This document shows, piece after piece, positions 1-64,000 of a DNA stretch of 64,000 bases. A program made the position numbers and the translations under genes. Positions within the stretch are counted from its first letter, which is position 1. Each line of letters opens with the position of its first letter. Under the pieces are notes generated by a model, which saw only the letters and a list, made by a program, of their open reading frames with translations, made no database searches and was not told the DNA's origin. Source of the stretch: Blepharisma stoltei ATCC 30299 (Eukaryota > Protista > Ciliophora); contig CBFDEM010000044.1 in assembly GCA_965603825.1 (NCBI GenBank), positions 186,001-250,000 of the forward strand, given 5' to 3'.

Positions 1-455
1 AAGCAACAGTAACAACTCAAGCCTTCTTTGGGTTTATGGGAGTATCCAGCGCTCTAGTCTTCGCTAACTTAGGAGCAGCCTACGGGACAGCCAAAAGTGG
101 TGTCGGAATCTCATCAATGGGTGTAATCAAGCCAGAACTCATCATGAAGTCAATTATTCCAGTAGTCATGGCTGGTGTCTTGGGGATTTATGGGCTTATC
201 GTTGCAGTCATCTTGGTACAGAAGATCAATGACAATGATTATAGTTTCTATGATGGATACAAACACTTAGCCTCTGGACTTTGTTGTGGACTCAGCTCTC
301 TGGCAGCTGGAATGGCAATCGGCATAGTGGGAGACGCAGGAGTCAGGGCAAACGCACAGCAAGACAAGATATTCGTAGGCATGATTCTGATACTCATCTT
401 TGCAGAAGCCTTGGGTCTATACGGCTTGATTATAGCTCTAATCTTATCGCAGTAA
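1..455 (+). CDS. ATP6V0C: V-type ATPase proteolipid subunit c (5' truncated by window edge)
   Basis: [26 protein letters not shown]...[13 protein letters not shown] is the canonical subunit c sequence; frame is open to the window start; TAA stop. Confidence 0.97.
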
Positions 456-826
456 TAGCAATTATGAGTTAGAATATAAACATTAAATTAAGCATCAAAT
501 GAAGAACATTTCTGTGATAATTGGCATGAATTGTATAAGTTTTAACTATAAACAGTTCAGCAAATACCTGGGGAAGCAAATAAACTAATTGTTGTTTAAA
601 TAGCTATTTCATTATATTATTTTTAATTTTTGGGTCAGAAGATTTTGCGTAAGCTATTTTTTGTTATCTAAATGTTTTCCATAAATAAATCTATTTCAGA
701 ACAATTTTCATTAAAAACTATTATAAAATGATAAATTCCCCCATAATCAGTAGAACTATTATCTAATTCTATAACGAATACCTATTTCTCACACAAAACG
801 ACTCCAATTATAACCAAACATTTAAG

Positions 827-1441
827 TTAAAACATTGTTGAATATTCAGGGTATTCCTGCGCATACTGATCTATTGGTTCTGGATAATAATTTTCTTGAA
901 TAAAAATTGGCCTATCTGTATCCTCCTCACTTTTTCTTTCCATTGTCAGTTTTCCAGTAGTCGCAGGCTCCTGAATATTTTCGCTAACCACATCTTTTTC
1001 TTCTTCCTGCATTTCTTCAACCTCAAACTCGTCAAACTCTTCTTCAATTTTCGCATTTCTCGCTTGTGCTCTTCTATAAACGACTAAAAGTGCAAACGCC
1101 AGTGCCAACATTGCTATACCTTTGAGTATCATTGGCAATTGTGAAGGTTGCTTCCATAAGAGCTCCATTAGCTGCTCATTATTTATGTGATGGGAAAGTC
1201 CTGATGCATTTAATGCAGTTCCAAAGGTACTTGAGCCTAAGTGCCTTAAAAATTTCCAGGAATATTTGATTATTAGTTTTGAAAATTCCAGAACAGGAAT
1301 ACTTGAATACAGGATTTGTACAACTCGACTGAGGCCTTCCATAAATGAATGAACGTCGACTGCAAAGTTATTAGGCTGATTAGGTTGTGGTTGGTTTGTT
1401 TGTGGTCTCATATATCTCGTATTGTACATACCGTAGTTCAT
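827..1441 (-). CDS. Hypothetical membrane protein (weak PEX13-like N-terminus)
   Basis: Intact 204-aa ORF; YG/QP-rich N-terminus, amphipathic helix, one TM segment, acidic tail; the family guess is weak. Confidence 0.6.
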   Translation of the reverse strand: MNYGMYNTRYMRPQTNQPQPNQPNNFAVDVHSFMEGLSRVVQILYSSIPVLEFSKLIIKYSWKFLRHLGSSTFGTALNASGLSHHINNEQLMELLWKQPSQLPMILKGIAMLALAFALLVVYRRAQARNAKIEEEFDEFEVEEMQEEEKDVVSENIQEPATTGKLTMERKSEEDTDRPIFIQENYYPEPIDQYAQEYPEYSTMF

Positions 1442-1508
1442 TTCTTTTTATTATAATGTCATCAAATTTTTAAAATAAGCAATAAATTTACTAAATCAAT
1501 GAAGAATT

Positions 1509-2996
1509 TTAAAATAGTAAGCAGCGAGATTCAGATTTCGCATTTTTTGGAGTACACCAAAAACTGCAACCTGTGAAATTGCTTTCTTTTTCTAAAAGAA
1601 TAGGTTCTGTTATATGAATGGGCTCATGAATCTCTATGGACTGAATCATATCACTTTTTTCATCTATTTGTTCAGCCTCTTCATATGCTTTTTCTTCTTC
1701 TTTTTTATAGATTTCAATCTGGCTTGTATCAGGCTGCTCTTCTTCATATACATTTTCTGGCTCAGTTGATGTATGTCTCCTCTTGCTTTTTCTCTTTTTC
1801 TTCTTTTTCTTAGGCACTTCTTCTACAACAATATCATACACTTCTGGGTCCAGGCTTTTGTCAACTGGGTCGTCTTCAGGGGCAGAAAAGTTTATAGGGT
1901 TTTCTCCTTCATATATCTCTTTGCCTTGATACTCATAAAATTCAGGCTCCCTATGCTTTTTTTTGCTAGGCTCATGATATTTTTCAAAGGATTCATTATT
2001 GAGCTCATGAGTCTCCACTTCTCCTGTATTAACAATAGGGAAGAATTTGTGGTAGGTGTCGTATTCAGAGTTTGTCTCATTATCAGACCCTTTTATATCT
2101 CCTTTTGAAGGCAAATAAGGACCTTCAGGAACTACAGGTGGCCAAAATCGTGTCAAATTGGGAGCCGTGCCCCCATATTTCTGTTCTACTTGGCTTGGGT
2201 TGCAATGGGCAAAGAGATGAACCAAATTTCCATCCCTCTGGAAGGTCATTTTCTCTTTGGCAGCGTCATCTAAAAACGGCGAAATGAGCTTATACATGAA
2301 GAAAAAGCTATTTGTGGCGTTTATAATATGATTGACTCCAAGCCTGCATCTATAGTTTTCTTGGAGAATATTTGTGATTTTCTTCAAAGAGCCGAGATCA
2401 AGACTTCCAAACCCCTGCTTGGACATGTCACTGATAGCGACCCAGTTTTCTACTTGCCCTGGGATCATCATGTTTGTTACGACAAATTCTAAAACAAAAG
2501 CAGTGTGCATCATATATTCATCGACAGTGTGCTAAATAATAATTACTTTTTTGAAATTGTATTTGGCGAAGTTCATTACAATAATAGGCCTGAATTGGTG
2601 GTCTCGGCCATGTACATATAAACAGCCTTCATTCTAAATAAATATTACAAGCATTTCTTCTACTTTTGGGTATAATTCCATATAGCCATGCGGAAAATTT
2701 ATTTCCCTCCACTTCAAGTGATTCAGCAGCACAGTTACTGCTTTTCTTGTTTTTCAGCCAGTTCCATAGCAGAAACGCAGCAAATGGTTCCTATCCCACT
2801 CATCAGGAACCTTAATTTTGTATTTTTTTATTTCTATCTCCAGCCTTGACAGTTTTTCAAGCTCAAACTCTGTCAATTCTTGGTACCAGAAAATATTTCG
2901 GTTAATTTTTTTGCCTTTCCCATGGATGATTTCATGAGGGGATGGACGAAAGCGATATGCGTCTCGTGGCGGATACACGCTATCAGGTATTTGCAT
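1509..2996 (-). CDS. CRAL-TRIO/Sec14-domain lipid-binding protein
   Basis: LLRFCYGTG-W(TGA 2754-2756)-K, YVHGRDHQFRPII, EQKYGGTAPN; 15-nt introns at 2634-2648 and 2532-2546 join the ORFs. Confidence 0.88.
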
Positions 2997-3080
2997 ATTA
3001 TGATGCCATTACTTTGAATGATTTTCCATGGAGAAATTTTAATGAATATGAAATCTGTTTTAATCATATTTCGCTAAGCT

Positions 3081-4067
3081 TTAGCCTCTTGGTCTTCTAG
3101 GTCTTCTTTCACCTCTGCCTCTTCTGAACCCTCGACCACGAGGTTTTTCTGCTTCTGGCGGCGGTGGCTGGCGTTTAGGCTTCTTGCGTCCTACCTCGAC
3201 AAAGCCTTCATCTTCAGGGTCTACTTTCTTTTCTTCTTTTAGCTCCTCTTTAGGGGATTCTTCTTCGTCTTCAGCTTCATCTAGCTGAGCCCAGCTGTGG
3301 GCGATGGCTTCTGGCTCTATTATAACTTTTTCTTCTTCAGGCTTTGGCAGCTCTTCTACTACTTCGGCTGGGGCTGGCTCTGGGACTTTTTCTGTCTCTT
3401 GGACTTGTACAGGTTCACCAAGCTGGGTATTTTGTTGGGCAATTTGATGATGAACTTCTGTGGTCTCTAAAGAAAGCTCTGGCTTTACAGGCTCTTCTGG
3501 GCATATTTGTGACTCGCACCATCGTTGTGCGCGCTCTGCAAATTCATAGAGGTTTTTGTAGGTATTGAGTGTCCCAGGAGCTACTTCTTCGCTTTTATTC
3601 AGATAATTCTTTACAGATTTTTGAAGATCAGTTAAAATTCCTGAAAATCTGTCTCCAGCTTGTCCTCTGGAGCTGCTGTGGAATTGGAGGAACGAGTCTA
3701 GGTTGCTTTCATCAGGATTTTCCTGTTTGAATTTTTCTTGTATGTCTGGATGTTTTAAGAATTCTCCTATGGCCCATAAATTGACAGCATCAGCGCTTCT
3801 GTCTTCTTCTACTTTAAGCTGGACTGGCTTGACTTCTTTTGGGGCTTCTGGTTGTGGGAGCTTGCAAAGTTCGATGATTTTTTCGACTTCTGCTAAGTAA
3901 TCTTCTGTTTGAGATTTAGAGTCAAGCATTTTTCGTTCTTCGCCTTTGACCTCTTTTCCAGAAGCTTTTACTTCAGCTTCTTTAAGCTTTATTCTATCAA
4001 GCTTTTTGGTGAGGTTCCTTTTCCTCTTCTGTAGAATAGCCATGAAGTCTTCTTGTGCTGGCTCCAT
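3081..4067 (-). CDS. Caprin-like coiled-coil protein with C-terminal RG-rich tail
   Basis: KRKRNLTKKLDRIK resembles the Caprin HR1 start; acidic middle; RGRGFRRGRG tail; GC-richer codon use. Confidence 0.6.
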   Translation of the reverse strand: MEPAQEDFMAILQKRKRNLTKKLDRIKLKEAEVKASGKEVKGEERKMLDSKSQTEDYLAEVEKIIELCKLPQPEAPKEVKPVQLKVEEDRSADAVNLWAIGEFLKHPDIQEKFKQENPDESNLDSFLQFHSSSRGQAGDRFSGILTDLQKSVKNYLNKSEEVAPGTLNTYKNLYEFAERAQRWCESQICPEEPVKPELSLETTEVHHQIAQQNTQLGEPVQVQETEKVPEPAPAEVVEELPKPEEEKVIIEPEAIAHSWAQLDEAEDEEESPKEELKEEKKVDPEDEGFVEVGRKKPKRQPPPPEAEKPRGRGFRRGRGERRPRRPRG

Positions 4068-4147
4068 TTCTTAATTATTGTCCATAGTTAGAAAGCTAAA
4101 TAACATATGAAGATCAATGAGTATTAATATTTTAATTCCAATCAGAA

Positions 4148-5344
4148 ATGGTGATATTTCACATTGACTTGCTTGGAGAGATCTTGAAATTTCTAGAGCC
4201 TAAAGAGCTAGCGTTAACACTCAGGACTTCAAAATCATTTTATACGTATGGCACTATCGATTCAATATGGAAGGATTATTGCACTTTACTTTTCCCTTAC
4301 TATACAAATGGAAATTATTATAACTTTATTGTGACGGAAATATGAAATTACCTGAAAATTGTAGAAGCCTTTCATCAAGTGATTTCGACTGTTAAATCAC
4401 AGTTTCCTTCTCATTCTGTGTATAGGAGTTTAGAAGAAAGAGGAAATAGAGATATGGCGATGTTTTATAAAAATATCTATGCTAAACAAGATTTTGAGAT
4501 AAATCCGGAGAATATACTGAAAGAATTTAAAGAAGAGACAGGAGTAGACATGCCAACTGATTTATATCAGATTTATGTGACTTATGATGGCCAAAAATAT
4601 CCTGGATTTTTCGGAACCTATAGATTTTATGACAATCTCACATCTTTATCATTTTTGCCACTAAAAAAAGCATTGATGAATACTTCAGTCCCTTTATTTT
4701 GTCTAGGAGAATCTCCATATTCAGATCAGCAGTTGCTCTATGACTTAACAGGAGAACTTGGAAAAGGGATTGGTGCATTATATTATAGCATGGGCTCACA
4801 AAATACTTATTTACACCTTTCTTCTAATTTAGCAGAATATTTGCATTGTTATGCAGGAAAAATAAGTTCTGGACAGATAGAAATTGAGTCAAAATTAATC
4901 AATGCATTTGAATGAAATGATTGCTGCAGTGATGTAACAACTGAGGGCATCAGAATTACAGCAAGAAGCATATTCGTCCCTTATCTTAGCAGCAGAGAAA
5001 GGTATGCATGGGCTTACCAAATTGGAATAGAGCCAAATAGACCTTCACAAAGATGGCGGCTAGTGACGAGAACTTGAAATATTACTGATAATAATGGAAG
5101 AGTTGATACTGTATATCGTCAGCCAGGCGTCATAGGACTCTTCCCTGAGGTGTATCAAGGCTCTAAAAAAGTCATCTACGAGTCCTGTTGCATTCTTGCG
5201 ACCCCAGGGGGGACAATGGATGGCTATTTTACCTTTGAAAACATGGACGACGAGTCCATCACTATTGACGCTACAGTCGGAGTTTTCAGACATCAGCTGC
5301 CTCCTGGATCCTCCTTTGTGACCTATCACCACGGATTGCCATAA
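4148..5344 (+). CDS. F-box + SMI1/KNR4-like + ApaG protein (FBXO3/SKIP16-like)
   Basis: One frame through TGA at 4343, 4913 and 5075; ApaG motifs TTEGIRITA, RT-W-NITD, PGVIGLFP, TPGGTMDGYF. Confidence 0.88.
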
Positions 5345-5358
5345 TTTATTAAATTTAA

Positions 5359-6462
5359 ATGGAAATTCTCTCGACCCTCAAAGTAATTCTCGAATCAAGA
5401 ACCTATTCAATCCACAATTTCCAATCATTTGGGTACCAAAAGCTTTATCAGTATTTATTATTCAGATCAATTGCAGAATTTCTTGAAGATTCCAGCCCAT
5501 CATTCCAATTGAAATGTCCATATTTAAATGACTGGGTTCTGATCAATGATGAGGACACACTGAATACTTATATAAAGCACAGTGTTTCACCCTTAGTTTA
5601 TGTGGTTTATCCTGGTATTTTCTAATTAGATGCCCCTTGTGTGATTAGGATTGAGACTTATAATTTAGCAATTTTCGGGATGCATGCGAATTGGGATCAA
5701 AGAGTCCATATGATTGCACAGCAAATAAAGCAAATCAGTCCAGACATATTAGGGCTGCAGGAAGCCAAATATGATCCTTTTTATGGGCTGAGCAAGAGTG
5801 AAAGAGCATTAGTAGAAGAAAATGAAAAAATAAGATTTGAAAGACATATGATGAATGATTTAATGGCACTGCTGCCTGAGTATCCTTATTCGTATTGATG
5901 TGATTCAATGCATTATGGAGACGGCTCTATTGAAGGAATTTCTATTGTATCGCGTTTTCCTATTATTGATATTAAAGCAACCAAGCTTTCTTCTGCTAAT
6001 GATGATGGAAACCAAAGATCGTGCGTAAGAGGAACGATAAATCACCCTAAAAAAAGAATTTTCTTTTATAATACACATGTCACTTATGGCACTAATGGAC
6101 AAAATACTCAAGCAGCTGAAATTCTCCAGTTTATGGACTCTGAAAAAGATAGGCAAATCCCTCAAATTTTGGTAGGCGACATGAACTTGTACCAGCATTA
6201 TCAGTCGCCAGCCCACATTTTTGAAGGGAAATTGAACGCGTCAAGTCCTCCTACAAAGCTAAAAGACGCATGAAGCATTGTGAGAGGAAACGAAGAAGGC
6301 TTCACACATCCCAGCTGGAATCCCCAGGACCGGCTTGATAGGATTTATTATAGGAACCTTGAAGACCCTTTTATCTGCGAAATTTCAGGCTACGCCGAAA
6401 GCCCCACCGTATGGCCTTCTGACCATTGCACTTTATATGCTGATTTTATTATTTCAATTTAA
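5359..6462 (+). CDS. Endonuclease/exonuclease/phosphatase (EEP) protein with N-terminal PB1-like domain
   Basis: TYN, PDILGLQE, NTH, GDMN, DA-W(TGA), RLDRI, SDH motifs; 15-nt intron 5615-5629; TGA at 5896 and 6271. Confidence 0.87.
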
Positions 6463-6485
6463 TAATTTGTGCTACTTAACTCTAA

Positions 6486-8615
6486 TTAAAAGAATGGAAC
6501 TTTGCTCAAGGCTTGCTTCAAAATGAACTTCGGCACTGCGCCCATCCCCATAGAAAACATGAGGGCTACAATTGAGAACACAAATAAAAGTGGATACAAA
6601 ATGATTGGACTTTTCAGCAGCCACATAAACTCATTCCACCCTAAAATGATGATAAGCAGCAAATACCAGCCATTTACTTTGTTTCTGGCATACCCGAACT
6701 CTTTGATGTGGACTGCTTCTTTGTAAGCCATTTCTGCGTCTTTTAAGAAGCTTTCCATGATTAGGTGGAATTGTTCTTCACCAATTAATTCTTCATAGTC
6801 ATGCTCTCCATGGTCAGTGTCCCACTCACAGACGATTCTGAATAGTCTTAAACTTTCTAAGGTAGCTAAAACTGTGTCTTTGCTTTGAGCAAAAATTTCG
6901 TCAATCGGAGCATTTTTCCATTCTCTAGGAATACCGTTTTCGTTTTTTAAGAAAAGTTGGTTGAATTTTTTCGTCAGTTGGTCGACGAGGCCGTTGCAGT
7001 ATTTGGTGGCTTTGGATTTTAGAGTGGAATAGCATTCTCTTCTGATTTCGGCCAATTTTGAAGCGATTTGATCTTCTGAGAAATCTAAGCCTTTAAGGAC
7101 GTTTGTGTATCTGCTTTCAAGCTCTTGCATGGTGCTGGCTTGGAATTCTTTAAGCTTAGACCACATGTTGTCATCAAAGGGGTTTTCTAAAATCTTATTG
7201 GCGTTGAATGAAAATTTTCCTGAAAGGGCAGATTTTACTTCTTTTTGGAGAAGCTCTAATTGTTTTTCTTTTTCAACTGATTTTTTCTCTTCGATTCATT
7301 TCATTAATTCTGCTTCGTACTCTGCAGTTTCCCATCCACTGTTTTCAATGATACTAGCTTGAGCATTGACAGCAAAAAGGCTAAGAGTTAGCTGCTCCAC
7401 CTCAGATATGGTGGCAGAAAAATTTTCTATAGCTTGGCCCTTGTTTATTTTACTTTCCAAGGTATCTTTGAAATATTTTGTACTTTCTGTTACTACACAC
7501 CTCATCTGAGAATGGAACAAGTCTTTTATTTGGTCTAACAGTAGCTGATTCAGCTCATTTTTTATGCTCAGATATATGGTTTCATAATAAGCTGAGCCAT
7601 TTTTGTCATACTCTGCCAAGGCTTCTTTGATTTTTTCAGAAAAAATCGTTGAAAAATCTGGTACCGTACATCTCCCAATAAGTTTTGCAGTTGGCTCAAT
7701 TGCAGTGGTAAATAGCCGTAAAGCTTCGAATTTTATTTCATTGCATCTTAAATTAGCCAGCATTTCTTTTTGTGAAGGGATGTTTAGATCTTTATCATTC
7801 CCTATAACAGTCCAAATTTCTTGGAAGTATAGTGGAATTCCATCAAGTGGGATGTCTGTATCTTTATATCTGAACAAATAATCCATCCTTTCTTCGTTGT
7901 GAAATCTGTCTCGGAGGTCGTCAATGTCTGCTTTGAATTCTTCAGGCTTGAAATCTTTTACTGATACAGTCTTGAACTCGAAATCAAAGCAGTCAAATAC
8001 AGATAATAAGATATAGCTTTCTGGCTTTTTAATTTTACTCCAAAGCTCCTCCAAAGTTCTGCTCATTTGCTGCTTTAGCACTGTAAGGTTATTTTGCTGA
8101 TCGTTGAAGTCTCTCAGCACAAATAATATCCTCTTTTTCTTTTCTAATGTGAACAACCTTAAATTGACTTCAAAAATTGTCTTAAGAAGTCCTACACTGG
8201 CTGCCTTGTATCTGCCTATTTCACTTGTCCACATATTCACCATAAGGACATCGGCACAAGCTAAAGCGAATAAAGCAGACATGTGCTCAAAAGCAGCGCC
8301 ATCATCACCTCTGATTTGACTATCAGTCCCTTCAATGTCAATTATCAGAGTCTTACACTCCAAGTTAGCTCCTAAGTGAATTCCTTTTGTTGTTTGGTTT
8401 CTTCCTTTATAAGCATCTAGTGTATCAAAATCAGTACCAAAAAGCATGTTTAAGAGAGTGCTTTTGCCTGTACTTTGACAGCCTATGATTGCTACAATAT
8501 GATAATCGGTGGACCGCAAACCGGAGACCTCAAGGAAAGGCTTCATGGCTTGCCTGAATAGAGATTACGTGAACTCGCCTTCAAAGGTGACAATTTGTAC
8601 GGACTTCATCGCCAT
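6486..8615 (-). CDS. SEY1: Sey1/RHD3 atlastin-like ER-fusion GTPase
   Basis: GCQSTGKSTLLN, QTTKGI, DIEGTD, FVLRD and C-terminal LGWNEF hairpin TM; intron 8554-8568; TGA at 7296-7298. Confidence 0.95.
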
Positions 8616-9038
8616 TTTACATAAGACATGTGAATTTGAATGATTTTAGATAGATAAAATAGCAAATATTTAAAGCATCTTTTAAACGCAAAGTAGAGAT
8701 GTTGAAAAAATATTAAAATCAGATTTACATTTTTTATTAATAAATAATCTTGTTGGCAATAGATTAGGGTAAATTTCTTAAAAATAGTAATAGCTCAGGT
8801 CTAAAGAAGATGTATTCGATTGGTGGGAATTACAATAGAAGTGATTAGAAAAAGATTCATGATGAATGAGATCGTTCTATATGCACAAAAGTTTGTTTAT
8901 TGAATAAAAGATGAACATGCTGGAGATTTTAAGAGATGGATAGCAGGATAAACACTTTTATTTATGGTTTGAGAAAAAAAAAGAAAGAAATACTGTTTCG
9001 CAGCATTAAAAAATTTTATTTATTTATTTATATTTAAG

Positions 9039-9335
9039 ATGGGAGGATGCATAGCTTCAAAATCGAAAGCATCAAAGACAATGCCAGAAATAAAAGATAA
9101 AAATTCAGACGATTCTCAACGGATTATGGCCCCTAGAGCACCAACGATCTCAGTAACTGCTGAAAATGAACACCAAGCTCTGCCGCATTCATTAAGAAAA
9201 TTTTCCCTGTTTGTTGTTGGTGAAGAAGCTTCAGCTCTAGAAGACTCAGCCTTGCCCCCTTCAGCTGCTGGAAACTTCCAATCAAATCTACTCAGACAGT
9301 CACTCCAAACTAATCCAAGGACGTCTATCGCTTAA
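9039..9335 (+). CDS. Small putatively myristoylated/palmitoylated protein
   Basis: MGGCIASKSK N-terminus; coding-like ORF in AT-rich flanks. Confidence 0.6.
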   Translation: MGGCIASKSKASKTMPEIKDKNSDDSQRIMAPRAPTISVTAENEHQALPHSLRKFSLFVVGEEASALEDSALPPSAAGNFQSNLLRQSLQTNPRTSIA

Positions 9336-9678
9336 ATTTTCAGAAATTGAGAAAACATGAATGAATAAATGAAAAAGTTCACGTAAAATTAAGTATATTA
9401 AGTTTCTTTAAATTTTTGAAATAGTTCCCTAAGTTTGCTGATTTTTAAAGATATTTTAAGCAGCACGCTTTTTAATCATTTTTGTGGTCATTCTATTGGC
9501 TTTTCAAATGTTTTATTGTTAAATAATTATGGCTTTTAAACTGTTCAGCTTGTTGCGTTTTGTATTTAAAAATATTTATTAATAATTAATAAGTACTTTG
9601 GCTTAGCAATAATAAAATTTGCATTTAATTGAGAAGGATTTTATATTAGTTGTAAAATGCAAAAATAATAATTTCAAT

Positions 9679-9894
9679 ATGACAGAGGGAAACTCTTCCA
9701 ATTTTTTTAAAAATATAATTGGGAACCAGGTATTGATAAAATTGAACTGCGGAGAAGAGATGAAAGGAGTCCTTGAAGCATTAGATGGAAAAATGAACGT
9801 CGCACTAAGAGATGACATAGGACTCGTTATCATAAGAGGAAACAACATTCTTTATATCACAAGAACAGAAGCTCCTGCACAAAAATCTAAATAA
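9679..9894 (+). CDS. Sm/LSm protein (LSm6/SmF-like)
   Basis: Sm1 IIGNQVLIKLNCGEEMKGVLEALDGKMNVAL and Sm2 IIRGNNILYI. Confidence 0.85.
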   Translation: MTEGNSSNFFKNIIGNQVLIKLNCGEEMKGVLEALDGKMNVALRDDIGLVIIRGNNILYITRTEAPAQKSK

Positions 9895-9931
9895 TTAATA
9901 AAATCTTTACTGTCTAAATTAAATTTCTAGT

Positions 9932-10645
9932 TTACATGATTTCGCATTTCGCAGTACAATTTATTGTTTTGCTATCTTTTTCTAAAGATGTGGCTTTTCT
10001 TTCATTCATGTTCTGTATTAAATTTCCTAATAACTCTTTCAATTTACTATTTTCTTGTCTTTTCGCATAAAGTTTAAGCTCATTTTCTGATAGCCTTGTT
10101 TGCATTACTTGTATATCATCATTAATCGCTTTCAATTGTTCAAGCAAATGATACTCATTCGGAGAAGTGTCACAAAGGTCCATCCCTGATTTACTTATCT
10201 TTGTATCAATTTGTTTTGAAAAATGTGAAAACTCACTAAAGGCTTTTTGGCTGCTATTCATATAATTGTCAGCTTCTTCTCTGAGTTCTGCTAGACTTTC
10301 TTTTATTTGTTGAGTTAAAATATGAGTACGGGAATTTTCTGGTAGAGAAATAGGGGATCTAGCCTGGCTGCTCATAAATTTAGAAGTAATTTCGCTTTCA
10401 CTGTCTGAAAGCTCTTTTGGGGTGCTTTGTTTGGAATAATTTTTTATTCTGGGGTTTAAAGTTAGCCTTTTAGTTTTACGGTTGCTGAAAACTGCTTCTT
10501 TGGGTAAGGTTGGGGATCGAATTTGGTTAGAATTGGACCTCGCTCTAGGGTTTGAATCTGATTTCTTTGGGTGTTTGAAAAAATGCATAGATCCGTTGTC
10601 GAGTTTGTTAGGACGATTCCGAAATTGAGGTGTAAGATTATTCAT
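9932..10645 (-). CDS. Hypothetical coiled-coil protein with CaaX box
   Basis: Basic/Ser-rich N-terminus, coiled coil, ends CTAKCEIM. Confidence 0.65.
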   Translation of the reverse strand: MNNLTPQFRNRPNKLDNGSMHFFKHPKKSDSNPRARSNSNQIRSPTLPKEAVFSNRKTKRLTLNPRIKNYSKQSTPKELSDSESEITSKFMSSQARSPISLPENSRTHILTQQIKESLAELREEADNYMNSSQKAFSEFSHFSKQIDTKISKSGMDLCDTSPNEYHLLEQLKAINDDIQVMQTRLSENELKLYAKRQENSKLKELLGNLIQNMNERKATSLEKDSKTINCTAKCEIM

Positions 10646-10769
10646 CAATTTAATTTTAAAAATTATATCCAATTAATCCCAATTATTTAACTTATGTCAT
10701 CCCAGTACAACAAAAACTAAAATTCATACAAACCCAAACTGTATTCTAGATCTCTAATTATTTATTTAA

Positions 10770-11472
10770 ATGGAAGAACGCGGATGTAATTTTTCATTTA
10801 GCTGATGGAACCCCCTATGAAGAAGAGCTTACTTCTGATGGGTGGATCCAGTGGTTTTGCAGTCTTGAAGGTCACGAATTCTTTGCAGAAGTTGATGAAG
10901 ATTTTATTAGAGATGGCTTTAACCTTTATGGTCTTGCAACAAGAGTTCCTCACTATCGTGAAGCCCTCGAAATGATTTTATCTCCTGGCACTCCAGATGA
11001 CGATGATCTACAAGATGAACGATTTCTAGAACTTTATCAGGAAGCAACTGATATTTATGGTTTGATCCACGCACGGTACATATTATCGCCACGTGGATTG
11101 GCGGTGATGAGAGAAAAATATTTATCCGGGAAATTTGGGACTTGCCCCAGAGTTATGTGTGAGCGGTCAAATGTGATTCCTGTAGGTATGTCTGATATTT
11201 TGAAGACATCAAGAGTTAAAATATTCTGCCCAAGGTGCCAAGAAGCATATATTCCTAAACACAAATATGCTGATGTTGATGGGGCGTATTTTGGGACATC
11301 ATTTCCACACATTTTGTTGGAATCTTATAGTGATTTTTATGTTCTGCCACTTGCAACTGAATATATACCTAAAATTTATGGGTTTAAAATATATAAGCAT
11401 AAGGGGTCAAAGTATTATCAAAATCAGAAAGAAGGTCAGAAATGCGATGATAGGAAAATAAATATACAGTAA
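10770..11472 (+). CDS. CKB: Casein kinase II regulatory subunit beta
   Basis: WIQWFCSLEGHEFFAEVDEDFIRDGFNLYGL, YGLIHARYI, CPRVMC, CPRC, DGAYFGTSFPH; 16-nt intron 10786-10801. Confidence 0.96.
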
Positions 11473-11726
11473 TGAATGTTATCTAGATTAGTAATTATCT
11501 GAATTAAATAATTTTCTTGAATAAAAAAGAATAATTAACTGTTTTTAATGCACGATTTCTTCTTAAGCAATTTTATTCTAAAATAAATAAATCAAGCTCT
11601 AGATAAAAAATTTTAACAGAAAAGAAAAAGGCCGCTTGCTGATTAAAAAGCCAATGATTTATTTTCTTTTATATTAATTTAAAGCAAAGTGTCAGTTAAT
11701 AATTTGAAGGGATTTTTGAATTCAAA

Positions 11727-12768
11727 ATGGAAAATGTAAAAGTTTTGCTTTTTGTACTCTTGGGACTAATTGTGAGCTCTTCTTATTTGTAAATGATAGC
11801 ATAGACAAGACTGTTTAAACATCCCTTTTACACTATGTATGAACAAAAAATCATACGCAATTGCTGATTTAAACAAGATTAACACGCTTATAGGCTGATG
11901 GACTTTTGACGATAAATTTGGGCACGATTATTCTCACCATATAAACCCGCTTGAAACTGTTCCAATGGCTGGACCTGGGCAAAGTAATCTCTAATTAGAG
12001 AAAGGGTCTTCTTTATATTTTGACAGCACAAACCAAGGTGTAATTCCTCATATATCATACTACGAAATTTCTGAGTTTTCTGTTATGTTTTGAATATTTT
12101 TAACAAAAGATTCCACTGGAGCGTGAAGGACAATTTTTCATAAAGGACAAAATTCAAATGAACTCACCCCTACAGTACTTTTATGGCCTAAAGAAAGGCG
12201 ACTTCATGCAAGAGTTAGCACAGACTATAACTGAAATGAAGGAGTTGACTCAACTGCTATTATTAATATGAGGAAATGGGCCCACATTTCACTTGTAGGG
12301 AGCGGCCAATTATTGCAATTATATATAAACGGGTATTTGGATAATCAAATCATACTGCATGGAAATATTCAGTATAACAGAGGTGACATTTTTCTTGGAA
12401 AAGATCCATGGCATATGGGCTTTTCAGGATATTTTGATGATTTAAGATTATATGATGCAGCAATTCATGAAAAAGATTTACTCGCTTTAGCAGAATCTGC
12501 TTCTCCTATGGCTGCCGCGAATGGTGTTATGCTTGGTTGCCAGTCTTGCAGCTATCCTGATGCAACCTCTGGTTGTATTGACAATTATCATATATGTTCT
12601 CTTGAAGAGCTCTACAGTGGCTCCTATGAAGTAGCAAGATCTATGGGCTGGTTTAAATCAAGCCCAGACGTTTGAGTCCACAACACCCCAGAGAATCATT
12701 CCACCAAATCAGAAGAAATGTACGATTCTGACGTATTTAAGTTAGGATTATGCTGCAGAGATTATTAA
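11727..12768 (+). CDS. Secreted LamG/concanavalin A-like lectin-domain protein with Cys-rich tail
   Basis: Signal peptide; G-W(TGA)-WTFDD, SVMF-W-I, W-RTIFHKG, KWAHI, LYINGYLD, GYFDDLRLY; introns 11789-11804 (16 nt) and 11984-11998. Confidence 0.82.
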
Positions 12769-12784
12769 TTTAATTATAAATAGC

Positions 12785-14311
12785 TTATAAGCAATCTTCT
12801 CCTAATAGCCCATGATATTTAGCAACCCCTTTTTTTCTTTCATCAATAACCCATTGAAATGAAGTATTATTTAAAATTTCATCAAATAAGCTTGGGTTGT
12901 ATCCTAATGCGTATTCTAATTCGATTATATCTATAGTCATTTTGGAATTCATAGCTTCTTTTGCTTTGGTGTTAGAAGTAATTCCTGGGTCATAATTTGC
13001 TTCGATAAACCAGAGCTTCATGTTATCGTCCATAATAAAATCTAGCCCAAATAGCTCAAAAAGCTGAGGATGCCTGGGAAGCCTATGAAGGGCAGATCGC
13101 ATAATGTGAATGATGGCTGATTTTATAGTGGGCCGAAATTCTTTTTCTAGTCAATCAGAGCCAGCGTCCTTTCTCTCGACTAGATAGTCGAGAAATTGAG
13201 GGTACATTCAGCCTAAATCTTCTAGAGTTTCTGAAATAAGCTCACTTGTGTAGTTGTTTGCTTTAAAATAGCCCTTTGCTTGACCTGTGTTTGTAATGTG
13301 CCGCCAGCCATCAGTTGAGGTGATATTAAACTCATCAACAGAAATCCTTAAGAATCCATCGTGGTATAATACCATCAATGGATCCATACTGGCTACAAAC
13401 ATATAAGCTCTGAAATCGAATTTTTTGCCATTTATTAAGTATGGATTGCTTATGTATTTTTGAGCAATTCGTCCACTGTGAGATTTACAGCTGCCACTTT
13501 TCTCAAAGTCTTCTAAAAACGTTGAAGATAATTGTTTGTCTACAACTTTCACCCCAAAGCCTTGGTTACTTTCTTTTGCTTCTTTATAAATCCATTGGAG
13601 CTCATTTTGTGATATATTTTCTTTTAGGTTTTGCATAAAAAGAGCACACTCTTTTTCGTTACTCAAAATTAATGTATATGGAGTAAATGCTCATATATCA
13701 AAACATTGTTTTCGACCACTAAACTGCTCAGAATATTTTACTAAGTCCATAATACTTTCATCTTTTGCGTCAATATAGGTATTTCCTGGAATGTGATTAT
13801 ATCGTTGCCCAGGACACACAAAATGTTTCCCAATTTCCATAAACTGATGTGTATTGAATACCATATGGAAAAACATTGTGATATTTAAAGGCAAATGAGC
13901 AGGCTTATTTTTACGTACATTTGTTAAGTAATATTCAGGATATACAACATTGTAATTTTCTATAAGTGTTTTTTTAGTAAAATATCATTTGGGGAAGTTC
14001 GAATAAATTATCTTGTCCTCATGCACCGGAAGTCCTCTTGAGTCCAGCTTAACAGGGTTATTTAGTCTATATTCCTTAACACTATCACAATAATCGTCAT
14101 CTGCAAGGATTTTATGAAAATTAGGTTGATAATTTATTGTGCTTAAATAATATTTTCAAGCTTCAGATTCTTCATAGTTTTTATGTGTGATTTCTTCATA
14201 GATTTTCTTTAAAAAAGTTTCTTTTGAGATAGGGTGGCTTAAATAGATGCTTAAAATGTTCAAAAGCAGCAAAACGGATATGAGAGATACTACCACTGTA
14301 AATAATTTCAT
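12785..14311 (-). CDS. Tubulin-tyrosine-ligase-like (TTLL) ATP-grasp protein with N-terminal hydrophobic signal/anchor
   Basis: Single 508-aa frame through several TGA; YNHIPG, WIYK, QGFGV, AQKYISNPYLINGKKFDFRAY, HITN, FELFGLDF, WFIEAN. Confidence 0.87.
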
Positions 14312-14334
14312 ATTATATTTATAAAAAGTCTCAT

Positions 14335-14904
14335 TTACTTTAGAGCTTTATTTAGGATTTTCCAACTAAAGAACAAAATTATACATGCTACTCCTAGTAA
14401 GATGTGTATAAAAGTTTTTATTCATACACTTTCCAATTCTGTTTCAATGCTTTTCATTGCATCTAGTAATGAATTTAGCTTAGCTTTGTAGTCTTTATCG
14501 AAATTTTCAGCTTCTTCTGCGTTTTTTTTGATTTTTTGATGCAGATCTTTTTCTTCATATTCCACAATTTTACCTTCTAATGCAGATAAATTTTCACCTA
14601 ACTTATCAAATGATGCAATAGCATCACGGGTCTTATTTTCATTGATTTCCATAGTGCTTTTTGCTAATTCTGATGCAAATCTATCAAGATTATCAAGTGA
14701 TCTTCCGATTCTGAATAAATTATCTCTGAGATTATTGATTTCAGTCATGACTGACATGATATAGGATTCTTGACTGATATCTTTGAGCTCATGCACCAAG
14801 TCGGACACTAAGCCTGCTTCATTTTCAAGCTCTTTTTCTGTTTTAGCCAGCTCAATTATTTCTTCTCCGTGACTGATAACTCAGAAAATGAAGAACCATA
14901 TCAT
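14335..14904 (-). CDS. Type I membrane protein: signal peptide, coiled coil, C-terminal TM
   Basis: Reading TGA as W adds the N-terminus MIWFFIFWVISHG and the C-terminus WIKTFIHILLGVACIILFFSWK. Confidence 0.7.
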
Positions 14905-15036
14905 TTGAAAAGATTTATTTAAAAGTGAACAATAATAAAAAGATGAGCTAGAAAGTGAATTTACTAAGAGTATTTGGGATAGCTAAAAGAAATTTATGTG
15001 ACGGAGAAACATATAATGAGGTTATAGAGGTGAAAT

Positions 15037-15042
15037 AAAAAA
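15037..15042 (-). terminator. RNA polymerase III T6 terminator of tRNA-Trp
   Basis: TTTTTT one base after the tRNA 3' end on the minus strand. Confidence 0.8.
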
Positions 15043-15043
15043 G

Positions 15044-15116
15044 TGAACCCAGAGCGACTTGAACGCCCAACCTGCGGATTTGGAGTCCGTTGCACTACCA
15101 GTTGTGCTATGGGTCC
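15044..15116 (-). tRNA. trnW: tRNA-Trp(CCA) with 4-bp anticodon stem (A27:C43 mismatch)
   Basis: GGACCCA TA GCAC AACTGGTA GTGC A ACGGA CTCCAAA TCCGC AGGTT GGGCG TTCAAGT CGCTC TGGGTTC A: 73-nt cloverleaf, CCA anticodon, A73 discriminator, intact A/B boxes. Confidence 0.96.
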
Positions 15117-15366
15117 TGCTTATTTTTCTGTAGTCTTGGCACGAATTTAAAGTCTTAATTTGAATATCTAATATAAAAAACCTCTCTAGATCGAAAAAAA
15201 TAAGTGTATGCAAGAAAGTATGGACCACTTTGGTCAGACCTTGAATTTTCCACATTTATTCATTTATCTATGAAATTCAATATATTTTTAAGGTTTATTA
15301 GCGTTCTTTCAGTAAATCAGACAAACTCTATTCATATTATAAATCTATTTTACAAAAATAATTAAA

Positions 15367-16842
15367 ATGACTTTAATTCTTTTCTGCGTGCTTGCAGCGA
15401 TAGCATCTGCGTGAAATCCAACAAATGGTTCTATAAACGGCTATTATAACCTTACAGAAGTCAACAATCTCTTAGAAGAATGAACCAAAATTCATAATGG
15501 AACAGAAACTTTTACAATCGGCAAATCGCTAAGAGGCAAAGAAATAAAAGCTTTTCGTCTTAATTTAGGAAAAGGTCCAGCTGTTCTTGTCATAGGCTGC
15601 CACCATGCTCGTGAACTGATCTCAACAACTCAAGTTCTGTCAATTTTGAACTACATCTTACAAGAAGAATCTGAAGAAATAGATTACATAAGAAAAAACA
15701 GAGAAATAATATTTATCCCAGTCTTAAATGTAGATGGCTTACAAAAAATCAGTGAACACTATGATAAAACCCATACAATCATCGATATAAGGAAAAATCA
15801 GAGACCAACAGAAACTTGTCCTGGAGACGACCATGGGGTGGATTTAAATAGAAATTATGAGTATATGTGGGGCTTCGACAATGAAGGGTCTTCAAATAAC
15901 TCATGTGGCGAAGACTACAGAGGAAGCTCCCCATTTTCAGAGCCAGAAACCAAAGCTATTAGAGACTTATTATTAAACAAATCATTTTCAGTAGCTGTTT
16001 CCTATCATAGCTGGGGTGACCTTTATGTGCATCCATGGTGCTATAGAAATTCTTTTAACCCTTCTGATTTAAGGCCTGAAGATTGGAGTCTTTATAATAG
16101 CGTAAAAACTATACTGCCAAGCACTGCCCAAATGGGGAATCCAAACCAACTTCTTAATTATGCTGTAAATGGCTGCTTTATAGATTTCGCATATTCATTA
16201 GGCATATTTAGCATGGCCGTTGAACTCGGGCCTGAAAATGATTTTCATCCCCCAATTGGCAAAGTTAAAGGTATTCTTGAAAACCATCTTGCTCCTTTTA
16301 TGTACTTACTCAAACACTCAGGCCCAGTTATGAACTTATGGCTTCAAAATTTAACAATCCATGGCTCAGTTGTGGAGTTTTATTTAGAAATTTATAACCA
16401 AGGCATGCAAGATGCTACAAACCAAACCCTCACATTTGAGCTGTCCCACGAGTATTCCATCCATCATTTCTTTCCCTATAACACTTTTGCGCACAACAAA
16501 AACGGCAGGCTCACAAATATCCATCTTCCTGCTATCTCTAAGCGCTCCAAACAGGCTATAATGTTTAAAATCAGTCTAGACGAGTCTGCAGACGAATTTT
16601 TATACAGCTTTTACTTCCAGCCCCATTCTCCTCTTAATGCCCAACTTTCTAACACCATTCAGTATAAGATAGTAAGAGGGAGCACTGCGGTCCTCTTATG
16701 GATTGTTATTCTCATTATTGCTCTTATAGGAGTCGCAGTAGTCGTGGTGTTCAGATTTACCAAGAAAAGAATCACCCCAATCAAATTTGTTGAACTTGAC
16801 AAATTTAACAAAGCCAACAGTCAGGGCACTCCTACCATTTAA
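15367..16842 (+). CDS. M14 zinc carboxypeptidase, membrane-anchored
   Basis: Signal peptide; HHARE, NVDG, RKN, GVDLNRNY, PFSEPE, YHSW, catalytic VEL; C-terminal TM; two TGA near the N-terminus. Confidence 0.92.
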
Positions 16843-16872
16843 GCAGGTAATAATTATAATCTTTTAAATATC

Positions 16873-17646
16873 ATGAGCTATATCAGAAGCTTCCAATCCC
16901 TGCATTTTCCATGAAGATTCAACGACAGGAGCCCATTTACCCTTTTACCTCTCACAGATGTCTTGACAAATGAATTACAAGTTTACAAGCAAGGCTTTAT
17001 TACAGCATTTCGCGAAACCTTATGTGCACTTGAAGAAAATGATACAGATTTCTTGAAAAGCGTAATGGAGCCACGGCTTTATCCAGAAGTTCACGCTGGG
17101 CTTGACACATTGAAGAGGAGAGGCCATAGCATAAAAAGGACAAATACAGACCAATTCATATATGCTTATTACTATAATGACAGAATATATCAAGGGGTGA
17201 ATATTGATAGGTCTCTAAATAAAGGGAAAGAGATGGAAAAAGCTCAGATGATGAATGTCGATCTTAGAATCGGGAAATCAAAAGAGCCAAGAATGTATAT
17301 GGAAAATATGAAAATTTTTACAGGGAAAGACGGGCTGCTGACGAATAACTTGATTTTCAAGGTAGATGTGGTTTACAATACTGCAGTTAAGCTGATTGTG
17401 CTGGATGAAAACGGAGAAAAACTCATTGGGGATCAGAATAAATCGCCGGAGACACACAAGTTTAGATTTGAAACGATGACTGAAATGCCGAGTGGGGTAA
17501 TGACACAAGCTTTGACGAATTTCCAGATCATGCTTTATTATTTGAATTGTATGGGAACGAATCCTATCAAAGTCAACGAATGGATTATCACTGATATTGA
17601 CGATCATTTGAAAGGAAATCCGTTTATTGAAGATTCTGGTAATTAA
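16873..17646 (+). CDS. Hypothetical protein, possibly Tim44/MBA1-like mitochondrial domain
   Basis: Continuous frame via one TGA; C-terminal HKFRFE...WIITDID pattern; family call tentative. Confidence 0.55.
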
Positions 17647-18115
17647 TGAGATTTTCTTTTATAGCATTTTTTGTGTCGATTAAGCTCTATAAAATAAGTT
17701 AAAATATTTTTACCATATGGAGATAGCTTTTTAACCAAAATTAAAATTGTTATTAAACAGCGCCAAAATCAATTTTTATTTTTCCACATATAGTTTGATT
17801 AGATGATATCTGCATCATTCTTAGTATTAATCTTTATATTATAACGATTTACCTCAATCTATTTACCAATAAAAGTTTGATTTTCATCAAGCTTTCTGCT
17901 TGTGCACAAAAATGCAAAGAAATTATTGACTCCCCATAAAAAATCAAAATAACCCGCAAAAATTATTATTTTTTAAAGCAGATTAACAGCAGCATCAATT
18001 TTCAGCCTACTTATAAGTCTTTCTTATCTCTCTCACCTATCCCGGCAACACTAATTTGAATTTAAATCAATGGCAAAAAAAGTGCGAAAAATACCTTTTC
18101 TTACATTATTTATTC

Positions 18116-18862
18116 ATGTTTAAAGAAGACCCTTCAAGCCAATTCACCCCCGCAAAATCCTCCAAAACTGAATTTCCTACAGACTTCCAAACCCCACAGC
18201 ATTCAAATCTCTATTGTCTCCAATGTTCTGCCTTAATTTCCGGCCCATTTCCAAGCTCAGAGTCAATTTCTGTCATCAATGTTTCAGCATCCCCTACTAT
18301 TTCCACCTGCCCAACCACTCCAGAGCTTTTCTCTCAAAAAAAGCTCTTCAGCTGCGAAATTTGTGACCGCAATTATACGCGGCCGTCCACTCTAAAAGTC
18401 CATATGCGTAAGCACTCGGGCGAAAAGCCTTATTCTTGTGACATTTGCCACAAGTCCTTTGCAGAGAAAGGCAATTTAAAGACCCATATGAGAATTCATA
18501 CTGGGGAAAAGCCTTTTGAATGCAAAGAGTGTGGAGGGAGGTTTACCACTCAGGGACATCTGACAGATCATAGTAGGAGACATACAAATTCCAGACCTTT
18601 TCAATGTGACGAGTGTGGGAGCAACTTTATGAGGTCAAGTACACTAAAGATACATAAAAGAAGGCACACAGGGGAAAAACCGTATAAATGTGACGCCTGT
18701 GATAAGTGTTTTAGTGAGTCAGGGAATTTGAAGACTCATATGAGGACTCATACTGGAGAACGCCCTTATATGTGCAATGTAGAGGGATGTGGTAAAGCAT
18801 TTAAGACAAAGGGGCACCTTGCTGATCATTTGAAAACTAAGCAGCACCAAGAGTCTCAGTAA
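18116..18862 (+). CDS. C2H2 zinc-finger transcription factor (6 fingers)
   Basis: Six CxxC...HxxxH fingers with TGEKP-type linkers. Confidence 0.93.
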   Translation: MFKEDPSSQFTPAKSSKTEFPTDFQTPQHSNLYCLQCSALISGPFPSSESISVINVSASPTISTCPTTPELFSQKKLFSCEICDRNYTRPSTLKVHMRKHSGEKPYSCDICHKSFAEKGNLKTHMRIHTGEKPFECKECGGRFTTQGHLTDHSRRHTNSRPFQCDECGSNFMRSSTLKIHKRRHTGEKPYKCDACDKCFSESGNLKTHMRTHTGERPYMCNVEGCGKAFKTKGHLADHLKTKQHQESQ

Positions 18863-19186
18863 TTTAATAATTTGAAATACTCTCTTATAATAATGGTCTT
18901 CCTTCAGTATTTGTGTTTTATAAGGAAAAGCTTCAGATTTTTATATTGATATCTATATGCTATGGTTTTCTTTGTAAATTTTGGCAAATCTGTGGCAGTT
19001 TTCTGTTGGTGATTTGTCATATTTGAATGCCATTTAAATTTTGATCTTGTGATTAATATAATTCCAATCAGTTAGAATATAGATTTAACTATCCCAAGTT
19101 AATTTAGAAATTTATATTTATTAATAATTACAAAAAATTATTTAAATACCTTCTCGCTTGTTTAGAATCACCCTTTGTATTATTAC

Positions 19187-20599
19187 TTACAATAAATTTT
19201 CCATCCTGGAAAGTCTGATATTATTTTCTTCGGTCTCTGCCATCGTTTTCCAAAGTATTTTTTCAGCTTGTGCTTTTAGAATGCAATCATTAATAATATC
19301 ATTCGTAAATTCTTCGTAAAAATTGATCGGGGCAGGAGGCTTCTGAGCTTCTTCATCTTCATTTCTTCATTGACTTACATTAAGTGTCATAAAAATTTCT
19401 ATGCCCTGCCTATAAAACTTTCAATCTAATGTATGTTTCTTAATTTTATCTTTTTTAAACTCTCTGATATAAAGAATTTTTACATACTCAGGAATAATTT
19501 CTTTTTCTGGTGGCCTAGTAGCCCTAACTACTCTATTTGTTTGTGTTTTTTTCCGTTTCTTTGTCCTGCTTTCTGGCTGTCTCTTCTGGTCTTCAATTTC
19601 TGCTTTATTTCATTTTTCTAGCAATTTCAAGTTCAGAAGTCTGGAAGACACTAAACAGCGTTTCCATATCCTCTGAATTTTTAATATAGCCTGCTTCCAC
19701 TTGCTCATTAATTGTAAAAATGTATATTGTGCGATCACTTTTTCAAATAGCGAAACTTTCATTCTTAAATATCGTTTTCTTCTCCTTATGAGTCAGCACT
19801 TTAAGTGAAATATAAACCTCAGCTTCAAAACCTATATAAAAGCTACTCTGATGCTCCTCTTTCTTCTGATTTCTTTAAGGACCATTATGATCTTCCCTAC
19901 AGCACGGCTAAGACCTTTGAGTCAAGTTAATGATTTTTCAGCCCTTTTATGCAATCTTCAACGATTTTTTATGAGATTTGCTACAACTCAAGCAGCTCCT
20001 AAACTTGAATATAAAACAGCTCAAGCTACTTTCAGCTGTTTAGCTTCCTATATTATTTTTACATCTTTTCTAACCCTCATATCATACCTCCTAAACTTAT
20101 CAACCCACGCCTCCTGCTTCTGCTGTTTCACTTCTTTCAAAATTGCGGAATGAGCTCTTTTAGTGATCTCTAAGTGTTCCCATTTCTTTCTAAAGGTTTC
20201 TCTCATAGCCTTTTCTTTATTTACAGGTACATATACAGTCATATCTTTATTCTTCCGAATCCGCTCATTTAAAGATTTTCTTTCTTCCTTCGTTTTTCTC
20301 TTAATCACAGGTGAAATTCCTTAATAGAGTATACAGTTATATTTAGCTAAAAATCCTTCGTCAAATCTTGGGGTTGTTGAAAATTGTAAAGTGTTGTCTT
20401 GCGAAAAATGAGAACGGTGGGATCGCTGGGTTGTATAAGATCTTTCTTCAAATCTATAGGTTTTTGATAGTACAGGAATTTCGTAGGATACACGGCGACT
20501 TTGGTTGTTGTGTGAAGATGTGTCTAGGATTGGCTTCGCATGTGAAAAAGATAAAGAGGCTTTATGATAATCGAGGTTGATCATAAGTAATATTGCCAT
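19187..20599 (-). CDS. Basic, Trp-rich IQ-motif protein (about 455 aa)
   Basis: Continuous after removing 15-nt introns 20320-20334, 20048-20062 and 19832-19846 and reading 9 TGA as W; AILKIQRIWKR IQ-like motif. Confidence 0.72.
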
Positions 20600-21226
20600 A
20601 TTAAGATATGGTAGAATCTGATAGATTTTGAAAAATATTTTTAATTGAGTGAAGTCATTTTTGATAGACTTAGAGAAGATTATGTATGATTATAAAATAA
20701 ATATATTATAATTTTGGTATTGCAAAAAAAGACGGTTAAACGAAGCATTTTTGCTAATAATGGTTATTTGTTGTACGTAAAAACGAGTTAATTTAGCTGA
20801 TATAAGAAATTTATCTCTTTACGAAATCGCTATTCGAAAAATGAGTGATTAATCCGAAGCAATTCTGATTTAAATTCAAAGAAACGGGCTAAATGAGTCT
20901 TATTTGACTACTTTAAAATAGAAGTACTGAAAAAAAGAGATAAGCAATAGGAAAGGAAAAAATTAAGCAAAATTTTCCCTAAAAATCATTCTAAAAAAAC
21001 TCTTTAAAACTTGCTAACTTAAACTGCCAAGGAAAAACTATCAAATTTATCTCTATATCGATTTAAGGTTCAATTCATCCTCTTTCAAAGTGGCCTAAAT
21101 TAGTCCAGCAGATTCCATTCAATGCGCAATCCAAATTCTTCACAAATTATAATAACTAATCTGATTTATCTCCAACAAGCAGCTTAACTTCTTCTTCTAA
21201 TAAAAACTTAACTAAAGGAATATTAT

Positions 21227-21676
21227 TTAGAATCTAAGCTTGCTGAACAAGAACTTAGTATGTTGGCTGGCTCCTTTTTCTGCTTTCTTTGCAACAGTCT
21301 GTGATGTATATTTCTTGGTAAGCATATTTCTGAGTTCCTTGCGAAGCTCTTTCCTGGACTTGACGCTTGCCATCTTTTCATCAGTGACGACACCTTTGAG
21401 ATCAATATCGGTGGAAACCAAATATCTAGTTGGTAAGATGTGTTGATAATTCACATACTTTACGAATGCCTTGACTCTTGTTCTCCTTTCCTTTTTCTTT
21501 TCGTGCATCTTTTCTGTAATGAAAAGTGGAGCTTTGGCTACTCCTGCGACCAGAGCGTGAGGGAATTTTCTATCCTTTGTACCTTCATCATAGAGCTTGG
21601 CAATGACTGCTTTTTTGCCTGCATATCTTCCAGTTAAGAGAATCACGACTCTTCCAACCTTTATTGGCTTCACCAT
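21227..21676 (-). CDS. RPL27: 60S ribosomal protein L27 (eL27)
   Basis: GRVVILLTGRYAGKKAVI, VNYQHILPTRY, LFSKLRF. Confidence 0.97.
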   Translation of the reverse strand: MVKPIKVGRVVILLTGRYAGKKAVIAKLYDEGTKDRKFPHALVAGVAKAPLFITEKMHEKKKERRTRVKAFVKYVNYQHILPTRYLVSTDIDLKGVVTDEKMASVKSRKELRKELRNMLTKKYTSQTVAKKAEKGASQHTKFLFSKLRF

Positions 21677-21739
21677 TTACCAATTATAGCCACAGACATT
21701 TTTAGAAAAGAGATTAGTTATATGAAATTCCTATTAAAA

Positions 21740-23077
21740 TTAAGGATTCTGGTTGGAAAGAAAAGATGTGAACATATGGTAGCCTTCAGGTCTCTTCCAT
21801 TGAATTGACATATGTCCTGTTCCTTTGATAGTCATAAAGGTCAAGTTGTTCGTGTAAGTAACATAAAACCCTCCCACTTGGCTGTTCAAATACCATGGAG
21901 TCCAGTCTTTAGTTATTTTCAAGTTAAGGTTAGTGATCCATCTGATGGTGCCGGTGACTGGGACCACTGAATCGGTATCCCCTGAGTAAATCCTGATCTT
22001 AATTCCTGAGTTGAGAAGGTAAGGATACACGTAAATTGAGCCTCTTGCGTAGTCATATTGATAGTCTAAATTAGCGCAGGAATTCCAAACAAGTGAGAAA
22101 CTGCTTGGAATATTAAATGCAGCTCTAACTTGAGCATTATTAAAATAATGAGTTAACCCTAAAGAGTCTACACAAGGTGAAGAAAGAGCTCCTAATCCTG
22201 CGTGCATCCATGGGGTGTATAAGTGCATGTTTCCAATAGGATCATAAATGCATGTCCTATAAATATCATAAGGGTTAATATTGTTCATTAAGTTCATCAT
22301 CTGGTCAAATGCGTCCATGCAGATTGGGTCATTCGTATAAGGATACTCATCAACAATGGAGCAGTTATTATTTACCCATGTATTTCTCAATGGATACCCA
22401 TACATAGTATGCCACCACAACAAGTCAGGAAGGGTCGTTATCTGGTCATACTTCCAATCTGTGATCCCATTTCCGACCATAATTCCTTGGAGATTAATAG
22501 TCATTGCAGGTTTTCCTGCATTGTACTGCAGAATAAAATAAGCCAAGGTTGGAATATAGATGCCTGCATAACTTTCTCCAGTTATATAGAATGGTAATTG
22601 GTTTAGTTCTGTGAAATAGTCTGAAAAGAAAGTTACAAGGGCGTTCAAGTTGTCTATCGCAGTCTGGTTGTCGCTTGTAACGTTATTTGCAAGGGAGCCC
22701 ATAGGAGAAAAGCCTACACCAGCTGGAGCTTCGAAATAGAGCATTGAGGCATTGAGATTCCAGGAATATGGGTTCTGAAACATTTTGGTGCTTTGAGTTT
22801 GGAAATAGTATGGACCATTTTCGTATAAAAATCCTTCCATTGAGGAGCAGCCTGGGCCGCCGTTCAGCCAAAGGACTACTGGGTCTTTTGCAGGGTTGCC
22901 TTGACTTTTGACTAAAACATAGTGGATTTGCCTGCCTCCTGTGTTTGGCAGTGGGATAAAGCCAGAGTACATAGGGAAGGTTGGTTGAACAGGTGCCCAA
23001 GGAAGAGTTTTTATCAAGTCTTGTGGTCTATCTGCAGAAATGAAGACAGAGAGAAGAGTCAACCAAAGAAACTTCAT
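21740..23077 (-). CDS. Serine carboxypeptidase (S10)
   Basis: Signal peptide MKFLWL; WLNGGPGCSS, GESYAG, YSGDTD, KGTGHM; alternative ATG at 23089. Confidence 0.95.
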   Translation of the reverse strand: MKFLWLTLLSVFISADRPQDLIKTLPWAPVQPTFPMYSGFIPLPNTGGRQIHYVLVKSQGNPAKDPVVLWLNGGPGCSSMEGFLYENGPYYFQTQSTKMFQNPYSWNLNASMLYFEAPAGVGFSPMGSLANNVTSDNQTAIDNLNALVTFFSDYFTELNQLPFYITGESYAGIYIPTLAYFILQYNAGKPAMTINLQGIMVGNGITDWKYDQITTLPDLLWWHTMYGYPLRNTWVNNNCSIVDEYPYTNDPICMDAFDQMMNLMNNINPYDIYRTCIYDPIGNMHLYTPWMHAGLGALSSPCVDSLGLTHYFNNAQVRAAFNIPSSFSLVWNSCANLDYQYDYARGSIYVYPYLLNSGIKIRIYSGDTDSVVPVTGTIRWITNLNLKITKDWTPWYLNSQVGGFYVTYTNNLTFMTIKGTGHMSIQWKRPEGYHMFTSFLSNQNP

Positions 23078-24241
23078 ATTTTTCACCATGTTAAAGTTTG
23101 GGTTTCTTATCACAAAATTGACAGCATTTGATTCCACAGTGAAAGGGGATTTTAAGTAAATTAATTTTAGAATTAACTAGACTTAATGTAAAATAAATTT
23201 ATAGTAGAATAAATTTTGATCAAAATCAGCTTTTTCTTGACTCCAATTCTTCATATAGTAAGAATGGTAATACATTGCATTTTTGTGATTATTTGATTTT
23301 ATTTATCTTATAATTTTAACTCGTATTGGTTAGTTTTATTGGATTTTTATTAATCAGCTATTTTATGAACAATGATAGCATAATTGGCTGATTTTATTGG
23401 CATTCAATTGATAGCATAGTTCAGAAATTTAGATGCTTGTGTTTTTATAAGTTTTGAAATGATAAAAAATACCTGGACTCTGGCAATTTTCGTTTAAATT
23501 CTTTGGATATATTAATTATTTACCCTAATTACGCGAAACTGAATATTGATAGAAGCATTTCATTAATAAAGATACCTCATCATTGAAATATCTCAACCAT
23601 ATTTATTAAATTATTGTAATGCTAATTGCCATCTGGTGGAATTTTCAATTTTTAGTATTGGTTTTTTGATAAATAATGGACGAGTAACTTATTTTACTAT
23701 TATAATTTATTTAGTTTTGTATGTAAAATTAAAAGAAAATCAATTTTAATGCATGATTATTTATAGTTAAGATTATTAAAAGCAAATAAGCTAGCTCTAT
23801 ATAGTTATAGCAAGCCAAATTATTCATATTTTATTTGAATTTATATGTCAGAAATAGATTTTAAATAGAAATAAACATTTGGCAACCCACAAAATACCTG
23901 GGTCCAAAAGAATTTACTACATGTCTATTTGCTTATATCAAAGGGATTGTAGAAAAATCATTTTTCTTGTATTTTTTAATTTAAAATGCTCACTCTTTCA
24001 CTAGTATATTTGTAAAATAATATTAATTAATTTAATAAATAAATGTCACTTTTTGCAAAAACTCCATATGTTTCTACTTTCTTCAAATTTATACACCTGA
24101 TTTCAAAATTAATTTTAAAATATTACTCTTTCTACAAAGTCCTATTAATTTTTTTATTTCCTTAGAAAATTCGGAGTCTTTAATTATCGAATTACATTTA
24201 TTTTCTTAATTTTTACTTTCCCCTTAATTATAGTAAAAATT

Positions 24242-26512
24242 ATGATGCAGATTCCTTTACCTGAAAAATTCGACACATACACCGATGAAAATCATTCTGT
24301 TCGAACCACAGCAAGTCTTTCTCCTGAATCTCAATATATCCAGTCAGTGTGTCTTTACTGTGGCAAATCTAAAGGAACCCTTGTACCTCTCCCAACTGGA
24401 AATCTCGCACATGTATTTTGCAGAGAAAATCGTCCATGCTGCATTTGTGGTACTCCCCATATGTGCCTACAATGCAAGCAGCCAGACTGCCCCCAAGTAT
24501 TTCATCCTTTTTGCCTTAAAAGGCTTGTCCCTTCACTTTCATCCGTCGACCAAATGGCCTATTGCGATCTTCATTCTTTAAACATAGCCAAGAAAAAAAG
24601 ATACCTGAAGATTGGTTCAGCAAAGCAAATTATCAATAAGATCGGAATCAATGAAAACGTCTTAAGAATAATAAAGGCAGCGCAAGGCAGGCATAAACAA
24701 GAAAACGTTTGCTCAGGAAATTTGTTGTGGCTCAACATTGGGATTCAATACTTTTGAAGTGAAGCAAGCACATGCAGCCTCCCAATTCTGGAGGTCAAAG
24801 AAGACAAAGAACTGAGGTTCCGCAGCCCTAAAAGCGATAATTTTGTTGAAGATTTGATAGAAAAATACGAAAAAAAGCTGCAAGACTTAGAAAAAGAAAA
24901 AAATCGCCTTTGGCCAGTCAGAGGGGCTTGTGAAGAGGAATCATTTATTGAGTCTCCATATGATTATATTTTCAATGAAATTAAATCTCTTAAATTCAGA
25001 GAAGAGCATGAAAATTTTTTAAAATATGTTGAGTCGAAATCCAAGCAAAATATAGTTGAAGACGAAGCTATACAAAGTAAATGTAAAGACGAGGTGGATT
25101 TGTTATTCAGCGAAAACTCCAACCAATCGGCAGCAGGGGAAGGAAAAGAAGTGAATAAAGAAGAAAAAAATAAGCCAAAGTCAGATAATGATTATATTTG
25201 TGAAGTATGTGGAGATGGGGACTATGAAGATGACGATTTAATTGTAATTTGCTCAAAATGTGATATGGGAGTTCATACAAAGTGCTATGGAATTGTTACT
25301 GTGCCTGAAAATGAGTGATATTGTAAAGCTTGTGAAGAAAATGTTGACCAGAAATCATTAAGATGTGCACTATGTCCGATTAAAGGAGGAGCGTTAAAAC
25401 CTACAATTAATTCTACAGATTGCTTTGATAAATACCCAAATTATGACTGGTATTGCGACTCGAAAACAATTTGGGTCCATTTATACTGCATTATGAGCAT
25501 TTCCCCTTCGTCGGTTGGGGACAAAATCTCTATGTCAAATATAGATATATCAAAGATTGACAAGCAAAAATTCACACAAAAATGCAGCATCTGCAATACA
25601 TCGAACGGTGCTTCTATTGAATGCCAGCAGTCAAAATGCTCTACTACTTTTCATCCTTTTTGCATAAAAACGAAGCTACAAAGCACGGGCTATGATGATG
25701 ACAGTTCGTATTGTCTTAAACATAAGCCTTTAAAGCTGAGAAAATTAATTGAAAATAAAGATAAAAAGGTTATACAGACCATAATGAGCTTCACTAAGAT
25801 ATATGAGAAGTCTGGAAATAAAGTCCAAAGGGCAGAGCCAGTTGAAACTGCAAAGAAAAAATTCCAAAATGGGAAGCCTTTTAATTATGAGGAAAAAGCT
25901 TTGCTACTTTCGACAATTGAAGAAAGACTTCAAGAGGAAAAGAAAGATGGGTTCAGCTTTGTGTTTAAAGCAAATCAGCCACAAAAAAGCTTAAGGTGTA
26001 AAATTGATACGAGCTGTCCTTATTGGTTTACACTGATAGACCCACAGATTATTATAGCTGAAAAGCTAACAATTCCAGGGAGGAAGCCAGAGGACTGTTT
26101 AAAATGTTACACAGATTTAATACTTCCTCTTCTCAAAAAAGAGCTACATATTCTCCAGCGTCCGAAGAACGTATTTAAACTTTCAAATAAAGGAAAAAAG
26201 AGACCAAGGGCCGAAAGAAAAACCAAACGAAAGGCCAGCCCACTCTTAATAGTAGATCAGCCAGTTTTAGATGAAATTGTTACTGAAGAACTCCATTGCA
26301 TTTGCAGAAAACCTTTTATAGAGGCAGCACCTCAGAGACCTGGAGAATCAGTAGAGGACTGGGAAAAAAGGGTTGCTGAGAATGAAATGATTTTGTGCGA
26401 CCAGTGCGAAAGTTGGTATCATTTAAAGTGTCTAGGAATCAAACCTACTCAAGTCCCAGAACACTTTTTCTGTTCAAAATGCAACCCAAAACGAACTGAA
26501 CTGTGTGTATAG
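24242..26512 (+). CDS. PHD-finger chromatin protein with PZP module (BRPF/Jade/AF10-like) plus extra PHD fingers
   Basis: CEVC..CSKCDMGVHTKCYG..E-W(TGA)-YCKAC, CALCPIKGGALKPT, WVH, ePHD, C-terminal CICRKP..CDQCESWYHLKC; TGA at 24755 and 25316. Confidence 0.9.
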
Positions 26513-26642
26513 GTTAATTAATTTATCTATAATCTTAAGTCAGAAACATTTAAAATATATTTAAACTTTATTATCATAGAAAATAATCATTAAATATTAA
26601 ATTTGGCTTAAAACCGATTTTCTCATTTATAAATACCAAAAT

Positions 26643-28140
26643 TTATAAAAACCCTTTGTTTTCAAGATAAACTTTAAGCTCTTCTAAATTTATTGCTCCA
26701 TCTCTATCTCTATCAGCTTCAATTAAAAACTGATTCCATTCTGTATTTTCTATTCCTGGGACATGAGATTTTAAGTCATTTATAGCAATTTTTCCATGGA
26801 CCCCTGAAGCATATGTCTGGAACGATTTTTTAAGCTGATCTTTATGTGATTTTTCATCCCAATTAGATGCTGCATTAAGAAATTCCACATAATCAATATA
26901 CCCTCTCTCGTCCATGTCACAATTTTTCATAACTTCTTCAACATCAAGATAGTGGCTCAACCCCAGTATTGCAGAACCATTTGCGAGGTCAGCTTCAGTT
27001 AATTTTCCACTATTATTTTTATCTAAACTTCTGAAAACGCTTTCTAATTGAGCTCTTTCTTCTTGATTTGTGACTTGAGCAGCTATAAAAGTATAAATTG
27101 ATTTTTTCAGCTTTGTTTGTGCCTATATTAAGTTTTACGCTGAATTTTTCGAGTTCTTCTTTTGCTTCTCCTTTAATTGGGATTTCAGCAATATTGTTGT
27201 TAGCGTGAGTTTTAATTCAAGGATGATTTAAAACTCTTTCTGCATTTAATCTTTCAGCAGGATTTACACAAATCATTTTGCTTACTAGGTCTTTTGCTTC
27301 GTTTGAAATAGTTTTCCAGCACCCTTTATCCATGTCAAGTTTGCAAGCTTTTATTGAGTTTATTGCTTCTTTTTCAGTTATCCCTACAAAGGGAGGACGA
27401 CCGCCTTATTAGAAATTACTAAGCATGAGATATAAAATGACTCCTGCACTTCAGATATCACATTTATGATCATATGATCCAGAAAATACTTCAGGAGCCA
27501 TGTAGAGTAAAGTCCCTACTGGATTTGTAAATTTTGACCCAGGGATTAGTCTCTGTGAAATTCCAAAATCAATTACTTTCAAGGGAGAGTCAGGATCTCT
27601 TGTAGCTAAAAGCAGATTTTCAGGCTTCAAGTCTCTATGAACAATTCCTTTTGAGTGGCAATAGCTTATTGCGTTCATAATATCTCGAAGATATTTAGCT
27701 GCCTTATTTTCACTAAATCTCATTTCACTGAGAACTTTTTCAAATAATTCGCCGCCAGTTAAAAGCTCAGTGACTATATAATAGCATGTCTCTGAGTCTA
27801 AGACAGCATAAACCTTCATTATATTGGGATGGTTCTATTTAGAGATTACAATTTCTTTCAGTATTTCTATTTCTTGCATCATTTTTCTTTGATGGTCAGA
27901 GCCAACCTTGGATTTTTGAATTTCTTTTAAAGCTCTTTCAACGCCTAAATGATTGTCTATGACTTTAAAGACTGTTCCAAATCCACCAGTTCCTATTGTT
28001 TTGACAATATCATAATAATTTCTTATTGTACCCCTCCTTAATTGAATGCTTCCTCTCCTTTCTTCTTGGTTTCTATTAGGATTACCCCTCCTTTGTGGGA
28101 GGTTTTCAGGAGGTCGATCAAGACAAAAAAGGCAGCCCAT
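26643..28140 (-). CDS. Calcium-dependent protein kinase (CDPK)
   Basis: MGCLFC; GTGGFG, HRDLKPEN, DFG, DI-W(TGA)-S, HP-W(TGA); junction and EF-hands; introns 27835-27849, 27405-27419 and 27123-27138 (16 nt). Confidence 0.94.
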
Positions 28141-28384
28141 ATTTTATGTCATTAATCATTAGGATTTAATCATATGCATTCTTTAAAACAAGAGAATTAT
28201 ATTTAAAGCATTGATTTCCTTAAATCATGAGATAACAACAATTTTTTAATATTATGTGATGGCTTTTCTATATAATAAAATAAAAAAGGAAACAGTTATC
28301 TATAATTGAGCAATAGACATAAAATTTCATCAGGGTTTTAGATTTTTATTTTGATTTTAATGGATTTTCAAAAAATATAGACCA

Positions 28385-29290
28385 ATGGGAAGCTGCTCAA
28401 GCAAGAATAAAATTGTAAATAAGCAAGCAATTATTACTACAAAAAACAATCCTTCTAGTGCAGCACATGAATCACAAGACTCTGCTGGAAATAAAAATCC
28501 TGAATTTGGGAAAGGAAAAAGCAGCATAAGTGTTTCTGAGAATCTTGAAAAGAAAAAAGGAACAGACACAGAAACCTCATTACCATATCTAAAAAATGAC
28601 ACTAAATTAATTGCTTCTGTGCGATCCCCTGACAATTTTGAATATGCCTCGAAAAATTACGAGCTTAGGAGATTTGAACTGAATGTACAAATCACTATTA
28701 ATTTGTTAATTCAAAAAGTTACAAATGGGATAGGGAATTATAAAGCCTACACAAGCAATATTAGAATTTTGATAGGGATAGCAAGGCTTTCAGATTATGT
28801 TATAAAGCTAGGCCAATGCATCTATATCTGCCCTGATTTCCCTGAGAAAGAAAATTATGCAATTTTTCCGACTAATGATTGTTATGATGAGCCTTATCAA
28901 TTGGCTGAGGTAAAAGAAGGTATTAATTTTTTAGTGCAATGCTGCAATGAAAGATGCAAAGCATATGAGAGATTGGTTGTCTGTTCTTTAGGATTTGGGA
29001 CTTTTTATTATTCTGATTCAGTTGAAAGTCTAAAATGTCCTTATTGTAAAAAATTTATTGATAAGGTCGAGTCTGTAGGATTTTATAAATGCTTTTGAGT
29101 ATTAACAAAGAGAGATGCTTTTAGTGGAAAGATAAGTGATGTTGAGGAGCAGCTTGCCTGGAATCAAACTTTGGTTGAAAATTTTGAAGAGATTGGACAA
29201 ATGGATTTGAATTACTTAGTTATTAAAGTGAGAAAAATTCCAGATTATGAGGTCTATCTCTTTAAAAGTGATGATATTTCTGAAAATTAA
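28385..29290 (+). CDS. Putatively myristoylated protein with Cys-rich zinc-binding domain
   Basis: MGSCSSK; GINFLVQCCNERC..LGFGTF..CPYC..GFYKCF-W(TGA). Confidence 0.7.
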
Positions 29291-29436
29291 CTCATAAATA
29301 AATGCCTAATTTTATTTTAAATTAATCAGTTTCCCCAATAAAAAGGATTTTTGTATCTTTTTTTACTATAAATTATTTTTAATTAAATGCTTTTTTGAAT
29401 TTGAATTTGATATACCTGTTGTAGTGACTTAATTAC

Positions 29437-30120
29437 TTACTTTTTGAATATTTTATAAGATATAAAAGCTGTCACAGTAGCAGCAATAGCTGCTCCAATT
29501 GCTAACGCTTTAAAATTCATTCCCTCTATAAACAATCCTTTTTCATTTTCAGTACTCACATTTTCAAATCTAGTTTTTTTCTTTTTCTTTTCATATTTTA
29601 ATTCAATTTCCCCTTCAAATCCTGTTGTCCTTGGAGATTTTAAAGCAGATTTCAATTTTGACGGCTTTGGAGTCAGAGACCCTTCATAAACCTCGAATTC
29701 TTCTTCCCCATCTTTTTTATGACTCGCCACAGGAGTTCTTGGTGATTTTTTTTTTAAAATTCCTTTGCTTGTATAAGTTTCATACTCTGATGATGATTCA
29801 GTAAAGGCACCAGTTGGAGATAATAAGCTACTGGATGGAGCATACTCATATTCATTAGGGAGAGGCATGGTTAAGTTTAAATCATATTGCGCATAGTATT
29901 TCTTTTTGTGTGAGTGGCTAAAATTTGAAATGTCAGGGGTTAAAGTTCTTTCAGTGTTTGACCCATTTGAGGAGGTCATATCTTGATAATCAAAAGACGC
30001 TGATAATAGATCTGAGGAGGAATTGTCTAGGTCAGCAGATAAATTCTTGCCTCTTCTGGATTGACGTTTTCGCTCAAGATATGTGCTCTTCCTACGTGGC
30101 CGAACTTTATAGTAAAACAT
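29437..30120 (-). CDS. Hypothetical tail-anchored protein
   Basis: Ser/Lys-rich ORF ending in hydrophobic ALAIGAAIAATVTAFISY followed by KIFKK. Confidence 0.65.
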   Translation of the reverse strand: MFYYKVRPRRKSTYLERKRQSRRGKNLSADLDNSSSDLLSASFDYQDMTSSNGSNTERTLTPDISNFSHSHKKKYYAQYDLNLTMPLPNEYEYAPSSSLLSPTGAFTESSSEYETYTSKGILKKKSPRTPVASHKKDGEEEFEVYEGSLTPKPSKLKSALKSPRTTGFEGEIELKYEKKKKKTRFENVSTENEKGLFIEGMNFKALAIGAAIAATVTAFISYKIFKK

Positions 30121-30343
30121 TGGTTTTATATTAAAAAAAGCATCTTTAAATACTCAAAACTTACTATTTAAAAGAAATTAAAAATACTTAGCATTTAATA
30201 TAAAGATCTATCTTTAATGTGGACTTGGTTTCCACGAAAACTGTAGAAGGATTGTTTGCTACTCATATTTCAAACAGCAGGATAAGTCTAGAAATCCTTT
30301 GTATTCCAAAATGTTAAAACAATTATTACAGCTAAGTACAAAT

Positions 30344-30871
30344 TTAACTAACACTAGCAAGCTCATTATTGATATGAGCATTTTCCATGATTTTATAATT
30401 TTGCCTTCTAATGGCGCGTACCGTTGATTTTATTGTGTCAGTGAAATGCTCATACTGCTCATTCGAAATATACAAATCGAAGTCCAGCAGCATCAAAAAT
30501 TTCTTTTCAAGATTATTAAAATCTGATACCTGTATCCCTCCTACTTTTGCATAATAGGAGTTTTTGTAATATTTATCTTCACTATATTTCGCGGCAACAA
30601 CAAGGCCAATTAGAAATAGTTTATGCAGAGAAATGTTATCAAAAATGTATTTTCTGAAGTTTGATATAAGTCTCTCTACATATATCAGTGACAGAACATA
30701 ACAATGTTCTGAACAGTGCGTGTATGTATTTAAATATGCCAAGTAATCATACATAGAAATAGATGGAATTTTGGCCTGCTCGAAGAAAAGACGTACGTTT
30801 TCTTCAGAACAGCTCGAATACTTTGAGTAGTTTTCAAGTATAAAAGCTACTGCTTCAAGTATTGATGACAT
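30344..30871 (-). CDS. PHO80/P-U-type cyclin
   Basis: IPSISMYDYL, LSLIYVERL, AAKYSEDKYYKNSYYAKVGGI, LEKKFLMLLDFDL. Confidence 0.9.
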   Translation of the reverse strand: MSSILEAVAFILENYSKYSSCSEENVRLFFEQAKIPSISMYDYLAYLNTYTHCSEHCYVLSLIYVERLISNFRKYIFDNISLHKLFLIGLVVAAKYSEDKYYKNSYYAKVGGIQVSDFNNLEKKFLMLLDFDLYISNEQYEHFTDTIKSTVRAIRRQNYKIMENAHINNELASVS

Positions 30872-30971
30872 TTTATTTTGATATAAATCCAATTATGGCA
30901 AACTAAGGTTATACCATTATGCCTTCACTGCTCTGGAAAAAAATAAAGCTAAGTTTGTTTTGATTTTAAAG

Positions 30972-31475
30972 TTATTTAAGGTTACGAATAAAAGCGAATT
31001 GGTCCAATGTGAACATATCTTTGAGGATGCCAGCAGTTTGTCTTCTCAGCTCTTGAAATTGTGCAACTGTCATATGAAAAGAAATTTCTTTTTCCCCATT
31101 GGTCATTTTTACTTGGACTTCTGGCCTGAGAACTTTGCTGAATGAATTAGTAGATAAGGATACATCAATTCTTCAATTTATATCAACAAGTCTTTCTTTT
31201 TCTTGTCGACGGCGGAATTCAGTATCAATTTCTGTAAGATTTCTAATAACGACGTCTTTTAATGCAGAAGGCCAATTTTCTTCTTCGATTTGGTGAAGAT
31301 ATTCAGATGAATGCTTACCACATTTCTTTCTAAGATATTCTATGCAGATAGTAAAGTTTTCCCTTTGCGAAAAAGGAATTTGCTTTAAGACTGTAAAATC
31401 TTGTAAAAGATATTTGGATGACAATCCAAATAAGGCAGATAAATTGTCAGCTGACAAAGTTTTCAAAGACTCCAT
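30972..31475 (-). CDS. COMMD5: COMM-domain protein (COMMD5-like)
   Basis: LVDIN-W(TGA)-RIDVSLSTNSFSKVLRPEV...FQELRRQTAGILKDM matches the COMM domain. Confidence 0.8.
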
Positions 31476-31974
31476 TTATTAAGTGAAGTTTTGCTATATA
31501 AAGGCTTCCAAATTTATAGCAGGACAAAAGAGCCATTGAAACTATAACAGATATTATGACCTAGATATTTTATAATTAAAAAATCTTAGTCTTTTACTTC
31601 AACTTTATCCTTCTTTGAGGCTTTACAAGACTTAAAAAATTTAGCACAATTGCCGAATGATTAATCTCGCAGAAAAATTGGATAAAGAAGTTTATGTTTG
31701 CAACTAAATGATTAATAAAGAAAAATTACTTTTTTATAAATTAGTGAGATCAAATAATTCATCTGTTGGGTAATTTCTTGATATATTGAGGTTTTGAGTT
31801 TTCAATATATGCATTAAATATTTGAATAAAATCGATTACTTCAATATTAAGCGTAAAGTTGTTAGTTAAGTATAAATCCTTTGAAAAAAATAATAAAGCG
31901 CTTTTGTGAAATAAAACTAATTCGTCTACATTTAATGAAAAAATGATGATTTAATCTCGCAGCTTTTATAAATT

Positions 31975-32835
31975 ATGGAAAATAGAAAGCCTCGATACAG
32001 AATATCTCACTATATATTTTTTACACTATATTTCACTGTTATTCCTCTGAAGATTGCAGCCATGAGTGTCCAAGACTGATATAAGCAAGGACAAGATGTA
32101 GATCCCCCAAAAAATAATACGTACTGGGAAGGCTCACTTTTTGAGATCTTTTCTTCTAAAAGCGTATATATCATAGGCGAAAAATCTTATGATGAACTTT
32201 CCGATCATTATTGCAAAGATAGCTACAATAATTCAGAATGATTTGACAAAGCTGCATGCGAAACTTTTACTAATTTAAATGGAGGTGGCATTAGTTTTAT
32301 TGCATTTAGCAGCTTAGAAATCTTATTTATCATTGCCTATCTGATTTTCACAGCTTTAACCACATATCAAAAAAGCTATTTATGCTTAAGGGTGTTTTTT
32401 TCTATTATATCAACTCTTTGTGGCTTTTTTGGGCTTGTTGTTATGGTTGGCACTGCGATGGTCACTTATTCAAATGCTTGCCATTCGGTAGCAGGGTATT
32501 ATTCAACACAAAGCAACACTTGTGCAATGACTGGACCTCAGCTGGATTTATTTAACTTTTTATATATTCTTGCAATATCCTTTGGATTTTGAGTTTTTCA
32601 ATGCTCAACAAAATGCGAAAATAAGATGGCTGATGAAAACAAGCGTGCCAGCTTAATGGACAACAATCGCCTGAGTCATGACCAAGGGCAAATTCCAACT
32701 CAACCTTCTCCTATTAAACAATTAAGCCCTTCTACAAATCCAGAATCTCCACAGGATATACATCGATTTGGGCAGGATGAAGAGCCAGATATGATTTATA
32801 GGGATAGATCTGAAAATGGTCAAATAATTGTCTAA
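31975..32835 (+). CDS. Four-TM claudin/amastin-like membrane protein
   Basis: One frame via three TGA; TM1, W...WEGSL, Cys pair, three more TMs, polar tail. Confidence 0.7.
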
Positions 32836-32988
32836 AGTATTGCACTTGTGAAAAGTTATTTTAAATTAAAAGTATATCGTTATGTAATAATAATCATTTT
32901 TAATCAAATTTCCTGCAATACCAACATTTTTAACTGGATTCCGAACACAACTGAAATATTAATTGTTATTAATAAATTTGGTTTAATA

Positions 32989-35043
32989 ATGATAATTTTT
33001 ATTAAAAGAAGAGATAACTCAACCCTTGAACTTACTGTAGATTCTAAGCTTCCAATTTGGGATTTTAAGAATATGATATCTATTTATACTAAGGTACCTC
33101 CAGAAGACCAAATTTTAACATTTACACTGAACAGTTCTGACATTGTCTTAGAAGATGACTATAATCTAGAATTTTATGGAGTTTTTGATAACTCATGTAT
33201 TGTTCTTAACCGTGTCAATGAGCATTCTTACAGTGCTGAAATCAAATATCAATCAGATATTACCAATACTCTAGAAAACATCAGAAGACATACAATTGAT
33301 GCTTGTTGGAAAAACGACCCATTTGACCTGTTTTTCGAATTATGTGCTAAAGGAGACTGCGATGCAATTGCAAGAGAGCTTGAAATAAATGAAAGGCTCA
33401 TCACCATTTATTCAAGTGAAGGCTGAAATGCTTTGCATTATGCAGCGTTTCACGGGAACCATATATTGGTTGATTTTCTTTTTGATTATCCTATCGATCC
33501 AAACCAGCTTACAAAAGACAAAAAATGAAGCGCCTTGCACTTAAGCTGCATTCAAGGGCATTATAAATGTACTGAAGCATTATTAAAGCACCAAGAAATT
33601 TATATTGACATTTTAACTGAATATGCAGGGACACCTCTACATTGTGCATGCTTAAGCAATTCAATTGAAAATGTTAAATTATTGTTGTCAGCAAAGGCTA
33701 ATTATGAAATTGAAAATAAAGATGGAAGGATTGCTATTGAGTTTGCTTTTGATGCAGGCATAAAAGATTTATTGAATAAATATATGGGGAATAATGATGA
33801 ACTGTCAGATATATTTGAAAGTCCGCTTTATATTCCTCACTTATTTGGAGATAGACATGTATGGGGGGTTCTAAAACACTCAGAAGGGGTTTTCCAAATA
33901 TTCAGAAGCAGAGAAGATTATCAAAGCCAAAGGCAGAATTTAAAATCGTATAATTTAAGAGAAATAAGAGAGGCAAGAAGATGCAAAAATCGGTTTTATC
34001 ATAGTGATCAGTATTTTTACTTCCATATAATGACGAATAAAAAGAGCACGGATATATATTACTGTAAAGAAGAAGAACTTGCTAATCGATGAGTCAGATC
34101 GATCTTTGCGTCACTTCTTTTAAGAAAAAGCCGCTCTCATTCTTTTTCTGCTAAAAAAGCAATTTTAGAAGAGTTTCCTGTGTCTTCACCTGATATTGGG
34201 TATTTTTCTTTTGAAGTTGATAAGCAGATTGGCATTGGATCATTTGGACAGGTTTATTTAGTAAAAGAAAAAAGCACAGAAAATATTTATGCCTTAAAAT
34301 CTCTTTCAAAAGAAAAGATTATTAAGCAAAATGTGATGAAACATATTGTTAATGAAGCAAAAATAATGCATAAGATATCATTCCCATTTATTGTGAAATT
34401 AATTCACTCATTTCATTCTCCAAGGACTTTATATCTTGTACTTGAGTATTGTCAAAATGGATCTTTAAGCTCTTTATTAAAAAAGCTGGACAGGCTTCCT
34501 TTGAATTTCGCAAAAATTTATTCAGCTGAGCTTGTAGTAACAATTGAATATCTTCATAGCTTAAATATTATTTATAGAGACTTGAAGCCTGAAAACATAT
34601 TAATTGATTCAGATTGGCATATAAAACTTGCTGATTTTGGGTTAGCAACTGAAGTTACTCCTGAAAAGCCATTATCAAAGTCATTTTGTGGGTCTCCAGC
34701 TTATCTTTCTCCTGAAATGCTCTCAAACCATGGTGTTGGCAAATCAGCAGATATTTATGGGATTGGATGTATAATATATGAACTTCTAGCAGGCTATTCG
34801 CCTTATTATTCTGATAAGTTGCCTGAACTGATTCAAAGGATTCAAAGTTCGAAATTAAAGTTTCCTTATTATGTTGATAAGATAGCTAAGAATCTTATCA
34901 AAAAATTGTTAATTAGAGATCCTGGCCAAAGGCCGAGCTTTGCAGAAATCAAAAGTCATGCATTTTTTGAAGGAATTGATTGGGATTCTTTAGCACTAGG
35001 GCAATTGCCAGAATTTGATCCAGAAAACCTACAAATTAACTAA
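32989..35043 (+). CDS. Ubiquitin-like + ankyrin + PH + AGC Ser/Thr kinase (684 aa)
   Basis: UBL (MIIFIK..VPPEDQIL..LEFYGV), G-W-NALHYAA, TPLHCAC, PH ending ANR-W-VRSI, kinase GIGSFG/YRDLKPEN/DFG/SFCGSPAYLSPE; three TGA. Confidence 0.88.
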
Positions 35044-35331
35044 TGCTAAAATATTTTGTGCATAATTCATGATTTTTATTTTTCAATTTTATAAATTGGT
35101 TATCTAATCTAACCCAAATTTAAACAATAATTTTCTTAGGATTTACATAAAATTCGTCTTTTTCAAGTATCATTATTTAATGATTGAATTCTTGTTTTTT
35201 TAATTTTATATAAAATTATTTTGACTAAGGTCTGCCTATTATAATAAACAATATAACTATTGCGTTGACAATCGCTTCATCATTCAAATTCAAAACTTTT
35301 TTAGCGCATATAAGTATAAATTTTGGCAAAT

Positions 35332-37131
35332 ATGTCAGAAGATTCATTAAGAAAGCGATTCTCTATCTTCAAAAAGAAAATACTGAATGATTCAGAGACT
35401 ACTACAGAGACCCCGCCCAGTACATTTGATGAAACTTCAATAAACTTTGAATTAAAAGGAGGACCTTATAACACAAATTTAATTGAAGCATCAGCTACTG
35501 TAAAAAATGGTCAAAATGCAGGCATGCCTCTTCCTCTCAGATGCACATGGTACAGATCAACAAACGAAAAGCAATTCGTTACAATTGAAGGAGTTAATGG
35601 TGCATTTTATCAGCCAAACGCTGACGATATTGGCTGCAAAATCTGTGTACACGCAGTCCCTGTAAGCGAAGTAGAAGAATATACAGGAATGCCAGCCTTT
35701 AATGAAGTCGGCCCTGTCCAAATCGACCCTGACATGCAAAAAACAGTGCAGGAAATTTATGAAGCGAACTATGCAGAATTTACAACAAATCTTGTAGGAG
35801 GGACAATAGAGAATTTAATCCCTGGAACTGTTAGTATCAAGCTTAGTGGGAATCTTATAAACGTATCATATAAAGACGGTAGTGATATTTTAAGCACAAA
35901 GCTTGGTATGGGTTCCCCAATCATAAATCTGTCACAAAAGACAAATACTTCCTTTTCAATGACTTTTGAGAATGAAAGAATTGATTTTAATACAGAAAAA
36001 CACACTGAAAGAGATATAATTGCTATCACTATAAGAATGTTTTGCTCAAAAGTAAGCACTGAAAACCAAGCTGACTGCTTAATTAAAATAGAGCAGCTTT
36101 CCACAAGACTTCTAAATCTTAATAAAGACTATGAAAGAACAGTATCTGCTCTTAATTTGCTGAAAGAGGAGCATAAAATCAATATAAAAACTATTGAAGA
36201 TGACAAGGCAAGAATTGCGGAATTGGAAGAAGAAAATTCCAGCCTATTAAACCAAGTTTCTGCACAAGTCGTTGTTTTTGAAAAAAATGAAACTGAACTA
36301 AAATTCCTCAGACAAGATATTTTGGTCTATAAAACCCAATGTGAAGCTTTAGAAAATGCAATTAATCAGAGAAGAATCAATGATAATAACTGGGAAATTT
36401 TATTGAGAAGCGTTAAAGAAGATTTAGAAGAAATTTTAAAAAAGCATAAATTTTGTGAAAATTGTAAAAGAATTGAAAATATTATTATTGGTGCTTTTGG
36501 AAAGCTGGATGGAAGGGTCATTAACTCACATCAGAGCTCAGCAAATTCGAGTGCAAAATCGTACCAGGATGAAGGCTCAGAAAATACAGAAGATCATGAA
36601 AAAGAAATAAGAGAGTTTAAAGACCAAATTTTAAAGTATAAATGCAAACTTAAACAGTTAGCAATAGAAAGTGCTGAGCTTGTAAATAGGGCTGAAGCTG
36701 AGAAAAATTTTTATAAAAGAAAAGCTGATTCCTTGGCTGCTGAAAATGATAAATTGCTATCAAAGCTTGGAAAGAACCCTAAAGAAATCACTACATTTGC
36801 TAAAGAACGGCAAGAATTTGAAGCAGAAAAAGAAAAAATCCTTCATGACTTAAAAGAAGCCCAAGAAAATGCTTTAAATTATGAAAAATTAGGCAAAATA
36901 AACAAGAAAAAGCTGGAAGAAGAAATAGAGAGAAATTTTGAGTTAAGGAAAATTCTCTCAAAAAAATCCAAAGCAATGACATCCTTAGACTATCAAAAAA
37001 TCATAAATTCATTAACAGTGACTGTAGCAGATAGAGAAGAAGAGTTATGCCAGCAGAAAAACATTAGCAGGGAGCTAATGAATCGAGTTCAAGAACTAGA
37101 GTCAATATTGAAGCTAACAAATGTAAATTAA
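35332..37131 (+). CDS. AIR9/SCAB-like Ig (+PH-like) domain and long coiled-coil protein
   Basis: CTWYRS..IEGVNGAFYQPNADDIGCKICV..GPVQIDP resembles A9/SCAB Ig domains; C-terminal coiled coil. Confidence 0.7.
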   Translation: MSEDSLRKRFSIFKKKILNDSETTTETPPSTFDETSINFELKGGPYNTNLIEASATVKNGQNAGMPLPLRCTWYRSTNEKQFVTIEGVNGAFYQPNADDIGCKICVHAVPVSEVEEYTGMPAFNEVGPVQIDPDMQKTVQEIYEANYAEFTTNLVGGTIENLIPGTVSIKLSGNLINVSYKDGSDILSTKLGMGSPIINLSQKTNTSFSMTFENERIDFNTEKHTERDIIAITIRMFCSKVSTENQADCLIKIEQLSTRLLNLNKDYERTVSALNLLKEEHKINIKTIEDDKARIAELEEENSSLLNQVSAQVVVFEKNETELKFLRQDILVYKTQCEALENAINQRRINDNNWEILLRSVKEDLEEILKKHKFCENCKRIENIIIGAFGKLDGRVINSHQSSANSSAKSYQDEGSENTEDHEKEIREFKDQILKYKCKLKQLAIESAELVNRAEAEKNFYKRKADSLAAENDKLLSKLGKNPKEITTFAKERQEFEAEKEKILHDLKEAQENALNYEKLGKINKKKLEEEIERNFELRKILSKKSKAMTSLDYQKIINSLTVTVADREEELCQQKNISRELMNRVQELESILKLTNVN

Positions 37132-37134
37132 CTA

Positions 37135-37533
37135 TTAATTCGAATAAGGAATTCTTACTTTCACATCATATTTCTCTTGAATTAGCTCAATCTCTTTTCC
37201 ATAATAAGAAAATGCATAATAAACTTTGGCAGCATCCATTAACCCAATAAAAAGCGCTGCAGAAATTGCGAGGTTTGCTATCGCTGAAATTGAATTCATT
37301 CTATAAAAGATTGCTCCACTTGTAAAAAGGAAAGTTAAAGGAATCCCAAAAATTATAATCGGAGCACTATCATAAGCTTTAAACGAGTTGTGTATTCTTC
37401 TTGCAATCCCTCGCTCAGGTCTTTGAAATGTATTCCACCTCTTCGCAATTTCTTCAGAAATCACCCTTTTCCTCACGAATTCCATAGAAATTTTAGAATA
37501 AATGAAGTTTTTTACACTTGCATGGTCTTCCAT
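37135..37533 (-). CDS. Small two-TM hypothetical protein
   Basis: Intact ORF with two hydrophobic helices. Confidence 0.6.
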   Translation of the reverse strand: MEDHASVKNFIYSKISMEFVRKRVISEEIAKRWNTFQRPERGIARRIHNSFKAYDSAPIIIFGIPLTFLFTSGAIFYRMNSISAIANLAISAALFIGLMDAAKVYYAFSYYGKEIELIQEKYDVKVRIPYSN

Positions 37534-37550
37534 TTATAAAATAATAAAAA

Positions 37551-38768
37551 TTAATTACTTGCAGACATAGCTTCATCGTCCTTCTCCAACTTTTCCATGC
37601 CCAAATTCTTTTGATAGGAGCTTATTAATTCCAGTAGAGCTTTCATGATATCTCCAATCTCGCCTATCTTATTTTTATTGTTCTTAAATTGTCTTTTCCA
37701 GCAAAAAACGTTCAGGTATTCTTGAAGACAGCTCATTTTTCTGTATTTTCTCTTGATATCATATTTTGCCCAGCACCAAGAAATTTCGATATGCTGAGTA
37801 TGAATTTCTCTGCTGTGAGGATTTACAAAAAACCTTGAGTGGTCAACTGTAAAATGAGGAAACCCGAGCTCTGGAAGTTTATTATAAGCAGCCCATTGAT
37901 CTGAAATTATTGTAGTGCCTATTTCACAATGACTCTGAATTATTGGCAATAAATATGCAGTTGTTCTTTTTGCGACGACCTCCATATAAACTCTTTTTGA
38001 CTCTCTTTCGTACAGCCCAAACACCCACTTTTCAGGTGCACTCTGTCCAAATGAAAGAACTTTGCTTGAATTTCTGAAGCAAGACTCATCAATTTCTACA
38101 ATTCCTTTGAACTTTGGAAGAGTTCTGATGAAATGCTCTGATATGATTTTTCTAAGTTTTGCATCAATACACATGGCATCAATTTTATTGATATCAATAA
38201 GCTGAGTGATTTCTTTATCGCCAAGGTTCATCGCCCATAGGAAAATATACATCAAAATTTTATCCTGGGACAGTCTGGTGCCTTCCCAAATGCTGCCTTG
38301 AATCAGACTTTTTTGTTTGCTGCAGTCACATATGAATATATATTCATTACGCATATCATCGTGTGCAAGGACCATATCGTTCCCACATTCGCATTTCTTT
38401 TCGGTGGGAATTGCGCCTGTTTGGAGGAGGAAACTGATTGAAAGCTGTTGGTCTCTTATGATTGTGAAAAAATTGGTGGGAACTTGCATGTCGAGAAGGT
38501 AGTCTTTGAGGGAGTGCTTTTTGACGTAGGAGAGTGGAAGCTTTGACTCTGGTAGCAATGAGTTTTTGGGCATATCTGAGAAGGCAAGCTCAAGGTTTTT
38601 CAGTTTTTCTTCCAGATTGAATGTAAGGGATTTCAAATGCCGAAGGTCTTTTTGAAGCTTGTGGTTGTCTTGCTCAAAGGACCAGACTGCTGAGGCAGTT
38701 TCTAGGCAAGGGCCACATGTGAGCCAATTTTCTCTGTGAGTGGGACAGATATCGAGAAACTCTGACAT
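37551..38768 (-). CDS. Merlin/IS1595 (ISXO2-like) DDE transposase-domain protein, apparently domesticated
   Basis: VEIDESCF, WVFGLYER, LLPIIQ..GTTIISDQWAAY, TVDHS..FV, HTQHIEISW; upstream zinc ribbon; no TIRs seen. Confidence 0.9.
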   Translation of the reverse strand: MSEFLDICPTHRENWLTCGPCLETASAVWSFEQDNHKLQKDLRHLKSLTFNLEEKLKNLELAFSDMPKNSLLPESKLPLSYVKKHSLKDYLLDMQVPTNFFTIIRDQQLSISFLLQTGAIPTEKKCECGNDMVLAHDDMRNEYIFICDCSKQKSLIQGSIWEGTRLSQDKILMYIFLWAMNLGDKEITQLIDINKIDAMCIDAKLRKIISEHFIRTLPKFKGIVEIDESCFRNSSKVLSFGQSAPEKWVFGLYERESKRVYMEVVAKRTTAYLLPIIQSHCEIGTTIISDQWAAYNKLPELGFPHFTVDHSRFFVNPHSREIHTQHIEISWCWAKYDIKRKYRKMSCLQEYLNVFCWKRQFKNNKNKIGEIGDIMKALLELISSYQKNLGMEKLEKDDEAMSASN

Positions 38769-39019
38769 TTGATGATTATTTTTATAATGCTTTAACCCCC
38801 CCTAAAATCTTAAATAAATTGTATTGTATAAAAATTTATCTAAAGCCTTATGACATTTAAATTTAAAATAATAGTTACCTTTAACTTTAAATTAAGAAAT
38901 TATTTAAGCTTATATATTTACTTTGTCTTAAGGGACTGAAATAAATGGGTCTGATAATATAGGCTATATTGACTATTTGATCTTTTTGCATTTATTAACT
39001 TATGAAATACATAAATAAT

Positions 39020-39265
39020 ATGGATGAAGAAAGCGAAGAGAAATACATCGTAGAAAGTTTGGTTAAGTATCAGTATAAAGGTTTAACTGAGGCATGCTTT
39101 GATAAATGCATTACGAAATATGAGGCATCATTAACTCAAAGTAACAAAGTTTGCTTAGCCATGTGTCAAGATCGATATCAAGAAGCTTTTAGCTCCACAT
39201 TTCTAAGAATTTATGAAAAAGTAGTAAAAGGTATGAGAGAAGCCATTAACATAAGCGAAGATTAG
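39020..39265 (+). CDS. Small Tim chaperone (Tim8/9/10/13, twin CX3C)
   Basis: LTEACFDKC...KVCLAMCQDRY. Confidence 0.85.
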   Translation: MDEESEEKYIVESLVKYQYKGLTEACFDKCITKYEASLTQSNKVCLAMCQDRYQEAFSSTFLRIYEKVVKGMREAINISED

Positions 39266-39322
39266 GCTAATTAACTGATTCAATAGCTATTTTAGAGTTA
39301 CGATGAAGAAGAAATAATAAGT

Positions 39323-39805
39323 TTAAACATCAAATTGGAAATCAATGCAAAGCTGGTCTAATTGGTTCTTCAAAGTCTGTATAAATCATCCCATTTCATA
39401 TAAATCCACAGTTTTTCTTTCATAATCATCCAAAGGGTCTAACGATTTATTTGCAAATACAAAAGTCATCACTGTTGGTTGACTTTTTTTGATCTCAATA
39501 TTCAGAAGTCGGCTGAGAACCCAGACATGCCGAACAATAAGTTTCCCTTTTTTTCTTTCATAAACATACATAAACTCGTCTTCAAAACTTATTTCTCTTT
39601 CCAGAATTTTCGGTTTATTCTTGAGGATCATCCCTGTCAAGCCTTTTCGTTTTTTGATTTCTTTGCATGGAAAGAGCTGTGAGGGAAAATCAGTTATTAT
39701 ACTGCCTTTAGGCAAGGAGAGCTTGGGTAGTGTGTTTGGCATAAACGCAGGGTGCATTATTTGCTCTTCTTTTTCTTCTTCATCACCTATAGCAAAAAGA
39801 TCCAT
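39323..39805 (-). CDS. Hypothetical protein (possible PH-like fold)
   Basis: ORF extended through TGA 39386-39388 to TAA. Confidence 0.6.
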
Positions 39806-39959
39806 TTTAGCTGAAATTTTCCAATTTATTTCTCTAGATAGTTGTTAATTTATTATGCGAATTTCTTATGGTTTTATAATAAAATAATTTATGAGATTTA
39901 AGAGACTAAATTAATTATATTTTCTGAAAGAATGAGATTGAAACGTCATTAAATTGAAA

Positions 39960-40646
39960 TTACCTTGGATCCTTTTCTTTGATACTCCCTACCTTACTTG
40001 CAAGTAAAAACAAATCAATTTCTTCATATCTGCTGCTATATTCTTCATTGCTGCATTTTGACTCTTCCCGAACATAAGGCGGCATAAAATTTTCAGTGAT
40101 TTCAGTTAGCTTATAAATTTCCCGATGCTCAAAAGTAATTTCAATAAAATTATCAATAGCATCAATAACCTTGTCTTCATTAACATTAAGCGAAAATCAA
40201 TCTGTATTGCTTAGGGAAGCTTTAACCTTCTCAAAATCTTTCAAAATCGATTTAAATATCGGGACATCAGTATTTTTATTAATTCTCGTCATTCTTGCAG
40301 TCTTTTCTAATGCATTAATAAGTCCTTGCTGCATAATCATAACCTTCCTAAGCTCTTTATCCACCTTTTCATGAAAAGTTTCAAGAATTGTCTTGGAGGC
40401 TTGGATAACCTTTGTAAGCTCTTCATCAATTTTTTTCTTGGCTAAATCTATTGTTTCTAATATAAATTCTAAGTCTGAGTCGTTAATTCTCATGTACAGA
40501 AATTCTACCTTGTGGGGATTTTGGTATATTTCTTCCATATGGATCATGAGATGGCCATGGCATAAATAGATGCCATTTGAAATGCATCTGCAAATGGATT
40601 CGACCTCTTTTTCGCAGCCCTTAAAATCGCACCTTTTGCTGTTCAT
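39960..40646 (-). CDS. Hypothetical protein with B-box-like zinc finger and coiled coil
   Basis: CDFKGC..CRC..LCHGH..H; frame continues through TGA 40197-40199. Confidence 0.65.
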
Positions 40647-40688
40647 ATTTTCTAAGTAAATGATATGAGTAATATAATAATAAAATAA

Positions 40689-40850
40689 ATGTCTAAAGTC
40701 AGCTTAGGGCTCCTTGGCACCATAAGCGTTACCATAGACTGAAATAGAAGCACTCTTACCACCTTAAGGTTTTCTTAAGGCTTTAGACGTGCGCAGATTT
40801 CCAACATAAAACAAATCTGATGGTTAAATTTTCACTTGAGTGTGAATAAA
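40689..40850. ncRNA. Candidate structured non-coding RNA (identity unknown)
   Basis: Five compatible helices in 160 nt of GC-richer intergenic DNA; no known motif recognised. Confidence 0.3.
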
Positions 40851-41159
40851 AATTTTAGGATTTATGGCAATAAGTAATTAGTTAGGCATATAATTTCTTT
40901 TTGAAATCCTTTACTAATTAATATTTAAGGCAATGCTGCTGACTCAGATGACTGGCGCCTAGAATCGCTCTAATTAAAATTAATTGAGAATTTTTGATTT
41001 CAAATTTTTATACTGCAACGATTTCTTAGAACCAAAAGAAAGCTTATTGGCAAAGATATAGTTGATTGTAAGCTTCTTTAACATTATTTGAATTATCTTT
41101 TTCAAATAGATAAACTACACTAGTATGCCAGAGATTAACTCTCATTTATAGCGTTATAT

Positions 41160-42320
41160 TTATACCAAAAAAGGAGACTGCGGACTTGCTATTAACTCAG
41201 ATTGGTCACAATTTGTATTAAAAGGATTTCCTTTGCAAACCGGACATCTAGGTATATCCCTTGAGCCTTTAAACCATTCTTCAATACACTTTGAATGATA
41301 TATATGCTTACAAATCAATTTTCTCACCTCATTCCCATTAAAAAAACTATATAAAAATTACTCCTCAAAGCAAATGCAACAAGTTTTAACTCCTCACTCT
41401 GTAAGAGATTCATCAAAAATTAGTTTAGGTAAATGCAAGTCTAATAAATCGTCTGAAACGACTGAAATCGATTGATTATGCATAATCATTTCATACTGTC
41501 TTGCTCTATCTGCATTAAAATTTGCAATATTGTGGATTCTTGCATTTCTTATAGTTGATCTTACTTTATATATGCAAGCAGAGCAGCATGAAAAAACTAC
41601 CACAGACACCACAATTACCACAACAATGACGACCACTTCATTTGGAGGCTTACTTGAAGAATATTTATTTATTCTTCATTTAAAAGTTAACCCAGAATAA
41701 GTTTTATAGTCATCACCTGTAAAATAGCCTAATACAAAATAGTTTCCATCGTCAATTTTATAAGTGTTTTGGTATCCTATATTATTTATAATAATTTCAG
41801 TTGCAGAATACTGCTGGTTTCCATTTGTAATGTAATCTGGTGATAAATTGTAATAAAGTAGCTTTAAACCTCCAGTTTTATAAGTCCTTGAAAAGAAAAA
41901 TGACAATGAAACGTAGTTCGTTGAATTTGTAGTTTTATATTTGGTTAAATCAAGAACTCATACACATAAAGCTCCTTGAGAAAATGTTCCTGTTTGAATT
42001 AAGCCATCATCACTTGAAAATACTTGAGACTTCCCACAGGTTGACTAATTAAAAAATACGCTAGTAGAAGTGCACAGAGAATAGTCATTGCTTTGGCTGT
42101 TTAAGCAGTAATTTAGAGTTGGCTGGCGTTCACAATTAAGACAGGAAGTTGAGCAAGAGTTATCAGCTTTAGAACAAGTCTTTTCAGAGCAACTGTCACT
42201 AGATTAAGGTTACGTGTATCAATTTAATCCAAATGCTGAGCAGGATGAGCATTGAGTTTCACATGCTAAAGAATAAGTAAATAAGGCTAAAAGTATTCTT
42301 TTTATTTTATAATGATTCAT
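41160..42320 (-). CDS. Transmembrane RING-H2 E3 ligase with Cys-rich ectodomain
   Basis: Signal peptide, Cys-rich domain, Val-rich TM, CCICFED..CKHIYHSKCIEEW..CPVC; introns 42199-42213, 42045-42059 and 41347-41361. Confidence 0.85.
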
Positions 42321-43969
42321 ATTTTTTATAATAACTTCAGCTTATACTTACTTTTTAATTCGAAAAGACTTCATAAAAAATTGCATTTTAAGGGATTTTC
42401 TCTTAAGCATGGCCTTTTAAATACAAAAAATTTTTAGTCTAAGAAAAGCATAGCTTAGCAAATTTGAAGCTATTATTTATTTGCTTATAAAAAATAAACA
42501 TTTTCTTAATTATTTTCAAGCTTAATACGTTTATTCAAAAGCAAACTATTTAAAGCCAAAAGAGTATACTTTTCTAATAGAGATCATTTTATTACTGTAT
42601 AATAAGTAATATACATACATTAATAAAATTTCGACTTTTGAAAATAAAAAATAAAGCGATAAAGCAGATATATTCTTAACTTTCATGATATATCTAAATT
42701 TATTAATTTTAATTAGAAGCTTTGAGCTTTATCTCATTTATAAAAACTCTAAAACAGCAGCTTATTCTCAATATTAATCAAGCTAATCTTAGATCCTTCA
42801 ATGTGCTTTAGAATTTGGTTAAACAAACTCCAAAAAACAGCAAAGTTTTAGCATAAGCTCCAGATGGGCCAACTCTGAAGAATATCAGGTGGGTTGATGT
42901 CAGCCCAATCCATACTTGAGATATAAGTTAACTCTTTTTATCAGAAATTTAAGAAAAATTCTTTATAAGAATATTAATTTTAAGTATTTTCTATTGCATT
43001 TTATAATCGGTACTGGTAGAAATCACTTAGTCAGTATTTGCTCTTAGAAAAAAAAATTCTTTCAAAATTGAATCTAATATAGCTAAAACTTGGCCAGTCA
43101 ACCGCACACAAGCATGCTAAAATGCATCTAAGCCTTTCCCCATATTGAAGCAAGCATAAAGAGCCATTTTTTATTTTTTTGAACAGTTGTAACTTATAAG
43201 ATAATGAAGGTAAAAATCTTAATGAGAATTGAGCTATTTGAAGGTATCTTAGATATATAGTTTTAAGCAAATAATTTTAGGTACATTAAAAGTATTAATT
43301 TCTAATAATATCTGCATAAAGTGCTTATACACTCATTTTTTAATAAAATCAAATTTTACACAAAAGAAAGCATCTAATTCATTCTTCTTAGATATCTAAT
43401 AGCCTATCAATTGCTGATATTAAATCTCTTTCTTGTATATCTTAGAAATTCTTTGGTGACCCTTTTTAGTCAAAATTTAAATTCATCCATCATCCTGAAA
43501 GAAGCATAAAACTGCAAAAATTCAAATTCTACAACGAAGCAAAGAAGATGCTTCTTAGGGAAATATACTTAATATTTTCTTAATAATTGCTAGAAATTTT
43601 AACCAAAAAACCTGCTCTATTCATATAAAATTTTAATTGTGCCCTTATGCATAAATATACATCAATAAAACATTGAAAATCACTAATATATGCTATGGTT
43701 CAAATATTTCCACTCTTTATAGCCAATTTCATCAGAAACAGTCTTTTACTAGTTCCCGATTATATCTAATAACCTCATTATGATTTTGAAACATTTAAAA
43801 TTAAATATGAAAAAACTCGATTTTTCCTGCAAAGATAAAAATATTAAAAATAGTTTTTTAATCAAGGAACTTCTTCACATAATCATAAGAAAGCAGAGAT
43901 TCTGTTTTAGGTTCCTTCTTCAATTGATTTCTTATTAAAAAAATATATAAGATGGTAAATATAATAAAA

Positions 43970-44404
43970 ATGAAAGCTTATCGATGCAGCTACGAAGGCT
44001 GTAACCAGACATACTCAAATAAGTACAATCTCAGACGTCACGTATCAATAAATCACTATAAAGTTCGATTTACATGTCAAATTTGTGACAGAAAACTCTC
44101 ATCAGCGCAAGGATTAAGGGATCACGTCTATTGCCACACAGGCGAGAAACCCTACGCTTGTAAGTTTCCAGGATGCACCAAAAAATATCGGCAAGGAAGT
44201 CAATTATCGGTACATAAGAGAAAACATGCTAAACAACTTGGATTGAAAGATTCAGATTTTGCAGAATTAAAGGTATTTTTTATGTAGTTAACTTGACTTA
44301 TAAAAGATGAGATTCCAAAGATTTATCAAGTACCAACCAGTCCATTTGCAATTTCTAATGTCATTTTGCCACCATTGAGGGCATTTTTCGACATAAAAGT
44401 TTAA
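43970..44404 (+). CDS. C2H2 zinc-finger protein (3 fingers)
   Basis: Three C2H2 fingers with HTGEKPY; intron 44273-44287; alternative ATG at 43952. Confidence 0.85.
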
Positions 44405-45251
44405 TTTCATAATATAATCATCATAACTAAAGACCTTAAAAAGTAATACCATTAATAAGAATGATTTTTCTTGAGAGCTGAATTTATTAAAATATTTTAC
44501 CAGGGTTAAGAGCGGCTTACAAATAAGAAAATTTGACAAAATTAATTTACAGAATTTTTAAAAATTCGTATAAAATCCTCAAGCAAGGCCATAGAGTTGC
44601 AAATTCTGTTTTGAAAATTGTTAATTTGTAATAGGATATAATATTTTGAAATTGCTTTTAGAATTAATTAAAAATCATTGATTTTTAAGGTTTCGGTATC
44701 GAGTCATAGCCAGGAGCCAAACTCATTGCACCTCTTCTGATAAAATATTTAATATCTAATTGACTTATAATATTTTGGTAGAAATATTGATGTTTTTATG
44801 CTATTTTTGCCTATTCTTATATTTATTTGATTTTGATGCTTTCGTACAGGTATTATAGAGAAAAGACAAATTATTTCTAACGTAATAATTTCATTTTAAA
44901 ATTTGGCAGTTTCATTTTTGGCATTTTAGTTAAATTTTTTCTATACTTCAATAATGTACGATTAGTGAGCAGGTTCAATAATGAAGATTTCTTATAATAA
45001 TACTATTTTCAAAGTATACCTTATAAATCAGTTTAGGAATATAACGTTTAACCATGCCCATTAAGTAATATTATAGTCATAAAATTATAAATAGTCTCCT
45101 CATTCGTTTACGCTCATAAATTATATAGCTATAGTAATTCTTCAACTCATATGCTATCTAAGGCTATTTTACCAAACCTACTGTTTCTTAAACCAATTTT
45201 TGATTTCACTTAGAATCTAATCTTTAGCAATAATTTTTTAAAATTAATTTT

Positions 45252-46232
45252 TTAATCCTCAATCTCCGCCCATAGAGGCAGAGGTACTCTGAAATCTAAA
45301 TTTTGTGTAAGCTTATATCTAAATGCATGCAGTCAAATTTCAAGCTGTTTCTGGTTCTTTTTCGATCCTTGAAACTCATCATTTAACTGATCATTTTGCA
45401 CCCACTCGGCATTCGCTTGATTTATAGCCTCTCCTCCATAGCAAACATCATTAGCAATAGGGTATCCTAAATGCATCAAATGTACCCTTATTTGATGCGT
45501 TCTTCCAGTAAATGGTCTACAGTATACAACAGTTTGATTTGAGGCAGGATCAAATCCTTTCTTCTTAAAATATGTGCGGCTTGCTTTTCCTGTCTCATCC
45601 ACTTGATAAATCCCTTCTTTATGGCTTTTACATGAGATTCCAGCATCTACTTCTGTTTCACTATAAGGGAAATTTCCTTTTACTCTTGCCACATATCATT
45701 TTTCTGTTGTGTGAGTTTTTAATAAATTAGTTAAATTTTTTGCCATTTGAGCATTTTTTGCCATTATTACAGTTCCTGAAGTCACTCGGTCAAGCCGGTG
45801 TATTAAATTTAGATTTTTATAGCCAAAATCATTCTCAAGTATCGAGACAAGTGTATTTTTATTGTACATTCCAGTAGGATGGCAAGGGATTGAAGGTGGT
45901 TTATTTACAACTAAAATATTGGGGAGATCAGCACAGATTGCAATTGGAATATCAAGTACAAGAGGCTCTCGCCGAATTGTCTTATGAGTAATACAATCCC
46001 CGTTCTTGACTATGTAATTATGCTCAACTGTAAGGCCATTGACTAATATTGAACCATTCACAATTGCATTGAAATAATATTGCTCGTCAAAGGCTTTGAA
46101 ATCTTTTGTAAAAATGTCTAATATTGGTTTGTTTTGTCACCTTTCTTTGCAGTATGTTGTATAAACGTATTCATATGGCTTGATGTATCGAAACCCGATG
46201 CCTCCTATTTCGACATGCTCGTATCCAGTCAT
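45252..46232 (-). CDS. RluA-family pseudouridine synthase (Pus8/9, RPUSD2-like)
   Basis: KER-W(TGA), VNKP..CHPTG, HRLDRVTSG, TGRTHQIRVHL, GYPIAND, I-W-LHA. Confidence 0.92.
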
Positions 46233-46431
46233 GCTAAATATTTAATAAGATAGATCAATATTAATTTTATTAAGGCAAAGTAAAAGCTTATCACTGCAAA
46301 CCCCAAGATTAAATTATAGATAAGTCAGAATTATTATTTATAATAAGCAAATTCTAAGCTTATCTAATTATAAGATCTAAATTACTACTTAAATTATAAA
46401 ACAAAATATTAAGTTTGATGCTTATCTTCAT

Positions 46432-47505
46432 TTAACCCACTTTTGACTCTCTTACCCTAGATTTTATTTGTCTTTTCGGAGGATTCATGATCTCATTTAT
46501 CTTACGATAAAGTTCAGTATTTTCCTTTCTCACTTCTTCAATACTTATTGCAAGAATATTTTTTTCCTCAATTATCTGATTTACCCTGCTCATGCTTGTT
46601 TTCATATTCTCCACCTCTGCTTCAAGCCTGACATTTTCTCCGTTTAAATAATCAATTCTATCATTCAGCACTTTTACAGTCTCATTCTGCATTTTTCTTT
46701 CAGATTCCAAAGGTTTCTGCACATAATCTCCCACCCCTAAAGTATTTGACAATCTTTCGATTTCTTCTTCTCTATGTGCAGTCAGAACTTTATATCTCTG
46801 CAGTTCATCTTCCAGCCTATTTTTATTATTATACAGTTCTTCAAGTTCTTCTTGATATTTCTTAGCTCGATCGTCAGCTTTTCTCAATTCTTCAGCCCAG
46901 TCTTCATTAACCCTTTGAAATTGGCTCACAATTTCTCCGCTTCCTAATTCTCTTTCAATTTCAAACCCTTGGACTCTTCTCATTACATTTCTTTCGCTTG
47001 GTGGCAAATTGGCATTTTTTATGCCTTTTTCAAAGCTTGACAAATAAGTTTTCGATAAAAGCAAATCCACTTTGTTTTTGAGCTGCTCTTTGTCGTTTTC
47101 AAGATTTGCAATGGTGTCGCGAGTGTGCTCTATTAAATACCGCATATCTGAGATTTCACCTTCAAGTTTCCTGGTGTTTGCCCGCCAAGCTTCTTCTTTT
47201 GCGTTGAATTGTTCTTTGGTTTTCATGAGCTCGATGTGAAGGTCGTTTTTCTCTTTATTTAAACGGACAACTTCTCGCTGAAGGGGGGATTTAGAGAATT
47301 CTGTTTCTTTTGAACGCTTGGAGAGCTGCTCATTTTCTTGCTTTAGAGATTGGCAATCGTCTTTTAATTTTACCAAATCATTTAGTAAGGCTTCAACAAG
47401 TGCAACTGATTGAGGAGCGAGAGGATGGCAGTAATGAAGGGCGTCCAGGCGATTTTTTAGAGCTGGTTAGATCTTACTTTGGAATTTTTTCTCAGCTATG
47501 TCCAT
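46432..47505 (-). CDS. Short CEP135/Bld10-like coiled-coil protein (about 352 aa)
   Basis: After intron 47463-47477 the N-terminus MDIAEKKFQTLKNRLDALHYCHPLAPQSVALVEALLNDLVK resembles the CEP135 N-terminus. Confidence 0.75.
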
Positions 47506-47809
47506 TTAAATAGTTTTGTGTGTATGAAAAAATTAACAAAACTACTGTAAAAAGTACAGTTTTATGTTTTTGATAATTATATATCTCTGCATATTCCAAA
47601 TAGATAAAAACTTATCTTTGATTTAAATACGCTTTTATTTTATCATCAGTTTTAATTTTCCTTGCATAATTTTTGCTTCAAAATTTATATTACATCGATG
47701 AAATTGTTAAAAATTGATTTGAAATGCGCTCTTATAAAATAGTTCGAGAAATCAATTTATGCGACTAAAATAAACATTATAATTTTAATGATATCACGTA
47801 CAATAATAA

Positions 47810-48472
47810 ATGGTGGCCTTATTACTTCTCCAACTAACAGTAGTGTCCGCCAATTTTGCGTTTCTTTTTGACTCAGACTATGACTACTACCTTTTTGTGG
47901 TGGAGTGGAAGCCTAGTCAATGCTACTCAAGGAAATGCCCTGTTGATTACCTCAATAGCAACTTCAATATACATGGACTCTGGCCTGAGAGATGGTCAGG
48001 AACTTACCCAGAAAGCTGTGGAAGTGATTATTCATTTGAAATCTCTGAAGAGACCTCAGAATCCTTAATGTCTTATTGGCTCTCATACAATGGAGACCAA
48101 AAGGTGTTTTGGGAGCATGAATGGACAAAGCATGGAACCTGTGTTACCCCAGCAATTACTTGCAATACCTATTTTGAATTGGGAGTGCAGATGTACGAGG
48201 ACTTGAAAATTCTTGAAACCTTACAAAGCAAAGGGGTTATCCCAAGTAATGCAGTTGAGGTAAATAGAACTGCTGTCCAGACTGCATTTAGCAATACAAT
48301 TGATCTTTTATGCTTAACATACAGTAAGAAGCAATATCTCTCAACGCTTAGGTTTTGCTATGATAAGGATTTCAAAAAAATAGACTGCAAAGGATCTAAC
48401 AGCTGTAAGGCAACTTTTTGGTTCCCTCTTGCTGAGCAAGCCAACTTAATAAACTCGGTCTTCTCTGAGTAG
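47810..48472 (+). CDS. Ribonuclease T2
   Basis: Signal peptide; CAS I FNIHGLWP and CAS II FWEHEWTKHGTC. Confidence 0.95.
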   Translation: MVALLLLQLTVVSANFAFLFDSDYDYYLFVVEWKPSQCYSRKCPVDYLNSNFNIHGLWPERWSGTYPESCGSDYSFEISEETSESLMSYWLSYNGDQKVFWEHEWTKHGTCVTPAITCNTYFELGVQMYEDLKILETLQSKGVIPSNAVEVNRTAVQTAFSNTIDLLCLTYSKKQYLSTLRFCYDKDFKKIDCKGSNSCKATFWFPLAEQANLINSVFSE

Positions 48473-49439
48473 ATAAAAAATTAAGCATGATTTATCAAGA
48501 CTAATATATTTAATTTCAAATAATCAAAATTAAATTAGGTTGTTTCAAATTTTGATTATTAGTAAATTTAATTTGCTACTGTGAGTAAATGAAAGGCCTT
48601 AATGATATTTTTGCATTTTAATAAATTATAATGCTTAAAATTCCTTATTTGATATAAAGTGATTTTTGCCTAATTTCGAAGATATAATAAGCATAAAGCT
48701 TGTCTATTTGTGCAATATAAATAATTTATAGATTTAAGGATTTTGCTATAATTCACAAAAAATATTTAGAAATCTTACTGACTCATGACTTTACGCTCTC
48801 TTTTATTTTGAATATTTCCAAAAATTTGCTGTTAAACATCAGCATATGAATATCAAAAATATGTATTAATTTTATATTAAAATCTTGACGCTAAGCTTTT
48901 AGGCATGCTTATGTAAAATAGTTTTTCAAGTGAATCTATAATATAATATGCTTATAATATGAATGCCATGCAATCCCATTCCCAGCAAAATGGATTTTAT
49001 TAAATGATCTGATAATTCGATAATTGAATAAAGTATCGTTTATGTAAGATGAATTTTTATAAAACAATGGATTATAATATTAGAGTATGTAGTGCTTAAA
49101 TCATATTGACCATTTTATTCTTACAAAAATCTTAAAAGAGACTTAGCTATTTTTATATATTAAGAAAATAGTAACTAAAGAATCTTCATATATATATAAA
49201 TAACTCTATTTCAAATCACAAAAGATAAAACATAATAATCTGATAATCATAACAAAAATACTGACTGATTTATAAATTTTCAGATTAAGATGTAGAATTT
49301 CTCAGCTTATAACTACTATCATGTACACTAATTTTGAGCATTTTTTAACGCAGAAACACGAAAATAATTGTAATAATTAAAAATTTAGCTAATTCTTAAC
49401 GTTTTAATGTGACTTTATATTATAAAAAACCGTAAAAAT

Positions 49440-50954
49440 ATGAGTACCTTAGGAAAATTCTTCACAAATCTATCAAGCGCAATGTCAATGAATAAAGCAA
49501 CTCTATCTGGTGCTTTAGACGTAATCGTCATTCAACATCCAGATGATTCCTTTCATGCTACTCCATTTCATGTTAGATTTGGTCGTCTAAAACTGTTGAA
49601 AAGCAGTGCAAAAACTATAAAGGTCTATATCAATGGAAAACAAACACACATTCGTATGAAGCTTGATGAAGAAGGAGAAGCCTATTTCGTTGAGCCTTCA
49701 GTAGGAGAAATTGAAGAAAATTTAAAATGCTCCCCAATTTCTAGCCCAAAGCTAATTAAAGGAGAAAAAACTGGCGACTCAAGCCCTATAAAGGTTGAAG
49801 AAAGCCTTGGGCCTGTACGAAAGAGTGGGGCATTTGAGCGATTAAGAGTCTCCAAGCTCTTTATAGGAGGACAAATTTTACCAATGCGAGGAGATGATTG
49901 TGAAGAAGTTGACCCAGGCGAAGACCTAGAACCATCCACTGATAATTATGAATCTGATGGAAACCAAGTCGATATCTCGCTTTGTGGAGATTTGGTAAAA
50001 AACCCTGATACTGATTTAGAAGAAATTTTTATAAAGCATCGAATCCCATTCAGTGAATTCAAAACAAATCCATGAGCAGTCATAAATGATCCAAGACTTA
50101 TGATAAAAATTGACAATAAACTGTATGGAAAAGAAGAAGGGATCCCTCTAGTTCTAGCTTTGCTTATTTATAAACAATCTCTAAATGATGAAGAAAGCTA
50201 CATTGTAGAATCACCTAAAAAGGAATTTGAAGTCCAAAGACCAGCTGATACTACAGTCTACAAAAAAAGTATTATGCTAGATTCTGATAGTCTTCGCTCA
50301 TTGGGGCTAAAAGGAGGCAGCAATGATATTACATATATAGTAGAAAGTAAATTGCAAGGAATGCAATCAATTCAAGGAAAAATTTATTTGTGGGATTCTA
50401 GCTGTAAGATTGTAATTTCTGATGTTGATGGGACAATCACAAAATCTGACGTACTTGGACAGTTGTTACCGATTATAGGAAAAGATTGGAGTCATCCAGG
50501 TGTTGTGAATTTATATAATGATATTACAGCAAATGGGTATAAAATTCTTTATCTGTCTTCAAGGGCAATTGGGCAAGCTCCGAAAACAAAAGAATATTTG
50601 GCATCACTTAGAGAGAATAATCGTGGGCTACCAGAAGGCCCAGTTATATTATCCCCAGACCGTCTTTTTAAGTCATTTGTACGAGAAGTCATCAAGAGAG
50701 AACCACAAAATTTTAAGACCCCAGCACTAACAGAAGTTTTAACTCTTTTTCCAGAAGATGTCAACCCATTTTATGCAGGCTTTGGCAACCGTGATACAGA
50801 TGCTATTGCATACAGAGCAGTTGGTATACCTATGGATAGGATTTTTATAATCAATCCAGTCGGAAAGATCTTTGTATTTGACAATTCCTATATAAATTCC
50901 TACCCAGAACTCAATGCAGCAGTTTCCGAGAAGTTCCCTTTAATTGTGTGTTAA
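49440..50954 (+). CDS. PAH1: Lipin/Pah1 phosphatidate phosphatase
   Basis: N-LIP (ATLSGALDVIV..TPFHVRFG), mid domain NP-W(TGA 50073), C-LIP SDVDGTITKSD, GFGNR. Confidence 0.95.
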
Positions 50955-51002
50955 TTAAACCAGATTACGATAACTCTTTTAAAAGTAAATTAGTATCCAT
51001 AA

Positions 51003-51431
51003 ATGGCAGGCAAAAAAGGTGAGGCCAAGAAGACAGCGAAAGCAATCCGCAAAGGAGACAAACAACAAAAGCACAAGAGGGTAACAAGCGTGAGGTTCAG
51101 AAGACCAGACACCAAAGTTGTATCACGAACCCCTAAATACGCCCGCAAGAGTCTTCCAGGCAAGACAAGACTGGACAAGTTCTCAACCATCACAATGCCA
51201 CTCGCCACTGAAAAGGCCTTAAAGACAATTGAGGATCACAATACTTTGGTTTTCTTAGCTCATCCTATGGCTAATAAGAAGCAAATTAAGGATGCAGCAG
51301 AGAAACTTTATAACATCAAGGTTGCCAAAGTCAACACTTTAATCAGGCCTGACGGGAAGAAAAAAGCTTTCATTAAAGTGTCACCTGAATACGAAGGCCT
51401 TGATATCGCAAACAAGATAGGCATTATCTAA
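51003..51431 (+). CDS. RPL23A: 60S ribosomal protein L23a (uL23)
   Basis: [38 protein letters not shown]. Confidence 0.97.
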
Positions 51432-51691
51432 TTTATAGAGTTATTTGGGCTTATATAAGTTTTACTGCTAATTTAAGAATAAATCAGCTGGATCTTGCTT
51501 TTTATATGATCAGCTAGAGCATAGCAAGACTACTTCCACAAGAATTCTTTTTGGTAGATTTTAGCATAGATATGACGTAGATAATAGAGTGTTTTCTGTT
51601 AAGTTGCTGCTTTAAATGAGCATTTCAACGATCTTTGATTAAATTGCGTAGTCAATGTCTTAATATTCCTCACCATATCAACCATTAATAA

Positions 51692-52081
<390 letters not shown>

Positions 52082-52564
52082 ATTTCTCGTCTTTATCTTA
52101 TTTTAGGCTAATTATAAAATTATGGGCTGATAAGGAGATTTCTTTGTAGAGCCAGTCTTTGTGATATAAGATTTTAACTGGATCTTTGATTTGAATTTTC
52201 TTTGTGATATAAATTTTTTTAAATCATTATAAATGAATTACCAGACAGAAGAGTCAATTCTTTAGGCTTCGCTTATATGAAAAATAAGTCATGATAAAAC
52301 ATATAAGAAATTTGAAAAATAAAAGAATATTTATTTTTCTTTATAGAGTTTGTGTGCCAGAGATTGAAAACTTAATTATTAAGTTTTAAATATAATAAAG
52401 ATTAGCAATATATCAGAAAATTAAAATGCACGTGATAATCTCTTTAGAAAGATTTTATTTTTCCTTTGTGATATGGCTATACTCTAAATTTGATAAAATA
52501 ATTATTTTTTTAATTTAATTTCTTCAAAAATCTAAATGATGATAAATAAATCTCAAAACAAAAA

Positions 52565-53485
52565 ATGGACCCATCTGCAGATGATTCATTGTTGAAAGAA
52601 GAAACAATTTTGAATTTAAATAAGCAAGCCCTCGAAAACTTGCACAACCCAAGCACCGCTTTATCAAATCTGCAACAAGCAGAACGAATTTTGCTTGAAA
52701 ATGCATCACAAAATCTTAAAAACCGTTTAAAGCTAATGGCTTTAACATTTAATAACTTTGCCTGCTACTATAAGCGAATGAATCAGCCTAACGTGGCTCT
52801 GCTATATTTAAACCAAGCGTCAAAGCTGGAATATCAAACTTTATCAAGCCCAATTGACCTGGCATCGACACAACTTAATTTATGTGCAATAAACTCACAA
52901 TTAGGCAGACATGCAGCAGCACTTGAAAATGCTAAACAAGCAATAAAGTTCTTTAGCCAGGTTAATGAAAACGAGCTCAGCAGCAACGAAATTAGTAAAA
53001 TTGTTGCTGCTTATTTTAATGCTGGCACTGAATTTGAATATACTTATAACCTTGAAGAAGCTTTTGAGCATATGCAGAAAGGATTTGAACTGGGAAAAAA
53101 ATATTTGCATTTGAATCACCCTTTAGTGAAAAATATATGCAAAAGTTTAAATAATCTGAAGGAAAGAAAAGAAAGACTTAAATTGTTGGCTGATGAAAGG
53201 AAATCTGAAAGAAAAATGCAAAAAATTATATCTCAAAGCATTAGCCCTCCTCCATTAAATAGGAATACTGGAGGATTATCAAAAAAATCCACCTCAAAAA
53301 GGCATTTTGCATCATTTGGCCAAACAATGGTTTCGCCTAAGTATAACCCTTTGAAACTACCGATTACTATGACAATGAGACATGATAGGCTAATAAAGAG
53401 AGATATTGACGTTGGATTGAAGGTATATCTTATGGATAATGATTCAAAGCATAGAACTCCACATAACGTAAGAAGCATCGAATAA
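52565..53485 (+). CDS. TPR-repeat protein
   Basis: ALTFNNFACYY..ALLYL, TQLNLCAI.SQLGRH..AL, AYFNAG.E.E. Confidence 0.8.
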   Translation: MDPSADDSLLKEETILNLNKQALENLHNPSTALSNLQQAERILLENASQNLKNRLKLMALTFNNFACYYKRMNQPNVALLYLNQASKLEYQTLSSPIDLASTQLNLCAINSQLGRHAAALENAKQAIKFFSQVNENELSSNEISKIVAAYFNAGTEFEYTYNLEEAFEHMQKGFELGKKYLHLNHPLVKNICKSLNNLKERKERLKLLADERKSERKMQKIISQSISPPPLNRNTGGLSKKSTSKRHFASFGQTMVSPKYNPLKLPITMTMRHDRLIKRDIDVGLKVYLMDNDSKHRTPHNVRSIE

Positions 53486-54006
53486 ATATTTTCGTTAAGG
53501 TCGAGTATATAAGAAAATTACTAAATAATACAATTGAAGCTATTTTTATAAATTGGGTAGAGATATTTTATAATATGCGCAGCAGTAATTACTTTTACAC
53601 AACTTCTCTATGTAAGGGAATAACTATTGTCTACAATTTTGACTTTTTCCAGAGCTGATAACTGAGCAAATTAATTAAATATTCTAATATCTAAACTTTT
53701 AAAATATTTTATACAGTTATTGGTTTTGGTTAGTTAAACTCTATATTAATTTTAGATAATTTGCATTTTTAAATTGCATAGCCCAAATCTTAGACATAGA
53801 CATTCCATTATAAAAGCAAAGGAAAAAGAATTATGATAATTACTTTTCATAAATAAGTAGCATTAACCTATGCTTTTGTGTTTCATCTATATAATTCATT
53901 GTTTATAAAGATTTGAATAAAAATGGACGTGTTTTATAGGTTCTAATCAGTTTAATATTAATTTACATGTTTGCGAACAAATTACTTCGCGATTATTTCA
54001 TTAGTC

Positions 54007-55137
54007 CTAAATCTTATCAATCAATTTTGCACTATCAATCTCAACCATAATTGGCACAGGTGAAAACGGAGATTCATCTTTTGCTGAAAGGCATGGGCTT
54101 TTTTCAAATTTTTTAAATGAGCTTGATCTTGAAAATGAAATCTCTTCAGAAATTCCTTGAAACCCTTTTGGTGGGTTTTCATCAGCATCAGCCATCATAT
54201 TCAAGATATCTAAGCGTTTCTCACTTTGAGTCGCATCAATAATAGGCGGTGGCCGATTTTTCAGTTTTTTTCCATCAAGCTGCTCAAGCTTCCTTACAGC
54301 AGCTCTGATCCATTTAACATAATGATATTGGGGCCATTTCTTTTGGATTTCTCTGACTTCTTCTCTCATTGTAGCTTTAAGTCTTCTCCAAGTTTGCTTT
54401 AGTAAAGATAGCGCAGGTGGCTTATCTTTGAATTCTTTTAAAATCTTATCCCAGTCTCCCAAATGTTTTTGGATCGCCCTTAGTAGGGTGATTTTATCCT
54501 GATTTCCAAGCTCATCGTCAATAGGTGGGTCAAGGGCTACTATTTCAGGCACAATTTGTTTAGCTACTGATCTATAACTAGGAAATTGTGGCATAGGGGA
54601 TTTTGATAACTCTTGAGCCCTCTTTATAATTTCTCTTCTACTGAAATGATTGGGAGAAGGATTCGCTTGAACCTCTTTCAAGAAATCTAGAATATCCAAG
54701 GTACTTTTTGATACAGGGGTGTATGTGTTATAAATTTGAAACCTAGAATTAGCCAGCTCCTCTTGCTCTATGTCTTCTCGATTCCAAACCAAATCAAATC
54801 GCTTTTTACTTTCCGCAAACTCTGCTTATCTCTTACTTTTTTTGTGCTTGTGAGGGTCAAGAATGAATTCCTGAAAGAGTTCCTTGCATTCATTTTTGGA
54901 AATCTGGCCTCCAGTTTGTTCTGACACTTGAGAGAGGGCAATTTCGATATCTTCAGTGGTGAATGGGTCCACGCTTTTGATGAGAACTTCCATAAAGGTG
55001 CGAAATCGGCTGAGTTTTTGAAGATCTTCAGCTGTGGCGACTCTTTTGCGTCCATCTTCGTCTTTTTTGGACCAGCGGCCTCTCTACTTGAAAGTCACCT
55101 TCTTAGGGAGTTTGCCTCCTTTGTCACTTTGGTTCAT
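54007..55137 (-). CDS. Myb/SANT-like domain protein
   Basis: Introns 55084-55098 and 54822-54836 give MNQSDKGGKLPKKRGRWS...; later LLRAIQKHLGDWDKI..LKQTWRRLK. Confidence 0.65.
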
Positions 55138-55585
55138 GGTTAAATATGGTGAATCTCGACTGTTTCCTTTCTAGGAGTGCTCAGAATAGTAATTGGAATC
55201 CTAAAATGCATAAAGGGACTTTAGGATAATATTCGAAGATTTGTAAAAAAGGAATGAAGAGGGTGAAAATTAGATTTTTGAAAAACAGAAAAAGAATTAT
55301 GGACCCTTTCCACGAATTTTTAGCAAGAAATAAACACTTATGGGCTTCTGCAAGCTTTGCCAAAATTTTTTGGCAGCATTGGAATTATCGTAATTGCGGT
55401 GATTAAGAAAAAAAGATTGGCTGAAAAGGACTGCTAATAATCTACGAACATATAATTATTAGTTAATTTAAACTATGAAGCGATCAGCAAAAAATAATTG
55501 CCAAGCTTTTAAAAATGGAAAATTTAGCTTAAAGGCTGGGTTTAGGCATTTTACATAAAACTGTGTATTTTAGATTAAAATTATC

Positions 55586-57238
55586 ATGGAAGTAAAAACG
55601 GAAGAAATTTCTAAAGATGATCCACCAACTCCTATGAGTTTACCATTCAAGCCAGCAGAGCTTCCAAAAAGACCTACAATTCCTCACTTACCTCTTGAAA
55701 AAGCAAAAAAATACATCCAAGAATCAGGCGGCTCTGCCCCAAAATCATCTGGAAAGCCAGTTCAATCAGAAACCTCACTCAAAGACTCCTCAGACTGGTC
55801 AATTGACAAGTCTCCTTGGGGATTTGATCCGAATTCAATAATGAAAGAGACTTCACCAATCCTAAAGAACACAAAATCTGACCAAAACTCCACTGAACTT
55901 ATTAACGAAATTGAAGCTTTTTTGCATGATATCAAAAAACAAACCACTGAAAGCAAGTCTTTATCATCTGGGTCTTATAGAGACAAGCTTAATCAATTTA
56001 GAAAAGATTTAGAAATAAAACGGCAAGAAAATAAATATAAAAAGGCAGAAAAGCCAGGTGAGAGTAGGCTACTTAAGCATTTGGAGAAAAATATTAAAGA
56101 AGATTTTAAGGAACTTCACCAGGCCATTTCGCAGATTTCGGCTAAAGATGTGGTGTCAGTTAGAGGGATAACAAACCCAAATCCAAGCATTGAAATGATA
56201 GGGATCATATTTTTGTTAATTTTTAATCAACAAATACCCAGATTTCATCCATGGGAAGCTTTTGTACCTTTTATAGCTCAGCCAGGACTTGTGATTCAGA
56301 GGCTGAGGGCTTTGCCATTAGCAATTGATAATAAAGAAATAGGTGATGATATGATGTATCAAGTAAAAAAATTAGTTAAAGAAATAGATCCAAATGAATT
56401 AGCTGAATATAATTCGGCTCAGCTCTTATATCAAGTTCTCGTCGAAATAAGCAAGTTTTGCAGAGTTTCTGTATCAGATTCCAGCATCCCTCTTTCTTTA
56501 AATACAGCTAAAGACGTTTCTAAGCCAGCCCCTAAAAACCCATTTAAAGAAAAACCAAAGCCTCTACAGATCCAATCTAAACCTCAATCAAAACCTACAT
56601 CTCCTGCACAACCTCTCAGCCCCAAAGAAATATTAGACTCAGAAAACCCTGACCTCATAAAAAAGCTAATCCAAGAAGAACAGCAAGCTGTAGTAAAGCT
56701 AAGGGGAGCTCAAAAAAAAGCTTATTGGGATGAAAAAAGATTCACAAAGTCTGAAATTATCCTTGAAGAGAAGCTTCAAGAAGAAAGGGAATTTCAATAT
56801 GACAAAGCTATGAAAGATCATTATGAAAAACTTGACAGAGAAAATGAATTCAAAATGCAGAAAGAAACCAAAGAATTCCAAGATGAAGAATTTATTGATA
56901 ATAGGATGATCAAAAACTTTAAAAAAGAAGAAGCAAAAATGGAATTGCTTGATGATATTCAAAGGGAAGAGGAAAGGATTAATTGGAATTATGAGAAACA
57001 GAAGAAGGAAAAGGAAAAGAAAATAAAAGAGCTCAGAGAAGTAGCTGAAAAAGTGAAAGAGGAAAGAAAAAGTAAAATAGATAGCGCAAAAATTAAGAGA
57101 AAGGAAGAAAAAAAGAAGAGAAAGGAGAATGAGATTTTTGAGCTCAAATATTTGTATATGAAAACTATTCAAGAAAAGGAGCAAATTTCGAAAGAATTAG
57201 AATTATATAATAAACAAAATAGAACAAGTTTAGTTTAA
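55586..57238 (+). CDS. Coiled-coil protein with dynein MTBD-like segment
   Basis: Intact 550-aa ORF; ISAKDVVSVRGITNP..IEMI..W..F..PG segment; KE-rich tail. Confidence 0.6.
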   Translation: MEVKTEEISKDDPPTPMSLPFKPAELPKRPTIPHLPLEKAKKYIQESGGSAPKSSGKPVQSETSLKDSSDWSIDKSPWGFDPNSIMKETSPILKNTKSDQNSTELINEIEAFLHDIKKQTTESKSLSSGSYRDKLNQFRKDLEIKRQENKYKKAEKPGESRLLKHLEKNIKEDFKELHQAISQISAKDVVSVRGITNPNPSIEMIGIIFLLIFNQQIPRFHPWEAFVPFIAQPGLVIQRLRALPLAIDNKEIGDDMMYQVKKLVKEIDPNELAEYNSAQLLYQVLVEISKFCRVSVSDSSIPLSLNTAKDVSKPAPKNPFKEKPKPLQIQSKPQSKPTSPAQPLSPKEILDSENPDLIKKLIQEEQQAVVKLRGAQKKAYWDEKRFTKSEIILEEKLQEEREFQYDKAMKDHYEKLDRENEFKMQKETKEFQDEEFIDNRMIKNFKKEEAKMELLDDIQREEERINWNYEKQKKEKEKKIKELREVAEKVKEERKSKIDSAKIKRKEEKKKRKENEIFELKYLYMKTIQEKEQISKELELYNKQNRTSLV

Positions 57239-57888
57239 AACTAAATCTGTATTTAAATTTGTGCGATAGATATAATGATATTGTGTTTCTTTTTGAAAAA
57301 ATATTAATAATCTTTTAAATTAATAACGAAGATAATTTTAATTCGATATTGAGTGCCGAACCTTTCAGATTATTTAATCAAATACCTCACCAAGAAAATT
57401 TTGCAAGATAAAATTGTAATAAAAATTTGTTTCTAAATAACTTTTGCTCCCAATTTTCCATTTTTGTGTTAATTTCGTACAAACGCTTACAAAACTCACA
57501 TTTGTAGATGGCTCTGCTGTGAAAATGCCGGAGAAATTACATGACTAATCTGGCATATATGCCAAATAACTTTTTATATCTTCGACTTCAAGAATTCTTA
57601 CTAGACATCAAATTGTTTTCACCACTTAAATTTTCATTCCCAAATCATTTCTCAGATTTTTAATTCAAACCTAATTAAGCCCATAATGATCTTTCTCTAT
57701 ATACAACTCTCATCAGAACAATTAATGAGTTATTATACTAAAGTTGATTAATTACTTAAATAGAAAATTCTTGAGAAATGGAGCTGATTTAAACCGCGCC
57801 ACTTTCAAGTCTCAAATAAGTAAAGAGGAAATCCTTTAAAAATTTTTGATTTAATGAATCTAGTTACTTACCAACACGCTATTAGAAT

Positions 57889-58185
57889 TTATTGATTTGC
57901 CATAAGTTCTAAAACTTGCCTGATCAAAACTTTAAACTCATCTAAACTGATCCTTCCGTCTCGATTTGTATCGAGCTCCCTGAGAACGTCCCTTACATCT
58001 GAATCTGAGGGTGAGTCCATGCCAATATCTCCTGCTACGCTGCACATAACTTGTTTGAGTTCTGGCTCATCAATGAATCCAGATCTATCTGTATCAACTG
58101 CATCAAAGGCTGCTTTTGCGATATCATGAAGCTTTCTATCATCTCTGAGAATAGCCTGAATTTCTTGAGGAGTTGCTGATGCCAT
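57889..58185 (-). CDS. Small two-EF-hand calcium-binding protein
   Basis: DTDRSGFIDEPE and DTNRDGRISLDE loops. Confidence 0.9.
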   Translation of the reverse strand: MASATPQEIQAILRDDRKLHDIAKAAFDAVDTDRSGFIDEPELKQVMCSVAGDIGMDSPSDSDVRDVLRELDTNRDGRISLDEFKVLIRQVLELMANQ

Positions 58186-58405
58186 TTTATTATTATTGAA
58201 CTGGACATATCTAATTAATAAACTGTTTAAGTTCAATTAAAGTTTCCTCCTTTAGGCGATAATTAAAAATTAATCTTTAATTAAAATAAATTATTTTACA
58301 TAATTTTTAACAGAAAAAACTGTCTGGCTATTGCGGTGTTTATAGGGCGAAAAACTATTATAATTAGTTTGCTGTTTTGATTAAAAAAATAATAAATTAA
58401 GCAAA

Positions 58406-58831
58406 ATGGGAAATCAATGTTGCAGTGGAAGGAGCAGAGTGCCGACCACAAATATTCCTGAGGGTATTTTAGAAAAGCATTCTTTAGAAACAAATAGGAC
58501 CGCTAGCACAAGAAATACATGGACGTTAAGGTAAAATATATAAAGATCAAGAGAAGTTGAAAGCGTTCAGATTTCAACTGAAGATAATGCGCTAAAAGTA
58601 ATTAGCGAAAATGAAGGTAGAAGCAGCCCAACTAGAAGTGGAAGATGCCCTTATTGCAATTCAACACAAACAATAACCAGCAAACTGAAGCATCTAGAAT
58701 GCACCAGCTGCAAACAAATCTGTATGCAAGACGGATGCACTTCAACTCTCTATAAGTAACTTCCACATAGAGTCCCTCCTGGAAGCTCTTTATTCAGATT
58801 CAATTCCCCTAAACGGAACGAAAATTCCTAA
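58406..58831 (+). CDS. Small putatively acylated zinc-ribbon protein (absent from ORF track)
   Basis: MGNQCCS; CPYC..CTSC; 15-nt introns 58531-58545 and 58756-58770. Confidence 0.65.
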
Positions 58832-58928
58832 CCTTCACCATGTACAACTTATTTTTCTAATAGAAAATCCAATTTAAACCTAACTTTAATTCCTCACGAG
58901 TCTTATTTCATCATCCAATGATTATTTA

Positions 58929-59426
58929 TTATGCCTTCAAAGCAGCTTTAGGAACGCTTTCTTGGTTCTCTGTAGCGATGATTTCGATATGGCAGTTTGA
59001 GCTTAAGTAAGGCTTGATTCCACCGTGGGCTCTGAAGGTTTTTCTTCTTCCTTTTTGTGCTCTGTTGACTTGTACGTGCCACAGCGACATGTTTTCCACA
59101 TCCAGTCCTTTGCTATCAGCGCTAGCTTCAAGATTCCTCAGCAGATCCAGCACAACTTTGCAAGACTTCTCAGGCCATCTTCCTTGTGTGCATCCCCATT
59201 GCTTGGCTTGTGCGTGCCTTCCTACGCCTCCGTGATATCTCCTGAATGGAACGATTTGTTTTTGTTCAATGACATCTTCTAGGAATCCTTTGGCTTTCTT
59301 GAGAGGCATCCCTCTGATTGCGGCAGCCACTTCAAATGTATTTTTGAAATGCACGCGGAGGTCACTGCCTTTGGTGGAGCAAGATTTAGCTGGGACTGCT
59401 GGTGACCGTGAATAGCTCTTTACCAT
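58929..59426 (-). CDS. RPL17: 60S ribosomal protein L17 (uL22)
   Basis: [30 protein letters not shown]. Confidence 0.97.
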
Positions 59427-59526
59427 TTATTTGATACCATAGTTATCAGAGTTTAGTTAATTTTAAGAGTGATGGCGTTCTTTGGAGTTTAGCTTAAGCA
59501 GAAGGGCTTTGTTGAGCATTATTGGA

Positions 59527-60084
59527 CTATGGTTTTAGCCAGGTTGGCTGGCAATTACTTCCTAGGACTTCTTGAGCAAGGATTCAGAAAAGCTGATTTA
59601 TATTTGAACCAGTTTTGGCACTAACTTCCATATATTGAACGTTTAAATAGTTAGCCTTGGCTAGACATTCTTCAAAAGAGACAACTCGTCTATGCACTAA
59701 ATCGATTTTATTTCCAACTAGCATAATGATTAAATCACTGCCTCGCTCATCTCTTACATTATGAACTCATTTTTCAATGTTATTAAAGCTAGAAAGTAGA
59801 GAAATATCGAAAATAATGATAGCTGCATCACAATCTCTAATATATTCAGGGATTTCAGGTCTGAGTAGTTGATCAGATGATGTGTCTAATAATCGTAAAG
59901 AAAATTTTTTACCATTAATTGGCATTGTTTTAAATAGAATATCAGGGCCAAAATGACTCTTAGGAACTTGCCCAAATTCTTTATATACATATTGATAAGC
60001 AACAGAGGTTCTTCCTACTCCCGCATCTCCTAAAATCAAAAATATATACGGTTTTAGATATGTAGCTCGACCTCCATTTTGCAT
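59527..60084 (-). CDS. Divergent Rab-like (Rab6-related) small GTPase
   Basis: [20 protein letters not shown](TGA)[11 protein letters not shown], GNKID, EVSAKTG. Confidence 0.85.
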
Positions 60085-60235
60085 CACTTCAATTATATAT
60101 TCAACTAAATTAAAAATTAGAACTCATTAAAAAATTTGAATATCATAGCATTTAGGACTGCTAAAAACAAATATTTTTTTGTCGATTAGTTTTATAAGAG
60201 AGATTATTCGATCTTTCATATTTAATAAATTTCTG

Positions 60236-61771
60236 ATGGAGTCTAAAAAATCTTCCAATAAGATAACTATCTCAAGAAGTGCTTTAAATAGAAACAACAT
60301 GCCTTTCATTGCACCCCCTCAAGCTCCTGTAATTTCATTCGCTGATGACGAAGTTATCCAAATCACTCATTCCTCCGAAGAAGCAAAAGCTGCACTTTCA
60401 AAAAACGCGAAATTAAACCTTTCGATGAGGTTTGCCATGAACTATTTACAGTTGAACAGCAGAGAGAACCAAGAAATCCCATGCGAGCTTATATTAGAAG
60501 CTGTTGACGAAGCTGGAACAAGCAACCCTAATGCTTCTAGAGGAAGGCCAGGGGTCGATATCGTCTGTGCAATCGATATAAGTGGCAGTATGAGAGGCTC
60601 AAAGCTCGATCTCGTTAAAAGAACCCTTGAATTTATGATTGACAAGCTCAGCGATAATGATAGAGTTTCTCTTGTAACGTTCAATAACCAATCCAAGAGA
60701 TTATGCCCATTAACTGCAATGACTCCACAAGGAAAAGGCAGACTCAGAGCCATTGTGGGCCAAATTCAAGCTTTTGCTGGGACTGAAATTGTAGAAGGCC
60801 TATTAACTTCGTTAAATATTTTGGCACAAAGAAGAATCACGAATTCAGTTTCATCGATTGTGCTTTTGTCTGATGGAAATGATAATAACACTCATAGCGC
60901 TATGGGAAGAACTAAATCTGCATTAATTGAAGTAGGTAGCCTTATATCATCAGGATATTCAATCCATACATTTGGGTATGGAGCAGACCATGACCCTAAC
61001 CTCTTAAACTCTATGGCTGAAGAAAAAAATGGTGGCTTTTATTTTGTGGAAAGAGATGAACTTATTGGAGAAGCCTTTTCTAGCTGCTTAGGAGAGCTTA
61101 TTTCTGTGGTTGCTGACAATGTACAGATTTCTTTACAAACATTGCAAACTGATATAAGATTTGCTTTGACAAAAGTTTATAGTGAAAGCGGTGACCAAAG
61201 CTTCAGGTTTCCACCTATTTTATCTGGCGATAAAAAAGAAGCAATTTTTTTACTTAACTTTTTCCCTACAATTGATGCAGTGCCAAAGGGTCATCAAATT
61301 CAGCCTGTGAAAGCTACTGTTCAATATAGGCTTACAAGGTCTGGCCATGTTATAAGAGAAGAATCATTTTTGCAGATACCGATTATTAATGAAAGCGAAA
61401 TTGTCAATGAAATTGAACTTGATGAAGATGTGATGGTCAATTTTTATAGAGTAAAGGCTGCAGATATACTTAAAGAAGCGGGAGAATATGGGGAGCGAAA
61501 TAACATGGAAGCGGCGAGAGAATGCTTGTTGAGAGGAGCTAATGAACTGAAAAATTGTGTGGTAGCTGGGCATGAAGTTATTCAGGTGCTGATTTCTGAT
61601 CTTGAAAAAGCGGTGAATAGGTTTGTAAGTGTGGATGCGTGGGAACATGGAGGAAAAGCTGAAATGAAAAGCAAAGCAAGGAACCATTGGGCGAAAAGAG
61701 GGCCTGATGTAGCTTCATATCAAAATTGTGTCCAGAAAGCGTTTAATCTTGAATCTAAGAATTATTATTAA
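60236..61771 (+). CDS. VWA-domain protein
   Basis: MIDAS DISGS, GTEI, LLSDG, IHTFGYG. Confidence 0.9.
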   Translation: MESKKSSNKITISRSALNRNNMPFIAPPQAPVISFADDEVIQITHSSEEAKAALSKNAKLNLSMRFAMNYLQLNSRENQEIPCELILEAVDEAGTSNPNASRGRPGVDIVCAIDISGSMRGSKLDLVKRTLEFMIDKLSDNDRVSLVTFNNQSKRLCPLTAMTPQGKGRLRAIVGQIQAFAGTEIVEGLLTSLNILAQRRITNSVSSIVLLSDGNDNNTHSAMGRTKSALIEVGSLISSGYSIHTFGYGADHDPNLLNSMAEEKNGGFYFVERDELIGEAFSSCLGELISVVADNVQISLQTLQTDIRFALTKVYSESGDQSFRFPPILSGDKKEAIFLLNFFPTIDAVPKGHQIQPVKATVQYRLTRSGHVIREESFLQIPIINESEIVNEIELDEDVMVNFYRVKAADILKEAGEYGERNNMEAARECLLRGANELKNCVVAGHEVIQVLISDLEKAVNRFVSVDAWEHGGKAEMKSKARNHWAKRGPDVASYQNCVQKAFNLESKNYY

Positions 61772-61882
61772 ATTTTAATTTAAGCAAGTTCTTATATAAT
61801 AACTATCCTTAGTTGATAATTTATATAAAATTAGATATGACTATTTTCAATTGATTAATAATTAAGACATTAAAAAATCTCT

Positions 61883-62440
61883 ATGTTAGCAAAAGATTTT
61901 TTTACAAAGCTTGTGAATTCTGAAGCTTTAGAAAATAGCTTAAAAGGGAGACAGTTTTTGCTAGACAACTATATAGAGCCTCGACCTCCGAAACCAAAAA
62001 AAGGTCCAGGTAAAACTATCCTTGAAATTCCGAAAGAAGAACAAAAATACGATCTTTATATTAGGCTTCATGAAATGTGAAAAGAATATCTCGCAGACCT
62101 CCTTGATAATAATTTCAATCCTAAAAACATCCAGACAAGGCTCCTTAAAGCAGACATGCATGGAGCCAAAATCTCAGTCTGAAAAGCCAGCTGCAAAAGC
62201 TACGAAGGACAAAAAGGTATTATTTTACATGAAACATTAAGAGCTTTCAAAGTAATAACCCCTGAAAACGAAATAAAAAGTAAAAACTAATCAGTGTTCC
62301 TAAAAAAAGATGCAATTTTCTTGCTTGAAATTGGAGATAAAGTAATCAAGCTGTTCGGAGAAGGGTTTCAATACAGAGCAGCTGATAGAGCAAAAATTAG
62401 ATGGAAGCAGCGTGATAAATTAAAGATGATGAAATCATAA
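61883..62440 (+). CDS. POP4: RNase P/MRP subunit POP4/Rpp29
   Basis: LHEM-W(TGA)-KEY, LLKADMHGAKISV, GIILHET, FQYRAADR; intron 62280-62294. Confidence 0.88.
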
Positions 62441-62453
62441 AGTTTAAGCCTAA

Positions 62454-63644
62454 TTAGATTTGAACATAATCGCTGGCGCTTTGGTAAAAAGCTTCATGGT
62501 TTCGTCTTCTCCTCATCTGCTTGGACGGGTATAATTTCCTATAGATAAAGTAAATAATGCAGATTGAAACTAAGAAGGTCAGAAAGATATTCCAAAAGCC
62601 TTCACTGCTAAGTGTAGCTATTTTAGGACTATTTTGGCCACAAAGATTGCTCATGCATTGAGAGACACAGGCTGTATCGCTATCACTCATTTTGGAGCAG
62701 AAAGTTAAGCATTCTTTATTGCATGATGATAACTCGGTGATGCTTGAGTCTGATTTTATTAAGGTTTGTGAGCTGTCTTGGGCGCTTGATGGGAGTTCAA
62801 TATTTGACTCATTTGAAGCTTCTTCTTTGGCATGCTGGTTTTCGATGGTTATGGGTTGTTCTTCAGAGGTTGGAGTTGGCACTTCAGAAACGACTATATC
62901 TGGATTTGAGCTTTCCTCCTCTGAGCTAGGAGCTTCTGCTGGCAATGTTTCTTCTGCTTCTGGGGTGCTTTCAGATATACTCTCTTCACTTTGCCCAACT
63001 TCTTCTTCTTCTTCTTGGCTGCTTGATTCTTGATTATTTTCTTCACTTGCATCAGCTTCTTCAGAATTTGTATAAGTTGCTTCTGGATTTGTTTCAGCGG
63101 CTTGCTCTGCTCCTTCTTCTTCTTCGTGATCTGAGACTGGGACACTTTCTTCTTCTTGCTCAGAATTCTGATTTTCATACTCATCTTGTTTATTTACACT
63201 TTCCTCTATTTCACTTCCATTACTTTCTTCTTCCTCGCTTTCCTCTTCCTCATTTTCTTCTTCACTTTCTTCTTCCTCATTTTCTTCTTCTTCCTCCTCG
63301 TTTTCTTCTTCTCCTTCCTCGTCCTCTTCTTCTGATTTTTCATCCTGATCATCCATATCAACATTGCCAAAGAAAGGTATTTTCCAAAACTTGAGCTGAT
63401 TTGAGCCTCCAAGAATATCAATGCATCCGCAGTCCTTTTCGCATGCAATTGCTTCTTCTCCAGTCTTTGTAGCAAAGCAAGTATTGGCGCATTCTAGATC
63501 GCATCCTAAAACCTGTGCTTTTTGTTCAACGGTTAGAGGTTTGATATAAACCACTTGGCCGTCTTCAAATTGATAAAATCCCTCAGTTATTAAAGATGTA
63601 GAAAATACTGCAAATGATAGCAGTATAAGAATTTTAGCCATCAT
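62454..63644 (-). CDS. Type I membrane protein with acidic stalk and two Cys-rich modules
   Basis: Signal peptide, CxxxCxxxC modules, Glu-rich region, TM, tail ending YVQI. Confidence 0.75.
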   Translation of the reverse strand: MMAKILILLSFAVFSTSLITEGFYQFEDGQVVYIKPLTVEQKAQVLGCDLECANTCFATKTGEEAIACEKDCGCIDILGGSNQLKFWKIPFFGNVDMDDQDEKSEEEDEEGEEENEEEEEENEEEESEEENEEEESEEEESNGSEIEESVNKQDEYENQNSEQEEESVPVSDHEEEEGAEQAAETNPEATYTNSEEADASEENNQESSSQEEEEEVGQSEESISESTPEAEETLPAEAPSSEEESSNPDIVVSEVPTPTSEEQPITIENQHAKEEASNESNIELPSSAQDSSQTLIKSDSSITELSSCNKECLTFCSKMSDSDTACVSQCMSNLCGQNSPKIATLSSEGFWNIFLTFLVSICIIYFIYRKLYPSKQMRRRRNHEAFYQSASDYVQI

Positions 63645-63693
63645 TTTGAAATAATTATTTTATCAGAGAAACAAATCAAATAATATATATAAA

Positions 63694-64000
63694 ATGGAGT
63701 CGCAATGGAAACAAGCACTTGCAATAGTGGCACTTCCTAAGATCAGTTCAAATAGTGAGCATGATCAAAGGCTACTTAACGATCCTCCCATTTTGCCAGA
63801 AATTGATGTCAGATTAGAACATAGTGTCCTTTCTGCAGACCCTGAGGTAAAGCAGCCAGTCTCAAGACTTGCAGCAGTTGTAATAAATCCTCCTCAGCCT
63901 AAAAAGAGCACAGGCGTGATCGGAGGACTTAAGAATCTTGGAAAAGAGTTATACAGTGAAGCAAAAGGTGGGATAAACTCTTTGAAGCAAAGATTTCAAT
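63694..64000 (+). CDS. Hypothetical protein, 3' truncated by window edge
   Basis: ATG after AT-rich leader; MESQWKQALAIV... frame open to the window end. Confidence 0.6.
   Translation, partial: MESQWKQALAIVALPKISSNSEHDQRLLNDPPILPEIDVRLEHSVLSADPEVKQPVSRLAAVVINPPQPKKSTGVIGGLKNLGKELYSEAKGGINSLKQRFQ

Follow-up and report, generated by a model that had tools for sequence, protein, structure and literature searches.

The 64-kb stretch of DNA that we analyzed (the window) contains a single tRNA gene according to both ARAGORN and Rfam. This is a full-length, 73-nt tRNA-Trp(CCA) gene at 15044-15116 on the minus strand (RF00005, 62 bits, E 5e-11). The gene, its parts and the two adjacent protein genes lie as follows:

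15044-15116, minus strand: 73-nt tRNA-Trp(CCA) gene, with five further identical copies in the genome; corresponds to tRNA-Trp-CCA-49 (Contig_49:201116-201044) in Swart et al. (2023)
15074-15090, minus strand: anticodon arm with a 7-nt loop; A27 (15090) and C43 (15074) unpaired; C28:G42, G29:C41, G30:C40 and A31:U39 paired
15081-15083, minus strand: anticodon CCA, with C34 at 15083 (ARAGORN and pair-by-pair count)
15098-15109, minus strand: A box region, tRNA positions 8-19 (pair count and sequence)
15055-15065, minus strand: B box region, tRNA positions 52-62, with a GTTCAAGTC core (pair count and sequence)
15037-15042, minus strand: T6 run, putative Pol III terminator, with a single C between A73 and T6 (sequence)
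15117-15121, minus strand: 5' leader AAGCA, present in all six copies, with divergent outer flanks
14335-14904, minus strand: protein gene of 189 codons with in-frame TGA at 14883 and 14424 and a TAA stop (contigs of putative RNA runs colinear)
15367-16842, plus strand: M14 zinc carboxypeptidase gene with a TAA stop (PF00246, E 1.3e-46)

An initial annotation made from the sequence had described a complete tRNA-Trp with a CCA anticodon at this position, without giving its strand, and had pointed to an A27:C43 mismatch that shortens the anticodon stem to 4 bp. Both descriptions are borne out. The pair-by-pair count gives four pairs in the anticodon stem, cmscan also marks A27:C43 as non-standard, and the cloverleaf with a 4-bp anticodon stem is the minimum-free-energy fold of this tRNA. 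A protonated A+:C could pair weakly. The remainder of the molecule is intact, as the initial annotation had also stated. Pairing is complete in the acceptor stem (7/7), the D stem (4/4) and the T stem (5/5), the discriminator base is A73, and the Pol III signals (A box, B box and oligo-T terminator) are all present.

To place this gene among its relatives, a DNA search at E<=10 was made across the genome (41.46 Mb in 64 contigs). Results from this showed six copies of tRNA-Trp(CCA), all 100% identical, at C44:201044-201116 (the window copy), C46:498318-498390, C14:161972-162044 and three positions on C4. Because the six genomic copies are 100% identical, A27:C43 is unlikely to be a sequencing error or the mark of a decayed copy, and we rejected both explanations. 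We also rejected a pseudogene, since all other stems are intact, the six copies are identical and tRNAscan-SE raises no pseudo flag, and a contaminant, since the copies are spread over four contigs among ciliate genes. The initial annotation had suggested a search for paralogues with a 5-bp stem. None was found at E<=10, a search that a very divergent gene could escape, and the published tRNAscan-SE table for the macronuclear genome of Blepharisma stoltei ATCC 30299 contains six Trp genes and no others, with the same coordinates as our six (Swart et al., 2023; 10.1101/2023.10.09.561518). In that table the window gene has a score of 57.7 and no pseudo flag. The sequence of tRNA-Trp-CCA-49 is identical to the window gene over its 73 nt, and the published gene (201116-201044) has the same five sisters and was given the same interpretation; we see no difference between the two descriptions.

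The flanks of the six copies have diverged outside two short elements. A trailer of C plus T5-6 follows each copy (15037-15043 in the window), and the AAGCA leader is likewise kept. A tRNA-Asn gene in another locus that we retrieved (L017) does not have the AAGCA leader, and the predicted fold contains no leader-trailer pairing for AAGCA. Judged from sequence, leader and trailer may have been conserved as a site of transcription start or processing, or they may reflect how far duplication or gene conversion extended.

The initial annotation had stated that both adjacent genes contain in-frame TGA. We confirmed this, with two such codons in each gene, and both genes end in TAA. Those of the carboxypeptidase gene, at 15412 and 15481, precede the part that encodes the catalytic domain. 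The gene at 14335-14904 encodes hydrophobic N- and C-termini that flank a charged, coiled-coil-like middle, and its longest TGA-free piece had no Pfam match. Beyond it on the minus strand, a tubulin-tyrosine-ligase-like (TTL) gene at 12785-14347 contains five in-frame TGA codons; genes with a TTL domain number about 58 genome-wide, this one included. Both adjacent genes are spanned, with no gaps or joints, by Logan contigs that derive from four runs of a single study and are presumed to be RNA. This argues against introns that remove the TGA codons. The contigs start at several points in the carboxypeptidase gene; one set starts at 15408, which is too near the TGA at 15412 to count, and the others start at 15379-15395. 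Logan contigs over the tRNA carry the flanks of the copy at C4:914598. In runs X2 and X4 we also observed a second allele with many substitutions at 16205-16596 and 13546-13715 (in the carboxypeptidase and TTL genes), which in the carboxypeptidase is absent from runs X1 and X3. This allele is probably from a second strain in mixed mating cultures and not a product of editing.

To determine what TGA encodes, we compared 291 reading frames from the retrieved loci and the window by all-against-all alignment with TGA treated as X. Of 44 conserved paralogue columns with TGA, 34 had W as the most frequent residue opposite it. When all residues opposite TGA were pooled, 24.6% were W and 20.3% were TGA, compared with 0.8% and 0.6% in the background. 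This is a very large effect; the nominal p-value overstates certainty because paralogues are not independent samples. The TGA columns of the window's own genes are poorly conserved among paralogues and uninformative alone; it is the pooled set that points to Trp. Genome-wide, nearly all in-frame stops within TTL, M14 and S10 domains are TGA. The set of 110 long frames comprises 89 that terminate at TAA, 13 that terminate at TAG and 8 that extend past the locus ends. About one in three Trp codons is TGA. TGA also differs from TGG in context, with A at the +4 position after 139/249 TGA codons (56%) versus 154/423 TGG codons (36%; p about 1e-6). Swart et al. (2023) found the same +4 A bias (52%) and noted that +4 A favors near-cognate Trp readthrough in yeast. 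On the evidence of these coding sequences, the host nuclear genome reads UGA as Trp and uses UAA and UAG as stops.

The initial annotation had proposed that UGA is decoded here by the CCA tRNA through a C34:A mismatch and not by a tRNA with a UCA anticodon, and a nuclear tRNA-Trp(UCA) was the first alternative to look for. We found none by the following searches. A pattern search for tRNA-shaped genes with a UCA anticodon returned 13 matches versus 16 in a reversed control, which is chance level, and ARAGORN called none. With the tRNA-Sec model, the only match over the cut-off was at the position of the published SeC(TCA) gene. In a genome-wide RF00005 scan 63 of 2298 candidates were scored, and the completeness of the search rests on the published table. 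The published catalogue of 169 to 176 tRNAs agrees with our results; tRNA-Sec is its only UCA tRNA and it contains no Trp(UCA) (Swart et al., 2023).

A cognate decoder could also be produced after transcription or come from another compartment. C34 might be edited to U, or a mitochondrial tRNA-Trp(UCA) might serve the cytosol. In Leishmania, mitochondrial tRNA-Trp is known to undergo C-to-U editing; the mitochondrial genome of B. stoltei does encode a tRNA-Trp(UCA). We know of no established route for export of tRNAs from mitochondria to the cytosol. Position 34 was read as C in 172,863 and as T in 41 of 172,929 published YAMAT-seq reads (99.96% C34; Swart et al., 2023); a C34 modification without effect on reverse transcription would be invisible in such data. 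The 41 T reads are below the 57 T reads at position 35. This refutes the editing half of this explanation, and we consider it as a whole exceedingly improbable. The initial annotation had named tRNA-seq as a check on both editing and expression. The approximately 173,000 reads come from the six identical tRNA-Trp genes together (Swart et al., 2023), so joint expression of the six is documented; because the copies are identical, reads cannot be assigned to a single one, and nothing in these data is specific to the window copy.

Swart et al. (2023) also describe a tRNA-like RNA of B. stoltei that is expressed, carries a CCA tail and may have a UCA anticodon. This raises the idea that a separate adaptor reads UGA and that the CCA tRNA serves mostly for UGG. 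According to the supplement of that study, the tRNA-like RNA has 7800x YAMAT-seq coverage with a CCA tail, is 93.8% conserved across Blepharisma species and was not found in Stentor, and B. stoltei has two non-mitochondrial TrpRS genes. The same supplement, however, describes this RNA as unlike tRNA-Trp and reports expression of TrpRS2 at 3.7 versus 98 RPKM. Moreover, no standard tRNA finder calls it, and a 4-bp CCA tRNA is common to Condylostoma, Loxodes, Blastocrithidia and Amoebophrya. We therefore regard a separate adaptor as very unlikely. A variant in which Trp decoding is split between the 4-bp CCA tRNA and the candidate UCA tRNA-like RNA, the latter charged by the second TrpRS and acting as a new kind of cognate UGA decoder, is given even less credence. 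This two-adaptor idea was raised in the supplement of Swart et al. (2023) and concerns another locus. Taken with the catalogue and the reads at position 34, these comparisons support the proposal that the CCA tRNA decodes UGA through C34:A, which is very probably right.

We examined the N-domain of eRF1, as the initial annotation had suggested. The genome contains three eRF1 genes in the retrieved loci:

L021:607-1917, minus strand: main eRF1, the same as BSTOLATCC_MAC3627 over the stretch shown (sequence match)
L022:1453-2760, plus strand: minor eRF1 paralogue (sequence)
L023:1453-2751, plus strand: minor eRF1 paralogue (sequence)

The main eRF1 has several N-domain changes, among them a K in place of the T of TASNIKS and an A at 67/70. 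The residue at yeast position 67 (human Ser70) is Ala in L021, Ala in L022 and Ser in L023. The supplement of Swart et al. (2023) gives one Ala67 and two Ser67 for a set common to B. stoltei and B. japonicum, a small discrepancy with what we observed. Ala or Gly at yeast position 67 is a co-requirement proposed by Kachale, and it is disputed. Ala67 is also found in the standard-code heterotrichs Stentor, Fabrea and Climacostomum, and Ser67 is found in ciliates in which UGA encodes Trp (Swart et al., 2023). Ala67 is therefore neither sufficient nor necessary, and it is not diagnostic. The eRF1 of B. japonicum recognizes UGA most weakly among the three stops.

Both minor eRF1 genes carry TGA at codon 14, a conserved Trp of the N-domain for which the main eRF1 has TGG and the eRF1s of solved structure carry W. 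This too supports TGA as a Trp codon, and synthesis of the minor eRF1s thus needs UGA to be read. A feedback role for these codons is conceivable, but TGA is common here (about one in three Trp codons) and a single ancestral change would account for both. In the two minor paralogues SIKS also replaces NIKS.

In the mechanism that we favor, tRNA-Trp(CCA) is the ordinary cytosolic tRNA-Trp. Six Pol III genes encode it, and no other Trp isoacceptor is known from the macronuclear genome. UGG would be read by Watson-Crick pairing and UGA most likely by a C34:A mismatch. The open 27:43 position atop the anticodon stem would make the arm more flexible, and the near-cognate codon would then be better accepted in the A site. 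With the main eRF1 weak on UGA, this codon would be read as Trp and UAA and UAG would act as stops. We think it highly likely that tRNA-Trp(CCA) reads both UGG and UGA in this manner, with C34:A eased by the open pair and with weak competition from the main eRF1.

Evidence that the open pair matters comes from other organisms. Unpairing this position raised readthrough by yeast tRNA-Trp about 7-fold and abolished its dependence on eS30 Arg10 (10.1101/2023.06.19.543857). Unpairing also raised readthrough in T. brucei and yeast reporters with the Blastocrithidia and Condylostoma tRNAs (PMC13092985). We found no readthrough assay of the Blepharisma tRNA-Trp itself in the literature searched. By analogy with these systems, we infer that tRNA-Trp(CCA) would decode UGA in vivo and that A27:C43 would be the cause.

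It could be argued that A27:C43 is incidental or of minor effect, and that basal near-cognate pairing of any tRNA-Trp(CCA) reads UGA once eRF1 has largely ceased to compete there, with help from the +4 context and from ribosomal features. The N-domain changes in the main eRF1 and the weak recognition of UGA by B. japonicum eRF1 fit this idea, as does the existence of 4-bp stems without reassignment. Paramecium biaurelia, in which UGA is a stop, has a 4-bp tRNA-Trp copy (Swart et al., 2023), and tRNA-Trp is exclusively of the 4-bp type in about 6.5% of bacterial genomes with the standard code (PMC13092985). From these cases it follows that a 4-bp stem alone is insufficient for reassignment. Several observations speak against an incidental mismatch. 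The 4-bp stems recur in eukaryotes reported with nuclear UGA = Trp, unrelated lineages included, and the mismatch is kept in 6/6 copies in B. stoltei. In yeast the 7-fold gain was obtained by unpairing alone. The initial annotation had suggested a comparison with standard-code heterotrichs such as Stentor, and this points in the same direction. According to Swart et al. (2023), tRNA-Trp also has a 4-bp stem in B. japonicum, B. undulans, Condylostoma and Loxodes; in standard-code Stentor and Fabrea the stem is always 5 bp long. In a sample of the structure file from that study (the first 27 or so entries), we found no other tRNA that lacks the top pair with its stem otherwise intact. We regard an incidental role for the mismatch as unlikely. 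This alternative concerns why UGA is read and the separate adaptor concerns which molecule reads it, and the probabilities that we attach to them need not sum to one.

As a comparison, the closest counterparts of the mechanism that we favor are Blastocrithidia nonstop and Condylostoma magnum. As the work of Kachale et al. (2023) is described in PMC13092985 and 10.1101/2023.06.19.543857, these organisms are like B. stoltei in having a sole Trp tRNA with a CCA anticodon and an open top pair, with no editing reported, in reading UGA as Trp and in having a main eRF1 with Ala at position 67. They differ in that the mismatch is A:C in B. stoltei and C:U in B. nonstop (26C.42U in the numbering of PMC13092985). 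All three stops are reassigned in B. nonstop and C. magnum, whereas in Blepharisma UAA and UAG are plain stops and UGA is apparently unambiguous. Readthrough was measured for the tRNAs of B. nonstop and C. magnum. Non-anticodon changes likewise permit a third-position C:A mismatch in suppressors derived from E. coli tRNA-Trp, both those in which the 27:43 pair is disrupted (Schultz and Yarus, as cited by Swart et al., 2023) and the G24A suppressor of Hirsh. These suppressors are bacterial laboratory mutants, unlike the natural tRNA of B. stoltei. The pair count showed that the B. stoltei tRNA-Trp keeps C11:G24, and it therefore does not carry the Hirsh change.

The gene, its 4-bp stem and the proposal that it decodes UGA were already published in 2023. 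That preprint (Swart et al., 2023), which is cited as eLife 2024;13:RP93502 in PMC13092985, already contains most of the checks proposed in the initial annotation, with data on expression of the tRNA and on the lack of editing and with Stentor and Fabrea as standard-code references for the stem. By 2026 Blepharisma was cited as an established case (PMC13092985). Our analysis adds nothing beyond this published result, which was rediscovered from raw sequence. In Blepharisma the case is clean, since UAA and UAG remain stops and UGA is reassigned. The mechanism indicates that a nuclear genetic code can be altered with the help of a change outside the anticodon, and it bears on the design of suppressor tRNAs.
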